Assembly (NCBI RefSeq): GCF_009914755.1
Contig: NC_060932.1
Strand: one strand, 5' to 3'
Source: the human T2T-CHM13v2.0 reference genome, Homo sapiens
Length of the DNA: 64,000 nucleotides
The position numbers were made by a program, and so were the translations under genes. Under the pieces are notes generated by a model. That model saw only the letters and a program-made list of their open reading frames with translations, had not been told where the DNA came from and did no database searches. Shown here piece after piece: positions 1-64,000 of the stretch. Positions within the stretch are counted from its first letter, which is position 1. Each line of letters begins with the position of its first letter.

Positions 1-364
1 AGACAATCCTAAGCAAAAAGAAAAAAATCAGAGGCATCACATTACCCTACTTCAAACTATATTACAAGGCTACAGTAACCAAAACAGCATGGTACTGATA
101 CAAAAATAGACACATAGACGAATGGAACAGGATAGAGATCCTTGAAATAATGCCACACACCTACACCCAACTGATTTTCAACAAAACTGAAAAAAAAAAA
201 CTATAGGAAAAGTATTCTCTGTTTAATAAATGGTGCTGGAAAAACTGGCTAGCCATATGCAGAAAAATGAAACTGGACCCTTATGTATCTCCATATACAA
301 AAATTCACTCAAGATGGATTAAAGATTTGAACGTAAGATCTTAAACTATAAAAATCCTGGATGA
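1..364 (+). mobile_element. L1 ORF2 3' region fragment (old L1PB/L1MA type), starts before the window
   Basis: Matches L1 ORF2 text (atcctaagcaaaaagaa...acagtaaccaaaacagcatggtactg...aaatggtgctggaaaaactggctagccatatgcaga); frame disrupted. Confidence 0.9.
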
Positions 365-410
365 GGCCGGGCGTGGTGGCTCACACCTGTAATCCCAGCA
401 CTTTAAGAGG
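365..410 (+). mobile_element. Alu 5' head only (about 45 nt)
   Basis: ggccgggcgtggtggctcacacctgtaatcccagcacttt, then abrupt loss of Alu similarity. Confidence 0.9.
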
Positions 411-910
411 GTAGTCAAGGTTCTTAGATGCAAATAACAGAAACCAACTAAGGTTGACTTTAACAATTAGCTTTTACTGTGTAACAAACCACTCCAAAAT
501 ATAATGCCACAAAATAAGAACCAGTGATGTAGTTCATGACTCAGTGGGCTGGCAATTTGTGCTGGACTCATTTTATTGTTGTTTTTAATCTGTGAGACAG
601 AAGTCAGCTATCATATGTAGAATGCCTCAGCTGGGGTTTCTTACCTCTGGATGACAAAGTTGTTCACTGTCCAACAGAGTTGCCAAGGTGCATTCATATT
701 GTGGCTGAAAAGATTTCCGAGATACTTAATGGAGAGCTTGTAAGTCTTCTTGTGACTCTGTCTTCGGAGTAGAAATTACTAAATTCCTGACACATTCTTT
801 TGGTCTAAGCAAATCAGAAGGATAAGATTTAAGGGATAGGGAAATAGATTCCACTTCATGCTGGGAAAAGCTACATATTCACATAGCAAGGACATAGATA
901 CACTGAGTTG
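411..910 (-). mobile_element. Degenerate MLT1-type (ERVL-MaLR) LTR fragments
   Basis: gtcaaggttcttagatgcaaataacagaaaccaact and attagcttttactgtgtaacaaaccactccaaaat resemble MLT1 termini; boundaries approximate. Confidence 0.55.
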
Positions 911-2292
911 AATAATTGATCACATGGGCTAAGCAAAAGAAAGGTAGGTCACAACATGACTCAGTAGTTTAGAGAATGAATTAGAGATTTGCCAGGATAT
1001 AAGGTGAGTTGAGTAGCCAAAATTACAACTAAAAGCACACCACAGAATTAGTCCAATGCCATCATCACTGCTGCTGACCCCTGGATGCTGCAGCCACCTA
1101 CCTCTACTGATGCTGTGGGTCAATGTCAAGTTCCACCCATGAAACAGGGTATTACTGCCACCCTGATGCCACAACCCCTTGGAATGGATGCTTCACTAGT
1201 TTTGTCCTGGTGATGCACTTTTGCTAAATAGGCCGTTTGCCTATGCCCCAGTTGCAAGGGGAGTGGGGAAAATGATTCTCTGGCCCTTTGGGCTTCCGGA
1301 TGAGGAAAAGTTGCTACATCCCAAGGAGACCATAAGGTGGGGAAGTTGCTAAAAATATTAAAAAGCTTAAGATTCTGGATGAAAGAAAAAAATGTGAAAT
1401 AGCCAACACGTGTTATCTCAGGACAAGTAGAAAGGGATTGAAGAGTCTAGAACTTAAAGTGTCCTGTCCAAAAACTTGTTTGTTTGTTTTCTCCTTGGAG
1501 CACAGCTGGGTGTCACCAAGGCTCACAGTGTAAGTTAGGGATGACAATTTGAAATCCAGTTAGGCATAGTGGAGTGAAATCCCAGCATTGGAGTTTCCTG
1601 GCCAAACCATGTTTCACCATGTGGTCACACAATTGAACCTCCTGGTTTGCAGGATGGTTCTTTGTGAGGTCTCACTCTTATTCTGCACCTTATACAGGCA
1701 GATGAAGAAGTCACACAACACAAGGCAGACAATGAAGAATGTGTGTGTTCGCTATGGCGGGAGCCCACTGTGGGTGTGGCGTGTGAGCACACAAAGCAGG
1801 CACATTGGAGTTCAGGTCATCTACAGGTTGTGTGGCCGAGGGACTCACCACTTCCTGCCTCTGTGTCCCATAAAATGATGACAGCTAGAAGGCACCTACC
1901 TCCTAGCTTTAAAGCTCATAACTTGTGAGCATTAAAAATATGTGAGCTGTGCTTATACAGTTGCAGTCAGTGAATGTTCATATTAGTCCTGTTATCCCTG
2001 GAGAATCACTTACTTATGTGGGTAAAGACATCAGAGAAGAAAACACAAGTCCAGGGGGCATATAAAACTTCAGCTAAGGTAACTTCTAAACTAATGAGGA
2101 AAGTGCATGTTTTTATTATTATATGAAGAATGTTCTTTTCTTTGTGAAGGTATTATGTTTCTTTGTAGAAGAGAAAGCTTTTAAGGGTGTTCACATTTCT
2201 ATGGCAACAGTAGCATCAAGGGAGTGGACCAGTTTTCCAATTCTATCCCACCTTCATAAGTGATTTTTCTTCATTCCATATGGCTATCACCA

Positions 2293-2924
2293 CAGTAGTT
2301 CTCCTTATCTGAGGTTTCACTTTCCAAGGTTTTAGTTATCTGTGGCCAACTGTGTTCCAAAAATATAAAATAGGAACTTCCAGAAATAAACAATTTATAA
2401 GTTTTAAATTGTGAGCCATTCTGACTAGTGCAAAGAAAACTCGAGCCATCTTACTCCATCCCACCTGGATGTGAATCCTCCCCTTGTTCAGTGTCTCCAC
2501 ACTGTCTATGACACCCACTGTGACTCACTTCATAGCGGTCTTGGTTATCAGATCAACTATTGTGGAATCACAGTGCTTGTGTTCAAGTCACCCTTTTTTA
2601 CTCAATGGCCCTAATGCTCAAGAGTAGTGATTTCAGTAGCAATTTGAGTAGCTCAAGCATAGCAATTTGGATATGCCAAAGAGAAGCCATAAAGTGCTTC
2701 CATTTAGTGAAAAGGTGAAAGTTCTTGACATAAGAATTTTTTTTTTTTAAAGTATACTGAGGATGCTAAGATCCAGGTAAGAATGAATTTTCAATCTATA
2801 AAATTGTGAAGAAAGAAAAAGAAATTCATGCATAGTACTGTATAGAGAGGGCTCAGTGCTATTCATGATTTCAGGCATCACCAGGGATCTTGGGACATAT
2901 CCTGCTTGGATAAGGGGGACACTG
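2293..2924. mobile_element. MER44-type (Tigger7-derived) non-autonomous DNA transposon
   Basis: Terminal inverted repeats cagtagttctccttatc ... ggataagggggacactg followed by TA. Confidence 0.8.
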
Positions 2925-2974
2925 TAATTGTGCTCTCACTGTGATCCAGGAAGCAGGTCAGACTCTTTACGTGA

Positions 2975-3135
2975 AGCACATTATTGTCCTTATCATTGAT
3001 CTCTCTAGCTTGGTGATCTGAGAACTGAAGTGCAGAAGGTTAATAACTTGCCTAATATTAAACAGCTAAGTGGCAGACCCAGGATTCAAACCCAGAGTCT
3101 GACTGCAGAGACTTAGTTTTCAAGAGCTGCCCTCA
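2975..3135 (-). mobile_element. MIR SINE
   Basis: aacttgcctaatattaaacagctaagtggcagacccaggattcaaacccagagtctgact is the reverse-complement MIR core. Confidence 0.8.
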
Positions 3136-3689
3136 CTCTTGAAGCCAGAGTCTCATCTCAGAGCCCAAGACCACCCCAGAGGACCCTGGCCCTAAACTGC
3201 TGTTGGCCAATAGCATGTACCCCAGCCCATCTACACAGAGTCTGAAGGAGCCTAGTGCAGGCCAGTGTCTTTCCTAATTGCAATGTTAGAATATCTAGGT
3301 CAACTGCTCTCAAAATAGATGTGTCATTGGGCTGCCCCTTTGTCTGCTGTTTACTTCTTCTAAGCACATTCTTCCTGGAAGTTGGTTGCTGTGGAAAATG
3401 GGCATAGTGCCTTCTACCTTGGATCATCAGCTAAGTGGCTAAAAACAGAGGTTGTTTGCAGAAACCCAATACTGTATTAATGCAAGGACTTCAGATGGGT
3501 GAGCTTGGTTATATGTTCAATCAAGGGAAGAGCATTTGTTTGTTTTAAGTAGATTAGTAAAGGGAAGTTATTCTAGCCTAAATCTTGTGGAATAAGTTGT
3601 TAGGTTCCAGAAACACTGTAATTAAGTCCAAGGTCACACTTAAGTCCCTCTCCACTCTTCGCAACTAAGGAAGCTGATGAGCACAAAAG

Positions 3690-4044
3690 ACAAGCACCTC
3701 ATGATCTCCAAAAAAAATCTAAAATCTAAAAATATCAAGCTCATAGTAGCAGAGAGTAGAATGGTGGTTGCCAGAAGCCAGGGGTTGGGGGAATGGGGAG
3801 ATGTTGGTCAAAGGATACAAAATTTCAGCTGGACAGGAGGAATAATTTCGGATCTATTGTACAACATGGTGACCATAATCATGACGTATTGTATACTTGA
3901 AAATTGCTGAGCAAGTAGATTTTGTGTTCTCGTTACAAAAAAGGGTAAGTATGTTAATTAGCCTGATTTAGCCATTCCACAATGTAGACATATTTCAAAA
4001 CATCATGGTGTACACCATAAATATATAGAATTTTGGTAAATTTA
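3690..4044 (+). mobile_element. L1MA-type 3' end, interrupted by the SVA; its tail resumes at 6192-6220
   Basis: gtagcagagagtagaatggtggttgccagaag...gccattccacaatgtagacatatttcaaaacatcatggtgtacaccataaatatata. Confidence 0.85.
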
Positions 4045-4716
4045 TTTTTATTATTTTTTAATAAGAACATAAAAATTTATTCTGTTAATTGACTAAAATA
4101 TTTTATAACTATAGTTTTGATAACATAAGTTTCTATGTTTTTGTGTATAATTTTAAAGAGGAAAAATGAAAACATGTTCGTATTTTGCTTAAAAGTTATC
4201 AACTTAAAGGTAAATACATTTAAAAGAGCATAATTTTTTTTCCTGTAACATACTCATTCTGTATCAAAGTTATTCTCTGTCCAAAAAGCATTTTTCAGCA
4301 TTGCAGATGGAGTCAAGAGATTTTTTAAATAACTGTACCAGTCATGACTATGAAAGTATAGTCCTACTTCACCCTGATATGGAAAGTTTATTAACTGGAA
4401 ACACAAAGTCATTTTTTTCCCTTGTTATGTCTGTCTTAGACTGTTCAGACTGCTATAACAAAGTACCTCAGATTGGGTAACATAAAAAATAGAAATGTAT
4501 TTCTCACAGTTGTGGAGGCTTGGAGGTTCAAATTTAAGGCACCAGTAATATCTGGTTGAGGGCCTGCTTCCTAGATCAGACATGGTGACTTCTTGTTGTG
4601 TCCTTACATAGTAGAAGGGGCAAACATGCACCATTCAGGTCTCTTTTATTATTATTATTTTTTTTACCAACCTCAGATTATTCGTTTAATAACATCTTTA
4701 CAGGTATCCATCATTC
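4045..4716 (-). other. Two serial SVA 3' transductions (4060-4643 and 4666-4716), each closed by its own poly(A) remnant
   Basis: T-tracts at 4045-4059 and 4644-4665; minus-strand AATAAA 4076-4081 and ATTAAA 4685-4690; all inside the TSD TGGTAAATTTA (4034-4044 / 6192-6202). Confidence 0.8.
4428..4647 (-). mobile_element. MLT1A-type LTR half, inside the transduced segment
   Basis: tgtcttagactgttcagactgctataacaaagtacc...atttctcacagttgtggaggcttggagg; stops at ggtctctttt with no continuation beyond the SVA. Confidence 0.75.
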
Positions 4717-6191
4717 TTTTTTTTTTTCTTTTTTTAGTATTTATTGATCATTCTTGGGTGTTTCTCGGAGTGGGGGATTTGGCAGGGTCATAGGGCAATA
4801 GTGGAGAGAAGGTCAGCAGGTAAACATGTGAACAAAGGTCTCTGGTTTTCCTAGGCAGAGGACCCTGTGGCCTTCCGTAGTGTTTGTGTCCCTGGGTACT
4901 TGAGATGAGGGAGTGGTGATGACTCTTAACGAGCATGCTGCCTTCAAGCATCTGTTTAACAAAGCACATCTTGCACCACCCTTAATCCATTTAACCCTGA
5001 GTTGACACAGCACATGTTTCAGAGAGCACGGGGTTGGGGGTAAGGTATAGATTAACAGCATCCCAAGGCAGAAGAATTTTTTCTTATTACAGAACAAAAT
5101 GGAGCCTCCTATGTCTACTTCTTTCTACACAGACACAGTAACAATCTGATCTCTCTTTCTTTTCCCCACATTTCCCCCTTTTCTATTTGACAAAACCGCC
5201 ATCGTCATCATGGCCTGTTCTCAATGAGCTGTTGGGTAAACCTTCCAGACGGGGTGGCGGCCAGGCAGAGGGGCTCCTCACTTCCCAGACCTGGCGGCCG
5301 GGCAGAGGCGCCCCCCACCTCCCAGACGGGGCAGCTGCCGGGCGGGGGCACCCCCCCACCTCCCAGACAGGGTGGCTGCCAGGCGGGGGCGCCCCCCACC
5401 TCCCAGACAGGGCGGCCGGGTGGAGACGCTCCTCACTTCCAGATGGGGTGGCTGGGCAGAGGCGCTCCTCAGTTCCCAGATGGGGTCGCGGCCGGGCAGA
5501 GGTGCTCCTCACATTCCAGATGGGGTGGCCGGGCAGAGGCGCTCTCCACATCCCAGATGATGGGTGGCCAGGCAGAGACGTTCCTCACTTCCTAGATGGG
5601 ATGACGGCCGGGAAGAGGCGCTCCTCACTTCCCAGACTGGGCGGCCTGGCAGAGGGGCTCATCACATCCCAGATGATGGGCGGCCAGGCAGAGATGCTCC
5701 TCACTTCCTAGACGGGGTGGCGGCCAGGCAGAGGCTGCAATCTCAGCACTTTGGGAGGCCAAGGCAGGCGGCTGGGAGGTGGAGGTTGTAGCGAGCCGAG
5801 ATCATGCCACTGCACTCCAGCCTGGGCAACATTGAGCACTGAGTGAGCGAGACTCCGTCTGCAATCCTGGCACCTCGGGAGGCCAAGGCAGGCAAATCAC
5901 TAGAGGTCAGGAGCTGGAGACCAGCCCAGCCAACACGGCGAAACCCTGTCTCCACCAAAAAATACAAAAACCAGTCAGGCGTGGCGGCATGCACCTGCAA
6001 TCCCAGGCACTTGGCAGGCTGAGGCAGGAGAATCAGGCAGGGAGGTTGCAGTGAGCCGAGATTGCGGCAGTACAGTCCAGCCTTGGCAACAGAGGGATAC
6101 CATGGAAAGCGGGAGACAGAGACGAGGGAGAGTGGGAGACCGTGGAAAGCGGGAGACAGAGACGACGAGGGAGACGGAGAGGGAGAGGGAG
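4717..6191 (-). mobile_element. Near full-length SVA retrotransposon, older subfamily (SVA_A/B-like)
   Basis: Poly(A) 4717-4735, AATAAA 4740-4745 (minus), SINE-R about 4736-5235, GC-rich VNTR about 5240-5730, Alu-like domain about 5730-6100, degenerate CCCTCT hexamers about 6100-6191. Confidence 0.97.
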
Positions 6192-7399
6192 TGGTAAATT
6201 TAATAAATAAATTTTTTAAATGAAGCTGATGGTTAGAGCTGGTCTTTACTCAAAGCATCAGCATATTAAAATTTTAATCACAAAATTACTTTAAAAATGT
6301 GTGTGTGTGTGTGTGTATGAAATAACCTAAGTGGATAGATTATTTGTGTCATTTTAAATACTCAGTCTTGTTGAGAACTAATGTTGAACCAATCTTAGGT
6401 AGTTTTAAAATCACTCATCACTGATTTGGAAACAGGGAGTATTAGCCCTTTTAGGAGCCCCTGTGTTCTGTTAAAGGATTTAAGAACGAGGCATCAGAAG
6501 CACCCATCACTTAAACACAGTGAAGTCAGTGCAGTGCTCAGCTTTCAGGCTGTGCTGGGGATTCCCAGGGGGCTTTTAACCCAGCGGGCCAGTCAGGGAG
6601 GTGCCTACCTGGGGGAGATGAGCTTCAGTAGTTAGGCAGGAGTGATCAGGCAGGATCATGTGATGGGCCACTTTTTGTAGGTCAAAAATCATCAGTTTTG
6701 CATAGTTCAACCTAATCATCAACATAGTAGTATCTGGACAGAGGACAGAATAGGAGCAGGCAAATGTCTTATTGTCCCTTTCCCATGGTCTGAGCTCAGG
6801 ATGTGCCTCAGGGTCCTTGGCCTCCATAGAAGCTCACTCCTCTTTCCCCCACAGCCTGTGACTAAAGATGTGGGGTGACTCCTCCTCTGCAAGGGACAGG
6901 CTTTTGTTCCTTGTTGAGCTACAATAGCAGTGAGTCTTTCTTCCCTTGTCACAGGTGTGGGCCACGTGTGGCAATAGTAGGAAGAGGAAAGGGAAAACCC
7001 CATTAAACGATGGTTGGGTACTCATCCAATGTCAAGAGCAGATGCTGGTGAACTCATGCGGTAGTCATTGCATAATGTGTCTACACACAGGAACTGTAAG
7101 CCTGTGGAGGAGGGCTTCTCACAGGAGGCCAACAGATCTCAGACCTTGTTGGCGGTATGATTATGGCTTTAGGTTGCCATTGATATTTGAATAATTTTAA
7201 TTTCCAGCTTTTACATAGTAACTGCCCCCACGACTGATTGCTTTGTATTTTGTGAACTCGATTCATGTGTTATCTCTCCCAAAGAGCTGCAACTTCCCGA
7301 GAGCTTGGGGACTGTTATATTTCCTTGCACCCCCAGCACCTACAGAAGGAGAAGGGAAATGAGGGAAATAAATGGCAATCTAGTGCTAGCACCAGCTAT

Positions 7400-7560
7400 A
7401 CAGTCTATAAACATTGCTCTCTGTTTAAGTCCTTATGTAGATCCTTGGGAGTGGGTAATGTTATGATCTTAGATAACTGGGATTCAGAGATGGGGGAACT
7501 GTGCCTAACATCACAGGTGATAGAGTCCGGATTCAAATCCAGGTCTGCCTGGCTCCAGAG
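7400..7560 (-). mobile_element. MIR SINE
   Basis: agagtccggattcaaatccaggtctgcctggctccagag core. Confidence 0.7.
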
Positions 7561-9984
7561 CAGCTGCTGGCTCTCTATCCCATGCTGCCTCCAGTGCAAC
7601 CACTGCTGTGCAGAAGATGCTTACAAAATGTTTGTTGGTCATGTGACTCAAACTTTCCTTGGAACTGCTTCCAGTTGCACCTGCACAATGATATTTGATA
7701 CTTGTCATGTGCACACAATATCTTGAGTGTAAATATATTGCAAAATGTGCCATCTTTTTACAATTAGTGCATGGTAAACATTAGGATAAGATGCATAGTC
7801 AAGTTAATGAACACTGTGCTGGCCCAGATGGAAAGAAAAGGGGATATTTGAGCTCTGAAAACTGCATTGTCAAAAGCTTTTCTTAGCTTATTAATTTTTC
7901 AAATCTGATGAACTATTCTTAGTGCATCTGGATACAACAAAGGCCACTGATGTTACTGATGGGAAGTATGATTTGTCAACAGCTCTTCCAGTAGCTGTGC
8001 TATGATGGGGACCTCTTCTGGGGGATGTTTGTGGGGAGGAGGTGGGTTTCATCCAGAATCACCAGCCAACTATCTCCTTTTGACAGGTTAAGCCTGTCTT
8101 CCTTCTGAGACTGATGGAACAGATGTCACCCTCTTATGTGAGATCCCCACTTGCACTCAGAGGGGAGTGACTCCCTCACACTCCCTGAAGGGGCAGGCCT
8201 AGGAAAACCCAGGTGAAAGGCTAAAGGCTGACCAGTGGGAAGAGCTGGCTGCCCATTGAAAGCCAGCCTTCAAAACCATCACTGTCACTCTGCACAAAGA
8301 CCTCTGCATTTGACAGTTACCTCTACTGACCACTGTATTTCCTAGATTCAAAGGCAAATAAAACCAACTCTGTCCTTCCGCACTCAAAAGGAAGTCCTGA
8401 AGGGGAATCTAAGGCAGCCAGGACAATGAGAATGGGTGCCCTCCTGCCATGCAGCTCTCTCTGCAGGACATGGGAGAGGGATGCAGTGCAGTGGGTACAG
8501 AGATGAGAGCAGCTTCCAGCCATGGGCAGAGAGTCTTTCTTGGGCCCACAGGCACATAGCTGACACCAGAGATCTGTGCCTACACAGTATTTTAAGGTTA
8601 AACTTACTTGGAACATTTCTTTTCTATGTTTCCACATCTGTGTTAATAATTATATCTTTTTATTTTCAGGTTTATCTTCTTTAGTATGCTGAAACATAGT
8701 TTCACTATTAGGTAGATTTTATTGCCCTGGGGAATAAAAATATTTTTAACTAAAATTTCTTGATATTTTCAGAACCATTTCTGGTTGGAATCTTTCCTTG
8801 GTCTCCCAACATCTCTGAATTTGGAACTATATTATGAATTTCCAAATACATCTCCATGTCCTTCTCATTTGCATGGGTATGAATAAGTGAGGCTACTTGG
8901 AAAGAGAACTAGACATTTGGGGATAAAAAGGCCACCTTTCCACTATGTTTTCCAATTTGATCATGATGGATGAGCCATTCATCTGTCTCAGTGTCTGGCT
9001 ACATTTGGATCACAGTCAAGGGAAAAGCATGATTACAGCCATCATCCTCCCTTGGCTGAGATAAAGCCACCTGGAAATGCAACGTGACTGAATGCGGAGA
9101 GCTCTCTGGGGTTCTCCGTGTCTACGCGTGTGTGTGCATGCATGTGTCTTAATTTAAGTAACAGGAATATTAAGAAAACAACACCTTTCTCTCTACAATA
9201 TTTTTGTTATATACATCTTTCTAATATCTTTCAGATAATAAAATGACCATGCAGCAGAAAACCAGAAAACAGAAAAGCAGAAAAACAGTTGGTGTTAAAT
9301 GAAGTTGCAGCTTGATCACTAACTACACTTCGTTTTCTGGAAAGTTGTCAATTTAAGTTGCATTTAATTCATTTTACTGAAGGTAAAACTGCCTAACTAA
9401 ACCATTCAATGCTTAGCGACCAAGCAACATCATGCAAACATTTAGAATGATCAGCAAGGCACAGGCACATGTAAGAAACAGAGAAAAACATTAATATCCT
9501 AGAATCTACATCTTCGTGTAACATAATATTCAGAAACGATCAGCTTCATGTCTTCTAGTCATGTATTTGAAATGAAGCCTGTCAACCAGTGGGTGCATCA
9601 TTCCATGAATTGGGATTTTTAAATGACTTCCTTTAATAGAATGTGGTCCACCCGACAGTGGTTGTAAAATGTGTAACCATGTTGCCCCAAGCTACTGCCT
9701 TTGGGAGAACTGCAGTTACACGAGATGATAAGCACCAAGGCAAACATTTTCAAACTGGACCCTATGCAAGAGGTGGTCAATATGGAGAAAGGGATGGAGG
9801 TGTTGGCCCACAGGCTCCTGTGTTGTTGGTCATGGACAGCCCCCTACCCATACAGACATACACTACCCTGGCAGCCCTTGGTTCTCTCACCCTGTACATG
9901 GGCCGGAGTGGGCTCCACTACCACTCCTCACAGTGAGAGATACATGCTGGAGCTGAGGTGGAGTGCTGTCAGTCAGCTCCTGGC

Positions 9985-10101
9985 CTGAGGGAGGGGTGCT
10001 AGTGGCCTCTAGGGCATGGAGGCCAAGGCTGCTACTGAACATCCTACAATGGGCAGGGCCTCCCCACGTCACAGCTGCAGTGCTCAGGTGGAGACCCCTG
10101 G
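9985..10101. mobile_element. MER20 (hAT-Charlie) fragment
   Basis: ggggtgctagtggcctctagggcatggaggccaaggctgctactgaacatcctacaatg...ggtggagacccctg. Confidence 0.75.
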
Positions 10102-13042
10102 GAATGCATTTGTTAGAGTGGGTCACCAGAACCACACTGGAGGCAAGAGTGGGTAGGGAGACCAGGTGTCAGCACAAGGAGGCATCCATTAGAAAGTCCA
10201 CACACACGCCACACTGTGGACGCATGGCCGAGAGCGTGGATCCTGGCAGAAAACAGCCCCTTTTCAGAAGAGGGTGTGAAGAAGGCTGCATCCCTCGTTG
10301 GTATTATAGGTATACCGAAATGATAGGTAACATTTAGGTATGAGAGACTGGGAAGCCCAGCGAGGATCGAAGGGCTGGAAGGAAGAATGGTGTCCCAGTA
10401 AGAGTGTACGAGCTGGGAGGGGCCGCAGCAGCCCCTCCCCAGACGCCAGCGACTCTCCGGCCAGGCAGGAACCTTTCATCAGATACACTGGGTAGGGCTG
10501 ATTATGGAGGAGGAACGGGAAGTTCTACCAGGAGTCGCTGTACTGTATTCACGGCTCTTGTTATATGATTTATGCTGGCATTATCTAAACTGAGAAGCGG
10601 ACAATCCTTTATTCAAAGGCGAGCTCCCTCTATTTTGTGTTGCCGCTCATGGAGTCCTAAGGTCGGAGCCCCATAGGAGCTGCCAGCAGAGTCCCAATGG
10701 AGGTGAGCGGCTCATTTCAGCTCGGGTGAGTTCCACGTTATTTGACTGTGCCAACCGATGAGCTCTTCTCCCAGTTTTAAGGAATTACTTGAAAAGAGCA
10801 GTTGAGATCTTTTAAAAGGTGAAGCATAATTATTTCAAACTCACAGTGTTTCTCGAACCATAATTTTACTGGCCATTTTCTATTCAAATTAGAACAACAA
10901 ATCCTTTTAGTTGCACATGAAGTGATTTCACAATAGCACCTTCTCTGTTGGGTCTAGTCTTCCTCATTAAAAAGCTAAGGTTAGAGGAGTTCCTCCTGCA
11001 GATCTTTTTTCCCTGCGAAGTTCTCATGTCTTTACCCTTCTTTTCCACCACAAATGAGGCTTCTGTGGGTGGAGATGGGGCAGTATTTCTAGGACTGTGC
11101 TTCCTCCCAGAATTGAAGCATTGAGGGAGGGACTGTCTGGAACAGTCGCTGAGGCCTGGAGAGGTCTCCTCTGCAAGGAAGCCCCTGGGCGGGGCTCCTC
11201 CTGACAGGAGTTTCAGGTGCACAGAACTGCCTGCCTCCTGGGTAAATGTGGTTCCCCAAGGGTGGTGTATGCTAGAGTCGAAGCTTTTCAGACTCTTTCG
11301 GAGGGCTGCAGAGTGTGGAGAATGTGGAACCGGTGGCTGAGAGAACCGCCCACAGCCAGAGCCAAAACAGCATGTCCTCTGGAACTGGAAAAGCAGAGGG
11401 CTTCAGAGAAACTGCTGTTAGCAGCTGGGGATTAGAATTGGGGAAGAAAGCCAGAGGAAAGATGGTTGAGTGGCAGGTGTACGGATGAGGGACTTTGATG
11501 TTTCCATGTTCCCAGAGGAGTGTATGGTGCCAGCCTGTTTTTCTCCAAGCCCCCAGGAGATACTAATGCGACCATCACGCCTCAAGAACCTGGGGTGCTG
11601 GTGACATTGCTCCTCTGGTGACCCTTCCACATGTGTTAACAAAGAGATTTCTAGGACATCTGAGTCTAAGGAAAACAAAAGAAAGAACCTGCCGATATGG
11701 GTTAGGGCAGTGATAAGAGCAGAGCTAAGTGCTGGCTCTGAGCACAGCATGCATTTCTGCTTGAGTCTCCCCAAGCCAAGTGCCTACAGAACCAGGCTGT
11801 GCTTCAGGATGGGAAAGCCATATTTTAGAAAGTACCTAAAAGCTCAAACTGTGGTTTTGCTGCAATTGTTCGAGGTGTCTGGCCATCAGCAGCACAGGTG
11901 ATCGTGGCTTGGCAGCGGTAGACAGAGGCAGTGTCTTGGGTGTCCGACGCTAGGATCCGCCGTGTGCACCGCTCCTGCACACCGTTTGGCAGGGAGCGAG
12001 AGGAGGCCTGGACACGACAGATTTTCTTTTGTATCAGTAGCAACAGGAACTGCCACCTCAGCCCACCAAATTAGGAAAAACAGACATTTGGCAGGGATGA
12101 TATAGTCCAGAGAAACAGGTGCAGCACTCCTGGGGACTCCAGAATATTTAGGAAGAATTTGAAAGGATGTGGATTTCCAGCAGCATCAGCCAATGCCAGC
12201 TGAATTGGGTCTTATTTTACCCACAGGCCATGGGGCTGGTTTGGGGGCCCAGCACCCCCGTATCCTCACAGCTCTCCTCAGTTCCCCAGTATGGGTGCAG
12301 CATTGATGGCAAGCAACAGCAAGTAGGGGGTTTAACTCTGGACCCAGGTCGGCATGTGAATGGCAAGAAGGTGCAGAGGGGATATTTACAGATCATCAGC
12401 ACCAAGTTAGAATATATAAGATCAGGTAGACAGCAGGGAAGAGCCATTGGTTTAGTAGTGTATGTGAAGACTGATATAAAATTGGTACTTGTTTGCTTAA
12501 TTATAAAATTGACACATTTTATAAACTATAACTTCAGGAAGCATAATGCAAAATGACAATTGTCAGACCACTTAAATTGGTCATTTTCTTACTTTAATTT
12601 ACAGAAATAGTATTTTTTTTATTATGGAATGATGTAATGGACTTTCTCTCACTTTTCAACTTTAGAAATCATTATCTTCTGAAAGGATAATATAGAAATA
12701 ATCTGAGGTCCTGGATGTGTTTTCACCATGGCACAAAATAACGAGAAATGGTTTGTGAATTACTTTATGTAATTCAGATTGTAAAGTTATGTTTCCCCTG
12801 AAATCTGTGGTTGAATCTGTATTTCCTCAGACATTGTAAGTGGATTCTAAAGGGGTAACTCTTAAAAACACAATACATTTACTAATTACTAATCACTGAC
12901 AATATTTACGTAGATCTAAAAAATTCACACTTTTTAATATTGTTGTTATAATTTTTGATGTTGCTAAAGGTTTTTAAGGAGTATTAATGTGAAACACACG
13001 TCTCTTTCTTTTTTAACTTTAGGAATACAAAGTGCAGCATAT

Positions 13043-16000
13043 CTATTTTAATTTTAATCTTAATTTTAGATTCAGGAGGTACATGTGCAGGTTTGTTACA
13101 AGGGCATATTGCGTGATGCTGAGGTTTGGGCTTCTTTCCATCACCCAGATAGTGAACATAGAACCCAATAGATAAATTTCCAGCCCTTGCCCCCTTTTTC
13201 CCTCCCACTTCTGGTAGCCCCCAGTGCCTATTGTTCCCATCTTTGTGTCTATGTGTACCCTATATTTAGCTCCCACTTGTAAATGAGAACATGTGGTATT
13301 TCATTTTCTGTTCCTTTGTTAATTCACTTAGGATAATGGGCTACAGCTGCATCCATGTTGTTCCAAAGGACCTGATTTCATTCTTTTTTATGGCTGCAGG
13401 GTATTCCATGGTGTATGTATACCACATTTTCTCTACCCAATCTACCATTGATTGGTATTTAGATTGATTCCATGTCTTTGCTACTGTGAATAGTTCTGTG
13501 ATAATATATGAATGCAGGTTTCTTGTTGGTAGAATGATTTCTTTTCCTTTGGGTGTATACTCAGTAATGAGATTGCTGGGTCGACTGGAGTTCTATTTTT
13601 AGTTCTTGAGGAATCTCCAAATTGCTTTCCACAGTGGTTGAACTAATTTATATTCTCACTAACAGTGTGTAAGTATTCCCTTCAACATAGCCTTGCCAAC
13701 AGCTATTATTATTGTCTTGTTAATAATAGCTATTCTGACTATTATGAGATGGTATCTCATTGTGGTTTTGATTTGCATTTCTCTGATGATGAGTGATGTT
13801 GAGCACTTTTTCATATGTTTGTTGGATAGTTGTTTGACTTCTTTTGAGAAGTGTATGTTTGTGCCCTTTGCCCACTTTTTAATGGGGTTATTTTTCTCTT
13901 GTTGATTTGTTTAGGTTTACTATAGACTCCAGATATTAGTCCTTTTTTGGATGCATAGTTTGCAAATATTTTGTCCTATTCTGTAGATTTTCTGTTTAGT
14001 CTGTTGATAGTTTCTTTTGCTGTGCAGAAGCTCTTTAGTTTAATTAGACCCCAGTTGTCAATTTTTGTTTTTGATGCAATTGCTTTTTAGGACTTCGTCA
14101 TAAATTCTTCCTCAAGGCCAATGTCCAGAATGATATTTCTTGGATTTTCTTCCAGGATTTTTATAGTTTGAGGTCTTGCATTTACACTGTTAATACATCT
14201 TGAGTAAATTTTTTATCTGGGTGAGAGATAAGGGTCCAGTTTCATTTTTCTGTGTATGGTTAGCCAGTTTTCTCAGCACCATTTATTGAATTGGGAGTTG
14301 TTTCCCCATTGTTTATTTTTGTCAACTGTGTTAAAGATCAGTTGGTTGCAGGTGTATGGATTTATTTCTGAGTTCTCTATTCTGTTCAATGGTTCTATGT
14401 TTCTGCTTTTGTTAACAGTACCATGTTGTTTTTGTTAGTATAGCCTTTTAGTATAGTTTGAAATCGGATAATACGATACCTTCAGCTTTATTCTTTTTGC
14501 TTAGGATTCTTTGGCTATTCAGGCCCTTTTTTGGTTCCATATAAAGTTTAGTTTTTTTGATTCTGTGAAAATGATGGTGGTGGTTTAACAGAAATAACAT
14601 TGAACCTGCAGATAGCTTCGGGCAGTATGGACATTTTAATGATATTGATTTTTCTAATCCATGAGCATGGACTGCTTTTCCACTTCTTTGTGTCACTATG
14701 ATTTCTTTCAGCAGTGTTTTGCAGTTCTCCTTGTAGAGATCCTTCACCTCTTTGGTTAGATGTATTCCTATGTATTTTATTTTTTATTGTCATTATAAAT
14801 GGGGTTACTTTCTTGATTTGCCTCTCTGTTTGAAAGTTTTTGGTGAATAGAAATGACACTGATTATTGTACATTGATTTTATAACCCAAAACTTCACTGA
14901 AGTTGTTCATCAGTTCTGGGAGCCTTTTGGCAGAATCTTTAGGGTTTTCTAGGTATAAAATCACACATCAATAAAGAGGGATAATTTGACTTCCTCTTTT
15001 CTAATTTGGATCTTTTTTACTTCTTTCCTTTTTCTGATTCCTCTGGCTAGGACTTCTAATACTATATTGAATAGGAGTGGTGAGAGTGGACACCTTTGTC
15101 TTGCTCCTGTTTCTGAAAGGAATGCTTCAAGAATTTGCCCATTCAGTATGACGCTGGCTGTGGGTTCGTCATAGATGGCTCTTATTATTTTGAAGTATGT
15201 TCCTTCAATATCTAGTTTGTTGAGGGTTTTTATCATGAAGATTTGTTTGGATTTTATCAAAAGCCTTTTTTGGCATGTATTGAGATGATCATTTGTTTTT
15301 TGTTTTTAATTCTGTTAATGTAGTGAATCACATTTATTGATTTGTGTAGGCTGAACAAACTTTGCATCCCGAGAATAAAGACTACTTGAGTGTGGTGAAT
15401 TAACTTTTACATGCTCCTGAATTTGGTTTGCTAGTATTTTGTTAAGGATATTTTTGTCTATGTTTCTCAGGGATATTGCCCTGTTGTTATCATGTGTCTT
15501 TGCCACATTTTTGTATCAGGATGATACTGCTTTCATAGAATGAGGTAGGGAGGAATCTCTCCTTGTCGATTTTTTAGAATAGTTTCAGCAGGATTGGTAC
15601 CAGCTCTTCCTTTGTATGTCTAGTAGAATTTGGTTATGAATCCATCTGGCCTTGGGCATCTTTTTGGTTATTGGTAGGTTTTTAAATTACTGATTCAATT
15701 TCCTTATTTGTTATTGGTCCATTTAGAGTTTCTGTTTCTTTATGGTTCAATCCTGGGAGGTTGTATGTTTCTAGGAATTTATCCATTTCCTCTAGATTTT
15801 CTAGTTTGTGCACACAGAGATGTTCATAAAAGCCTCTGAAGATCTTCTGTATTTCTGTGGGATCTACTGTAATGTCACCTTTATCTTCTTCATTGTGCTT
15901 ATTTGGATCATCTCTCTTTTTTCTTTGTTAATCTATCTAGTGGTTCAGCAATCTTGTTTATTCTTTCAAGGAAGCAACTTTTTGTTTCACTGATCCTTTG

Positions 16001-16369
16001 TTTGTTTTGGGGGGTCTCGATTCATTTAGCTTGGCTCTGATTTTAGTTATTTCTTTTGTTCTGATAGCTTTGGGATTAGTTTGTTTTTGTTTTTCTAGTT
16101 CTTTTAGGTGGATGTTAGATTGTTTATTCGAGATCTTTCTATCTTCTTGATGTAGGAATTTAGTGCTGAACTTTTGTTTTAACATTGCTTTTGCTGCATT
16201 CCATAGATTTTGGTATGTTGTGTCTCAGTTTGTATGCTTCTAAGAGTTTTTATTTCTTCCTAAATTTTATTATTCATCCAAACATCTTTCTGGAGCAAAT
16301 AGTTTAATTTTCATGTAGTTGTGTGGCTTTGATAGTTCCTCTTGGTATTGATTTCTGTTTTTATTGCAG
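13043..16369 (-). mobile_element. 5'-truncated L1 (L1PA16/L1PB4-like), 3.3 kb, dead ORF2
   Basis: L1 3' UTR at left end; ORF-track fragments with RT motifs ([38 protein letters not shown]); degenerate TSD AAAGTGCA at 13029 and 16370. Confidence 0.95.
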
Positions 16370-16619
16370 AAAGTGCAATATTTTTTAGTTGAATCACACT
16401 TCGGCTAGCTTACAAGGCAACTAATCAATGAGGTAGGATTAGAAATGTGTTTGCTCAAAAGGGAGATTATATTACAAACCTAACATTTGAAAGCTTCATC
16501 ATAAACCTCATCTCATCACGTGATAAAACATTTGAAAGTGTAGCCACTGAAAAAATTCTAGAATACATCATAATACATAAAAGTACATTGTTAAAAATTA
16601 ATGTTTATGATAAAAATAA

Positions 16620-17170
16620 TTTTTGATGGATTATACATCTAAACATGAATTTAAAGCTTTAAAATCTCTAGGTGAAAAGGGAAGAAAATGTCTTTGCAAC
16701 TGTGAAGTATGCAATGATTTCTTAGCAAGAATACAAAAGCGCTAGATTTAAAATTTAAATAAGATTATTAATTGGCCTCTATCAAAATTAAAAATCTCAG
16801 CTCATCAGAAACATCATTAAGAAAATGAAAAGACTATGCACAGATGGAAGAAATTTATTCATATGGTAGAGAGGACATGTATTCAAAAATAAAGCCTCCT
16901 ACAAATCAATAAAGACAAACAACCTAGTAAAAAATGGGCAAAAAGCGTGAATAGACAATTCATAAAATATGGGAATGGGCAATAAGCACATGAAAAGATG
17001 CTCACCACTATCAGGATGTATGAGGGAACTTCTTGGTGTGATGAAAATACTCTATATCTTGATTGGAATGGTGGTTACACAGGTATATATATATTTATCA
17101 AAACTCATCCAACTATACATGTAAGTTCTGTGCATTTCACTGTATATAAATTTTAACTCAATAAAAAGTA
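16620..17170 (+). mobile_element. Old L1M (L1MC/ME-type) fragments
   Basis: tacaaatcaataaagacaaacaacctagtaaaaaatgggcaaaa; aaactcatccaactatacatgtaagttctgtgcatttcactgtatataaatt. Confidence 0.7.
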
Positions 17171-17339
17171 ATGACATTTCTAAACAGCAAAAACTATTGA
17201 TATGCGTTATTTCAACTTTTCCCAAGTATATCTATTAAACTATGAAAAAGGTTGAAAACACAATTGGTATATTCTTGAGCTCAGGTTTTATTGAAATAGG
17301 AGGTCTCTAAAATACCCTCAGGAGGGACTGGAAGAAGAC

Positions 17340-17692
17340 TGCATTAGTTCGTTTTCATGCTGCTGATAAAGGCATATCTGAAACTGGGACCAAAAAGAGG
17401 TTTAATTGGACTTACAGTTTCACATGTCTGGGGAGGTCTCAGAATCACGGTGGGAGGCGAAGGCACTTCTTACATGGTGGCAGCAAGAGAAAAATGAGGA
17501 AGAAGCAAAAGCGGAACCCCCTGATAAAACCATCAGATCTCATGAGACTTATTCACTATCATGAGAATAGCATGGGAAAGATCAGCCCCCATGATTCAGT
17601 TACCTCTACCTGGGTCCCTTCCACAACATGTGGGAATTCTGGGAGATATAATTCAAGTTGAGATCTGGTGGGGACACAACAAAACCATATCA
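17340..17692 (-). mobile_element. THE1 (THE1C-like) solo LTR
   Basis: TG...CA ends, THE1 text, perfect 5-bp TSD AAGAC (17335-17339 / 17693-17697). Confidence 0.93.
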
Positions 17693-17699
17693 AAGACTA

Positions 17700-17920
17700 A
17701 CACCCGTTAAGCATCTATGCACCAAGCACTGTGGTAGAAATTTTACAAATATTGTTGTATGTAGTATCTACAACAACCAAGTGGAGTTTGTTTAGTTATC
17801 CTCCATCTGTAGATAAGAAATCTGAGTTATGGAGATGAAGTAAATTGCCAAAGGCTACACAGTGAAAAAGAGGGAGAAGTAGAATTCAACCTCAGATTGG
17901 CTTGCTTCAGAATCTCTCTT
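17700..17920 (-). mobile_element. MIR SINE
   Basis: atctgtagataagaaatctgagttatggagatgaagtaaattgccaaaggctacacag. Confidence 0.7.
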
Positions 17921-18001
17921 CTTTCTACTATCATGCCCCAACTCATCAATATTTGCAGAAAGTCTGTGTCCCAGAAGAAACTGGTTTATGTAGAAAAAAA
18001 A

Positions 18002-18064
18002 ATATATGTATACATATATGCATGTGTGTGTATGTGTGTGTATATACACACACACATACATACG
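18002..18064. repeat. Mixed TA/TG/CA alternating purine-pyrimidine microsatellite
   Basis: Read directly. Confidence 0.9.
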
Positions 18065-18463
18065 TGGATTTACTTCTGCCTCTGCCACCCCTGAAACAGC
18101 ATGACTAATCCTCCTCTTCCTTTTCCTCCTCAATCTACTCAGTGTGAAGAAGAGGAAGATGAAGACCTTTCTGATGATTCACTTCTACTTAAGGCATAGT
18201 AAATATATTTTCTCTTCCTTATGATTTTTTAATAATATTTTCTTTTCTCTAGCTTACTTTATTGTAAGAATACAAGATACAATACATATAACGTACAAAA
18301 ATATTTGTTAATTGATTGTTTATGTTATTGGTAGACCTTCTGGTCAACAGTTAAGATATTAGTAGTTAAATTTTGGGGGAGTCAAAGTTGTATGTGGATT
18401 TTCGGTTGCTCAGGGGCTGATATTTCACATTGTTAACCTTCACATTGTTCAAGGGTGAACTAT
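18058..18463. mobile_element. Tigger2a/MER28-type DNA transposon, left terminus missing
   Basis: ctgcctctgccacccctgaaacagca...gaagatgaagacctttctgatgattcacttc; right TIR-like ttgttcaagggtgaact. Confidence 0.8.
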
Positions 18464-18829
18464 ATGTGTCTGAGTGTGGATGTGTTTGTCCGTGTGTGTG
18501 TGTATACTCTTACAGGGCTTTCTTTTCTTTCTTCTTGATCACAGTGGGAGGAAATTAAAGATATATCCATCTGTTCTTAATGCACAAATTTGAAGCCAGG
18601 TTTAAAAAGTTTGGGAAAGATTAAGACAAGGAAATTTGAAACAGCATTATCACTCAAAGGCATACTTCACATATGTGTCAATATGTTCTCTTAGTTGTCT
18701 CCCTTATAATCTTGTAGGGCAGGCTCACTTTGCCCAATATATTCTTTAAATTTTTTGTTGGTGCTCCTCAAAGCTCTATTTTCCGTGTGTGCTTTTAATT
18801 CTGGCTGAGGCCAGTCTCCAGTCGCTGTT

Positions 18830-20430
18830 GAGCTCCATGATGCTTCAGAAACCTCAAGCTCAATATGTTTGAAACTGAACTCATAGAGTTTTCCTAAAAT
18901 GTGCACATTTCTTTATACTTTCTACTTAGAGAATGGCACTATGGTTTCTTCCTTGGCTGTGGATCAGTTGGTTTCTGGGCTCTATGATTTTACTTTGTTA
19001 AGTAGTGTTCATTTTATATTTTCCTCCTGCTCCTAATTGCTACAGTCTTATTGAAAGCCGTCACCATGCCTTTCCTAGACTCCCCATCAGAGTCAACAAC
19101 AGTGGCTTCCCTACTGTACATCAAAGGTTTCTGCACTGAGGCAGTTGCAAGGTCCTCCTTCTTGCCCCCTTTGTCTCATTTTGCACCTTGGACACCACAC
19201 TTATAATAATTTCTGCTACTGCACTACCTGCTCAGGCCCCATTTCCTGTGCTGGCTCTCATTCTTCTGCCTGACTTCTAATGTTAGGTTGATATGTCCTG
19301 GTCTCAGCCTTTTGTGTTCTTTGCTGGTCTCTATGTACTATACCATCAGGTAATCCCATTTAGACTTTTGGTTTTAAATATGATATTACATTGGTAATTT
19401 CCAGGACTTATATCTATGAATAATGAAGTAATATCTGTGAATAATAAATGCCAGGTCTTGCATCTCCATCTACAGCTCTGGCCTCTGTACTGAGCCTCAG
19501 GTGACTGTTTCATCTCCATTTGATTGTTTAATAAGGCATTTCAGATTTGACTGTCCAAAGTAAAACCCTTGGTCTAGACACCATGGCATACAAGAAAGAC
19601 ACTAGATTCAATTTGTTGTCAGTCTCTCCTTTACCAGTTGCCTAGGTGGAAAATCTAGTAGCCACTCTTGTTTTTTAAACATACTTTCCTCCCAATGCTA
19701 AAAATGGTATTTTGTCAGTTGTATAGCCAACTTACAAAATTTGATCCCTACCACTACATGTGTTCAATCTTTTGTTATCGCTCTCATGGAGAACTGCAAT
19801 AACTTCCTAATTCTACTTGCTTGCACTTTTGATAACTTCAGAGTCCTTATTCCACAGAACAGCTAGAAACATCTTTTAACCATGAAAACCAGATTGTCAT
19901 GATTCTGTTGAAAACTCATATAAAGCTTCCCCTCATGCTCAAAATAAAACCCAATCCATATCCCTACTGCCTCTACAAGTAGGAGTTGTTCTCTACTGAC
20001 TTCTCTGAGTACATTTTCTATCAGCCTCCTCCCTCTCCCTGTCTCACTTGCTCAGCTGAATTCATGGCATTCTCTTCTGTTTCCAAGCATTTAGAGCACC
20101 CTTCCTTGCTGTTCTTGTTGTTTGGAACTTTCCTCACATTGATATTATGTTTGAATTTGGTCCTTCTTGCAGGCTCTGCCCAAATGGACCCTCCTCAGAG
20201 ATGCTGTTTCTTAGACTCTATCTAAATTAGCAGTCCTCCAACACTCTTTCTCCTTGGTTTATTTTATTTGTAGCATATTTCTTTACTGGAAGTTATATTA
20301 TAATTTATTAGATTACTTGAGTTCAATTAGATAAAAAACTTTGTCTTGTTAACCTTCTGTATTCACATCATAATAAGCCCTGGTGTGTAGTATACATACA
20401 CAAAAAGTCTTTGAATGAATCAATGGATTG
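18830..20430 (+). mobile_element. L2 LINE fragments including a 3' end
   Basis: cctcaagctcaatatgtttgaaactgaactc; terminal ttgtcttgttaacc...ttgaatgaatcaatg; boundaries approximate. Confidence 0.7.
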
Positions 20431-23042
20431 ATGAGTTACTACTATCTGTGCAGTGAGCCTGCCAGATATCCAACGGGCATTGAGAATTTACAAAGTATAT
20501 TGGCTTTCACCCTGCTGATAGAGCAATATCCATAAAAACTAATATCTGTAAATGATAAACACCAGATATATATTCAAAAATGCACTAATCATTTCAATCC
20601 CTAACTTTCCATTTTGTGATAGATAGAAATACGACAATCAGTTATCCTTTGGTATTTTTTAAGTCCACAAAATTCTTGGAAATAAAAATTGCAGTAGGGT
20701 GTGACATACAGTAGCCACTCATATAAATAGCTGTTACTTTGAACCATACCTTGCAAAATTTTTCACCCTAGTGTGTCATTTGATGATGCACAGATACCCC
20801 GTTTCTAGATTAGAAAATAAACTCCCCAGTTTTGTTGCTGGACTTGAAATCACTTGGTGATTATTATTGCAAACTTGGTATTCAAACTTTGTGTTCTTTC
20901 CTTAATTTTTTGAAAGCTTGTGACATATGTGCAAGTTATGAAGCCCTTAGTACTGTACCCTAAAATGACAGGCTAAAAAAGCCTTGCCAATATATGCATT
21001 GTTTTAGCGAATGCACATTACTGTGGCTCTTGAAACAGTTACAAAGTGTTTCACTTTATGATTTCAGTTTTTGATGAAATATTTATCAACATTTTTATTA
21101 GTCTGAATGAAGGGTCGTGAATTTTGGACAATGAGCTAACCCTTTCTTTTCCTCCTAATAAGCCATAAGCACTTTATCTCTTGTATGAAAAATTCAATTA
21201 ATTAAAAGTTAAAACAAACTATTTCAGTATATTCCCATTAGATATGAAGGAGCAAAATTTTTTATATTTACTTTTTAAATGAATTAAAGATTATATTTTA
21301 CAAAATAATATGAGTGAGTTTGCAGCCTCTGTATGCATTGATAGCATAAAGCACTGCAAAAAGGGTGTGCTATTTCCATGAGCAATTCTACATAAAATCT
21401 CAGATCAAAGATATTTTAGTGATAACTTCAATGATACTTCACTACACTCACCAAAAGGCCTACACTCACCAAAAAATGCTGCTACAAAGTCAAACTGTAT
21501 TTTAATGATCAAGGGAAGTTAGTTTTAATGAAGTTCACTGAAGGAAGCCCTTCAAGTCCCCTAATATGATTATATACTCTGATGACTGAACTCCAATAGA
21601 CATGTCTTCATAGAGTTTTGCTAAAAATGGCTGAACATAGTTCCTTACCTTTCACAGATGTCTAATGTACAATCAGAGATTAACTGAAAAGTAAAGGAGA
21701 ACAGTAATTGGGTTAAATTGGTAACAAGTGGTATAATGCATAAAATAATTTAAAGCTTCCTATATATAACATTTTGAAGAACACTTAAATTTTAATAACA
21801 CTATTATTATAAGAAAAAATAAAGGCATAGGGGAGACAAATGCTGTTTTCCTTACCTCAGCACATTTAGACAAAATCCAGACTTGAAGGAACACCTCCTA
21901 CATTTTATTAGCCCTCATCAACAAATGTAAGTAAAAATTATCCATTGTGGAATTAAGCATAAGGAAATTTGTCTTGGTTTATGTGAGTAGCTCAAAGCAA
22001 AGTTAGACCTGTAACCTCTGATTCCCAACTTTCAGTCCTAATCTTGAGGTTACATTTCTTCCCCATTCTATGAAATAAAAGTCTTACTTAAAAGATTAAC
22101 AGTTTATAATTAAATGGTACAATATGCACCATATATTACAATATGCAGTTCTGGGATTTGTTGTTCCATTTCTGTGTTTAGGCATTCTGCTTCTACTGGA
22201 GGGCACTCTGCTGGAATATGTGAGGGATGAAGACAGTGAAAGAATACCAAGCGGGAAACTGAATCAATGCATGTGCCATCTTGGAAACCAAAAATTAAAA
22301 GATCAGCTTGCTGGAGATATTTAATCAATCTTGCTGTGCATATTAAATGTGCATTCAAAGAAAAATGTGTTTTAATTACAGTTTAAATGCATTCTGAATG
22401 CTAATATGACAAGGATTGAAGCACTTTATTTTGTTTAGACCAATATTTTACAGTTAGCACATTGCTTGCAATGGAGTATTTAAAAAGTTACTTCAGCGAA
22501 AAGTTTTATAATTTCATCAAGAAAGAAGGAGCCAGATAAGAAAGACAACTGGTTTCTTTATTTAATAAAGAGCCTTAAAGAAGTCTTAACCTCCAAAGTC
22601 TCCATTTTCTAGAAATTTGCTTAATTTGCTTGATGCTTGGCTGTCATTGTGCATCTCCTCAGAGGGCTGAGCGCCACCTCCACCCACTTTGATGCCATGC
22701 AAAGGTTCTTCTTTCTGGCTGCCTGTTAATAAAATTATCTCCACCAATTGGACTATAAATATCCTAATGGCAGGGATATATGCATCCCCACTAGTGCTTG
22801 GAACAGTATATTGCACAGTCGGAGTGGTCTGTAACTGTTGACTGAACAGCCTCTATTCTGGCTGGCTTTCTTAGATATGGACACATTCCCTGAGAACAGT
22901 GTCTGTGGCACCCCACTTTAGTTTGAATGGAAACAGTGCAGACAACAGGGGCTTTATATTCTGTCTCAGCTCTTTGATTTTAACACCTGCTCTGTAATGT
23001 TAAATGCTATCCTATTTCCAGACCCAGGTCTATATATATTCC

Positions 23043-23090
23043 GTGTGATGTGGTGTGTTGTGGTGTGGTGTGGTGTGGGGTTGGGTGTGG
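23043..23090. repeat. (GGTGT)n simple repeat
   Basis: Read directly. Confidence 0.85.
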
Positions 23091-24136
23091 AGGGTAGCAT
23101 GTAACAGAGGTAAAGCACAATACTTAAGGCCTTAAATTAAAGAGGGATAACGCTATAGTGATCTTGGTTCATGGTAGGGAATGAGGTAGCCAGGGGAGTA
23201 AGGCTTAGTCTAGAAATACTAAAACCTCAAAATACTTATACACATTCACCAATAATTAGAAATGAGTGTGGATTCATGGAAGAACACTAAATCATACCTT
23301 TCAGTTCAGTGTTATAGATGCAAAGGTAGAAGACTGACTTATTTTGAGGCAATTCTGTCTTTGGCAAATATTTTAGCAATATTTTCTCTAGATGGCAAGC
23401 AAAACTATTGTTATGCAAACACTTACTCTGTAATTACCTAAAATTCCATACCTCTTTGCATGTTTTTGTGATTGAGTGTATATGCGTGAATATATATAGT
23501 AATAATACTTTAGAAAATTGTCTATGATTAACATAATATTAATTGCTTGTGTCTTCCTGTACTTAACTATACAGAAATTACCTTCAACTACTGATCTTGT
23601 TACATAAAACTATCTTACTATGTTATAATGTATTTGCAATACCAGAGAGTTTTCTGTAGTTTCTGGCAACAGCTTGAGAAAATTTAGCCAAGGTAATGTT
23701 TTATTTTGTTGTCTTTTTTTTCTTTCATGTGATGAAACTTATAAAGATATATTGCCCTCCCTGGAGTGAAGTTCAAAAACCATTCCGGGCTTTGGACCAT
23801 CTGATAAAAGTTAATACTGCACTTCAACTGAAAGTTTAGCAGGGTTTATTTCCATAAGAGGGAAGAAATAGAAGGGAAATGAAAGAACACTGTAGTTGAA
23901 CATTATATCTTCAATTAGGCATAGAGTGAAGAGTACAGTAAAATAAATATTACTGCTAAAGCTATTCTTTTTTGTATGTGTAGGTCTCAGATTTCAAAAT
24001 TTTATTTTAAATAAATAACATATAATTTAATGCTTTCAACATGTTAGGTGGACTTGGGCTCTTTGATAATTATCCCTATGTTATTAAAAATGCATCTCCT
24101 GTCTCTGCCTCTGAAGCTTATTGCATCTCTGTTTTT

Positions 24137-24441
<305 letters not shown>

Positions 24442-24959
24442 CATCTCTGTTTTTAATTCTGACTAGGAAATTATTTTGTATAAGTTTAGTTAAAGGATCA
24501 GCGGAAAAAAATGACTGTGTGAAATTTTATACCAGAAAATATGGATATTACCTTCAAAAGTTGCAATGCATCCATTCATGGGTAAATAAAAATGAATCAA
24601 AATTGGCGTAATGGAAGATATTTTATAAAATGGGTAATTCATGTTCAAAAATAAACTTTTTTCCCTTAGCATACATTTCGTGTTTGAAATCTTACTTATA
24701 ATTGGTAAATTGTCTAAGTGATATCATGATGTAATTGATGAAGAAAGGTGATTTGAACAGGTGATGCTCAAGGACTGTCTCCCTCATGCCTCAGTAAACT
24801 CCCCCTACATAGTCCTCATGGAGCCCAGCGAGAGGCAGAAACTCTCCTAGCAGTAGGGCTGGGCTGTTGGAGCTGATCCCCTTCAGTTGGCTGGCAGTGT
24901 GGACCCTGTCATGGGTGACAGGTGGGGACCCATAGTCTTTGGCAAGCTCAAGCAGGATG

Positions 24960-25305
24960 GCATGGGCTATACCGTGTCCCTCAAAACTCAGATGTTGATG
25001 TCTTAACCTTATAATAGGACTGGATTTGAAGATAGGGTTTTAAAGAGGTAATTACATTAAAATGAGCTTATTAGGGTGGGCTCCAATGCAATACAACTGG
25101 GGTCCTCATAAGAAGAGGGAATTTGGACACAGAGACCCACAGAGAGAAGACTATGAGCCATGGAGAGAGGCTGTAGAAGAAACCAACCCTGTGGACACAT
25201 TCATCTAGGACTTCTCCTTCCAGAACTGTGGGACATAAATGTCTCTTGTTTAAGTCCCCCACAGTTGGCCGTATTTTATTACAGTGGCCTTAGCAAATGA
25301 ACACA
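24960..25305 (+). mobile_element. MLT1B/C-type MaLR LTR inserted in the ERV remnant
   Basis: atgggctataccgtgtccctcaaaactcagatgttga...tgtctcttgtttaagtccccacag...tagcaaatgaaca. Confidence 0.8.
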
Positions 25306-27265
25306 CGGGGCAATTGTCCAAATGCCCACAGATGGAAATTGGAATGGTGCGATGGTGGAAGGGGCTGCTTTAGTGGTTGCACCATCTCCGGTGTTTGAGA
25401 GGGTCTGGGGAAAGAGGGTCTGGGGAAACAGCAATTAGAGGGCTGTGGGATGAGCTGACTGGTGCTGGGTGTTGCCAATTCATTGGAGAAAATCTGCCAG
25501 AGGAGAGTGGGGAATATTGATGTAAGGAGAAAGTCAGATGGCTCCTTGGCAGCAGGTAAAGGGACTTGTGGCTAAATGATAAAAAAGCTGAGGAGTGAGC
25601 TTAATTATGAGAAGCTCAGAGTCTGCTTAATTATGAGAAGCTCAGAGTCTGCTTCTCCAAGGGGAAGGCCTCTCCGGGCAAAAACCAGACACTGAGATTT
25701 GTGATGGGGACATTTCAGTCAATGCATTAAATTTTTTTGAATCACAAGATTGTCCCAAACCTTCTACAACTACAGAAATGGCCAACTCCTTCGTTTTAAA
25801 ATCAGGGCTCTTTCCTTGCTTAAAAGGATGCACCATATGTCCTTGCTGGATCTACACCTATGTTCTAACCTGCCCATTGGACAAATAACCTGCATGAGTT
25901 ACAACATTAGCTAACTAAGGATTGCTGGCCTGCTAAGGTAGGAAAGGGCCTCTACCCTAAAGGAGCAGCAGGGCTTAGCTAAATGCACATGGGCAAATGC
26001 AAACAGAACTGGTTCCTGATGGAGCTGGCTCAAGGAGTGCCAGACATAAAGTTGGTTAAGGGAGAATTTTTTGATAAGGGTGATTTTTCCACCATATAGC
26101 ATCTAACACCCTGGCAAGGGCACCATGTGAAACCGATATGTTGTGAGGATAATTCTTGGAAGTAACAATAGCCCATACAAAGTGAAATAGAAATTCCTGA
26201 ATTACTACAGAAGGTGGTTGAAGAAAGGGTAAAAAACCAAAACCTCAGAGTAATGTGCATGCTGGAGTGGGTGTCCTACTTAAGCTGGTTGTGTTTCACA
26301 GGGAACACTGTTTTCCTAAAATGAAAAAGAGCACATTGGAGACAAGAGCACCAGTTTCACTGAGAAAATCAGTGAGGCTTATTTTCTGTTTTTCAGGACT
26401 GAGGTGCTGTTATAGAGTAGGAAACCCTACTTACAATGGGAATGACAAGATCCCCCAAGAAGGGTCAGGCAGTGGCACTTAATCATCAGAAGCTGGTGAG
26501 TGCAATTGTCATGAGTGGTAAGGTCAGAATAGCAGCACAGGATGCCCTGCACACAGGGAGATGGCTTAGAGACATGGTGTTCCCAGGGCCAAGACGGACC
26601 AGTGGTCTCAAGAGCATTGCTTCATTTGTACAATAAAAATACAGCCAAGGATTTTGAGGGAAGCTAGATCAAAAAATATTCATGATCTCTGGCCTGGTTT
26701 CTGGATCTTATTAGACACTTCTCAGACCCAGAATTTACGGAGTGAAGGAGGGCTGGGTTCCCACGAGTAGGGATCCTGTAACACCACGGGAAGTGCATCT
26801 GAAAATCATTACCCTAGTTCTTCCACAAAGGGACCTAAGGGTTGTTCATGCACTGTGGAATTGAAGTACATGACATTTTGAGGACTTCTCAAACAAAAGA
26901 ACTATGTTGAAATAGATTCTCAGGGGTCAGAAATGTCATCATGACATGCTTGTTAGGGCGGTATGTATAGGAGCCCTGACCCAGGTCTGGTTTACTCTTA
27001 CTCTATCCACTGGTCATAATGGCCAGTTCCCTGGTCTGCAAATGTAAAATTCACATGGGCACAATCCATGGCTGGCAGAACAATCATTTTGGTCACTGCC
27101 CTGTGATGCAGGAGTGATGTAGTAGGCAAGGCTTGGTGCCAGCTTCCAGAACTTCTCCCTGTCCTTCCACCTGCCCCATGTCATAGCCAAGATAGTAAAT
27201 GTTTTAAAAATTGCATCCTGGGAGAAATGGCTGATACTAATGCTACTTTTAAAGATATAAAGAAT

Positions 27266-27553
27266 GAGCTGGGCGTGGTGTCTCATGCCTGTAGTCCCAG
27301 CACTTTGGGAGGCTGTGGCAGGTGGATCTCCTGAGCCCAGGATTTCGAGACCAGCCTGGGCAACATGATAAAACCCTGTCTCTACAAAAAATACAAAAAT
27401 TAGCTAGGCATGGTGGTGTGCACCTGTAGTCCCCTACTTGTGAGGCTCAGGCAAGAAGATCACTTGAGCCCAGGAGGTGGAGGTTGCAGTGAGCAGAAAT
27501 GGCACCAGTGCACTCCAGCCTGGGTGTCAGAGTGAGACCCTGAAAAAAAAAAG
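27266..27553 (+). mobile_element. AluJ
   Basis: Diverged dimer with J-type ttgagcccagga; degenerate TSD (tatataagaatg / tatataaaaaatg). Confidence 0.9.
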
Positions 27554-27649
27554 TATATATAAAAAATGCATGAGTGGTGGCTGCCATTTAATTTAACTAC
27601 CAGGCCCCTACAAAAACCAGCTGGATCCAGTAGATAATGGTAGACTTCC

Positions 27650-28050
27650 AAAGATTCCCTGGATTGGGGGGAAGTCCGGAGAAAATCAGGTGTCACAAGC
27701 TTCTAGGTTTTCCTTCCCAGTAGTGTCACATAGGACACACTGAATTCTTCCAGTGAAGATGTGTGACATGTACAAAATGCTACCCATTAAGAAAGTGCAC
27801 CTGAGCCTCAGAGCCTGAGGTTTTTATGGAGGGTTGGTCATGCAGGCATAGAGCACTTGCCTGACTTTCTTCTGTTACTGAAGCGCCAGATCTCCATAGA
27901 ACACATGTTGCTCTAAACTAGCCAGACAACTGGTACCATGTGGCTTAAGACCTCAGGAATGCAAAAAAACATTCCAGAGGCTCATTCCCAGGTACAGCCA
28001 AGGGCGAGCCATATGAACAGGACTTTCTTGGAACTGCACCTTTCCCACAC
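27650..28050 (-). mobile_element. MER21-type LTR fragment
   Basis: cacctgagcctcagagcctgaggtttttatggagggttggtcatgcaggcata. Confidence 0.65.
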
Positions 28051-31000
28051 ATGCACCCACAGCTTACAAAAGATGTGTGACCAGTGGTACAGAAAGTTCA
28101 AAGATGAAGATATGGGTCGGTCCTCTGGGTAAACCATTTGTCTCAGAAGAGGTGCTGGTCAGGAAACACAGGCCAGAGAGGGTGGGAGTCACTGTGACCT
28201 CAAGTCCTCTGCAGTGGCAGGAATTAAACTTCATCCCACTTACCTTCCTTGTATAAGTTTTCCCAGAAAAAGAACCAATCTGAGCCCCTGAGGAGATGCT
28301 CCTCAGGGATGAACTTACTATCCAAAGCCAGTGGATTCAAGCAATGCAAAGGCAGGATGTGGGGCCTGGCAGTGCCGCCCAGGTTCCCCCCCAGGACAAG
28401 CCCACCGAGGCCCACTCACTTCAGTCCAGCATCTCTCACTGCTCAGCCCTGCTTTCCTTACTCTCTTTCAGCATTTTCCCAAGAAAAGTCTTTAATAAAA
28501 CTGTGGGCAAATTTGTCTGTCTTCCAGGGAACAGAGCCTGAGTTCCTACAGTCAGATAATCAGATGCACTCTGCATTTCATAGACGAGGATCTGAGGCAT
28601 ATCAAAATAAGCAGCTTCCTCATATTGAGAATGGGGATTTGTGGGGAAATGGGAGTAATATAGATCGGGGGAAAATGGTGTTTAAATTTCGATCTGACAT
28701 GAAAAGCAATCAAAATTTAAACAAAAAGAATTTGATAATTCTTTGGTCTTACTGATACTATGGAATGTCTGCTAGACAATAAAGGGTGTTCATGTTCCCA
28801 ATCTGTTTCATAGGCTTCCAAATTATCAGTATATTGACCGTTACTCAGAGTAATTATCCAACTCACTGGGTGTAGGATTTGCAAGCCAGAAACACAGATG
28901 TGGCTTGAGCCAGTTATGTTCATTTAGTTACTTTACCACAGGAAGGAGGAAGTGTGACAGTATTGAAAAACAAAAAAACAAAAAAACAAAAAACAAGTGC
29001 AGCTCAGAGAATCCTAAACGGAGAACATACTGAGGAAAGGTCTTTGCATCAGAAAGGGGAACTCACCTCCCCCCAGTGTATGAGTTAACATTGAGGCTGA
29101 GGTGGAAATATCTTGTTGCTACTAGTAAATTTAACTACCAGAGATATCACTCAGCTGCTCTGTGGCTTTCTAGATGGTGTCAAGGATGCCTATGGAGGAA
29201 ACCTCAAGAATCCAGACCAGTGCTTGGTAATAATTGATCAAAAAGTGTTTTTATAGCATGATTACTATTTGGCAGCCAGGCAGGAGAGATGCAGGGCAGA
29301 GGAGAGAAGACGAAAACTGATATTAATTTGGTTTTTAGTGTTTTCATATTTGCATGATGGGCAACTGACTCATTATTCCATCCAATAGTAATACAGATAT
29401 GAATCAGGAAATTATTTAACTTAATTTTCTTATGCTTTAAGGGGCTCAGGAAAAAGGGCAAAAGAGAAATACTTGTAAGTTGTGTAAACAATGTAAGTTA
29501 GGGCATGTGGTGGGAATGAGGCTGCCACATTCAAGTGGAAGGAAATGACTGGGCCTGCTTAGCAGAGCAAAAGATTTGTGTTAGGATCAAGAACAATAAA
29601 ACATTCTGGTGACATCAGCCTTTGCTCCTTGGCAGCCCGGCATCTGAAGACCTATTTTGGGGGAACCTAACACTCTGTGCCACTCCCTATTGACGTCCGA
29701 GTTGATTTTAATGGTCAGAGTGCAAGCTAATCTCTTATAACAATAAGAACATGATACGGCCTAGAAAGGGAATTTTATTTCATTCTCTGGTACTAGCCCT
29801 GAGGTGGGAAAGCTATTCTCACAGTGTAGCTTCTTCCAAGATGGTTTCAGTTAGTAACATTCTCCAGCCAGTAAGCCAAAAAGAAGTCCACGCCAAGTGG
29901 CTTGGTCTCTAAGGAGATGATCTTGAAGATAAACAACGCATTTCTCACAGTTCACTGGCCCCGACATATTCCCTGTTGCAAGGGAGGCTGAGAAATGGGT
30001 TGCCTAGTCGGGTGGATGATGCCCAATAAATGTTAAAAATGAAAGAAGAGAGTAGATACTGAAAGACAGCAGTTTTTGCTACAAGGATACATATTTTCTC
30101 CATATCCATGAAGCTAGAGCCAATCGCCTGGCCTAGGGTTAGCCACTAAGTTCAGCCCGCTGGGGGCTCTGTGTTGGTGGCTTCATCATAGTTGACAGCA
30201 GGACCCTTGCCATTTTCTGCCTGTGGTGTGACTTGGGCAAGTGCTTCTCTGCTTAAATGTACTTGGTTCTTGTCATTTTCTAAGCCTGGATTTTTCCTGA
30301 GTGACTCCCAGAAGTGCAATAGCTCTCAGGACAGAGTTTACAATATCACGTAATATGGGTTGAAAAACAGGATTTATCGGGAAAGCATATGAGCCAGGGG
30401 TCAGTAAGAGAGGGCACTCTGAGCCCCAGTCTCTCATCCCCCAAGAAGAAGGAGGGCAATAATTTTCTGGAGAACATACTGTAATATTATGTTGTTTTGG
30501 GCTGCCTTCTTCTAGATAAGAACAACTTTCTCAGCGGATCACTAAACAGCCAGGGTGTAAGGAGGCAGATTTGGGGTGCCCACTGGATTTAGGATGCTAC
30601 TTTTTAGAGGCTGTCTAGAAGATCCAGCAGCCTGGCCCTTGAGATGTGTGGCTGTGGCAATTTTAGCTCCAGTGCCATGGGAAGTGGTTTGGGTGCACCT
30701 CCTCCCGTGTCCTGGCTCTGGCAATTCATGTACCTGATGACCCCCTGTAAGCTCCCAGGATCTTTTCTGGAGAATCCTGCTCATGAGAGCACACTGCTCT
30801 ATGCTTCCTAATGATTGTATGAACTGACCACCATCCTCCCATTACATTGTTTCCTGATTCTAGATGAGATTGGTTTCTGTTGTGTAAAATCATGACAATT
30901 AATGGATAGACTACAGACAATTCAGAGAAATATAAAATTTAAACAAACAATTGAATTATATGTATTGAAACTGAAATGAATTTCAAATAAAGTTTGATAT

Positions 31001-33314
31001 TATTATTTCCTTTTTCATATATCACTTGTGGAGGCCCAGAGATAGTCAATAACTAGTTTTTGGCAACCTTTTCTGCAACAATTATGAAATGAAACAGTGT
31101 TTTAATGCAGATTCCCATGTGTTTATAGAGTACATGCTACACATATTCATTTGCAGCATTAGTTATTAGGAGTGACTATGCTATGCTTAATATAGCACAT
31201 TTATTGGCCTGAATATCATGACACACTTAAAATTCTTGACATCTTACATGGACAATCAGATATTTTATAACCGCAGATTAGAATAAGATCTAGACACTTT
31301 AAGTCTTCCAAGACAGTCAGATATTGATCCTCTCATACTGCACACATGGCCAGTGGTCTGTGACAACACAGGGCCATGGTGAATTATTAGCAAGTTTAGT
31401 CATTGTTCTTGCCATGGATTTCCATGCTCCAGAAAGCAGCAATCTGATATCTATTTACTACTGCATCCAATGTCAATAAATTTAGAAAGGGTAATAGTAT
31501 CTTACATGTGATAAACAGATCATCTCTCAGAAGGGTTGCAGTTGACTAATTAGAACTTAGTCTTTCTGAATCCTTTCTCAACCATTTAAGAGGCTGATAT
31601 CTCAGTAGGGCACATCCTACAACTTGTCTGAACAGGAGTGTGCAGAGGACAGCTCCATTTTCCCTGCTGGTTTTCAGCATGTCATTGGAATTAGACAGTC
31701 ACTCTCTTCTTGTCATTATCAAATAAAAATGTTAGCACCCTCGACTCTAGGACAAAAGACTTGCTGAGCATGTGATTGTGATTAATTTTAGTACTTGGAT
31801 ATTTAAAAAAAAACTTGAATCAGCAATCAGGTAAAAATTACTCTAATTATGTCAGTTATAGCATTTAAATCTAAGCCCTGTTGTGACATTTTAATTATTA
31901 CCCGAGGATGTAATCCTTATTACCAGGCAAAGAAGGGATGCATTAGTTTTATTACATTTTTAGAACCTAAACTACCATATCTGTCAGGTTTTGTGCTGGG
32001 CATTGCTGAAGCTGAAATGAATAGAGGTACCTCCATCTTTGACCTGCTCACAATTTAATATGTGAGAGAAGTAAATAACTTAATAAAATGTGAGTAGTGT
32101 TATGATTCAAAGACACAAAAACTAGGGTCAGGTGAGAGTGGTACCTGAACACCATGATGCCACTAGCCAGGAGAGGTGGGATGGCCTAGTGGGTGGAAGA
32201 GTACAGAGGACAGAGAGAACACTCGAAATGAACCTGCAAACTGACAGCCAAAACTTATGAAGAAATCTCCTGCTAAGAAAGCCAGCCAACAGAGTCACAA
32301 CTGTGACAGAATGCACATGGAATGATGCTAATTTCATAGAGGGTTTCAACCAAGACTTCATAGTAATCATGTTAAAGAAGGTCAGAGAAACAAATGAAAG
32401 AATTATGAAAAACAGGACAGAAATAAAGCAACAAAATTTAAATAGGTAAATACATATACATACATATGTATGTATTTGTGTGTGTGTATACATACACACA
32501 AGCTAAATTTTAGGTAAGACATAGTTAAAAGGAGAAGTAGTAAATTGGAAGAAACACTGTGGTACTCACTCAAAATGCAGTACAGACAATAAAGGATAAA
32601 TTAACTAAATTTACATTTATATTAAGGTTTTAAAGTACACACATGCATACATGTGGCTGAGACATAAAAATTATGTAGAAAGATCTCAACCTCTAAAGTT
32701 CAAATTGTGAGTCATTCCAATACATATTAGTGGGCTAAACTCAAATATTTCAAAAAACAGATATCATTAGGAAAAAATACAGTTAAAGGATACTTGTAAG
32801 TGATTGTTGATACAGAGAGAACAGCAAGTTGAAAATTAAGGGATACAAAAAGATATACTTTATGATTACTCAGATAAAAAGCTGGTACTACAATATTATA
32901 TTAGGCTAATTAAACAAACAGCACAAAGGTAAAACGTTAGTAATGATAAAAGAAGACAAAGCAAATATCCACTCAGACAATATTATAATCGTGATTATTG
33001 CGTGCCCCATCCCAAAACTTCAAAATTCATAAAACAAAAATCAATATAATTAGATGATATACAGGAAACTGGTAGATCAAGCAGTAACACATTGGTAAGT
33101 ATAAGAATTATTTGCTTAAAATGTTAAGTAATGCAATCTAGCAGACACATGTAACATAATGGCAGTATACAGTAAATAAATAATGTTTGTTATTCTCAAG
33201 TGCATAGAAAGCCACTTCCATAGACTACTTCAAAAATGAGTAAAAATCAGAAATTATCTCATGACAAGGCAGAAGGTTTAGAAATCATCAATTAAAAGAT
33301 AGCACTTAGAAAAT

Positions 33315-34230
33315 AATAGCTGCTGGCAAGGTTGCAGAGAAAAAGGAACGCTTATACGCTGTTGGTGGGAGTGGAAATTAGTTCAACCATTGTGGAAAAC
33401 AGTGTGGCAATTCCTTAAAGACCTAAAAACAGAACAATCATTTGACTCAGCAACCCCATTACTGGACATATGCCCAAAGGAATATAAATTGTATCATAAA
33501 GACGCCTGTAATCTCAGCACTTTGGGAGGCCAAGGCGGGCAGATCACAAGGTCAGGAGCTGGAGACCATCCTGGCTAACACGGTGAAACCCCATCTCTGC
33601 TAAAAATACAAAAATTAGTCGGGCATGGTAGTGTCTGCCTATAGTCCCAGCTACTCAGGAGGCTGAGGCAGGAGAATGGTGTGAACCCGGGAGGTGGAAC
33701 TTGCAGTGAGCCGAGATCGCCCACTGCACTCCAGCCTGGGCAACGGAGGGAGACTCCATCTCAATGCACATGTATGTTCATTGCAGCACTATTCACAATA
33801 GCAATGACATGGAATTAACCTAGATGCCCATCAGTGGTAGACTGGATAAAGAAAATGTGATACATAGACACCATGGAATATTATGCAGCCCTAAGAAAGA
33901 ATGAGATCATGTCCTTTGCAGGAAGACGAATGGGGCTGGAGGCCATGATCCTTAGCAAACTGACACAGAAACAGAAAACTAAATACCACATGTTCTCACG
34001 TAAAAGTGGGAGTTAAATAATGAGAACACATAGACACATCGAGGGGCACAACAGACACTGGGGTCTATTGGAGGGTGAAGGGCGGGAGGAGGGGGAGGAT
34101 CAGGATAATAACTAACGGGTACTTGGCTTAATACCTGGGTAATGAAAGAATCTGTACAGCAAATGCCACAACACGTGTTACCTGTGTAACAAACCTGCAC
34201 ATGTACCCTTGAACTTCAAAGTTAAAGAAA
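33315..34230 (+). mobile_element. L1PA (old, PA13-16-like) 3' end, split by an Alu and set in older L1M debris (about 32140-34510)
   Basis: MWKTVWQFLKDLKTE ORF2 C-terminus; 3' UTR ending tgtaacaaacctgcacatgtacccttgaactt. Confidence 0.9.
33502..33764 (+). mobile_element. AluY/Sc-like element lacking its 5' 20 nt, poly(A) tail and TSD
   Basis: Starts acgcctgtaatc, ends gactccatctcaa directly into L1 tgcacatgtatgttcattgcagc. Confidence 0.93.
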
Positions 34231-34544
34231 GTCTTACACTTTTGGAAAAGAGGAAGCATTCCTAAACACTCAAGAAATGTGATAATTGTAGTTATAAAAT
34301 ATTTTGAAATAAATGACAAGAAGTGTAATTTTGGAGTAACTAAAAGGAAGAAGAATTAAAGCATAACAGAAAATAAAGAAATACAAAACCAAGAGACAAG
34401 AGAGGATTAAATATTTCTTTGAAAAAATTGGCTTTAGTAGACAAAGGTGTAGCAAAACTAATTATTAAAGCAGAGAGGGAGAAGAGGCCTAAATAAATGA
34501 TATTAACAACAAAAAGGAAGGACGGTCAGGTGAAGTAGATATTT

Positions 34545-34970
34545 ATTATTTGTTTATTTTGTTTTTATTTAATTGTGTATATTTAAGATGTACAACATGA
34601 TATGACATTTAGAAATATCTATACATGCTAAAATGATTACTACACTCAAGCAAATTAACACAGCCATATCATATGGTTCTTTTATTTTGTATGTGTGCAT
34701 GTGTGTGTGTGTGTGTTAAGAGCACCTGAAATCTGCTCTCTTGGAAAATTTCCAGTACGCAGTGGAACAGTATTAGCTACAATCCTGCTGTACATTAGAT
34801 CTCTAGACGTATTCATCCCACATAACTGCAGCTTTTGTACCCTTGGCCAACATCTCCTGACTCCCCGATCTCCCTGCCTCGGGTAATCACTCTTCTGTTG
34901 TCTGTTTCAGTTTTTTAGATTCCACATGTAAGTGGGATCATGTAGCTGTCTTTTTGTCCTGTGTCTGGAG
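34545..34970 (-). mobile_element. L1MA-type 3' end
   Basis: ttgtgtatatttaagatgtacaacatg...ttagattccacatgtaagtgggatcatg. Confidence 0.8.
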
Positions 34971-35204
34971 TAATATTTGAAAGGAACCATGATGGCATAC
35001 TACAGTAAATGTTTTGAATACATTTGAAAACCTAGCTGACATGAATAATTTTTTAGCAATGTATACGCTACAAAAATTGTGTTAGGAATACACAACCAAT
35101 AGCCACTGAACAAATCGAATCAGCAATGGCCACAATCACCCCTCAATGTAAAGGGAGCCACAATTTGATGCGTAAGTCAACTGAGTCTGTGAAAGGGCAA
35201 AGCA

Positions 35205-35708
<504 letters not shown>

Positions 35709-36139
35709 TCAATGTTTCCTAGAGTGCTTTCTTGCTCCGCTTTGACCGTGGGACTCTGCCTTGCCTCACTGAAACTGTGGGCAGGTATGTTCAGTCTCCC
35801 CAGCCAGATAGCAGGCTGCTTGTACATCCCACACGTGCCCAGCGTGGTGCTGCAGGTGGAGTGTGTGATTGTATCTAAGGCTGAGGAGACACTTGTGTAT
35901 CGCCTCCCTCTCTGTAGTCACCAGCGGTTGTGATATTAAAGAGGCTGAGTCCAAAAGAGCATTGGGCCAAGTCCTTCCCTGCTGACTGCAGCCAAACTTG
36001 GCAGGCTGCTGCGTTCGGAGGGCCTTTGGCAGGCTGGAGGGCAGACGTGCAGAGAGTGCTTGCTTGCTGCCTCTGGCTGGCTGTGTGCCCACCTCACTCC
36101 GAGTCACCCACAGCTCAGGTTCCAGCCAGCCTGGGGCTT

Positions 36140-36150
36140 CTAAATATAAG
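36140..36150 (+). promoter_or_regulatory. PPDPFL core promoter: TATA box overlapping a MEF2 consensus
   Basis: CTAAATATAA (36140-36149) fits YTAWWWWTAR; lies about 160 nt before a strong donor; E-boxes CACGTG 35832 and CAGGTG 35853 upstream. Confidence 0.65.
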
Positions 36151-36172
36151 GTGTGCTCAGGGGTCCCCCATC

Positions 36173-36311
36173 ACGGACCTACCACTGGCCCTGCGTATGT
36201 GGTGCAGCCTCTCTTCAATCCCTAAGAACTGGTTCTTTCAAAGCATGTATTTTCTGAAGAAACTTTAGAACCACGTTTATTTTAAAAGAACGAATTGGAG
36301 AAAACAAATCG
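36173..36311 (+). other. PPDPFL: PPDPFL non-coding exon 1 (start inferred about 30 nt after the TATA box)
   Basis: Donor TCG|GTGAGT at 36311/36312; next acceptor ttttctctgtcgctgtttcag at 36615. Confidence 0.7.
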
Positions 36312-36659
36312 GTGAGTGACTACCTCATGGCTGAGTTAACACTTCTCTGACCTTTAGGTCTGTTTTAGATGGAGTAAGTTCTGTGCATTGTGTATAGTTG
36401 GATGTATAGTTTTTCTTTTTCACCTAAATGTACTACTTAATTGCATCTTTTTATTGCGGTATATTTGGTTGAACTTTTGTGTAAACATTTAAATTCCTTT
36501 TATCATATATTTATTACATGGTAAATGATAATACTTTGTAACAGTCACGTGGAAAAAAGAAAAGGAAACTCCCTGTTATTCATATCAATGTCTCTTTTCT
36601 CTGTCGCTGTTTCAGATTAATGCTCACAGCTTCTTGGGTGCTTTCTCACGGGTAAAGCC

Positions 36660-36714
36660 ATGGCATCCGTACCTTCCATTGGTTGCCTTCTAGCCAGAAA
36701 TCAGTATTATCGAA
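36660..36714 (+). CDS. PPDPFL: PPDPFL coding exon 1 (exon 36616-36714), [18 protein letters not shown]
   Basis: Strong Kozak gccATGG; donor GAA|GTAAGT. Confidence 0.95.
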
Positions 36715-38360
36715 GTAAGTTGCATCATCATAGAGACGTCCCTAGATAATATGATTTGAGGTGATGTTTGTGGGATATTGTTAACACAGGTATCATGTTA
36801 CCTTCAGAACTTAAGGGAGAGAACTATTGGTGACAATGAAGAAAGCAGGAGGCCTCAGGGACTTCTCTGATCCAGTGCTGACAGGCACTTCTTTGTTCTA
36901 GCTACGCTGTATCGTTGAAGCCATTGACACTTAAAAATCAGTGAACATCGGCTTATGTTTCATTAGTACATTTTAATTTTATGTACCTTGCATTCTGTAA
37001 GATTCACTAAAAACTGATAATTTTACATAAATAAAGTATTATTCAACTCCTTAGAAAAGAAAAGATAGCATGACTTTGCTTCAAAAATTTTCTAATTTCC
37101 ATCTTCTGCTATGGATAATAGGCCAACTTCTATCTGGCCAGTTTTATTTTTATTAATCTATCCATCTGTTCATATTCATGGCCAAATAGAAAATTGTAGC
37201 TTCTTAGAGAAGATTGAGAAATTTCATAAAATAAAATAAGCATTTCAGAACCAAATTAGTAGTTATTACAAGTATCTATGGCAACAACACATAGAAAACT
37301 CTTCTTTCAAGGGTTGTTTGTAGTATAAGTGTTAGAGACAACTACTGATTTATTCATTTTACAAAAGTTTACGCTCATTTACTTGGTGTTATTTATCCAC
37401 AGGAGTTACTTTTATATTCTGATCTTATAAGAGACATAGGTTTTAAATACAAGCCTAATAAGACAAAATGTTTGTTCTTTCCAAATAATTCCTTAATTTC
37501 TAGATTTGATGACTTCTGTAGAACTTTAAATATACATATATGTAATATTTCTAATGTAGTACAACAATATTTATTCTTGGTCTTGTTCTTTCTTAGTTTT
37601 TGAATCTGAAAACATTTATAATACATTTTAAATTCAACATTGATATCCAAGGAGAGAGTGAGTTTCCTGCCTTGGAAATGAGTATATCTTATCAGTAGAA
37701 CATAGTATTTCTTAATATAGCAGCTTTCTATTGATTGGTAATTTGATCAGTTTTTCAATTCATGAATTCACAAGCCAGGAATAAATGATTTCAAACCATG
37801 CTACTTGACAGTTTGTATATAAATGATGCGGATTTGCTTGTCTGGTTGCCAGTTATTTATTTGTTTAATATCATTTGTTTCCTACAGAGTCCAGTGTTTC
37901 TTCAGTTAGTTCTTTAACTAGCTCTGATTCTGTTAACTTCATAGATGACGACAAACCACAGCAAGGTACTTAGTTATTTCTTTCAGTGTCATCCTTATTA
38001 TTTCTTTTTATTTTCAATCTCAAATTTGTTTGATAAGGAGTAACATGAATTTTATTTAATAGGGTTGCCTGAAGTGGCAGAATCCACCTGGTGGTTTAAA
38101 TCGTTTTTCCATTCTGAACCTGTGCTTTCAAATGTGAGAATAAAAGATCTGTCTGCTACTGGGTGAGTTTTAGCCTTCTCTGGTAAGGGCAGTTCTTACT
38201 TAGTGAATGAAATAATGCATATGGTATGTGTTATGCTACTCACTTAGGGTACATAGTTGTCTCTTGAGAGCAGTGAGCCTTGCCTATGAAGCGCACCTGA
38301 GGGATGAGGGTGGCACTAACAGAGCTCCCTCCTTGCAGGTCGCTGTCAGGAAGATCATAG
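36660..38360 (+). CDS. PPDPFL: PPDPF-like protein, spliced CDS join(36660-36714,37888-37965,38063-38162,38339-38360), 84 aa
   Basis: 55+78+100+22=255 nt, all GT-AG introns with matching phases; translates [84 protein letters not shown], recognised as C8orf22/PPDPFL (YYR + Ser-rich + WWxxSFF pattern of the PPDPF family). Confidence 0.95.
37888..37965 (+). CDS. PPDPFL: PPDPFL coding exon 2, [26 protein letters not shown]
   Basis: Acceptor tttgtttcctacag; donor AAG|GTACTT; phase 1-1. Confidence 0.95.
38063..38162 (+). CDS. PPDPFL: PPDPFL coding exon 3, [33 protein letters not shown]
   Basis: Acceptor ttttatttaatag; donor TGG|GTGAGT; phase 1-2. Confidence 0.95.
38339..38360 (+). CDS. PPDPFL: PPDPFL terminal coding exon, GSLSGRS-stop
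   Basis: Branch point CACTAAC 38314-38320, ctccctccttgcag acceptor, TAG 38358-38360. Confidence 0.85.
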
Positions 38361-38980
38361 CACCCTTTCCAGTTCAATCACTCAAGAGTGGTGGAGAAGT
38401 CATATGCCAAACTGTGTCATTGTTTGGCGGGGGATGGACTGAGAATCAGAGGAAAGGGTCTAAATTTGTTTTGCTCATACCTTCAGGAAAAGAATAACCA
38501 TTGTCTAGTTGTTGTCTTAAATAACCTTAGGATAACACTGCTGATTTTGATTAGCTTCTGTGTGGTGCAAATTACTAGACAGGTTGAATTGGGAGTTTGT
38601 GTGCAGTTGTTTTCAGACATTTTGAACTCAAACACACTGACTAGCACAGTTGTAATTTAATATATTTAAACTACTTATTTTGGATTTTAGACATTTGAAT
38701 GCCTAGTAACTAAATGGAATAGAAAGAATCTATAATAAAGGGATTCATAGATGCCAATGTTGAAATATAGTGATTCTGATGAATTTCCTATCTAAGACAA
38801 ATTTAGAATCATTATTTAAAATTAGAATCATTATTTAAAGTATTTTTAAAAGCCAATGCAAGATTGATTGTTGGAAAGATGTTTTCTTGACACTCTTTAT
38901 CAAGTTTATTCATTTGAATTATCTGGACAGTGTTTCATTTATTTATCCCCTCCTCTCTGACTACTATAAAATCAACCCAG

Positions 38981-39002
38981 ATTACAGATGAGCACTTTGT
39001 AG
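38981..39002 (+). CDS. PPDPFL: Candidate alternative terminal coding exon, GLQMSTL-stop
   Basis: Acceptor aatcaacccag at 38980 with upstream pyrimidine run and ctgac branch-like motif; in phase with exon 3; TAG 39000-39002. Confidence 0.5.
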
Positions 39003-39659
39003 CTGATCATCTTTGCACTGCCATTTGATGAACATGTTGGTAACGGTTGCCTGCCTTATGTAGCATGAACAGTTGATTCTGACAATCAAGATCCTCTGCC
39101 TGCTGCAGTGGTCCATACATGAACAGCTCCCCTTCAGCGCCCCAGCTATTCCAGGACTCTTCTCCATTGTAAGAAGACAAAAATGTGTCTGAGATCTCAT
39201 TTATGAGACAAGATCACAGCAGCCACTGATATAACAAAAGTTTAGGCATTTTTCTCAACACAAAGACTATCGCTGGAAGTGGCACTTGCTACCTGGTGCA
39301 TCTTTGAAAAGTGTGCCTTTAGAAACAAGACACCCTTTTAAAGTAATATGTCTTCAAATGTTGTGACTTACATAAAGTAGCTCTTTCATTACTTATATCA
39401 TTTTTATTAAAAAAACTTAAGTTAGACTCTTTTTCTGTCTGTTGAGTGATTTATTTATTATGCCTTAAAACTGACTTGTCAATGTTTCACATAATGGTTT
39501 AAAGGGCATTGAATTCGAAATTTTAGAAAATAATTGTAAAAATTCAATTTTTTTAAAAGAATGAAGGTTGGAAATAGCATATGTATCATTAAGTATATTA
39601 GAGCTAATCAATTGGTCATTGTATAGACTTTAAAATTTATGACTTTAAATAATATTTAA

Positions 39660-39905
39660 TAACATGGAAAATTATATTATGGCATTAAAAATTAGCATAA
39701 TACACCATATATGGTACAATCGTAGTTGTATTAAAAAGTTACATATGCATAAAGATAGACTGGAAGGAACTGTACCAAAATGCTGACAGGGCTATTTCTG
39801 GAGATGGGATTATGGGCGTTTTTCATTCTCTTTTTAATATATTTTTCCATATCTCCCAATTTTTCTAATATGACAAGTATTGTGCGTAATTAGAAAATAA
39901 TAAAT
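39660..39905 (+). mobile_element. L1ME-type 3' end within the presumed PPDPFL 3' UTR
   Basis: agactggaaggaactgtaccaaaatgctgacagggctatttctggagatgggattatggg...ttttcattctc. Confidence 0.7.
39899..39904 (+). terminator. Candidate poly(A) signal AATAAA for PPDPFL (alternative ATTAAA at 39406-39411)
   Basis: Canonical hexamer at the end of the L1ME fragment, T-rich stretch about 25 nt downstream. Confidence 0.55.
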
Positions 39906-41749
39906 GTTAATATAAAAAAGCACTGAAATTTTCTGCATAAGTATATTCCCTACATTGAGTAGAATAGCTCTCTCTTCTTTGAATATTGGGTAGATAATAC
40001 TTAATAAGTTTCAATTGATAAGTTTCTGTGTATTGCTTGCAAGTAGTTTTCAGTATAAGATGTAAGACTTAGATATCAGGGATACTCACTCACTTAGAGG
40101 TAGACATCACTACAGTCATGGGGCCAATGCTGACTTAAAAATCCAGTGAAGCACACATAACCCTTAGTAGGATGGTCTTCCTGCCCAACCACATAACCAT
40201 GACAGAGCATCCAGGCTGGCCACTGGCAGTGACAGATATTGCAGACAGATCATTTACCTGTTCCGAATGGGAAAGGCATTTCTTCAAGCTTGTGTCCCTT
40301 TATCACGTAGCTATTAATGAAAGGACTCAAACATCCCTTTGATCCACATCACCGTCTACATGTGATGGTTTTCCTGGTGGCTGCCAGCATGAACACATTT
40401 TCTCTATTTCTAGAAGAGGATTAAATTTTAGGAGTATATATATATTTACTTGATTTTGGTTCAAATTAAATCATAGTAATTAAAAATGGAGTTTTTTAAG
40501 TGAGAGAAAAATATTATGAAAAAAATGATAAACTGTGGAAAGGTCCTGTTTCTACTTTAATATCATCAGCAAATTCTTTTTTTTCTTAACTACTTGATAT
40601 ATGTATGAACAGATTGCTTGTTTAGGTTACTTGATGAATTTTGCAAAATAGGTTAGCAAGTTGGCATTTATTTTGTTTACTGAGAAAAATACCATTTGTT
40701 AAATTACCTTATTTGGGAGGGCTTATGTATTTGTAAAAATTACAGCTTTTATATTAGTTTAGACTAGTGTTGCTCTTTCTGAAAGTTATTACTATTTAAA
40801 GTAATGGAATTTTACATAAAATTTTAAGTCAAAACTCTGAACATATATAGTAATTAAATATTTTAGAGTGGTTACACACACATATGTGAAGATAGATAGA
40901 TGAAATAGATAGATAGATATGTTAAAAAAAAAGAGGAAATCTTTCCAGAAAGTAACATTAAGTTGAACTCACAAAATGATTTAAAAATGGAAAGAATTTC
41001 TGCATACTATCCCAGAGTTTCTACAAAATTAAAATAATAGAAATAAATAAAAGGAACAAAATATCTTCTGGTTAATTCCAGATAATCTTTCTCGATGTAT
41101 CAGAAGACATTTTTGCACTGCCTTTAAAAAGTACATCACAAATAGATCTCAGCATAATTTTGCTTTATTTTAGATAAAATATCTCCTGTCTGGCTCTGTT
41201 GCTTGTTGGGTAGACAATCAATAGTGAAGGCCAAGTGTGTTGGGGAGGTGACATCAATCCAGATGAGTTGCAATGTGCTGTGAACATTCTAACCTGATAT
41301 TACGAAATGTTATTTGACTGGACTTGGATGTCTGTATTAAATGCCGTAAGATTTTGATAATTTAGGCTCAGGTTCTATAAAACTGTGTGTTGGTATTCCG
41401 CTATGTTTTTTTGATATATGGTTTTGATCTCAGGTTTCAAGTTACTGATTTTATATTCTTTACAGATAAAACCACCAACAGCCCATCCCTCAATTCTCAC
41501 TACCGTAAAAGTTCTTGAGTTGGTGTTTAGGCCTTCTTGGTGCTTCACACAATATGTAGAATTTAAAGTTGTAGAAAACAAAACTGCAGGCTTCCATTTG
41601 GCTATTAAAGAAAGATGATAAACAAAATTATTTTAAAGAGTGAAAGTAATTGGCCAGGTTGAATTGAATAGGGCAAAAACTCTAACTCATAGAAATTCAA
41701 GAAGTGTAGCAAGTCATAATTTATTCAACCTCCCTATAAAATCTTCTAA

Positions 41750-42665
41750 CCTAACACATCAAAGCCAAGTTCATGATCTCTATACCCCACCATATCTCCT
41801 TGTAGTATCTTTGCTTTCAGATAATGATGGCAGCATTAATCAACTCAAGTAAGTAGCAAGTTGTCCTGTTTTCTTTCCTATGCAATCTAACATCAAGTCC
41901 TTTCAATTGTATATCTTTAATGTTTCTGGGGTCTACTTACTTACTTTCTTTCCCAAGTGCACTACCTGAATTCAAATGTCCATCATTTGTCCCTGGGGTA
42001 CTGCCATGACCTCCTAAGTCGTCCACTTACACTATTTTTATCTCTCTCCAGTCAACTGTCCTCTACAGAATAACCATAACCATCTTTAGAATTTACAACC
42101 TGATTATACTCCCCTGTGAACATTCACACACACACACACCCTCCCACATTTGCACACACAGAAGACTCAATCGCTCCTAATAAATTAGGGGTAAAGTCAC
42201 AGCTCACCAGTCCCAGCTCTGGTCCAGCCCCTGGTGACCCCTATGATCCATCCCTGCAGCCTGCTCCCCACAGCTTCCTGTGTTTCAGCTGCATCTGCCT
42301 TCCCGCAGTCCCTTATGTACATCATTTTTCCCTGTTGCCCCAGGGTCTTTCCATTTCCCTAAGCTTAGAATCTCCTCACTTAATGTCTACTTATCTTTGA
42401 AACCGTAGCTCTAAAATCATTTCCACTGAGAAACTTTCTGACCTCCTTGACTCAATTAGATTTTCCATTATCCACTCAGCTAGTGCATGTCTCTCTCCTT
42501 CCCAGCACTGATCACAGATGTAATTTTACAATTGTTTGTGTAGTTATTTGATTAATATAGGTTTCATCCATTACACTGTAAACTACAAGAAGGTAAGATC
42601 AAGGGTCATGTCTGCTTTCCTGAACATTGTGTACCCAGCCTCTGACATGCAATAAATATTTGCAA
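41750..42665 (+). mobile_element. L2 LINE 3' portion
   Basis: tgtctgctttcctgaacattgtgtacccagcctctgacatgcaataaatatttg terminus. Confidence 0.7.
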
Positions 42666-45555
42666 AGGAAGGGCAATAGTTCTTTAGCCAGGACTGGTCA
42701 CAACCTCAAGAAGCATTACTTTTCAGCGGGAAGAAGGAAACACTAAATCAATAAAGAAATGAAGAAAATGTTTTCTAATAGTGATACGTGCTGTAAAGGA
42801 AATGAAGTGTTTTGTGGGAGAGTGATGAGATAGGGTGGAGGTAGAGGGAGGGCAACTTTGATTGGTGAAGTTAGGAAAGGACTCAGTGAGAAGCTGGCTT
42901 TGGGGTGGAGTCCTGAAGGAGGAGAAGTGACCAGTTTTGTGAGAAGTACTCTGGGCAGAGAAAATAGCCAGTGGGGCTTGCTATGCTCTGCATTGTGTAT
43001 ATCGTCTCTCGTTACACTGCTGTCAAGAGGCAATGGCTTTGGAAGAATTTTGCATTTTCCATGTGGAGGTCAAATTGTCAACAGCTTTTGTTTCCAACTA
43101 CACCCACACTGAGAAATGGCAGGGTATGGGGACTATGCCCTTTCTTCTTCAAGTCCCTCAGGGTAATCTATAAATTGTCCCCAATAACACTGCACAGTAG
43201 CATGCATACAAAGTAATCCAAGTCCAGTGGGGCATGCGCTCAGGTGTCTCTAGTCCTTGAAATAATTCTCTAAACTAACAAGGTAAGTTCTACCCTATCA
43301 TTTCCTTTCTACCCCTCACACCAAGTGAGTAAGTGCACTGCTATTAAAGATTTGTCTCTAGTTTCTTTTTGACAAACTATATTTCTAGAAAAATTTTATA
43401 TCAAAGGACTAGAAAAAAGGGAGAGCTACACTATCACCTTCCTTACACAATAATGTAGAAAGAATGTATTTCAGTTCTGGGGTCTGAAAAGTTTTCTCCA
43501 TTATAGTCAAATCACTTGGTTCTCAAAAGGCTAAGAAAAAAGCTTATGATGTGTTTCTAATACATCTTCAAACAACTTTTACTCAACTTTTAAATACCTT
43601 TAAATTAAATTCATTATAACCAAATATTTATTTCATTTATTCAGAAAAAAACATATTTCTGTTATGGTTTTATCTGACTAAGAGGGTTAGACCATACAAG
43701 TTTTGCTTCATTATTTTTAGTTAGGTGTATTGGAGTTTGTTTGCCTCCAAATTATAAACCCCAAATATATTAAATCCTTTGCATTCTAGTAATTATTTGA
43801 TTAACAGCCAACTGAAATTTAAGCTTAATGAATATTTTATCCTTTTCTCATGCTTAGCAGAGGTTTTTGAATTAATGAAAGAAGTTATTGGAAGGATGAT
43901 TTGTATGTCAATACACTACAAAGGTTAGTGTTTTAAAATTCTTTTTCAGGGAAGAATGACTAACATTTTATTTTCAAATAAACTACCTTTGAAAATATCT
44001 GTTCAATCTTAAGAAGCATATTTAGAGAGCTGCTTATCTTCAGATTTCAAGCTAAATTTCACCATGAAAAAGGAAGACAGATAAAACTCGTAAACTCATC
44101 ATTTTACTTTGTTCTTTTTTATCCTAGATGGATTTCACATATCCACTTATCTTCTGTTAACCGCTGCTGATACAGCTTAATATTCTGGAAGAAGACTGTA
44201 TCGTTTTCTCTCTATTGTGCAAAAGACATCCTTTTACCTTGATATGTTTGACTGGTGTTCATGGCAGTCCCTGAGTTAGGAGCATATTTGAGTCTGTTTG
44301 ATGGTGAATGTAAGATCTCAATTGGTCCTGAATTCTGGACTCTACAGGAGTAAGGGTTTTGAATTGAAAGCGAGGTAGGCCTCATTTAAAGGAGCAGTGT
44401 AGGACTGGAATAAGAAATGGGATCTGTGGAGGTGAATTAATTACTCTTACACATATTTAAAAGTTTAACAAATCTGTAACTGGCCTATTAATTCCAAATC
44501 AATAAACAAGTATTTTCTTTCTGGAAACATTTTTTAAACACTATTCCATATGCTTTCCTTTTTCAAAATTCTAGAACATGTTAAATTTCAGAGAGTCAAA
44601 TCGCTCTCCAGCTAATCATTCTAATTAGTTATTCATAGCATTTGGGTGAAGCATACCTCATATTTCTTCAGATGGCAATAATGACTTCTCTAATGTTAAA
44701 TAGTTAAAACATGGTAAGGCAGCGAGAAAGGCTAGAAGTGTATTACAGCAGTGTAAAACTCCATAAGCACCTTATTTGCTGTCCAAACAAGCAGCAATTT
44801 ATTTTGGCAAATCTGCAGGCTTTAAATTCTCACAATTTGATGTGTCTAAGACTCGTGTGGGGAGTTTGAGAAAGTGCAGATAGGAGGGCTCCCTCTCCAG
44901 AAATCCCGCACCCATAGTCCTGAGTTGAGGGCTAGGAATCTCATTCTTCAATGAGAGCTTCTGGAGATTTGTTTCCGGTACAGAGAATAACATTTCTTTA
45001 CACTGCCTATGGGCAAAACTGCCACTGTCCCTCTGCCCAAAGTCTGGGAACAAGCTGCTTCTGTTAAGCTATGGTGGTAATTTTGGTGTGGAAAAATGCA
45101 CAATGACCTGGGAGAGCAAGTGAGTGATTCTGGAAACAAAAATCATGTAAAATAGTGAGGTTATTTCAAATCAGGAAGGGTTAGAAGTTAAATATACATA
45201 AGCAATCAAGTTCACACATTGTAGGAAAAGTTGGAGTTCAGAAAGACTATCAAGTTTTGTAGGTAGTTTTCTTTCACATCCTTAAATGTTAATAATTACA
45301 GACAGCTGTTAATTTTAAATTAAAACGTCCTTTTTATTTTTTTAGGTAATAATTCATTCATAACTTCCATTAAAGATGAATGCAATCTTAAAAATGATAT
45401 TTTTTTCAATTTATCTCCATTCATATAAAATGTATATTGTGTTTATGCTTACCTGATAATAATGTATATTTTCTTCTGTCATTCTGCAGTGTCATCATGG
45501 CTTTGAAAATGAACACAGAAGGCCTAAGAAACACATTCTGAAATAGAATAATATG

Positions 45556-45831
45556 GGCCATCACGTGTCTCACACTTATAATCCCAGTATGCTGGGAGGT
45601 GGAGGTGGGAGGATCACTGTAGCTTGAGGAGTTTGAGATGAGACCAGCCTGGGCAACGTAGAGAAATGTCATCTCTGTAAAAAATACAAAAAAGAAATCA
45701 GCCAGGTTTGGTGGCACCTGTGGTCCCAACTACTTGAGAGGGTGAGGCCAGGTGTAGAGGCTGCAGTGAGCTAGATAATACCACTGCACTTTAGTTCAGC
45801 CTGGGTGACAAAGCAAGACCCTATCTCAAAA
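45556..45831 (+). mobile_element. AluJ (diverged)
   Basis: Dimeric Alu layout, gaggctgcagtgagcta, gcaagaccctatctcaaaa. Confidence 0.85.
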
Positions 45832-45986
45832 GAAGGAAGGGAAGGGAAGGGGAGGGGAGGGGAGGGGAGAAGAAAGAAAGAAGAAGAAGAAAGAAAGAAA
45901 GAAAAAGAAAGAAAGAAAGAAAGAAAGAAAAAGGAAGGAAGGAGAAAAGAAAAAGAAAGAGAGAGAAGGAAGGGAGGAAAGGGAAG
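45827..45986 (+). repeat. Pure-purine GGAAG/GAAA microsatellite grown from the Alu tail
   Basis: About 160 nt of only A/G. Confidence 0.95.
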
Positions 45987-46896
45987 CATTACATGATTGG
46001 AGAAAGGAGATGTGTGCTGATGTCCCAGGGGGCTGTCTGTTTTATTTATGCAATGATGATTTCTTGCCTATCTCCCATGTGCCAGATTCTCAGCTGGATT
46101 CCAGTCTCATCATACTCTCATTTCACAGGAGTGTCAGGACAGAGAACATTCCACCTGGGACTCCAGGGAAGGCAGGTAATCTCACTTGCTCTCCTGTAAA
46201 GAAAGAGCCAGCAGAGGAGGCGGGGTGTACGGGGGCAGGGGGGTGGTGGTGAAAGTCTACTAAATGCCTGCTAAAGAAGTTTGCGTGTTATAGAAAGGTA
46301 GAAGGGAAGAACAACTAGTATGCTGACGTTAACAATTGCTGCTGTGGCTTTAAACTTTAAGAAAATTCAACAGCAGAAATATTTAAAGCAGCCTTAAAGA
46401 ATGAATAAGGAAAAGCTTATATATTTGTGATCTTTATTACTGCACATATCGTCCTAATATATTTTATATTTTAAGAACAAACAATCTTTTTTATAAAGAA
46501 TTTGGATTGTTTTGCATTCCTCCAGATGGTAAAATGTCTAAGTCACACACACCACGCTTATCTAAGGGCTTCCAAAAATGGAATCAGCTTTAGCAACAGT
46601 TTTGAGAAGTGATCTGTAAAGCATTTGCTTTTTATTTTGGAAAGTGTTCACACAAAGCTTTCAAATTAATAACAATCACCATTATTTACTTTGTTACTTC
46701 AATGAGTAATTGTTGCAGTGTACTCTAGTCCACACTATATTATAATCACAAGCTCCATTCAGTCTTACTTTTAATAAAAGTTTTTAAATTATCGAAAACT
46801 AAAATGTTTGTAGAATTTCAAAGTGACTCATTCATACTAAGCATTCTACACATGAGAGGTCCTGTTTTTATTAGTCAAGTTAAGATTATGTGCTGG

Positions 46897-47185
46897 GCCA
46901 GGCGTAGTGGCTCACGTCTGTAATCCTAGCACTTTGGGAGGCTGAAGCAGTTGGATCACTTGAGGTCAGGAGTTCAAGACCAGCCTGGCCAATATGGTGA
47001 AACCCCATCTCTACTAAAAATACAAAAATTAGCCAGGTGTAGTGGCATGCGCTTGTAATACCAGTTACTCAGGAGGCTGATGCAGGAGAATCGCTTGAAC
47101 CCAGGAGGCAGAGGTTGCAGTAAGCTGAGATTGCACACCACTGCACTGCAGCCTAGGTGTCTCAAAAAAAAAAAAAAAAAAAAAA
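46897..47185 (+). mobile_element. AluS (Sx/Sz-like) with a short deletion before the tail
   Basis: TSD AAGATTATGTGCTGG / AAGATTCTGTGTTGG; cagcctaggtgtctcaaaa lacks acagagcgagactcc. Confidence 0.93.
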
Positions 47186-47722
47186 GATTCTGTGTTGGCC
47201 TGGAATCTCCTGACTGCTTGTGAGGAATTAGAAGGTCCCTTCACTGGGTCAGGGATGAGAAGGATAAGAGTGTGTGTGTCTCTAGGTGAGCAATGACAAC
47301 ACGTGATATTAGAATGAAGTTTCCTCCTAACTGGAACTCATGATCAAGGACTGACTGGTTATTCTTAAATGTGTACAAGTACAGTACAATACTAAGTGTA
47401 TAACACTGTTCTAGGCACCTAGGATACATCAGGGGATGAAACAGGATTCTTGCCTATCAGGAGTTTCTAAGAATTCGAAAGTGTGGCACACTTTATAAAG
47501 CAGTCACAGCTTTTTGTAGAATAATAATTTATGTAGAATAAATACTATGTGCATATAGTATACATAGTATACATTTCAACTGAAACAAAAAAGAATAGTT
47601 TAAAAAGCATATCTCTCCTTCTGTTTTAACTCCCCAAATCCAGTTCCTAGTCTCTGAAGCAACAATTGTTTTAAGATTTTCATGTGTACTTGAAAGAATA
47701 TTTTAGACACTTTACAAAATTA

Positions 47723-47787
47723 TTCAGTTGGTGCAAAAGTCATTGCAGTTTTTGCCATTAAAAGTAATGACTTGTGCACCAACATAA
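47723..47787. mobile_element. MADE1 mariner MITE, internally deleted
   Basis: gttggtgcaaaagt...tttttgccatt...tgcaccaac flanked by TA on both sides. Confidence 0.88.
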
Positions 47788-47799
47788 TACAAAAGGTAG

Positions 47800-48570
47800 T
47801 CACTGGGAGGATATGGAGAAACTGGGTCACTGGTTTATTGCTGGTCAGAGTGTAAAATTTTACAGACACTTTGGAAAATGGTTTGTCAGTTTCCTATAAA
47901 ACTAAACACGCAATTAGCTTAAGACTCAGCAACTGCAATGGAGCATCTATTCTAGAAAAATGAAAAGTCAGGTTCACACAAAAACACATACACCGATGCT
48001 CTTAGCAGGTTTATTCATAAACCAACTTAGCCTAGTTGGAAATATATCGTTCAATGAGTGAATGACTAGACAAACTGGGATACATATAGTCTGATGGAAT
48101 GCTACTCAGCAATAGGAAGGAATGAACTATTGATACATATGACAACATGGATGAATGCCCAGGAAATCACAAGTGAAAAACCCAATCACAAAAGGTTACA
48201 TAACGTATGACTCCATTTGTATGTAATTCTCAAAATGACAAATTATAGAGATGGAATCAGATTAGTGGTCACCGGTGGCTGGGGTGCTAGGTGAGGGTTG
48301 TGGTGTGACTATGGGGTGGTTGGAAGCAGGTCTGTGTGGATATGGAATAGTCTTGTGCTCCTGATGGTGAATGCTGGTTAGTGAATCTACACATGCTGTA
48401 AATGACAGCTATAAACACGCATTCCACCAATATCAGATCCCTTTCTTTGATATTGATGTACAATTATTTAAGATGTAACCATTAAGGGAAACTGAGTGAA
48501 GGATGTGTAGAGCTCCTCCACATGATCTTTATAAATTTGTGTTGAAGCCATATCTATTTCAAAGGAAAAG
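47800..48570 (+). mobile_element. L1MC/MD-type 3' region
   Basis: atggaatgctactcagcaataggaaggaatgaactattgatacat...gatgtaaccattaagggaaactgagtgaagg. Confidence 0.8.
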
Positions 48571-48599
48571 TCGCCAACATGTCATTTCATGGCCATTCC

Positions 48600-50170
48600 A
48601 CCTTTAGAGACTTCCCCTTTCAGCAATTTAGGGCTACAGAAAGAAACAGCCATGGCATCTGCACACAACAAAGAGGTTATTTCAAACCCAACTTAAGGCC
48701 AGGCTTCAACCCTATAAAGCAACCAGTGCCACAGGGAATGCCCTAACCCTGAAAACACTCATTTGAGGCTCTCTGGAGAAAACAACTCAGAAATAGGGTA
48801 GGGTAGAGAGGGACTACCCTGAAGTACCCTCCAAAAAAGGAGGGAAGGTAGGAAGAAAAAAAAGATCCTGAGTACAGGAAGGGAAACAAAAATTGAAACA
48901 GAGATCCACAGTTTGATCCAATTGGAAAACTAAAATTTATCTATGTTTTAGCGTAATGTTTTAAGCAAAAATTCTGATAAAAGGTCTAGTATTGACTCCT
49001 GCACCTCTCTCTAGGATAGGTTCTGAATTCCTGGTGATCCTACTAAAATTAAACAAAGTACCCCCCATAATTTTAGGGGAGCTCTTGAACATAAAGAGAT
49101 TACAAACAGGTATGCCTCACCTTAAGTATTGAAATTTCCCCATGCTCAAAACACCCATTTCCTTAAAATATACCATAGTGGGCATGGGTGCTCTCATGCA
49201 ATGAGTAATAAATTAAAATTAAATGAAGTCTTTGCCACTTACAAATTATCATAAAAAAATGAGACTCCATGGACCTTACTCCCAGTAACACCCTTACTCC
49301 TAGGGACTTCAAGGATTAAAACCCATGACACAAGATGTATCAAATGAGAGGGTGATTATTCTTATGGCTTCTCCATTTAATAGCTCAATTTGGTCTGCTC
49401 TTAATCCTGGAAAGAATAAATGGTGCCTGATTCCTGCACTCTTAATTCTGCGGTTCCACCCACTAAGCACCACCCCCATACACACAATATTATTGAAATA
49501 TAGAAATTGGTAAATATTTCGCTATGCTGGATTTGGTCATTATCTTCTGCTCAGTGCCTCTTTTGTCAGCCTCTCAGCTGCAGTTTGCCTTCACCTCTAA
49601 AGGGACGTGATAACCTTTGCTACATAATGCATGGGGTATTCCGGCAGCCTTGCCACCACACACAGCCTTTGCAGGTCAATCCTATTTGCATCTACCTTTC
49701 TCCAGAAGCACAGGTATGACACTATATTGTAACATCCCCCTCTAATGAGATTCATATGACACACTCATTCAGAGCACACAAATACAAAGGAGCTCATAAA
49801 AAGGGTGGGTCATTGCCCTACACATAGTGCAAGACTCCCCCATCTTGGATACATTCTCGAAAATTATTTGGTAAGCCAAGGGCTGCTCAATCCCTTACAC
49901 TGTCAAGAAACAGCTGGGTCAATAAACTCTCAGCACCCCCAATCTCTTTTAGGCATTTGGGTTCTAGAGGGAACATATTCCTCATTTACAAATTTTACAT
50001 AAGGCCGTGTATGCTGTCACTTGCAAATCAGCCCACATTAAATGGAGCCTCCTCTAACAAAAGATTCTAGAATCTGTCCAAATTGGAATCCAACAGGCCC
50101 TTCCATTCATGCCCCTTACCTCTGGAACTCCTTCACAGTAGGGGACTTAGCAACCTCCTCCCATGCCTGT
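48600..50170 (+). mobile_element. Highly decayed class III (ERVL-type) pro-pol remnant
   Basis: RT-like motifs in broken frames: SPFNSSIW (from 49370), YFAMLDL (about 49515), QFAFT (about 49581); boundaries approximate. Confidence 0.6.
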
Positions 50171-50179
50171 CTGCTTTCC

Positions 50180-50512
50180 TATTGCAGAGGCAGACAGAGA
50201 GAGGCCTCTCTCTGATTTCTGCCTTCTCTGTCCTATAGACATGGTTTTAATGAGTTATCCTAATTAGGTCAGGCCCACCTGAGATAATCTCTCCTGATTA
50301 ACTTGAAGTCAACTGATTAGGGACCTTTATTACATTGACAGAATACCTCCACTTTTGCCATATAAGGTAAGATAACCACAGGAGTGATAACCCATAACGT
50401 TTGTCTTATTTTATTGTTTAGAAGCAAATTACATATGTCTTCCATGCTTAAGGGGGTGGTATTATACAGTGGTGTGGGTCATTGGGGTCTTCTTTATATT
50501 TTACTTTCTATA
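50180..50512 (-). mobile_element. MLT1E/F-type LTR fragment
   Basis: aagtcaactgattagggacctttattacat...ttttgccatataaggtaagataaccacaggagtga. Confidence 0.65.
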
Positions 50513-52289
50513 CATCTATGAATTGGATTTACTCAATTATTAATTATTTTTGGTTTTCTCTAAGCTTTTATTTTTAATTAGTTTTATCTGCCACAAATTG
50601 GGAGGTGAATTACAGTCTCCTACAACTAATATTTTGTTTTTCCTTATTTTCCATGTAGTTATTGCTGTTAGAATATGGATGCTATGCTCTTCTCACATAA
50701 GTAATCATAACTGTTAAATCTGCATTGTGGATTATAATGTTTATTATTGTAAAGTGCCCTTCTCTGTAACAGATATTTATTTATTTATTTATAATCCTGA
50801 ATTCAATAATTTGCCTTATTAAGGTTATGATATCCATATTTTTGTTTGTGTTTTCATTTGCCTGGAATGTTTTCTGTGCAAACTTTTTGAATTACTTTAT
50901 TTACATGAATATTGCTTGTCTGCAACCTTATATTCAATTTTATTTTCAATTCCAATTTTTCATTTTTTCTTTTAATATACAAAGTTAGTTCATTTATCTT
51001 TATGTAATGAACAGTAGATATGTCTGGTACTATTTCATCTCTCATATGTTCCGCTGTGAATTTTATTTTTAGACCTTTCAAATATATTTTACATACATCT
51101 GGCTTTCTGGATTTCCTTCTCAAAAAAATGGTTATATACTACTACTTGCTGTAATGGTTACCTAAGATAATATTAACTTTAAAAAATATCTTTAAGCCTC
51201 TTTAGATAATATCTATATATTGTCTATGCTATACAATTATGGATTTACAAACATTCCTTAGCCCAAACCCTGTTCTGAAATCAAATTATTTAGGTTTTTC
51301 CAAAACGACAGTGCTTACACTATGTATTACACATCAACATTGGAATTAACCACACTGATATTACTATAGCAAAAGGCATGGTTATTCACACAGTGCAAAA
51401 AGATTTACTTCTCCTGTGTACAATGCTTTCTTCTTTAATCTCTACCAACATATTAACTGATTGTATTACTTTACTTTTTAAATTTTTACACCTTGAAATA
51501 TACTTATATTTCCTCCATATAGCTAACAACTTCTAATTATATCTGTCAACCAGATTTTTTTTAAAAAATTGAGAAAATCAGAGATGGAGATGTCCATAAA
51601 CTCCCACACTTTTCCCCATCCCCTTCCAACTTTAGAAATTTTATATTATTTCTACATCATCAGGGTTTACAGTTTTTTACATTTTTTTCTGTAAACAAAA
51701 TCATCATATTTATTTTAAACTTTAGTCATTTCATGTAGTCAATGCCCAGTGCTGAAATTTTGCTCAATAATTTTGTTTACTAATTGGTTTACTGAGATTC
51801 ATCCTCTAATAGTTTCCTAAAGAATCACTTACAAAAACAGTGCTCCCTGGACACCCACATGCCTATTTGTTCTTTAATGTTGAGTTTGTGCTAGCATTAT
51901 CGTTTGGCTAGAAATTCTTGGGCCATTCTGACTCTCCCTGATGACTTAGTGGGCCCAAGGTAGTCTGGAATTGCATGATATATAAATTGCTGAATCCTGC
52001 TTTTTAATAGGGAGTTTTATATTTTATACAACTGTTCAAGTTATTATTTTTCCATACATTTATTAGAATATCTTAGAATTATTTGCTTTGTGTCATTTTC
52101 CCCTCTCTCATATACAGTGTTTCTTTGAAATGTAAAGATTTGAAAAATTCTTTATGTCTGAAAGTTTTTCTTTACTGGTTTATGCAAATGATATTTTTCT
52201 GTTTCATTGTTCTGATTGTTTCCTTGCACACACTGATTATGCATATGGTTGAGTTCCATTTTTCTGCATATTTTTAAATTTTTTCATAA

Positions 52290-53700
52290 TCCTATTAAAA
52301 ATTGAAATATGATTTGTATACCATAAAGGAGACTTTTTTAAACTATACAAGAAATCAGTTATTTTTTATATATTCACAAGTAGTGTAACCATCACTGCTA
52401 ATTCAATTCTAATTAATTCCAATTTATTACCCCCAAAAGAAATCCCATTCCCATTAGAACTTGCCCTTCAGGCGGGGCACAGTGGCTCACGCCTGTAATC
52501 CCAGCACTTTGGGAGGCTGAGGTGGGCTGATCACGATGTCAAGAGACTGAGACCATCCTGACCAACATGGTGAAACCCCATTTCTACTGAAAATATAAAA
52601 ATTAGCCAGGGGTGGTGGTGATTGCCTGCAGTCCTAGGTACTGGGGAGTTTGAGGCAGGAGAATTGCTTGAACCCGGGTGGCAGAGGTTGCAGTGAGCCG
52701 AGATCGTGCCACTGCACTACAGCCTGGAGACGGAGTGAGACTCTGTCTCAAAAAAAAAAAAAAAAAAAAAGAACTTGCCTTTCATTACACTTTCTTCCCA
52801 GACCCTGGCAAGCACAAATTTACTTTCTGTCTCTATGTATTTGTTCGTTCTGCATATTTCATATGCGTTGAATTCTACATTATAGGGTCTTTTGTGCCTT
52901 TCTTCTTTTACTTGCATTTTTATAAAGGTTCATCCATGTTGTCAGGTGTATCAATAATTTAGTCCTCTTTATGGCTGAATATTATTCTATCTATTGATTT
53001 ACTACAATTGTTTCATTCATCAGTTAATGAACATCAGTTTTTTTCTACTTTTTGGCTATTGAGAATAAAACTGCTTCAAACACATGTACAAGTATTTGTG
53101 TGAGCTCAGAGTGAAATTACTGGGTCATATAGTAACTCTCCTATTTAACTTTTTAAAAACTGACAAAATGTTTTCCAAATAACTGCTTCATTTACAATCC
53201 CACAGGAAATGTGTGAGTCTTTCAAAGTTTTTCCACCTCCTTGCCAACACTTGTTATTGTCCATCATTTTTTTTATAGCCATTCTAATGAATGTAAGGTG
53301 GCATCAAATTGTAGTTTGGATTTACGTTTCCCTAGTGATTAATGTAGAGCATTTTTAAAGATGTTTATTAGACATTTGTATATTATTTTTGCAGAAATGT
53401 CTATTTAGATTCTTTGTTTCTTTTATAATTGGGTTATTTGTTTTTTTATTTTCTAGCTTTAAGTATCTTATATGTATTCTGGTTACTAAACCCTTATCAG
53501 AGATATGATTTGCAAATATATTTTCTCATTTGGTGTGTTGTCTTTTTACTTTGTTAATAACCTCCTTTGAAGCATAAAATGTTTTATTTCAATCAAGCCC
53601 AACTTACCCTTTTTTTTGGTTGCTTGTGCTTATGGTGTCATACCTAAGAAACCATTGCCTAATGAACATATATACCTGTGGTTCTTTTAAAAGTTTAGTG
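52290..53700 (-). mobile_element. L1MB-type 3' region, split by an Alu
   Basis: tatattcacaagtagtgtaaccatcac; aaacccttatcagagatatgatttgcaaatatattttctc. Confidence 0.8.
52471..52769 (+). mobile_element. AluSc-like
   Basis: tcaagag diagnostic; TSD AGAACTTGCCCTTCA / AGAACTTGCCTTTCA. Confidence 0.93.
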
Positions 53701-54316
53701 CTTCTGGGGCAGAAGGGTGGTGATGACCACCGTATAAGGTCATTGCCAACACACCATAACAAAAAACAGACTAACAAGAGAAAAACAAATGTATTATGTG
53801 CATATGTGTTCATGGCAGTCATGCAAAACAAGAAGTCAAAGAGGAGCCAAGATGATTGAGGCTTAAATGACCTCTCCATAGGGGAGAGGAAAATGGGAGA
53901 ATGAATAGGTCAGACAATGGTCAGTAAATAATTCTCTCTGCTTATTATGTGGTTAAAGTTCCCCAGGTAATCTCCCAGAACCCCCCTCAAAAGAATAAAT
54001 GAAGTCTGTCGGGTATGATGAGGACTCCCAGTGTCTTCTCTTCTGGGGTTAGTCTTTCTTGGTTATTTGATGAGATTCCTAGAGAAGGAGTCTTAAGACA
54101 ATTGCATTTCTTTTGGAATTAAGCTTTCTTATATAAGGAAATTCCAGAGAGTCCCTCCTGGTGCTTTGGAAAAGAGGAGCAGAGACACAGGGAAGCAGGC
54201 AAAAGGTTAGAGACAGACCTCGCTTCTGAGACTTATTTCTGAGGCCTTTTCATATTCAAAGCATGCAACATGCCAAAGTATCATATTTTCGGGAATCGGT
54301 TTCTGCAGCCCCAGCA
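53700..54316 (-). mobile_element. ERV1 LTR, MER31/MER67-like
   Basis: Reverse complement begins tgctggggctgcagaaaccgattcccgaaaatatg. Confidence 0.6.
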
Positions 54317-54663
54317 TTGTCTTCTAAAGTCTAAACCATGTGTATGCATGTGGCATTCCCAGTTTTATATATCAAACTTATCAAAACTTTCCAGAGCTTC
54401 TATTGACCTCTTTTTTTTCCCCCAGCTTTCCTTTTCAGGGTTTCCCCATTGTTTTTTGGGTGGCCACGATATTAGACAATTCCATCTAATTTTTTTTCTT
54501 TTTTTAATGAAATACCTACAAAGAAATGACTGTTTATACTGGGTGAGCTTTCTCTGGGCAAGCTCTGTGTCAGATCAAATAAAAATAGCCTTGAGAGCCA
54601 GGTGCTCCAGAGAACCACCCAACAATTTGAATAATGGCAATTTTTTTAGAAATTGAGCTTTGC

Positions 54664-55068
<405 letters not shown>

Positions 55069-55292
55069 CTAAAGAGAGGACTATGAGAATGGAAGTTAAT
55101 ATGCCACACAACTCAATGTTCTTACCAGTATTCAGTCATTTTTCTTAAATAAATATTCTGGATTGTTGTAAAACTTTGATTAATTTCTGAAGTTCTGAAG
55201 AATTTATTCTGACAATTTTTGCAGTATTCTCATTGCTTCTATGAAGGAGAGTATTTTTGGAGGTCTTTAATCTGTCATTTACACTAACACCA

Positions 55293-55820
55293 TGGAGGAG
55301 ATCAAAATATGCCACCCCAAAATATACCTCTTTGGCATAAGGACTATTTTGAGCTGATTATTTTGAGAAACTGCTGACACAGGAGAAACTCTGAAAATAG
55401 AGTAGAAGTTACCCTTTTGTCAAGGAAATGTAAATCCATGAAGGAAATTTTTGTTCGTAAGTGTGCTCTCTCTCTGCAAGAGGGAGAGAAGAATGGCTGT
55501 AAATCACCAGGACTTACCAGGAGAGAAGGCACTGACTTATATCTGCAAGCACTAAGCTTTTCCTGGTATCTCCGCATGGGTAGTGCTCCCCACAGGCTTC
55601 TCTCTTTGTTTCTGTGGATGATGGCATATAAGCCATCTCACAGCCACCTCTTTCAGAACCACTAACTTCCTGGGTATTTCCCATGAAGAAAGAACATGCA
55701 ATATCCATGTTAATAAACTTCTATTTGTTTTTCTCTTGCTAACTTATCTTTTGTTATAGGGGCCTGTTCCAACTAATAATTCAGAATGTGAAAAGAAAAA
55801 TTTGTTTTGCCTTCCCTACA
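55293..55820 (+). mobile_element. MER34-type ERV1 solo LTR
   Basis: ggagatcaaaatatgccaccccaaaatatacctctttggcataagg start, AATAAA 55712, ends ttccctaca. Confidence 0.75.
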
Positions 55821-56597
55821 ATCACTTCCCCAGAATGGAAAGAAACGTATTCATTTTCATTTCATTTTTCTTGTTTTTCTCATTCCTCAATTCCATGTTT
55901 CTTGCTGTTTTCATGATTTTATTCTCCTTTAAGCTGTAACTACTGGTCTTGATTATCATAATTATTTTAATTTTTCTTTCTCTTGTGCTGACGTTTCATC
56001 TCTTTTGTTAAATATTTATAGCACATTCAGTTCTTTTATTTGTGCTTTTTGATTCTGTTTTATGGAGGTCATACTTTCTTTTTAAAAAAATCATTGTCAA
56101 TGTATTTGGTAAAATTTCCATCTGCTCTTTGGTAATTTTGTAATTTTGTTGTTTGCGTACTCTTGGCCTGCAATTTGTTCATCAAAGCTCCTTCTTAGAG
56201 AATATTTCAAATAGTCTATGCTTGCTCTTTTTAATATTCGTAATCAATTTTAAATAAAGTTATTTCTAAATAAGTTTCTTTTTCCAAAGAGTTTTGCATG
56301 AGTGAGCTGGAGTTGTGTGTTCTGGGTGACCAGGGTTCTTCATTAGCCAGGTGTAGTGTATGCATGCGTGTTCTTTAAGCCATATTCTCCCAGTGCAACT
56401 CAAAATTGTCACTGCAGAGTTGTTTGCAGGATGACGTATCCATTCTCTACCTATGTTTTACAAACATGTTGTTCCTTAAAAATATGGCTTTTCTGTGTGT
56501 TTTTAAAACTTTTCTATCTTCTCTACTTTTTGCAGCTCTATGTTAAATGGGAACCGGGGAAGTGCTCCTAACCAGCCTCACATCTGTTGCTACTATC

Positions 56598-57199
56598 TGT
56601 AACCCAAAAACAAATTTCAACATCCCCTGTGCCCCCCCCCATCCCCCGCTGCTCCCTGTGCCCCACAACCATCTGAATGGACTTCCTCCTTGGCCAGGGC
56701 ACTCTAAAATTTAACCTGAAAGACTGGTTCAGGCCATGACAGGAAACCTCATTATTCCCCTCCAGCATTAACATTAACACAGACCTTAAGTCTGATAGGA
56801 AACATTTACCATCTATTTTCTTGGAAGCCTGCTACCTGGAGGTTTCATCTGCATGACAAAACCTTGGTCACAACCACTTATCTTAATGCAGACATTCCTT
56901 TCTGCTGATAATAACTCTTTCAACCAATTGCCAATCAGAATATATTTAAATCTACCTATGACCTGGAAGCTCCCCAGCTTCGAGTTGTCCCACCATTCCA
57001 GATGGAACCAGTGTAAACCTTACATGTATTGATTGATGTCTTATGTCTCCCTAAAATGTGTGAAAGCCAGCTGTACCCTGACCACCTTGGGCACATGTCA
57101 TCAGGACCTCCTGAGGCTGTGTCTTGGGTGGGTCCTTAACCTTGGCAAAATAAACTTTCAAAATTGACTGAGTCTTGTCTCAGATATTTTCAGTTCACA
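56598..57199 (+). mobile_element. MER4A-type solo LTR
   Basis: TG...CA ends; ggccagggcactctaaaatttaacctgaaagactggttcaggccatgac; aaaataaactttc; near-TSD TATC/TATT. Confidence 0.85.
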
Positions 57200-58139
57200 T
57201 ATTAAAGGAAAGAATGATAACTTTAAGCCTCATTTCCTGTGCTTTGGGGTGACCTACTCGCTTTATCTGAAACCCACAACTATACATATCTTCTCTGAAG
57301 GTTTTCATACACTTTTATTTCGTCTTCACTGTTTTTTTTCCCTTGTCTGTCTTCCCTCATTTTTTGTGGCCCTTGTTTTAAAAATTATTTTAATTTCAAT
57401 GGAGATTGATTATTCAGTTCTGTTTTTTATTCTATGAGTTATCTTAGATGAATTCTAGGAAAAGTAATGTTAAGTTGTGACTTTATATTGCTATATAAAA
57501 ACTGGTGCATTGAGTTTTTGCATGTATTAACTTCATATGCAACTAAAGAAGGAATAATTAATTTCAGTTTTTGCAATAAACATACACAATATTATCATAC
57601 TAGAATGCGTGCTTTTATTTTATTCATCACAGGATTAATTTAAATTATTTGCTTAAAATATATTTCTAGGTCCCTGGGGACCAATAATAATTATTTAAAT
57701 ATCATCTTTTCTGGGCTAGAGCTTAAGCCTGTAACTGAACATCAGATCGCTTACATGAAGATGAAACATACATGTAAGCTTAGGCTGCAGTTTGGCTTTG
57801 GAGCTATAAAGTTAGATTGCATGGATTGAAATCTTACCTTTAACACTATTTCAGTGACTTTTAGCAATTTACTAAACTTTAAATATCACTTTTCTAATCT
57901 TTAAGATAAGAATAGTTTTTTTAAAAAAAGTATGCTTTGGGTTTATTTCAATGATGTAATAGAGTATGTCCATAAAGCTTTAACACATAGAATATGGCAT
58001 GCAATATAATAGATGCTTAATGCCTATTAGCTGTTGTTAATTAGCACTTTAATATATGCAGAACATACATAAGAGTGCATGCTTAAGAAGTGAATTTAAC
58101 TAGCCAAAGAGACTTTTAGCTATGGAGGTTTCCACTTAA

Positions 58140-58328
58140 ATGCTGGTCAAAGGGTAAAGTTTCAGTTAGACAGGAGGAATACATTATTGAGATCTGTTGA
58201 ATAGTACAATGACTATAGTTCATAATAATGTATTGTTCAACTAAAAATTTCTGAGAGTAAGTTTCAAAAGTTCTCACCATAGATATTGATAAGTATGTCA
58301 GGTGGGGGATGTTAATTAGCTTGATTTC
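58140..58328 (+). mobile_element. L1MA-type 3' fragment interrupted by the HERV-I LTR
   Basis: ggtcaaagggtaaagtttcagttagacaggaggaata...tgttaattagcttgattt. Confidence 0.8.
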
Positions 58329-58878
58329 TGTAGAAAGTAGAAAAGTTCCTCTTCAAAGTGCATCTTGGTTTAAAATTAAATTGATAGACACTAGGAATAA
58401 TAGCTCCTTACTCTAAAGCCTCCTGTCAACTCTTAGTTCTTACACTTTAGCCCAGTTAGTTGCTTTGGCTTACTCAGGCATATCTGGACAGGCCCAGGAA
58501 AGTCTTAGCTCATAGCTTATGCCCCTTCCTTATTTGGAAATGTTATTGCTTCCTTAAACCTTTTGTAAGCAACTTTATTTTCTTCTTTGTTCTCCCTTGC
58601 ACTTACCTATTTAGGAAAGTTTTAGGTTATTATCAAATCGAGTATCAGTTTAAGACTGTGAGGTCCAGCTCCAGCCAATGGATGCAGGATACAGCAGTAA
58701 GGATGACCCAAATGCATAAGGGATAAATATGTCTGCTTTTCCTTTGTTCAGGTGTGCTCTTGCCATTGTTCCATCTGTGAGGGTCACCCTTTCTGCAGAA
58801 AGTAAAGATTGCTTTGCTGAGAGATCCTTTGTCTCTGTGCTGACTTTTCTTCGCAGCACTGATGATCTGTTTCTAACA
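58329..58878 (+). mobile_element. LTR10-family 5' LTR of a HERV-I type provirus
   Basis: TGTAGAAAG...TTCTAACA inverted ends; CCAAT 58675, GATAAATA 58722, AGTAAA 58801; followed by PBS and gag. Confidence 0.85.
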
Positions 58879-58883
58879 ACTTT

Positions 58884-58905
58884 TGGTGGCATTCCAAACA
58901 GGGAT
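58884..58905 (+). promoter_or_regulatory. Degenerate tRNA-Ile primer binding site
   Basis: TGGTGGC(att)CCAAACAGGGAT versus TGGTGGCCCGTACGGGGAT expected for tRNA-Ile. Confidence 0.55.
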
Positions 58906-59607
58906 ACATTCTCCTCTGGGGGTGGTCTCTAGTCCTCTCTCATGAGGAGGTGCCCTGCTGCCTCTTGCGGTGGCCTCAGAAGTAAGGAATTGAGTCCTAC
59001 CCAGTGTGACAAATAAACCCTGACTCTCAGCAACGTGGAAAGAAACTAGCCTGCAACCTGGTGTAAAGGATCTTCACATACTGTGGCAACAACTCTGTGC
59101 ACAGACCAAGGAAGGAGAAGCCACGGCAGCCATTAAAGTACTTCCTTGGTGGTCAAATTCTGGAGGGCTGAATGTGTGTGTGCATGAATGATCACAGACA
59201 ACCCTGCTTGCGGTATTGTTTTGTGGATGGTGGCAAGTCCTACTGCTGGATGGAGTGAGTGAGTCCTCTCTGTGGTTCCGTAGCTTACCTCATATGGCTT
59301 AGGGCGGATCCTGCTGTGGGATTTATACTGGCATGCCAATGCTAACAGGGGCCTAATTCTCCCTTGGGGGAACAGCCAAAGAGGACAACATGAGTGGGAA
59401 GTGTGCAAGGGACCTTCCGAAGGCGAAAGGGAGGAAACAGGTCAACCTCCTGGGACAGGCAAGGCAAGACATTCCTGGTTTAAGGGGTCGAGACTTCCAG
59501 GGCAGGCAAGCAAGACATCCTTGGTTTGTGAGGTTCAACTTTCCACAAATTTCAGGAGATTGAACCTTCTGCAAATTTCAGGAGATTGAACCTGACCAGT
59601 ACACAAT

Positions 59608-61442
59608 ATGGGAAACATTTGTAGTAAAACAAGGACAGGGAGTAAAGTTGACTCAGGGAGAGGTGAAGGTGATCAGATTCCTTCTGATAGTCCTTTAGGG
59701 TATATGTTAACATATTGGAAGGATAATGAAAGGACTAAGCATAAGAAAAAGCACCAAATGATAAAATATTGTTGTTTCACTTGGACCAAAGAACTGATCC
59801 TCAAGCCTGCAGTTATCTGGCCAAAATTTGGGTCAGATAAGGATGGGGTCTGTCAACTCTTAACAATGTATGTCAACAACAAAAGCCCTGTGTCCCAAGA
59901 AGAAATAAATTATGCTCTCTGTTGGCGACAGGGGGCCAGTTCTCCTTCACCCATTAAGAGGAGGACGAAAACAATCAGAGATCAGAATAAAGTCGGGAGT
60001 AGTCTCACCTGACGAGAGTGAAGTTTTTATCCACAAGCAACCCCCATGCAAGTGGGACCCCTTGGACCATCTTCCCTTATTTCTGTCGCCACCTGGGGAG
60101 CCTCCAGCTCCTGCCGGCACCGGGTCTGCTCCTGCTGCCCTTGCCCCTACTGTTCCTGCAGCACAGCCCCCATCCCTCCCTCCCGCTTCCCAAGTGGTGG
60201 CCCTGGAACCTGACCCAGATTTTCCTAGCCTCCTGTATAATCCAGGCTCTTGGGAGTTAGCACCTCAAAAGCCTGATCATTGCCAGCCTGAATGTTCCTC
60301 TTTAAATAAAGGGCTCCGGCAGGAGGTAGAACAATGTAAAAAGGATATTCAAAATTTTCCATTCCCCTCCTCTAAGGAATCAGGTTCAGCTTCAAAGCTT
60401 TTTCTTTTAAAGGAGGTGCCACAGGGAGGAAGCGCGATTGGCTTCCTAAACACTCCTTTAACTGCTTCTGAGGTCCGTAGCCTAAAGACAGAACTTAAGC
60501 CATTATTAGACGAACCTGATGGGGTAGCAGAACAGATGGATCAGTTTTTAAGCCCTCAGTTATACACTTGGACCTAGTTAATGTCCATTGTAGGTATTCT
60601 TTTTTCAAGGGAAGAACGGAACATGATCTGCAGAGCTACTATGGCGGCCTGGGAGCATGACCATCCTCCAGGCCAGGATGCCCCAGCAGCTGATACTAAA
60701 TTTCCAGCTCAAGACCCGCAGTGGGACAATAATATTGCAGCCCACCCAAATAACATGAGAGATGTAAAGGAAATGATTGTTCAAGGAATTTGAGAGTCAG
60801 CACCCCAACCTCAAAATCTCTCTAAAGCTTTTGATAAACAACAGGAAAAGATGAGGAGCCCATGAAGTTTCTAAATAGATTAAGAGATCAAATGAGAAAA
60901 TATGCTGATTTAGATCCAGAAAACCCCGTTGGGCAAGGGATGTTAAAGCTGCACGTTGTTACTGATAGCTTGCCAGATATTGCAAGAAAGTTGCAAAAGC
61001 TAGAAAACTGGAAGAATCTGTCAATAGAAGAGCTTTTAGGAGAAGCCCAGAAAGTATATGTAGGGAGGGATGAAGAAAGGCAAAGGCAGAAAGCAAGATC
61101 TTTTGGCAAAATTCACTGGGGCAAATGATGCCAGGGGGCAAATTTAGACCCGTGCCAGCACAGTTTTCCAAAGGCAGTGAGAGAGGAAGTCCCTGGAATT
61201 CTGGAATGCAAAAGGAGAGGAGGCAGGGTCAGTATTTCAAAGGAGAAAGTCAAAGTAAGTGTAAAAGTTGTGAATGTGAGAGGAAGGAAGAAAGACAGAG
61301 ACAAACAGGTCCTGGGCTAAGGAGAGGAGAGCAGGATAGATGTTACAAATGTGGAAAAACAGGCCATTTCAAGAAAGAATGTCCTGAATTGAGGAGTGCA
61401 GAGGAAGCTTTTCCACTCATGCCTGCTTTTGAAGAAGAATAG
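59608..61442 (+). pseudogene. gag: Defective HERV-I type gag
   Basis: MGN myristoylation start, WPKFGS matrix motif, capsid fragments (KFPAQDPQWDNN), CCHC knuckle CYKCGKTGHFKKEC; internal stops at 60575 and 60791 plus frameshifts; TAG at 61440-61442. Confidence 0.92.
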
Positions 61443-64000
61443 GGGGGATCAGGGGCTCTCTTTTCTATTTCGAGTCCCACCAGGAGCCCTTGATATATTT
61501 AGAGGTGGGACCCAACCATGAGTTAATCACCTTTTTAATTGACTCCAGAGCTGTGTGTTTGTCTGTTTTACCCCAGCTGATTTAACTTGTTCTCCAGAGT
61601 AATTGCTAGTCTCTGGGGTGAAAAGAGGAGGATTTAAAATAAAGATTTTAGAAAACACAGAGGTGAATTATAAAGATTGGTCAACTTGTATTCAATTTTT
61701 ATTAATTCGTGAAGCAGGAACAAATTTATTAGGGAGAGAGATTTAATGCTAAAATTAGGCATAGAGTCTACAATTTGGCCCAAGAAGTTTCCAACTTCTC
61801 TAAATTTGCTGACTATGGCAGATGAAAAGTACATTCATCCTGATATTTGGTCCAAGGAGGGAAATCGAGGGAAGTTATGAATTCCCCCAATCCAAATCAA
61901 ATTAAAGATTCCAGGGGAGATAGTAAGGAGGAAGCAGTACCGTATCTCTTTAGAAGGACGGGTGGGGTTGAAACCTGTGATTGAAGGACTTATCAAGGAT
62001 GGGCTTCTCAAACCCTGTATGTCTCCATATAGCACTCTCATTTTACCGGTCAAGAAATCAGATGGGTCATATTGATTAGTGCAAGACCTTAGAGCTATTA
62101 ATGAAATAATCCAAACCACTTATCCTATTATGCCTAACCCATACACTATTCTTAGTAAGATTTGCTACAGTCCTCAGTGGTTCACCATCATAGTTTTAAA
62201 AGATGCTTTCTGGGCATGACCTTTGGCAAAGACAGCCGTGACATATTTGCTTTTGAATGGAAGGGTCCTCATATAGGACAGAAACAACAATATAGATGGA
62301 CAGTTTTGCCCTAGGGATTTACAGACTCACTAAATCTTTTTAGTCATGCTTTAGAGAAAATAGAGAAGGCTGCTGTTCCAAAGCAACTGAGTCTACTTCA
62401 ATACATGGATGATATTCTTATATCTGGGGAAGACACAGAAAAAAGTAACTGAATTTTCTGGATACATTCTAAATCACTTACATTCTGAGAGGTTGCGAGT
62501 TTCAAAAGGAAAACTTCAATTTGTAGAACCTGAAGTTAGATACTTAAGTCACTTAATCAGTGCAGGGAAAAGAAGAATAGAACTCGAATGGGTTGAAGGA
62601 ATTGTGTCTTTGCCATTGTCCTGGACAAACAAGAACTTAGAAAATTTCTAGGGTTAATTGGATACTGTCATCTATGGATTGATTCATATGCATTGGGGAG
62701 TAAATTGTTATATGAAAAATTAACTAAAAGAGTGCCTGATCTGCTTATATGGTCCTCTGAAGAGGTTGATCAAGTTAATGAGTTAAAAGAGAGACTAATG
62801 TCTGCTCCATCTTGGCTTTACCTTCCTTAGAAAAACCATTCCATCTTTTTGTTAATGTAAACAATGGAGTAGCTTTAAGAGTGCTTACTCAGGAACGTGG
62901 TGGTTGCTGGCAGCCAATGGCCTTCCTGTCTAAATTTTTAGATCCTGTCGCCTGCGGATGGCCTCAGTGCATTCAATCCATTGCAGCCGCAGCAATATTA
63001 GTAGAAGAAAGTAGGAAGCTAACCTTTGGAGGATAACTGACAGTCAGTACACCTCATGAAGTCAGAGCCATCCTGAACCAGAAAGCAGGAGGATTGCTCA
63101 CTGACTCTAGAATTTTAAAATATGAAGCTATACTATTAGGAAAAGATGATTTAACCATAACCACAGATAATTCACTTAACCCAGCAGATTTCTTGACAGG
63201 AAACCCATTGCTAAAAACAGAACACCTATGTCTGGATTTAATTGACTATCACACAAAGGTACAACCAGACTTAGTAGAAACTCCCTTTAAAACGGGGAGA
63301 CACTTATTTACAGGTGGATCCTCCTGGGTATTTGATGGAACACGACATAATACGTATGCAGTAATTTCTGGGGAAACTCTCAAAGAAATAGAATCAGGAA
63401 GATTACCTAATAGTTGGTCTGCTCAGGCTTGTGAATTACGTGCTCTCAGTCAGGCTTTGAAATATTTAGGAACCAAATAGGAACCATCTATACTGACTCT
63501 ACATATGCCTTTGGAGTATCCCATACATTTGGGAAACTTCAGCTGAACGAAGCCTCATTAACAATACAGGTCAGGATCTTGTTCATGAAACATTGATAAC
63601 CCGCATTCTAAATAATCTCCAGTTGCCGGAGGAAATAGCTATTGTCCATGCTCCTGGACATCAACATGATTCCTCATTTGAAAGCCGAGGGAATAATCTT
63701 GCAGATCAAGTAGCCAAGAAGGCTGCAGTCTCTAAGACACCCATTTTCCATTTGACTCCTTATCTTCCTCCTTCCACTATAGTTCCTATTTTCTCTCAGG
63801 CTGAGAAAGAAAAATTAGTGGAAATTGGAGCTCAGGAGAATTCAGAAGGAAGATGGATACTCCCAAATCAAAGGGAAATGTTATCCAAGCCCCTTATGAG
63901 GGAGGTCTTATCTCATCTGCATTAAGGGACTCATTGGGGCCCCCAAGCTCTGTGTGATGCGGTTCTCAGAGTTTATAGGTGCATTGGAATTTATACCTTA
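61443..64000 (+). pseudogene. pol: Defective HERV-I type pro-pol (protease, RT, RNase H, start of integrase), runs off the window
   Basis: FLIDSRA protease site, LVQDLRAINE, LKDAFW, LQYMDD (YMDD 62402-62413), LPSLEKPFHLFV, LFTGGSS, GNNLADQVAK, TH-WG integrase start; many stops and frameshifts. Confidence 0.93.

What the first reader, a model, noticed from the sequence alone, without database searches (positions are those of the whole stretch)
4034..6202. SVA with two stacked 3' transductions: three generations of retrotransposition in one insertion
Seen: TGGTAAATTTA (11 bp) flanks 4045-6191, about 670 bp further left than the SVA tail, and joining the copies restores one L1MA tail with a TTT/AA endonuclease site. 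On the minus strand the order is SVA, poly(A)#1 (4717-4735), 51 bp unique DNA with ATTAAA 19 nt before poly(A)#2 (4644-4665), about 585 bp foreign DNA with AATAAA about 16 nt before poly(A)#3 (4045-4059). Known: SVAs read through weak poly(A) signals and transduce 3' flanks. Inference: a grandparent copy donated the 51-mer, a parent copy donated the 585-mer, and this is the grandchild, so it barcodes an old SVA source lineage.
Basis: partly seen in the sequence, partly recalled or inferred. Interest (0 to 1): 0.85.

Follow-up and report, generated by a model that had tools for sequence, protein, structure and literature searches.

The report
SVA carrying two stacked 3' transductions
A full-length SVA retrotransposon upstream of PPDPFL carries two pieces of DNA picked up from chromosomes 6 and 13 during two earlier jumps, which is a clean but ordinary example of a well-documented process.

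Summary
An 11-bp direct repeat (4034-4044 and 6192-6202) encloses a 2147-bp minus-strand insert: a full-length SVA (4717-6191), tail 1, a 51-mer, tail 2, a 584-nt piece and tail 3. A search of the window's own genome gave each piece exactly one source. The 51-mer comes from chr6 (C6:25393778-25393833, 54/56 identical). The 584-mer comes from chr13 (C13:66148638-66149235, 574/599 identical, 18 substitutions). Both sources carry the same poly(A) signal 16-19 nt before the copied stretch ends. Both begin next to an L1-endonuclease-type site. So this is not one long transduction with an internal A-rich run. Serial 3' transduction (chr6, then chr13, then chr8) is the best reading, at about 0.9.

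Neither source locus holds an SVA in this genome. No other copy in the genome shares either barcode, so the "lineage" has a single survivor.

The ape and macaque empty-site test could not be run, because no primate genomes are on hand.

The kind is in print. One SVA source with three sequential mobilisations was shown by nested transductions (10.1101/2020.12.16.423102). 27 "concatenated" SVA transductions were reported in PMC12593883. Interest is low.

The parts
3760..4033 (+). Left flank: 3' end of an old L1 (the target of the insertion)
   Evidence: 6014 first-look candidates in the own genome; the 39 scored non-self matches are 74-81% identical; family copies end here and run into an A-rich tail. 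The subfamily was not determined.
4034..4044 (.). Target-site duplication, copy next to the 3' end of the insert (TGGTAAATTTA on the + strand)
4045..4059 (-). Poly(A)#3, the tail of the final retrotransposition into chr8
   Evidence: 15 nt, two interruptions
4060..4643 (-). Second (outer, younger) 3' transduction, 584 nt, copied from chr13 (own genome C13:66148638-66149235, + strand)
   Evidence: E 7.7e-274, 96%. (574/599 identical, 18 substitutions, 7 gap columns). (the unique part has only the window copy and chr13 in the genome).
4076..4081 (-). AATAAA poly(A) signal used for the second transduction, 16 nt before tail 3; conserved at the chr13 source
4644..4665 (-). Poly(A)#2, the tail of the parent copy (inferred to have sat at chr13), now an A/TAA-type run. 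The last ~6 nt may already be chr13 sequence.
   Evidence: In one search the alignment runs 6 nt into it with 1 mismatch.
4666..4716 (-). First (inner, older) 3' transduction, 51 nt, copied from chr6 (own genome C6:25393778-25393833, - strand)
   Evidence: E 1.6e-17; 2 of 2 candidates scored. (54/56 identical, including the flanking A's).
4685..4690 (-). ATTAAA poly(A) signal used for the first transduction, 19 nt before tail 2; conserved at the chr6 source
4717..4735 (-). Poly(A)#1, the tail of the grandparent SVA copy (inferred to have sat at chr6)
4736..5241 (-). SVA SINE-R part with the element's own AATAAA at 4740-4745 (the boundary with the VNTR is approximate)
   Evidence: all 39 scored non-self matches are 96-97% identical over 3-505 or nearly so; 14-17 mismatches per 504 nt to the 11 nearest copies.
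5242..5735 (-). SVA VNTR (about 12.7 units of 37 nt)
5736..6097 (-). SVA Alu-like part (boundaries approximate)
   Evidence: One search shows matches to Alu copies in L002 and L012.
6098..6191 (-). SVA 5' end: a CT-rich hexamer-type stretch with a roughly 46-nt unit present twice; not masked in NCBI's file
   Evidence: TRF 6147-6191. (matches the 5' parts of other SVA copies from base 1).
6192..6202 (.). Target-site duplication, copy next to the SVA 5' end
6203..6222 (+). Right flank: the A-rich tail of the same old L1, continuing from the TSD
   Evidence: By my reading of the printout, 16 of 19 family copies continue from the equivalent of 4034-4044 straight into an A-rich tail.

Best explanation
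This is one L1-mediated insertion of a full-length SVA transcript that had picked up flanking DNA in two earlier generations. The numbered steps below are inferred from the structure.
1. An SVA copy sat on chr6, directly upstream of C6:25393833 reading on the minus strand.
2. Its transcript ran past the SVA's own AATAAA and tail and was cleaved 19 nt after a chr6 ATTAAA.
3. That RNA (SVA, tail 1, 51-mer) inserted on chr13 directly upstream of about C13:66148638 and gained tail 2.
4. The chr13 copy was again transcribed through its tail, for 584 nt, and was cleaved about 16 nt after a chr13 AATAAA.
5. That RNA inserted by target-primed reverse transcription into the end of an old L1 on chr8. 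This gave tail 3 and the 11-bp TSD.

Shown directly: the two source loci, the shared poly(A) signals, the three tails, the single TSD, and the intact state of both source loci.

Inferred: that SVA copies once sat at chr6 and chr13. They are absent now, most simply because they were low-frequency alleles that were never fixed.

The 3.0% substitution difference from chr13 suggests an age of roughly 15 Myr if about 1e-9 substitutions per site per year is assumed. That rate is recalled, so the date is an inference.
For: - Single TSD around the whole 2147-bp insert: 2 matches in 64 kb against 0.18 expected. There is no TSD for the inner units.
- The 584-mer has one other copy in the 3.1-Gb genome, on chr13: E 7.7e-274, 574/599 identical. 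The remaining 38 scored hits are 72-84% identical and cover only the first ~220 nt. They are copies of an interspersed repeat.
- The unique part (4060-4430) gave 2 candidates, both scored: the window itself and chr13.
- The 51-mer gave 2 candidates, both scored: the window itself and chr6 at 54/56.
- chr13 is the original. The 195 nt upstream of the boundary are the colinear continuation of the same repeat in 7 of 8 family copies; the 8th gave only a 21-nt match. The chr8 copy therefore starts in the middle of a repeat.
- chr6 is unique sequence running on both sides without A-tails.
- ATTAAA and AATAAA are present at the sources at the same positions.
- The source boundaries read TT|AAGA on chr6 and TT|ATAA on chr13, give or take up to 6 nt, on the sense strand. 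Both are close to the L1 endonuclease preference (recalled).
- A-tails sit at both inner junctions, which excludes splicing as the way the pieces were joined.
Against: - Neither inferred progenitor exists in this genome. chr13 and chr6 both read as uninterrupted 'empty' sites, so the two intermediate copies are inferred and not seen.
- No sibling copy shares either piece, so there is no independent witness of the intermediates.
- Poly(A)#2 is a mixed A/TAA run, and its border with the chr13 sequence is uncertain by up to 6 nt.
- The genome search skips very common words and scores only the best candidates: 40 of 2315. For the two unique queries all candidates were scored.
Confidence: 0.9

Rival explanations
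1. One-step chimera. During a single target-primed reverse transcription on chr8, the L1 reverse transcriptase copied a polyadenylated chr13 RNA, then jumped to the tail of a polyadenylated chr6 RNA, and then to the tail of an SVA RNA. On this reading no SVA ever sat on chr6 or chr13.
For: Both source loci lack an SVA, and no sibling carries either piece. Template switching by L1 reverse transcriptase is known for snRNA/L1 chimeras (recalled; no paper seen here).
Against: It needs a polyadenylated RNA only 51 nt long from chr6. It also needs both cellular RNAs to start exactly where an L1-endonuclease-type site lies at the source, which read-through from an inserted SVA explains without further assumptions. 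Complete tails at both junctions and the strict order SVA, older piece, younger piece are what serial transduction gives.
Confidence: 0.04
2. A single 3' transduction of about 660 nt from one locus, in which 'poly(A)#2' is just an A-rich stretch of the source DNA.
For: Poly(A)#2 is a degenerate A/TAA run and not a pure tail.
Against: The two pieces map to different chromosomes, chr6 and chr13, each as the only other copy in the genome. At chr13 the sequence upstream of the boundary is the continuation of a repeat and not the 51-mer. At chr6 the sequence after the 51-mer is not the 584-mer.
Confidence: 0.01
3. Independent nested insertions at chr8: a processed copy of a chr13 transcript inserted first, and an SVA with a 51-nt transduction landed next to it later.
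For: Each unit has its own A-tail.
Against: The inner units have no TSD of their own: the longest shared k-mer is under 5 nt for poly(A)#2 and 6 nt for poly(A)#1. The 11-bp TSD pairs the SVA 5' end with the outermost tail. A second insertion landing exactly at the first base of an earlier retrocopy, leaving no duplication, is improbable.
Confidence: 0.02
4. DNA-level duplication or chance resemblance: the direct repeat is accidental and the foreign DNA arrived by segmental duplication or repair.
For: The region is AT-rich, where short repeats are commoner. 3 of 100 shuffles of the window reached 2 matches somewhere in 64 kb.
Against: The repeat copies lie exactly at the SVA 5' end and at the outermost tail. 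Both pieces stop 16-19 nt after poly(A) signals and are followed by A-tails. Joining the flanks restores one L1 3' end with its tail.
Confidence: 0.01

Closest known systems
Serial (nested, 'concatenated') SVA transductions in human long-read assemblies: Ebert et al. preprint 10.1101/2020.12.16.423102 (passages seen) and Mob DNA 2025 PMC12593883 (passages seen)
   Same: SVA followed by two or more flank-derived pieces from different loci, each closed by a poly(A) tail. These are read as offspring that became source elements in turn. PMC12593883 reports 27 such cases among TD-carrying polymorphic SVAs.
   Different: The published cases are young, polymorphic, human-specific insertions, mostly with a source element still traceable. 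This one sits in the reference assembly, differs by about 3% from its sources, and both progenitor copies are gone.
Serial 3' transductions of L1, used to trace L1 lineages: Szak et al. 2003, as cited by Hancks & Kazazian 2016, PMC4859970 (passage seen; the 2003 paper itself is not held)
   Same: The same read-through mechanism, the same stacked architecture, and the same use as a lineage marker.
   Different: There the carrier is the autonomous L1. Here it is a non-autonomous SVA mobilised in trans.
Catalogue of SVA 3' transductions in T2T-CHM13: Hoyt et al. preprint 10.1101/2021.07.12.451456 (passages seen)
   Same: The same assembly and the same class of event. The preprint reports 55 highest-confidence SVA 3' transductions found with a TSD-based tool.
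   Different: With no TE at either source locus it may have fallen into a lower confidence bin.

Membership tests
SVA retrotransposon, full length | CT-rich hexamer-type 5' end, Alu-like part, VNTR, SINE-R, own AATAAA and A-tail, in that order | tested here: met
   (order read directly). (VNTR 5242-5735). (SINE-R 96-97% identical to the 39 scored non-self SVA copies). (the 5' 152 nt match other SVA 5' parts from base 1). The subfamily (A-F) was not determined, because no labelled consensus is on hand.
L1-mediated (TPRT) insertion | Target-site duplication of about 7-20 bp enclosing the insert, a 3' A-tail, and an AT-rich endonuclease-type target | tested here: met
   11-bp TSD. Tail 3 at 4045-4059. 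The joined target reads ...AAATTT|AATAAA on the + strand, which fits the recalled TTTT/AA preference, with 1 nt of ambiguity.
3' transduction | Non-element DNA between the element's tail and a second tail, inside the TSD, with a source locus elsewhere that carries a poly(A) signal just before the end of the copied stretch | tested here: met
   for both pieces
3' transduction | A progenitor element directly upstream of the source sequence | tested here: not met
   No SVA at chr13 or chr6 in this genome. This is the usual fate of unfixed source alleles and does not exclude the mechanism, but the progenitors are inferred only. Other human haplotypes and apes are not on hand.
Serial / concatenated transduction | Two or more transduced pieces from different loci, each with its own tail, in the order oldest nearest the element | tested here: met
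   chr6 piece inner, chr13 piece outer, three tails. The order of events itself is inferred from the architecture.
Hominoid-specific insertion (absent from Old World monkeys) | Empty orthologous site in macaque; presence in some or all great apes | not testable with these tools
   The search tool states that the window's genome has no relatives held. Only divergence is available: 18 substitutions in 592 aligned sites.

The most novel reading that the evidence does not exclude
The stacked structure was made in a single event by reverse-transcriptase template switching between three polyadenylated RNAs (chr13 RNA, then chr6 RNA, then SVA RNA). No SVA ever resided on chr6 or chr13, which would explain why both source sites are empty and why no sibling exists.
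Probability: 0.04. Interest if true: 0.5.

Novelty: already known. Interest (0 to 1): 0.18.

Why it matters
The locus is a tidy, fully resolved pedigree of three successive SVA jumps (chr6 to chr13 to chr8) from roughly the early great-ape period. Both intermediate source copies have vanished. It illustrates that SVA offspring quickly became sources themselves, and that active sources were often transient alleles.

Beyond that it adds nothing new in kind. Serial SVA transductions are already described and counted: one example in 10.1101/2020.12.16.423102 and 27 cases in PMC12593883.

The insert lies about 12 kb upstream of the most distal annotated PPDPFL exon, and there is no sign that it matters for that gene.

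One use remains. The chr6 and chr13 sites are precise places to look in ape T2T assemblies for a surviving progenitor, which lineage sorting could have preserved there.

Tried and rejected
- Single long transduction with an internal A-rich run: rejected, because the pieces map to chr6 and chr13.
- Inner TSDs for nested independent insertions: none found.
- 5' transduction at 6098-6191, suspected because that stretch is unmasked in NCBI's file: rejected, because it matches other SVA 5' parts.
- Siblings sharing a barcode: none in this genome.
- Relative age from CpG content of the SINE-R: uninformative. There are 6 CpG here against 6-10 in the 11 nearest copies. It showed only that the nearest SVA copies differ by 14-17 of 504 positions.
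- Subfamily naming (SVA_A-F, L1MA, and the repeat at chr13): not possible, because no labelled repeat library is on hand.
- Papers not held: Xing 2006, Hancks & Kazazian 2010, Damert 2009, Szak 2003.
- Earlier findings of the scan were not open.
- A broad phrase search returned only gene-therapy papers.
- A search for SVA together with PPDPFL or C8orf22 showed no such paper among the 10 listed of 1,449.
Full report
**Observation**

- TGGTAAATTTA stands at 4034-4044 and at 6192-6202. These are the only two matches in the 64-kb window on either strand. Dinucleotide-preserving shuffles gave a mean of 0.18 matches, and 3 of 100 shuffles reached two.
- The two copies sit exactly at the outermost T-run (4045-4059 on the + strand) and at the CT-rich 5' end of a minus-strand SVA (6191).
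- Read on the minus strand, the insert of 2147 bp is as follows:

| Element | Coordinates | Note |
|---|---|---|
| SVA 5' hexamer-type stretch | 6098-6191 | |
| Alu-like part | about 5736-6097 | |
| VNTR | 5242-5735 | TRF, about 12.7 units of 37 nt |
| SINE-R | 4736-5241 | own AATAAA at 4740-4745 |
| poly(A)#1 | 4717-4735 | |
| 51-mer | 4666-4716 | ATTAAA at 4685-4690, 19 nt before the next tail |
| poly(A)#2 | 4644-4665 | |
| 584-nt piece | 4060-4643 | AATAAA at 4076-4081, 16 nt before the last tail |
| poly(A)#3 | 4045-4059 | |

- The inner units have no duplication of their own. Against the 34 nt to the right of the insert, the 30 nt left of poly(A)#2 share no k-mer of 5 nt or more. Those left of poly(A)#1 share at most 6 nt, and those left of poly(A)#3 share the 11-mer.
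- The unmasked stretch 6098-6191 is SVA sequence and not a 5' transduction. The first 152 nt of the element match the 5' parts of other SVA copies from base 1: L037 covers 1-152 at 91% and L041 covers 1-152 at 84%.

**Target site**

- The left flank (3760-4044) belongs to a very abundant old family. There were 6014 first-look candidates, and the 39 scored non-self matches are 74-81% identical.
- In the printed ends of 19 such copies, 16 by my reading continue from the equivalent of 4034-4044 directly into an A-rich tail. In the window, that tail is what follows the right-hand TSD copy (6203 onward).
- So joining the flanks restores one L1 3' end with its tail. The nick site on the + strand reads AAATTT|AATAAA, with one base of ambiguity.
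- The name L1MA was not tested.

**Sources of the two foreign pieces**

The window's own 3.1-Gb genome could be searched.

The 584-mer:
- It has one other full-length copy, at C13:66148644-66149231 on the + strand (E 7.7e-274, 96%).
- A local alignment extends this to L002:1495-2092, with 574 of 599 columns identical, 18 substitutions and 7 gap columns.
- The other 38 scored hits are 72-84% identical and cover only about the first 220 nt. They are copies of an interspersed repeat.
- The non-repeat part (4060-4430) gave only two candidates, both scored: the window itself and chr13.

The 51-mer:
- Queried as 4660-4722, it gave only two candidates, both scored: the window itself and C6:25393778-25393833 on the minus strand (E 1.6e-17).
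- The alignment is 54 of 56 identical, including the flanking A's.

**Direction of copying**

- On chr13, the 195 nt upstream of the boundary are the colinear continuation of the same interspersed repeat in 7 of 8 family copies examined. The eighth gave only a 21-nt match.
- The chr13 locus is therefore intact, and the chr8 copy begins in the middle of a repeat.
- On chr6, the sequence runs on as unique DNA on both sides, without A-tails.
- Both sources contain the same poly(A) signal at the same place as the chr8 copy.
- Both copied stretches begin next to sites that resemble the L1 endonuclease preference on the sense strand: TT|AAGA on chr6, and TT|ATAA on chr13, the latter uncertain by up to 6 nt because the end of tail 2 and the chr13 sequence overlap. 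The preference itself is recalled.

**Mechanism**

The simplest account is serial 3' transduction.
1. An SVA on chr6 was transcribed through its own signal and tail to the chr6 ATTAAA.
2. That RNA inserted on chr13.
3. The chr13 copy was transcribed through tail 2 to the chr13 AATAAA.
4. That RNA inserted on chr8.

A-tails at both inner junctions rule out splicing as the way the pieces were joined. The mapping to two chromosomes rules out a single long transduction with an internal A-rich run.

Not seen: the two intermediate copies. Both source loci are uninterrupted in this genome, and no other copy in the genome shares either piece. The pedigree therefore rests on architecture alone.

The most likely reason is that the chr6 and chr13 copies were never fixed. 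A single-event origin by template switching between three polyadenylated RNAs is not strictly excluded. It would need a 51-nt polyadenylated chr6 RNA and two coincidental starts at endonuclease-type sites. I give it about 0.04.

**Age**

- 18 substitutions in 592 aligned sites is 3.0%, and the 51-mer shows 2 differences in 56.
- The nearest SVA copies differ from this one by 14-17 of 504 SINE-R positions.
- With a recalled rate of about 1e-9 per site per year, 3.0% between two copies gives about 15 Myr, with wide error.
- That would fit an early great-ape SVA rather than a human-specific one. This is an inference.

**Comparison with what is known**

[quoted passage not shown] They cite Szak et al. 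2003 for L1; that paper is not held.
- PMC12593883 (passages seen) reports 27 cases in which one SVA carries transduced sequence from multiple source loci, and concludes that offspring serve as sources.
- The CHM13 repeat preprint (10.1101/2021.07.12.451456; passages seen) lists 55 highest-confidence SVA 3' transductions in this very assembly.
Xing 2006, Damert 2009 and Hancks 2010 are not held.

**Verdict**

The case is an ordinary, if very clean, member of a described class. Its only slightly unusual traits are its age and the loss of both progenitors. Interest is low.

Noticed in passing
window 3948-4114: NCBI's repeat mask runs across the insertion junction: the L1 end, the TSD, tail 3 and about 55 nt of the chr13-derived piece. 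The rest of the 584-mer, including its ~220-nt interspersed-repeat part (about 4425-4643), is not listed among masked stretches of 100 nt or more. The mask therefore does not follow the true element borders here.
   Followed up: partly
window 6098-6191: The SVA 5' end contains a roughly 46-nt unit present twice (TRF periods 6/12/18 at 6147-6191) and is left unmasked in NCBI's file. It matches the 5' parts of other SVA copies.
   Followed up: yes
L002:2210-2500 (own genome chr13, about 120 nt downstream of the poly(A) site used): An Alu copy lies just downstream of the chr13 cleavage site. The read-through transcript ended before reaching it.
   Followed up: no
L022, L023, L024, L031 (own genome C21, C14, C13, C24): Four L1 3'-end copies have nearly identical ends and flanks on three acrocentric chromosomes and on contig 24. 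They look like copies of one segmental duplication and not independent L1 insertions.
   Followed up: no
window 6298-6316: A perfect (TG)9.5 microsatellite lies about 100 nt to the right of the insertion.
   Followed up: no
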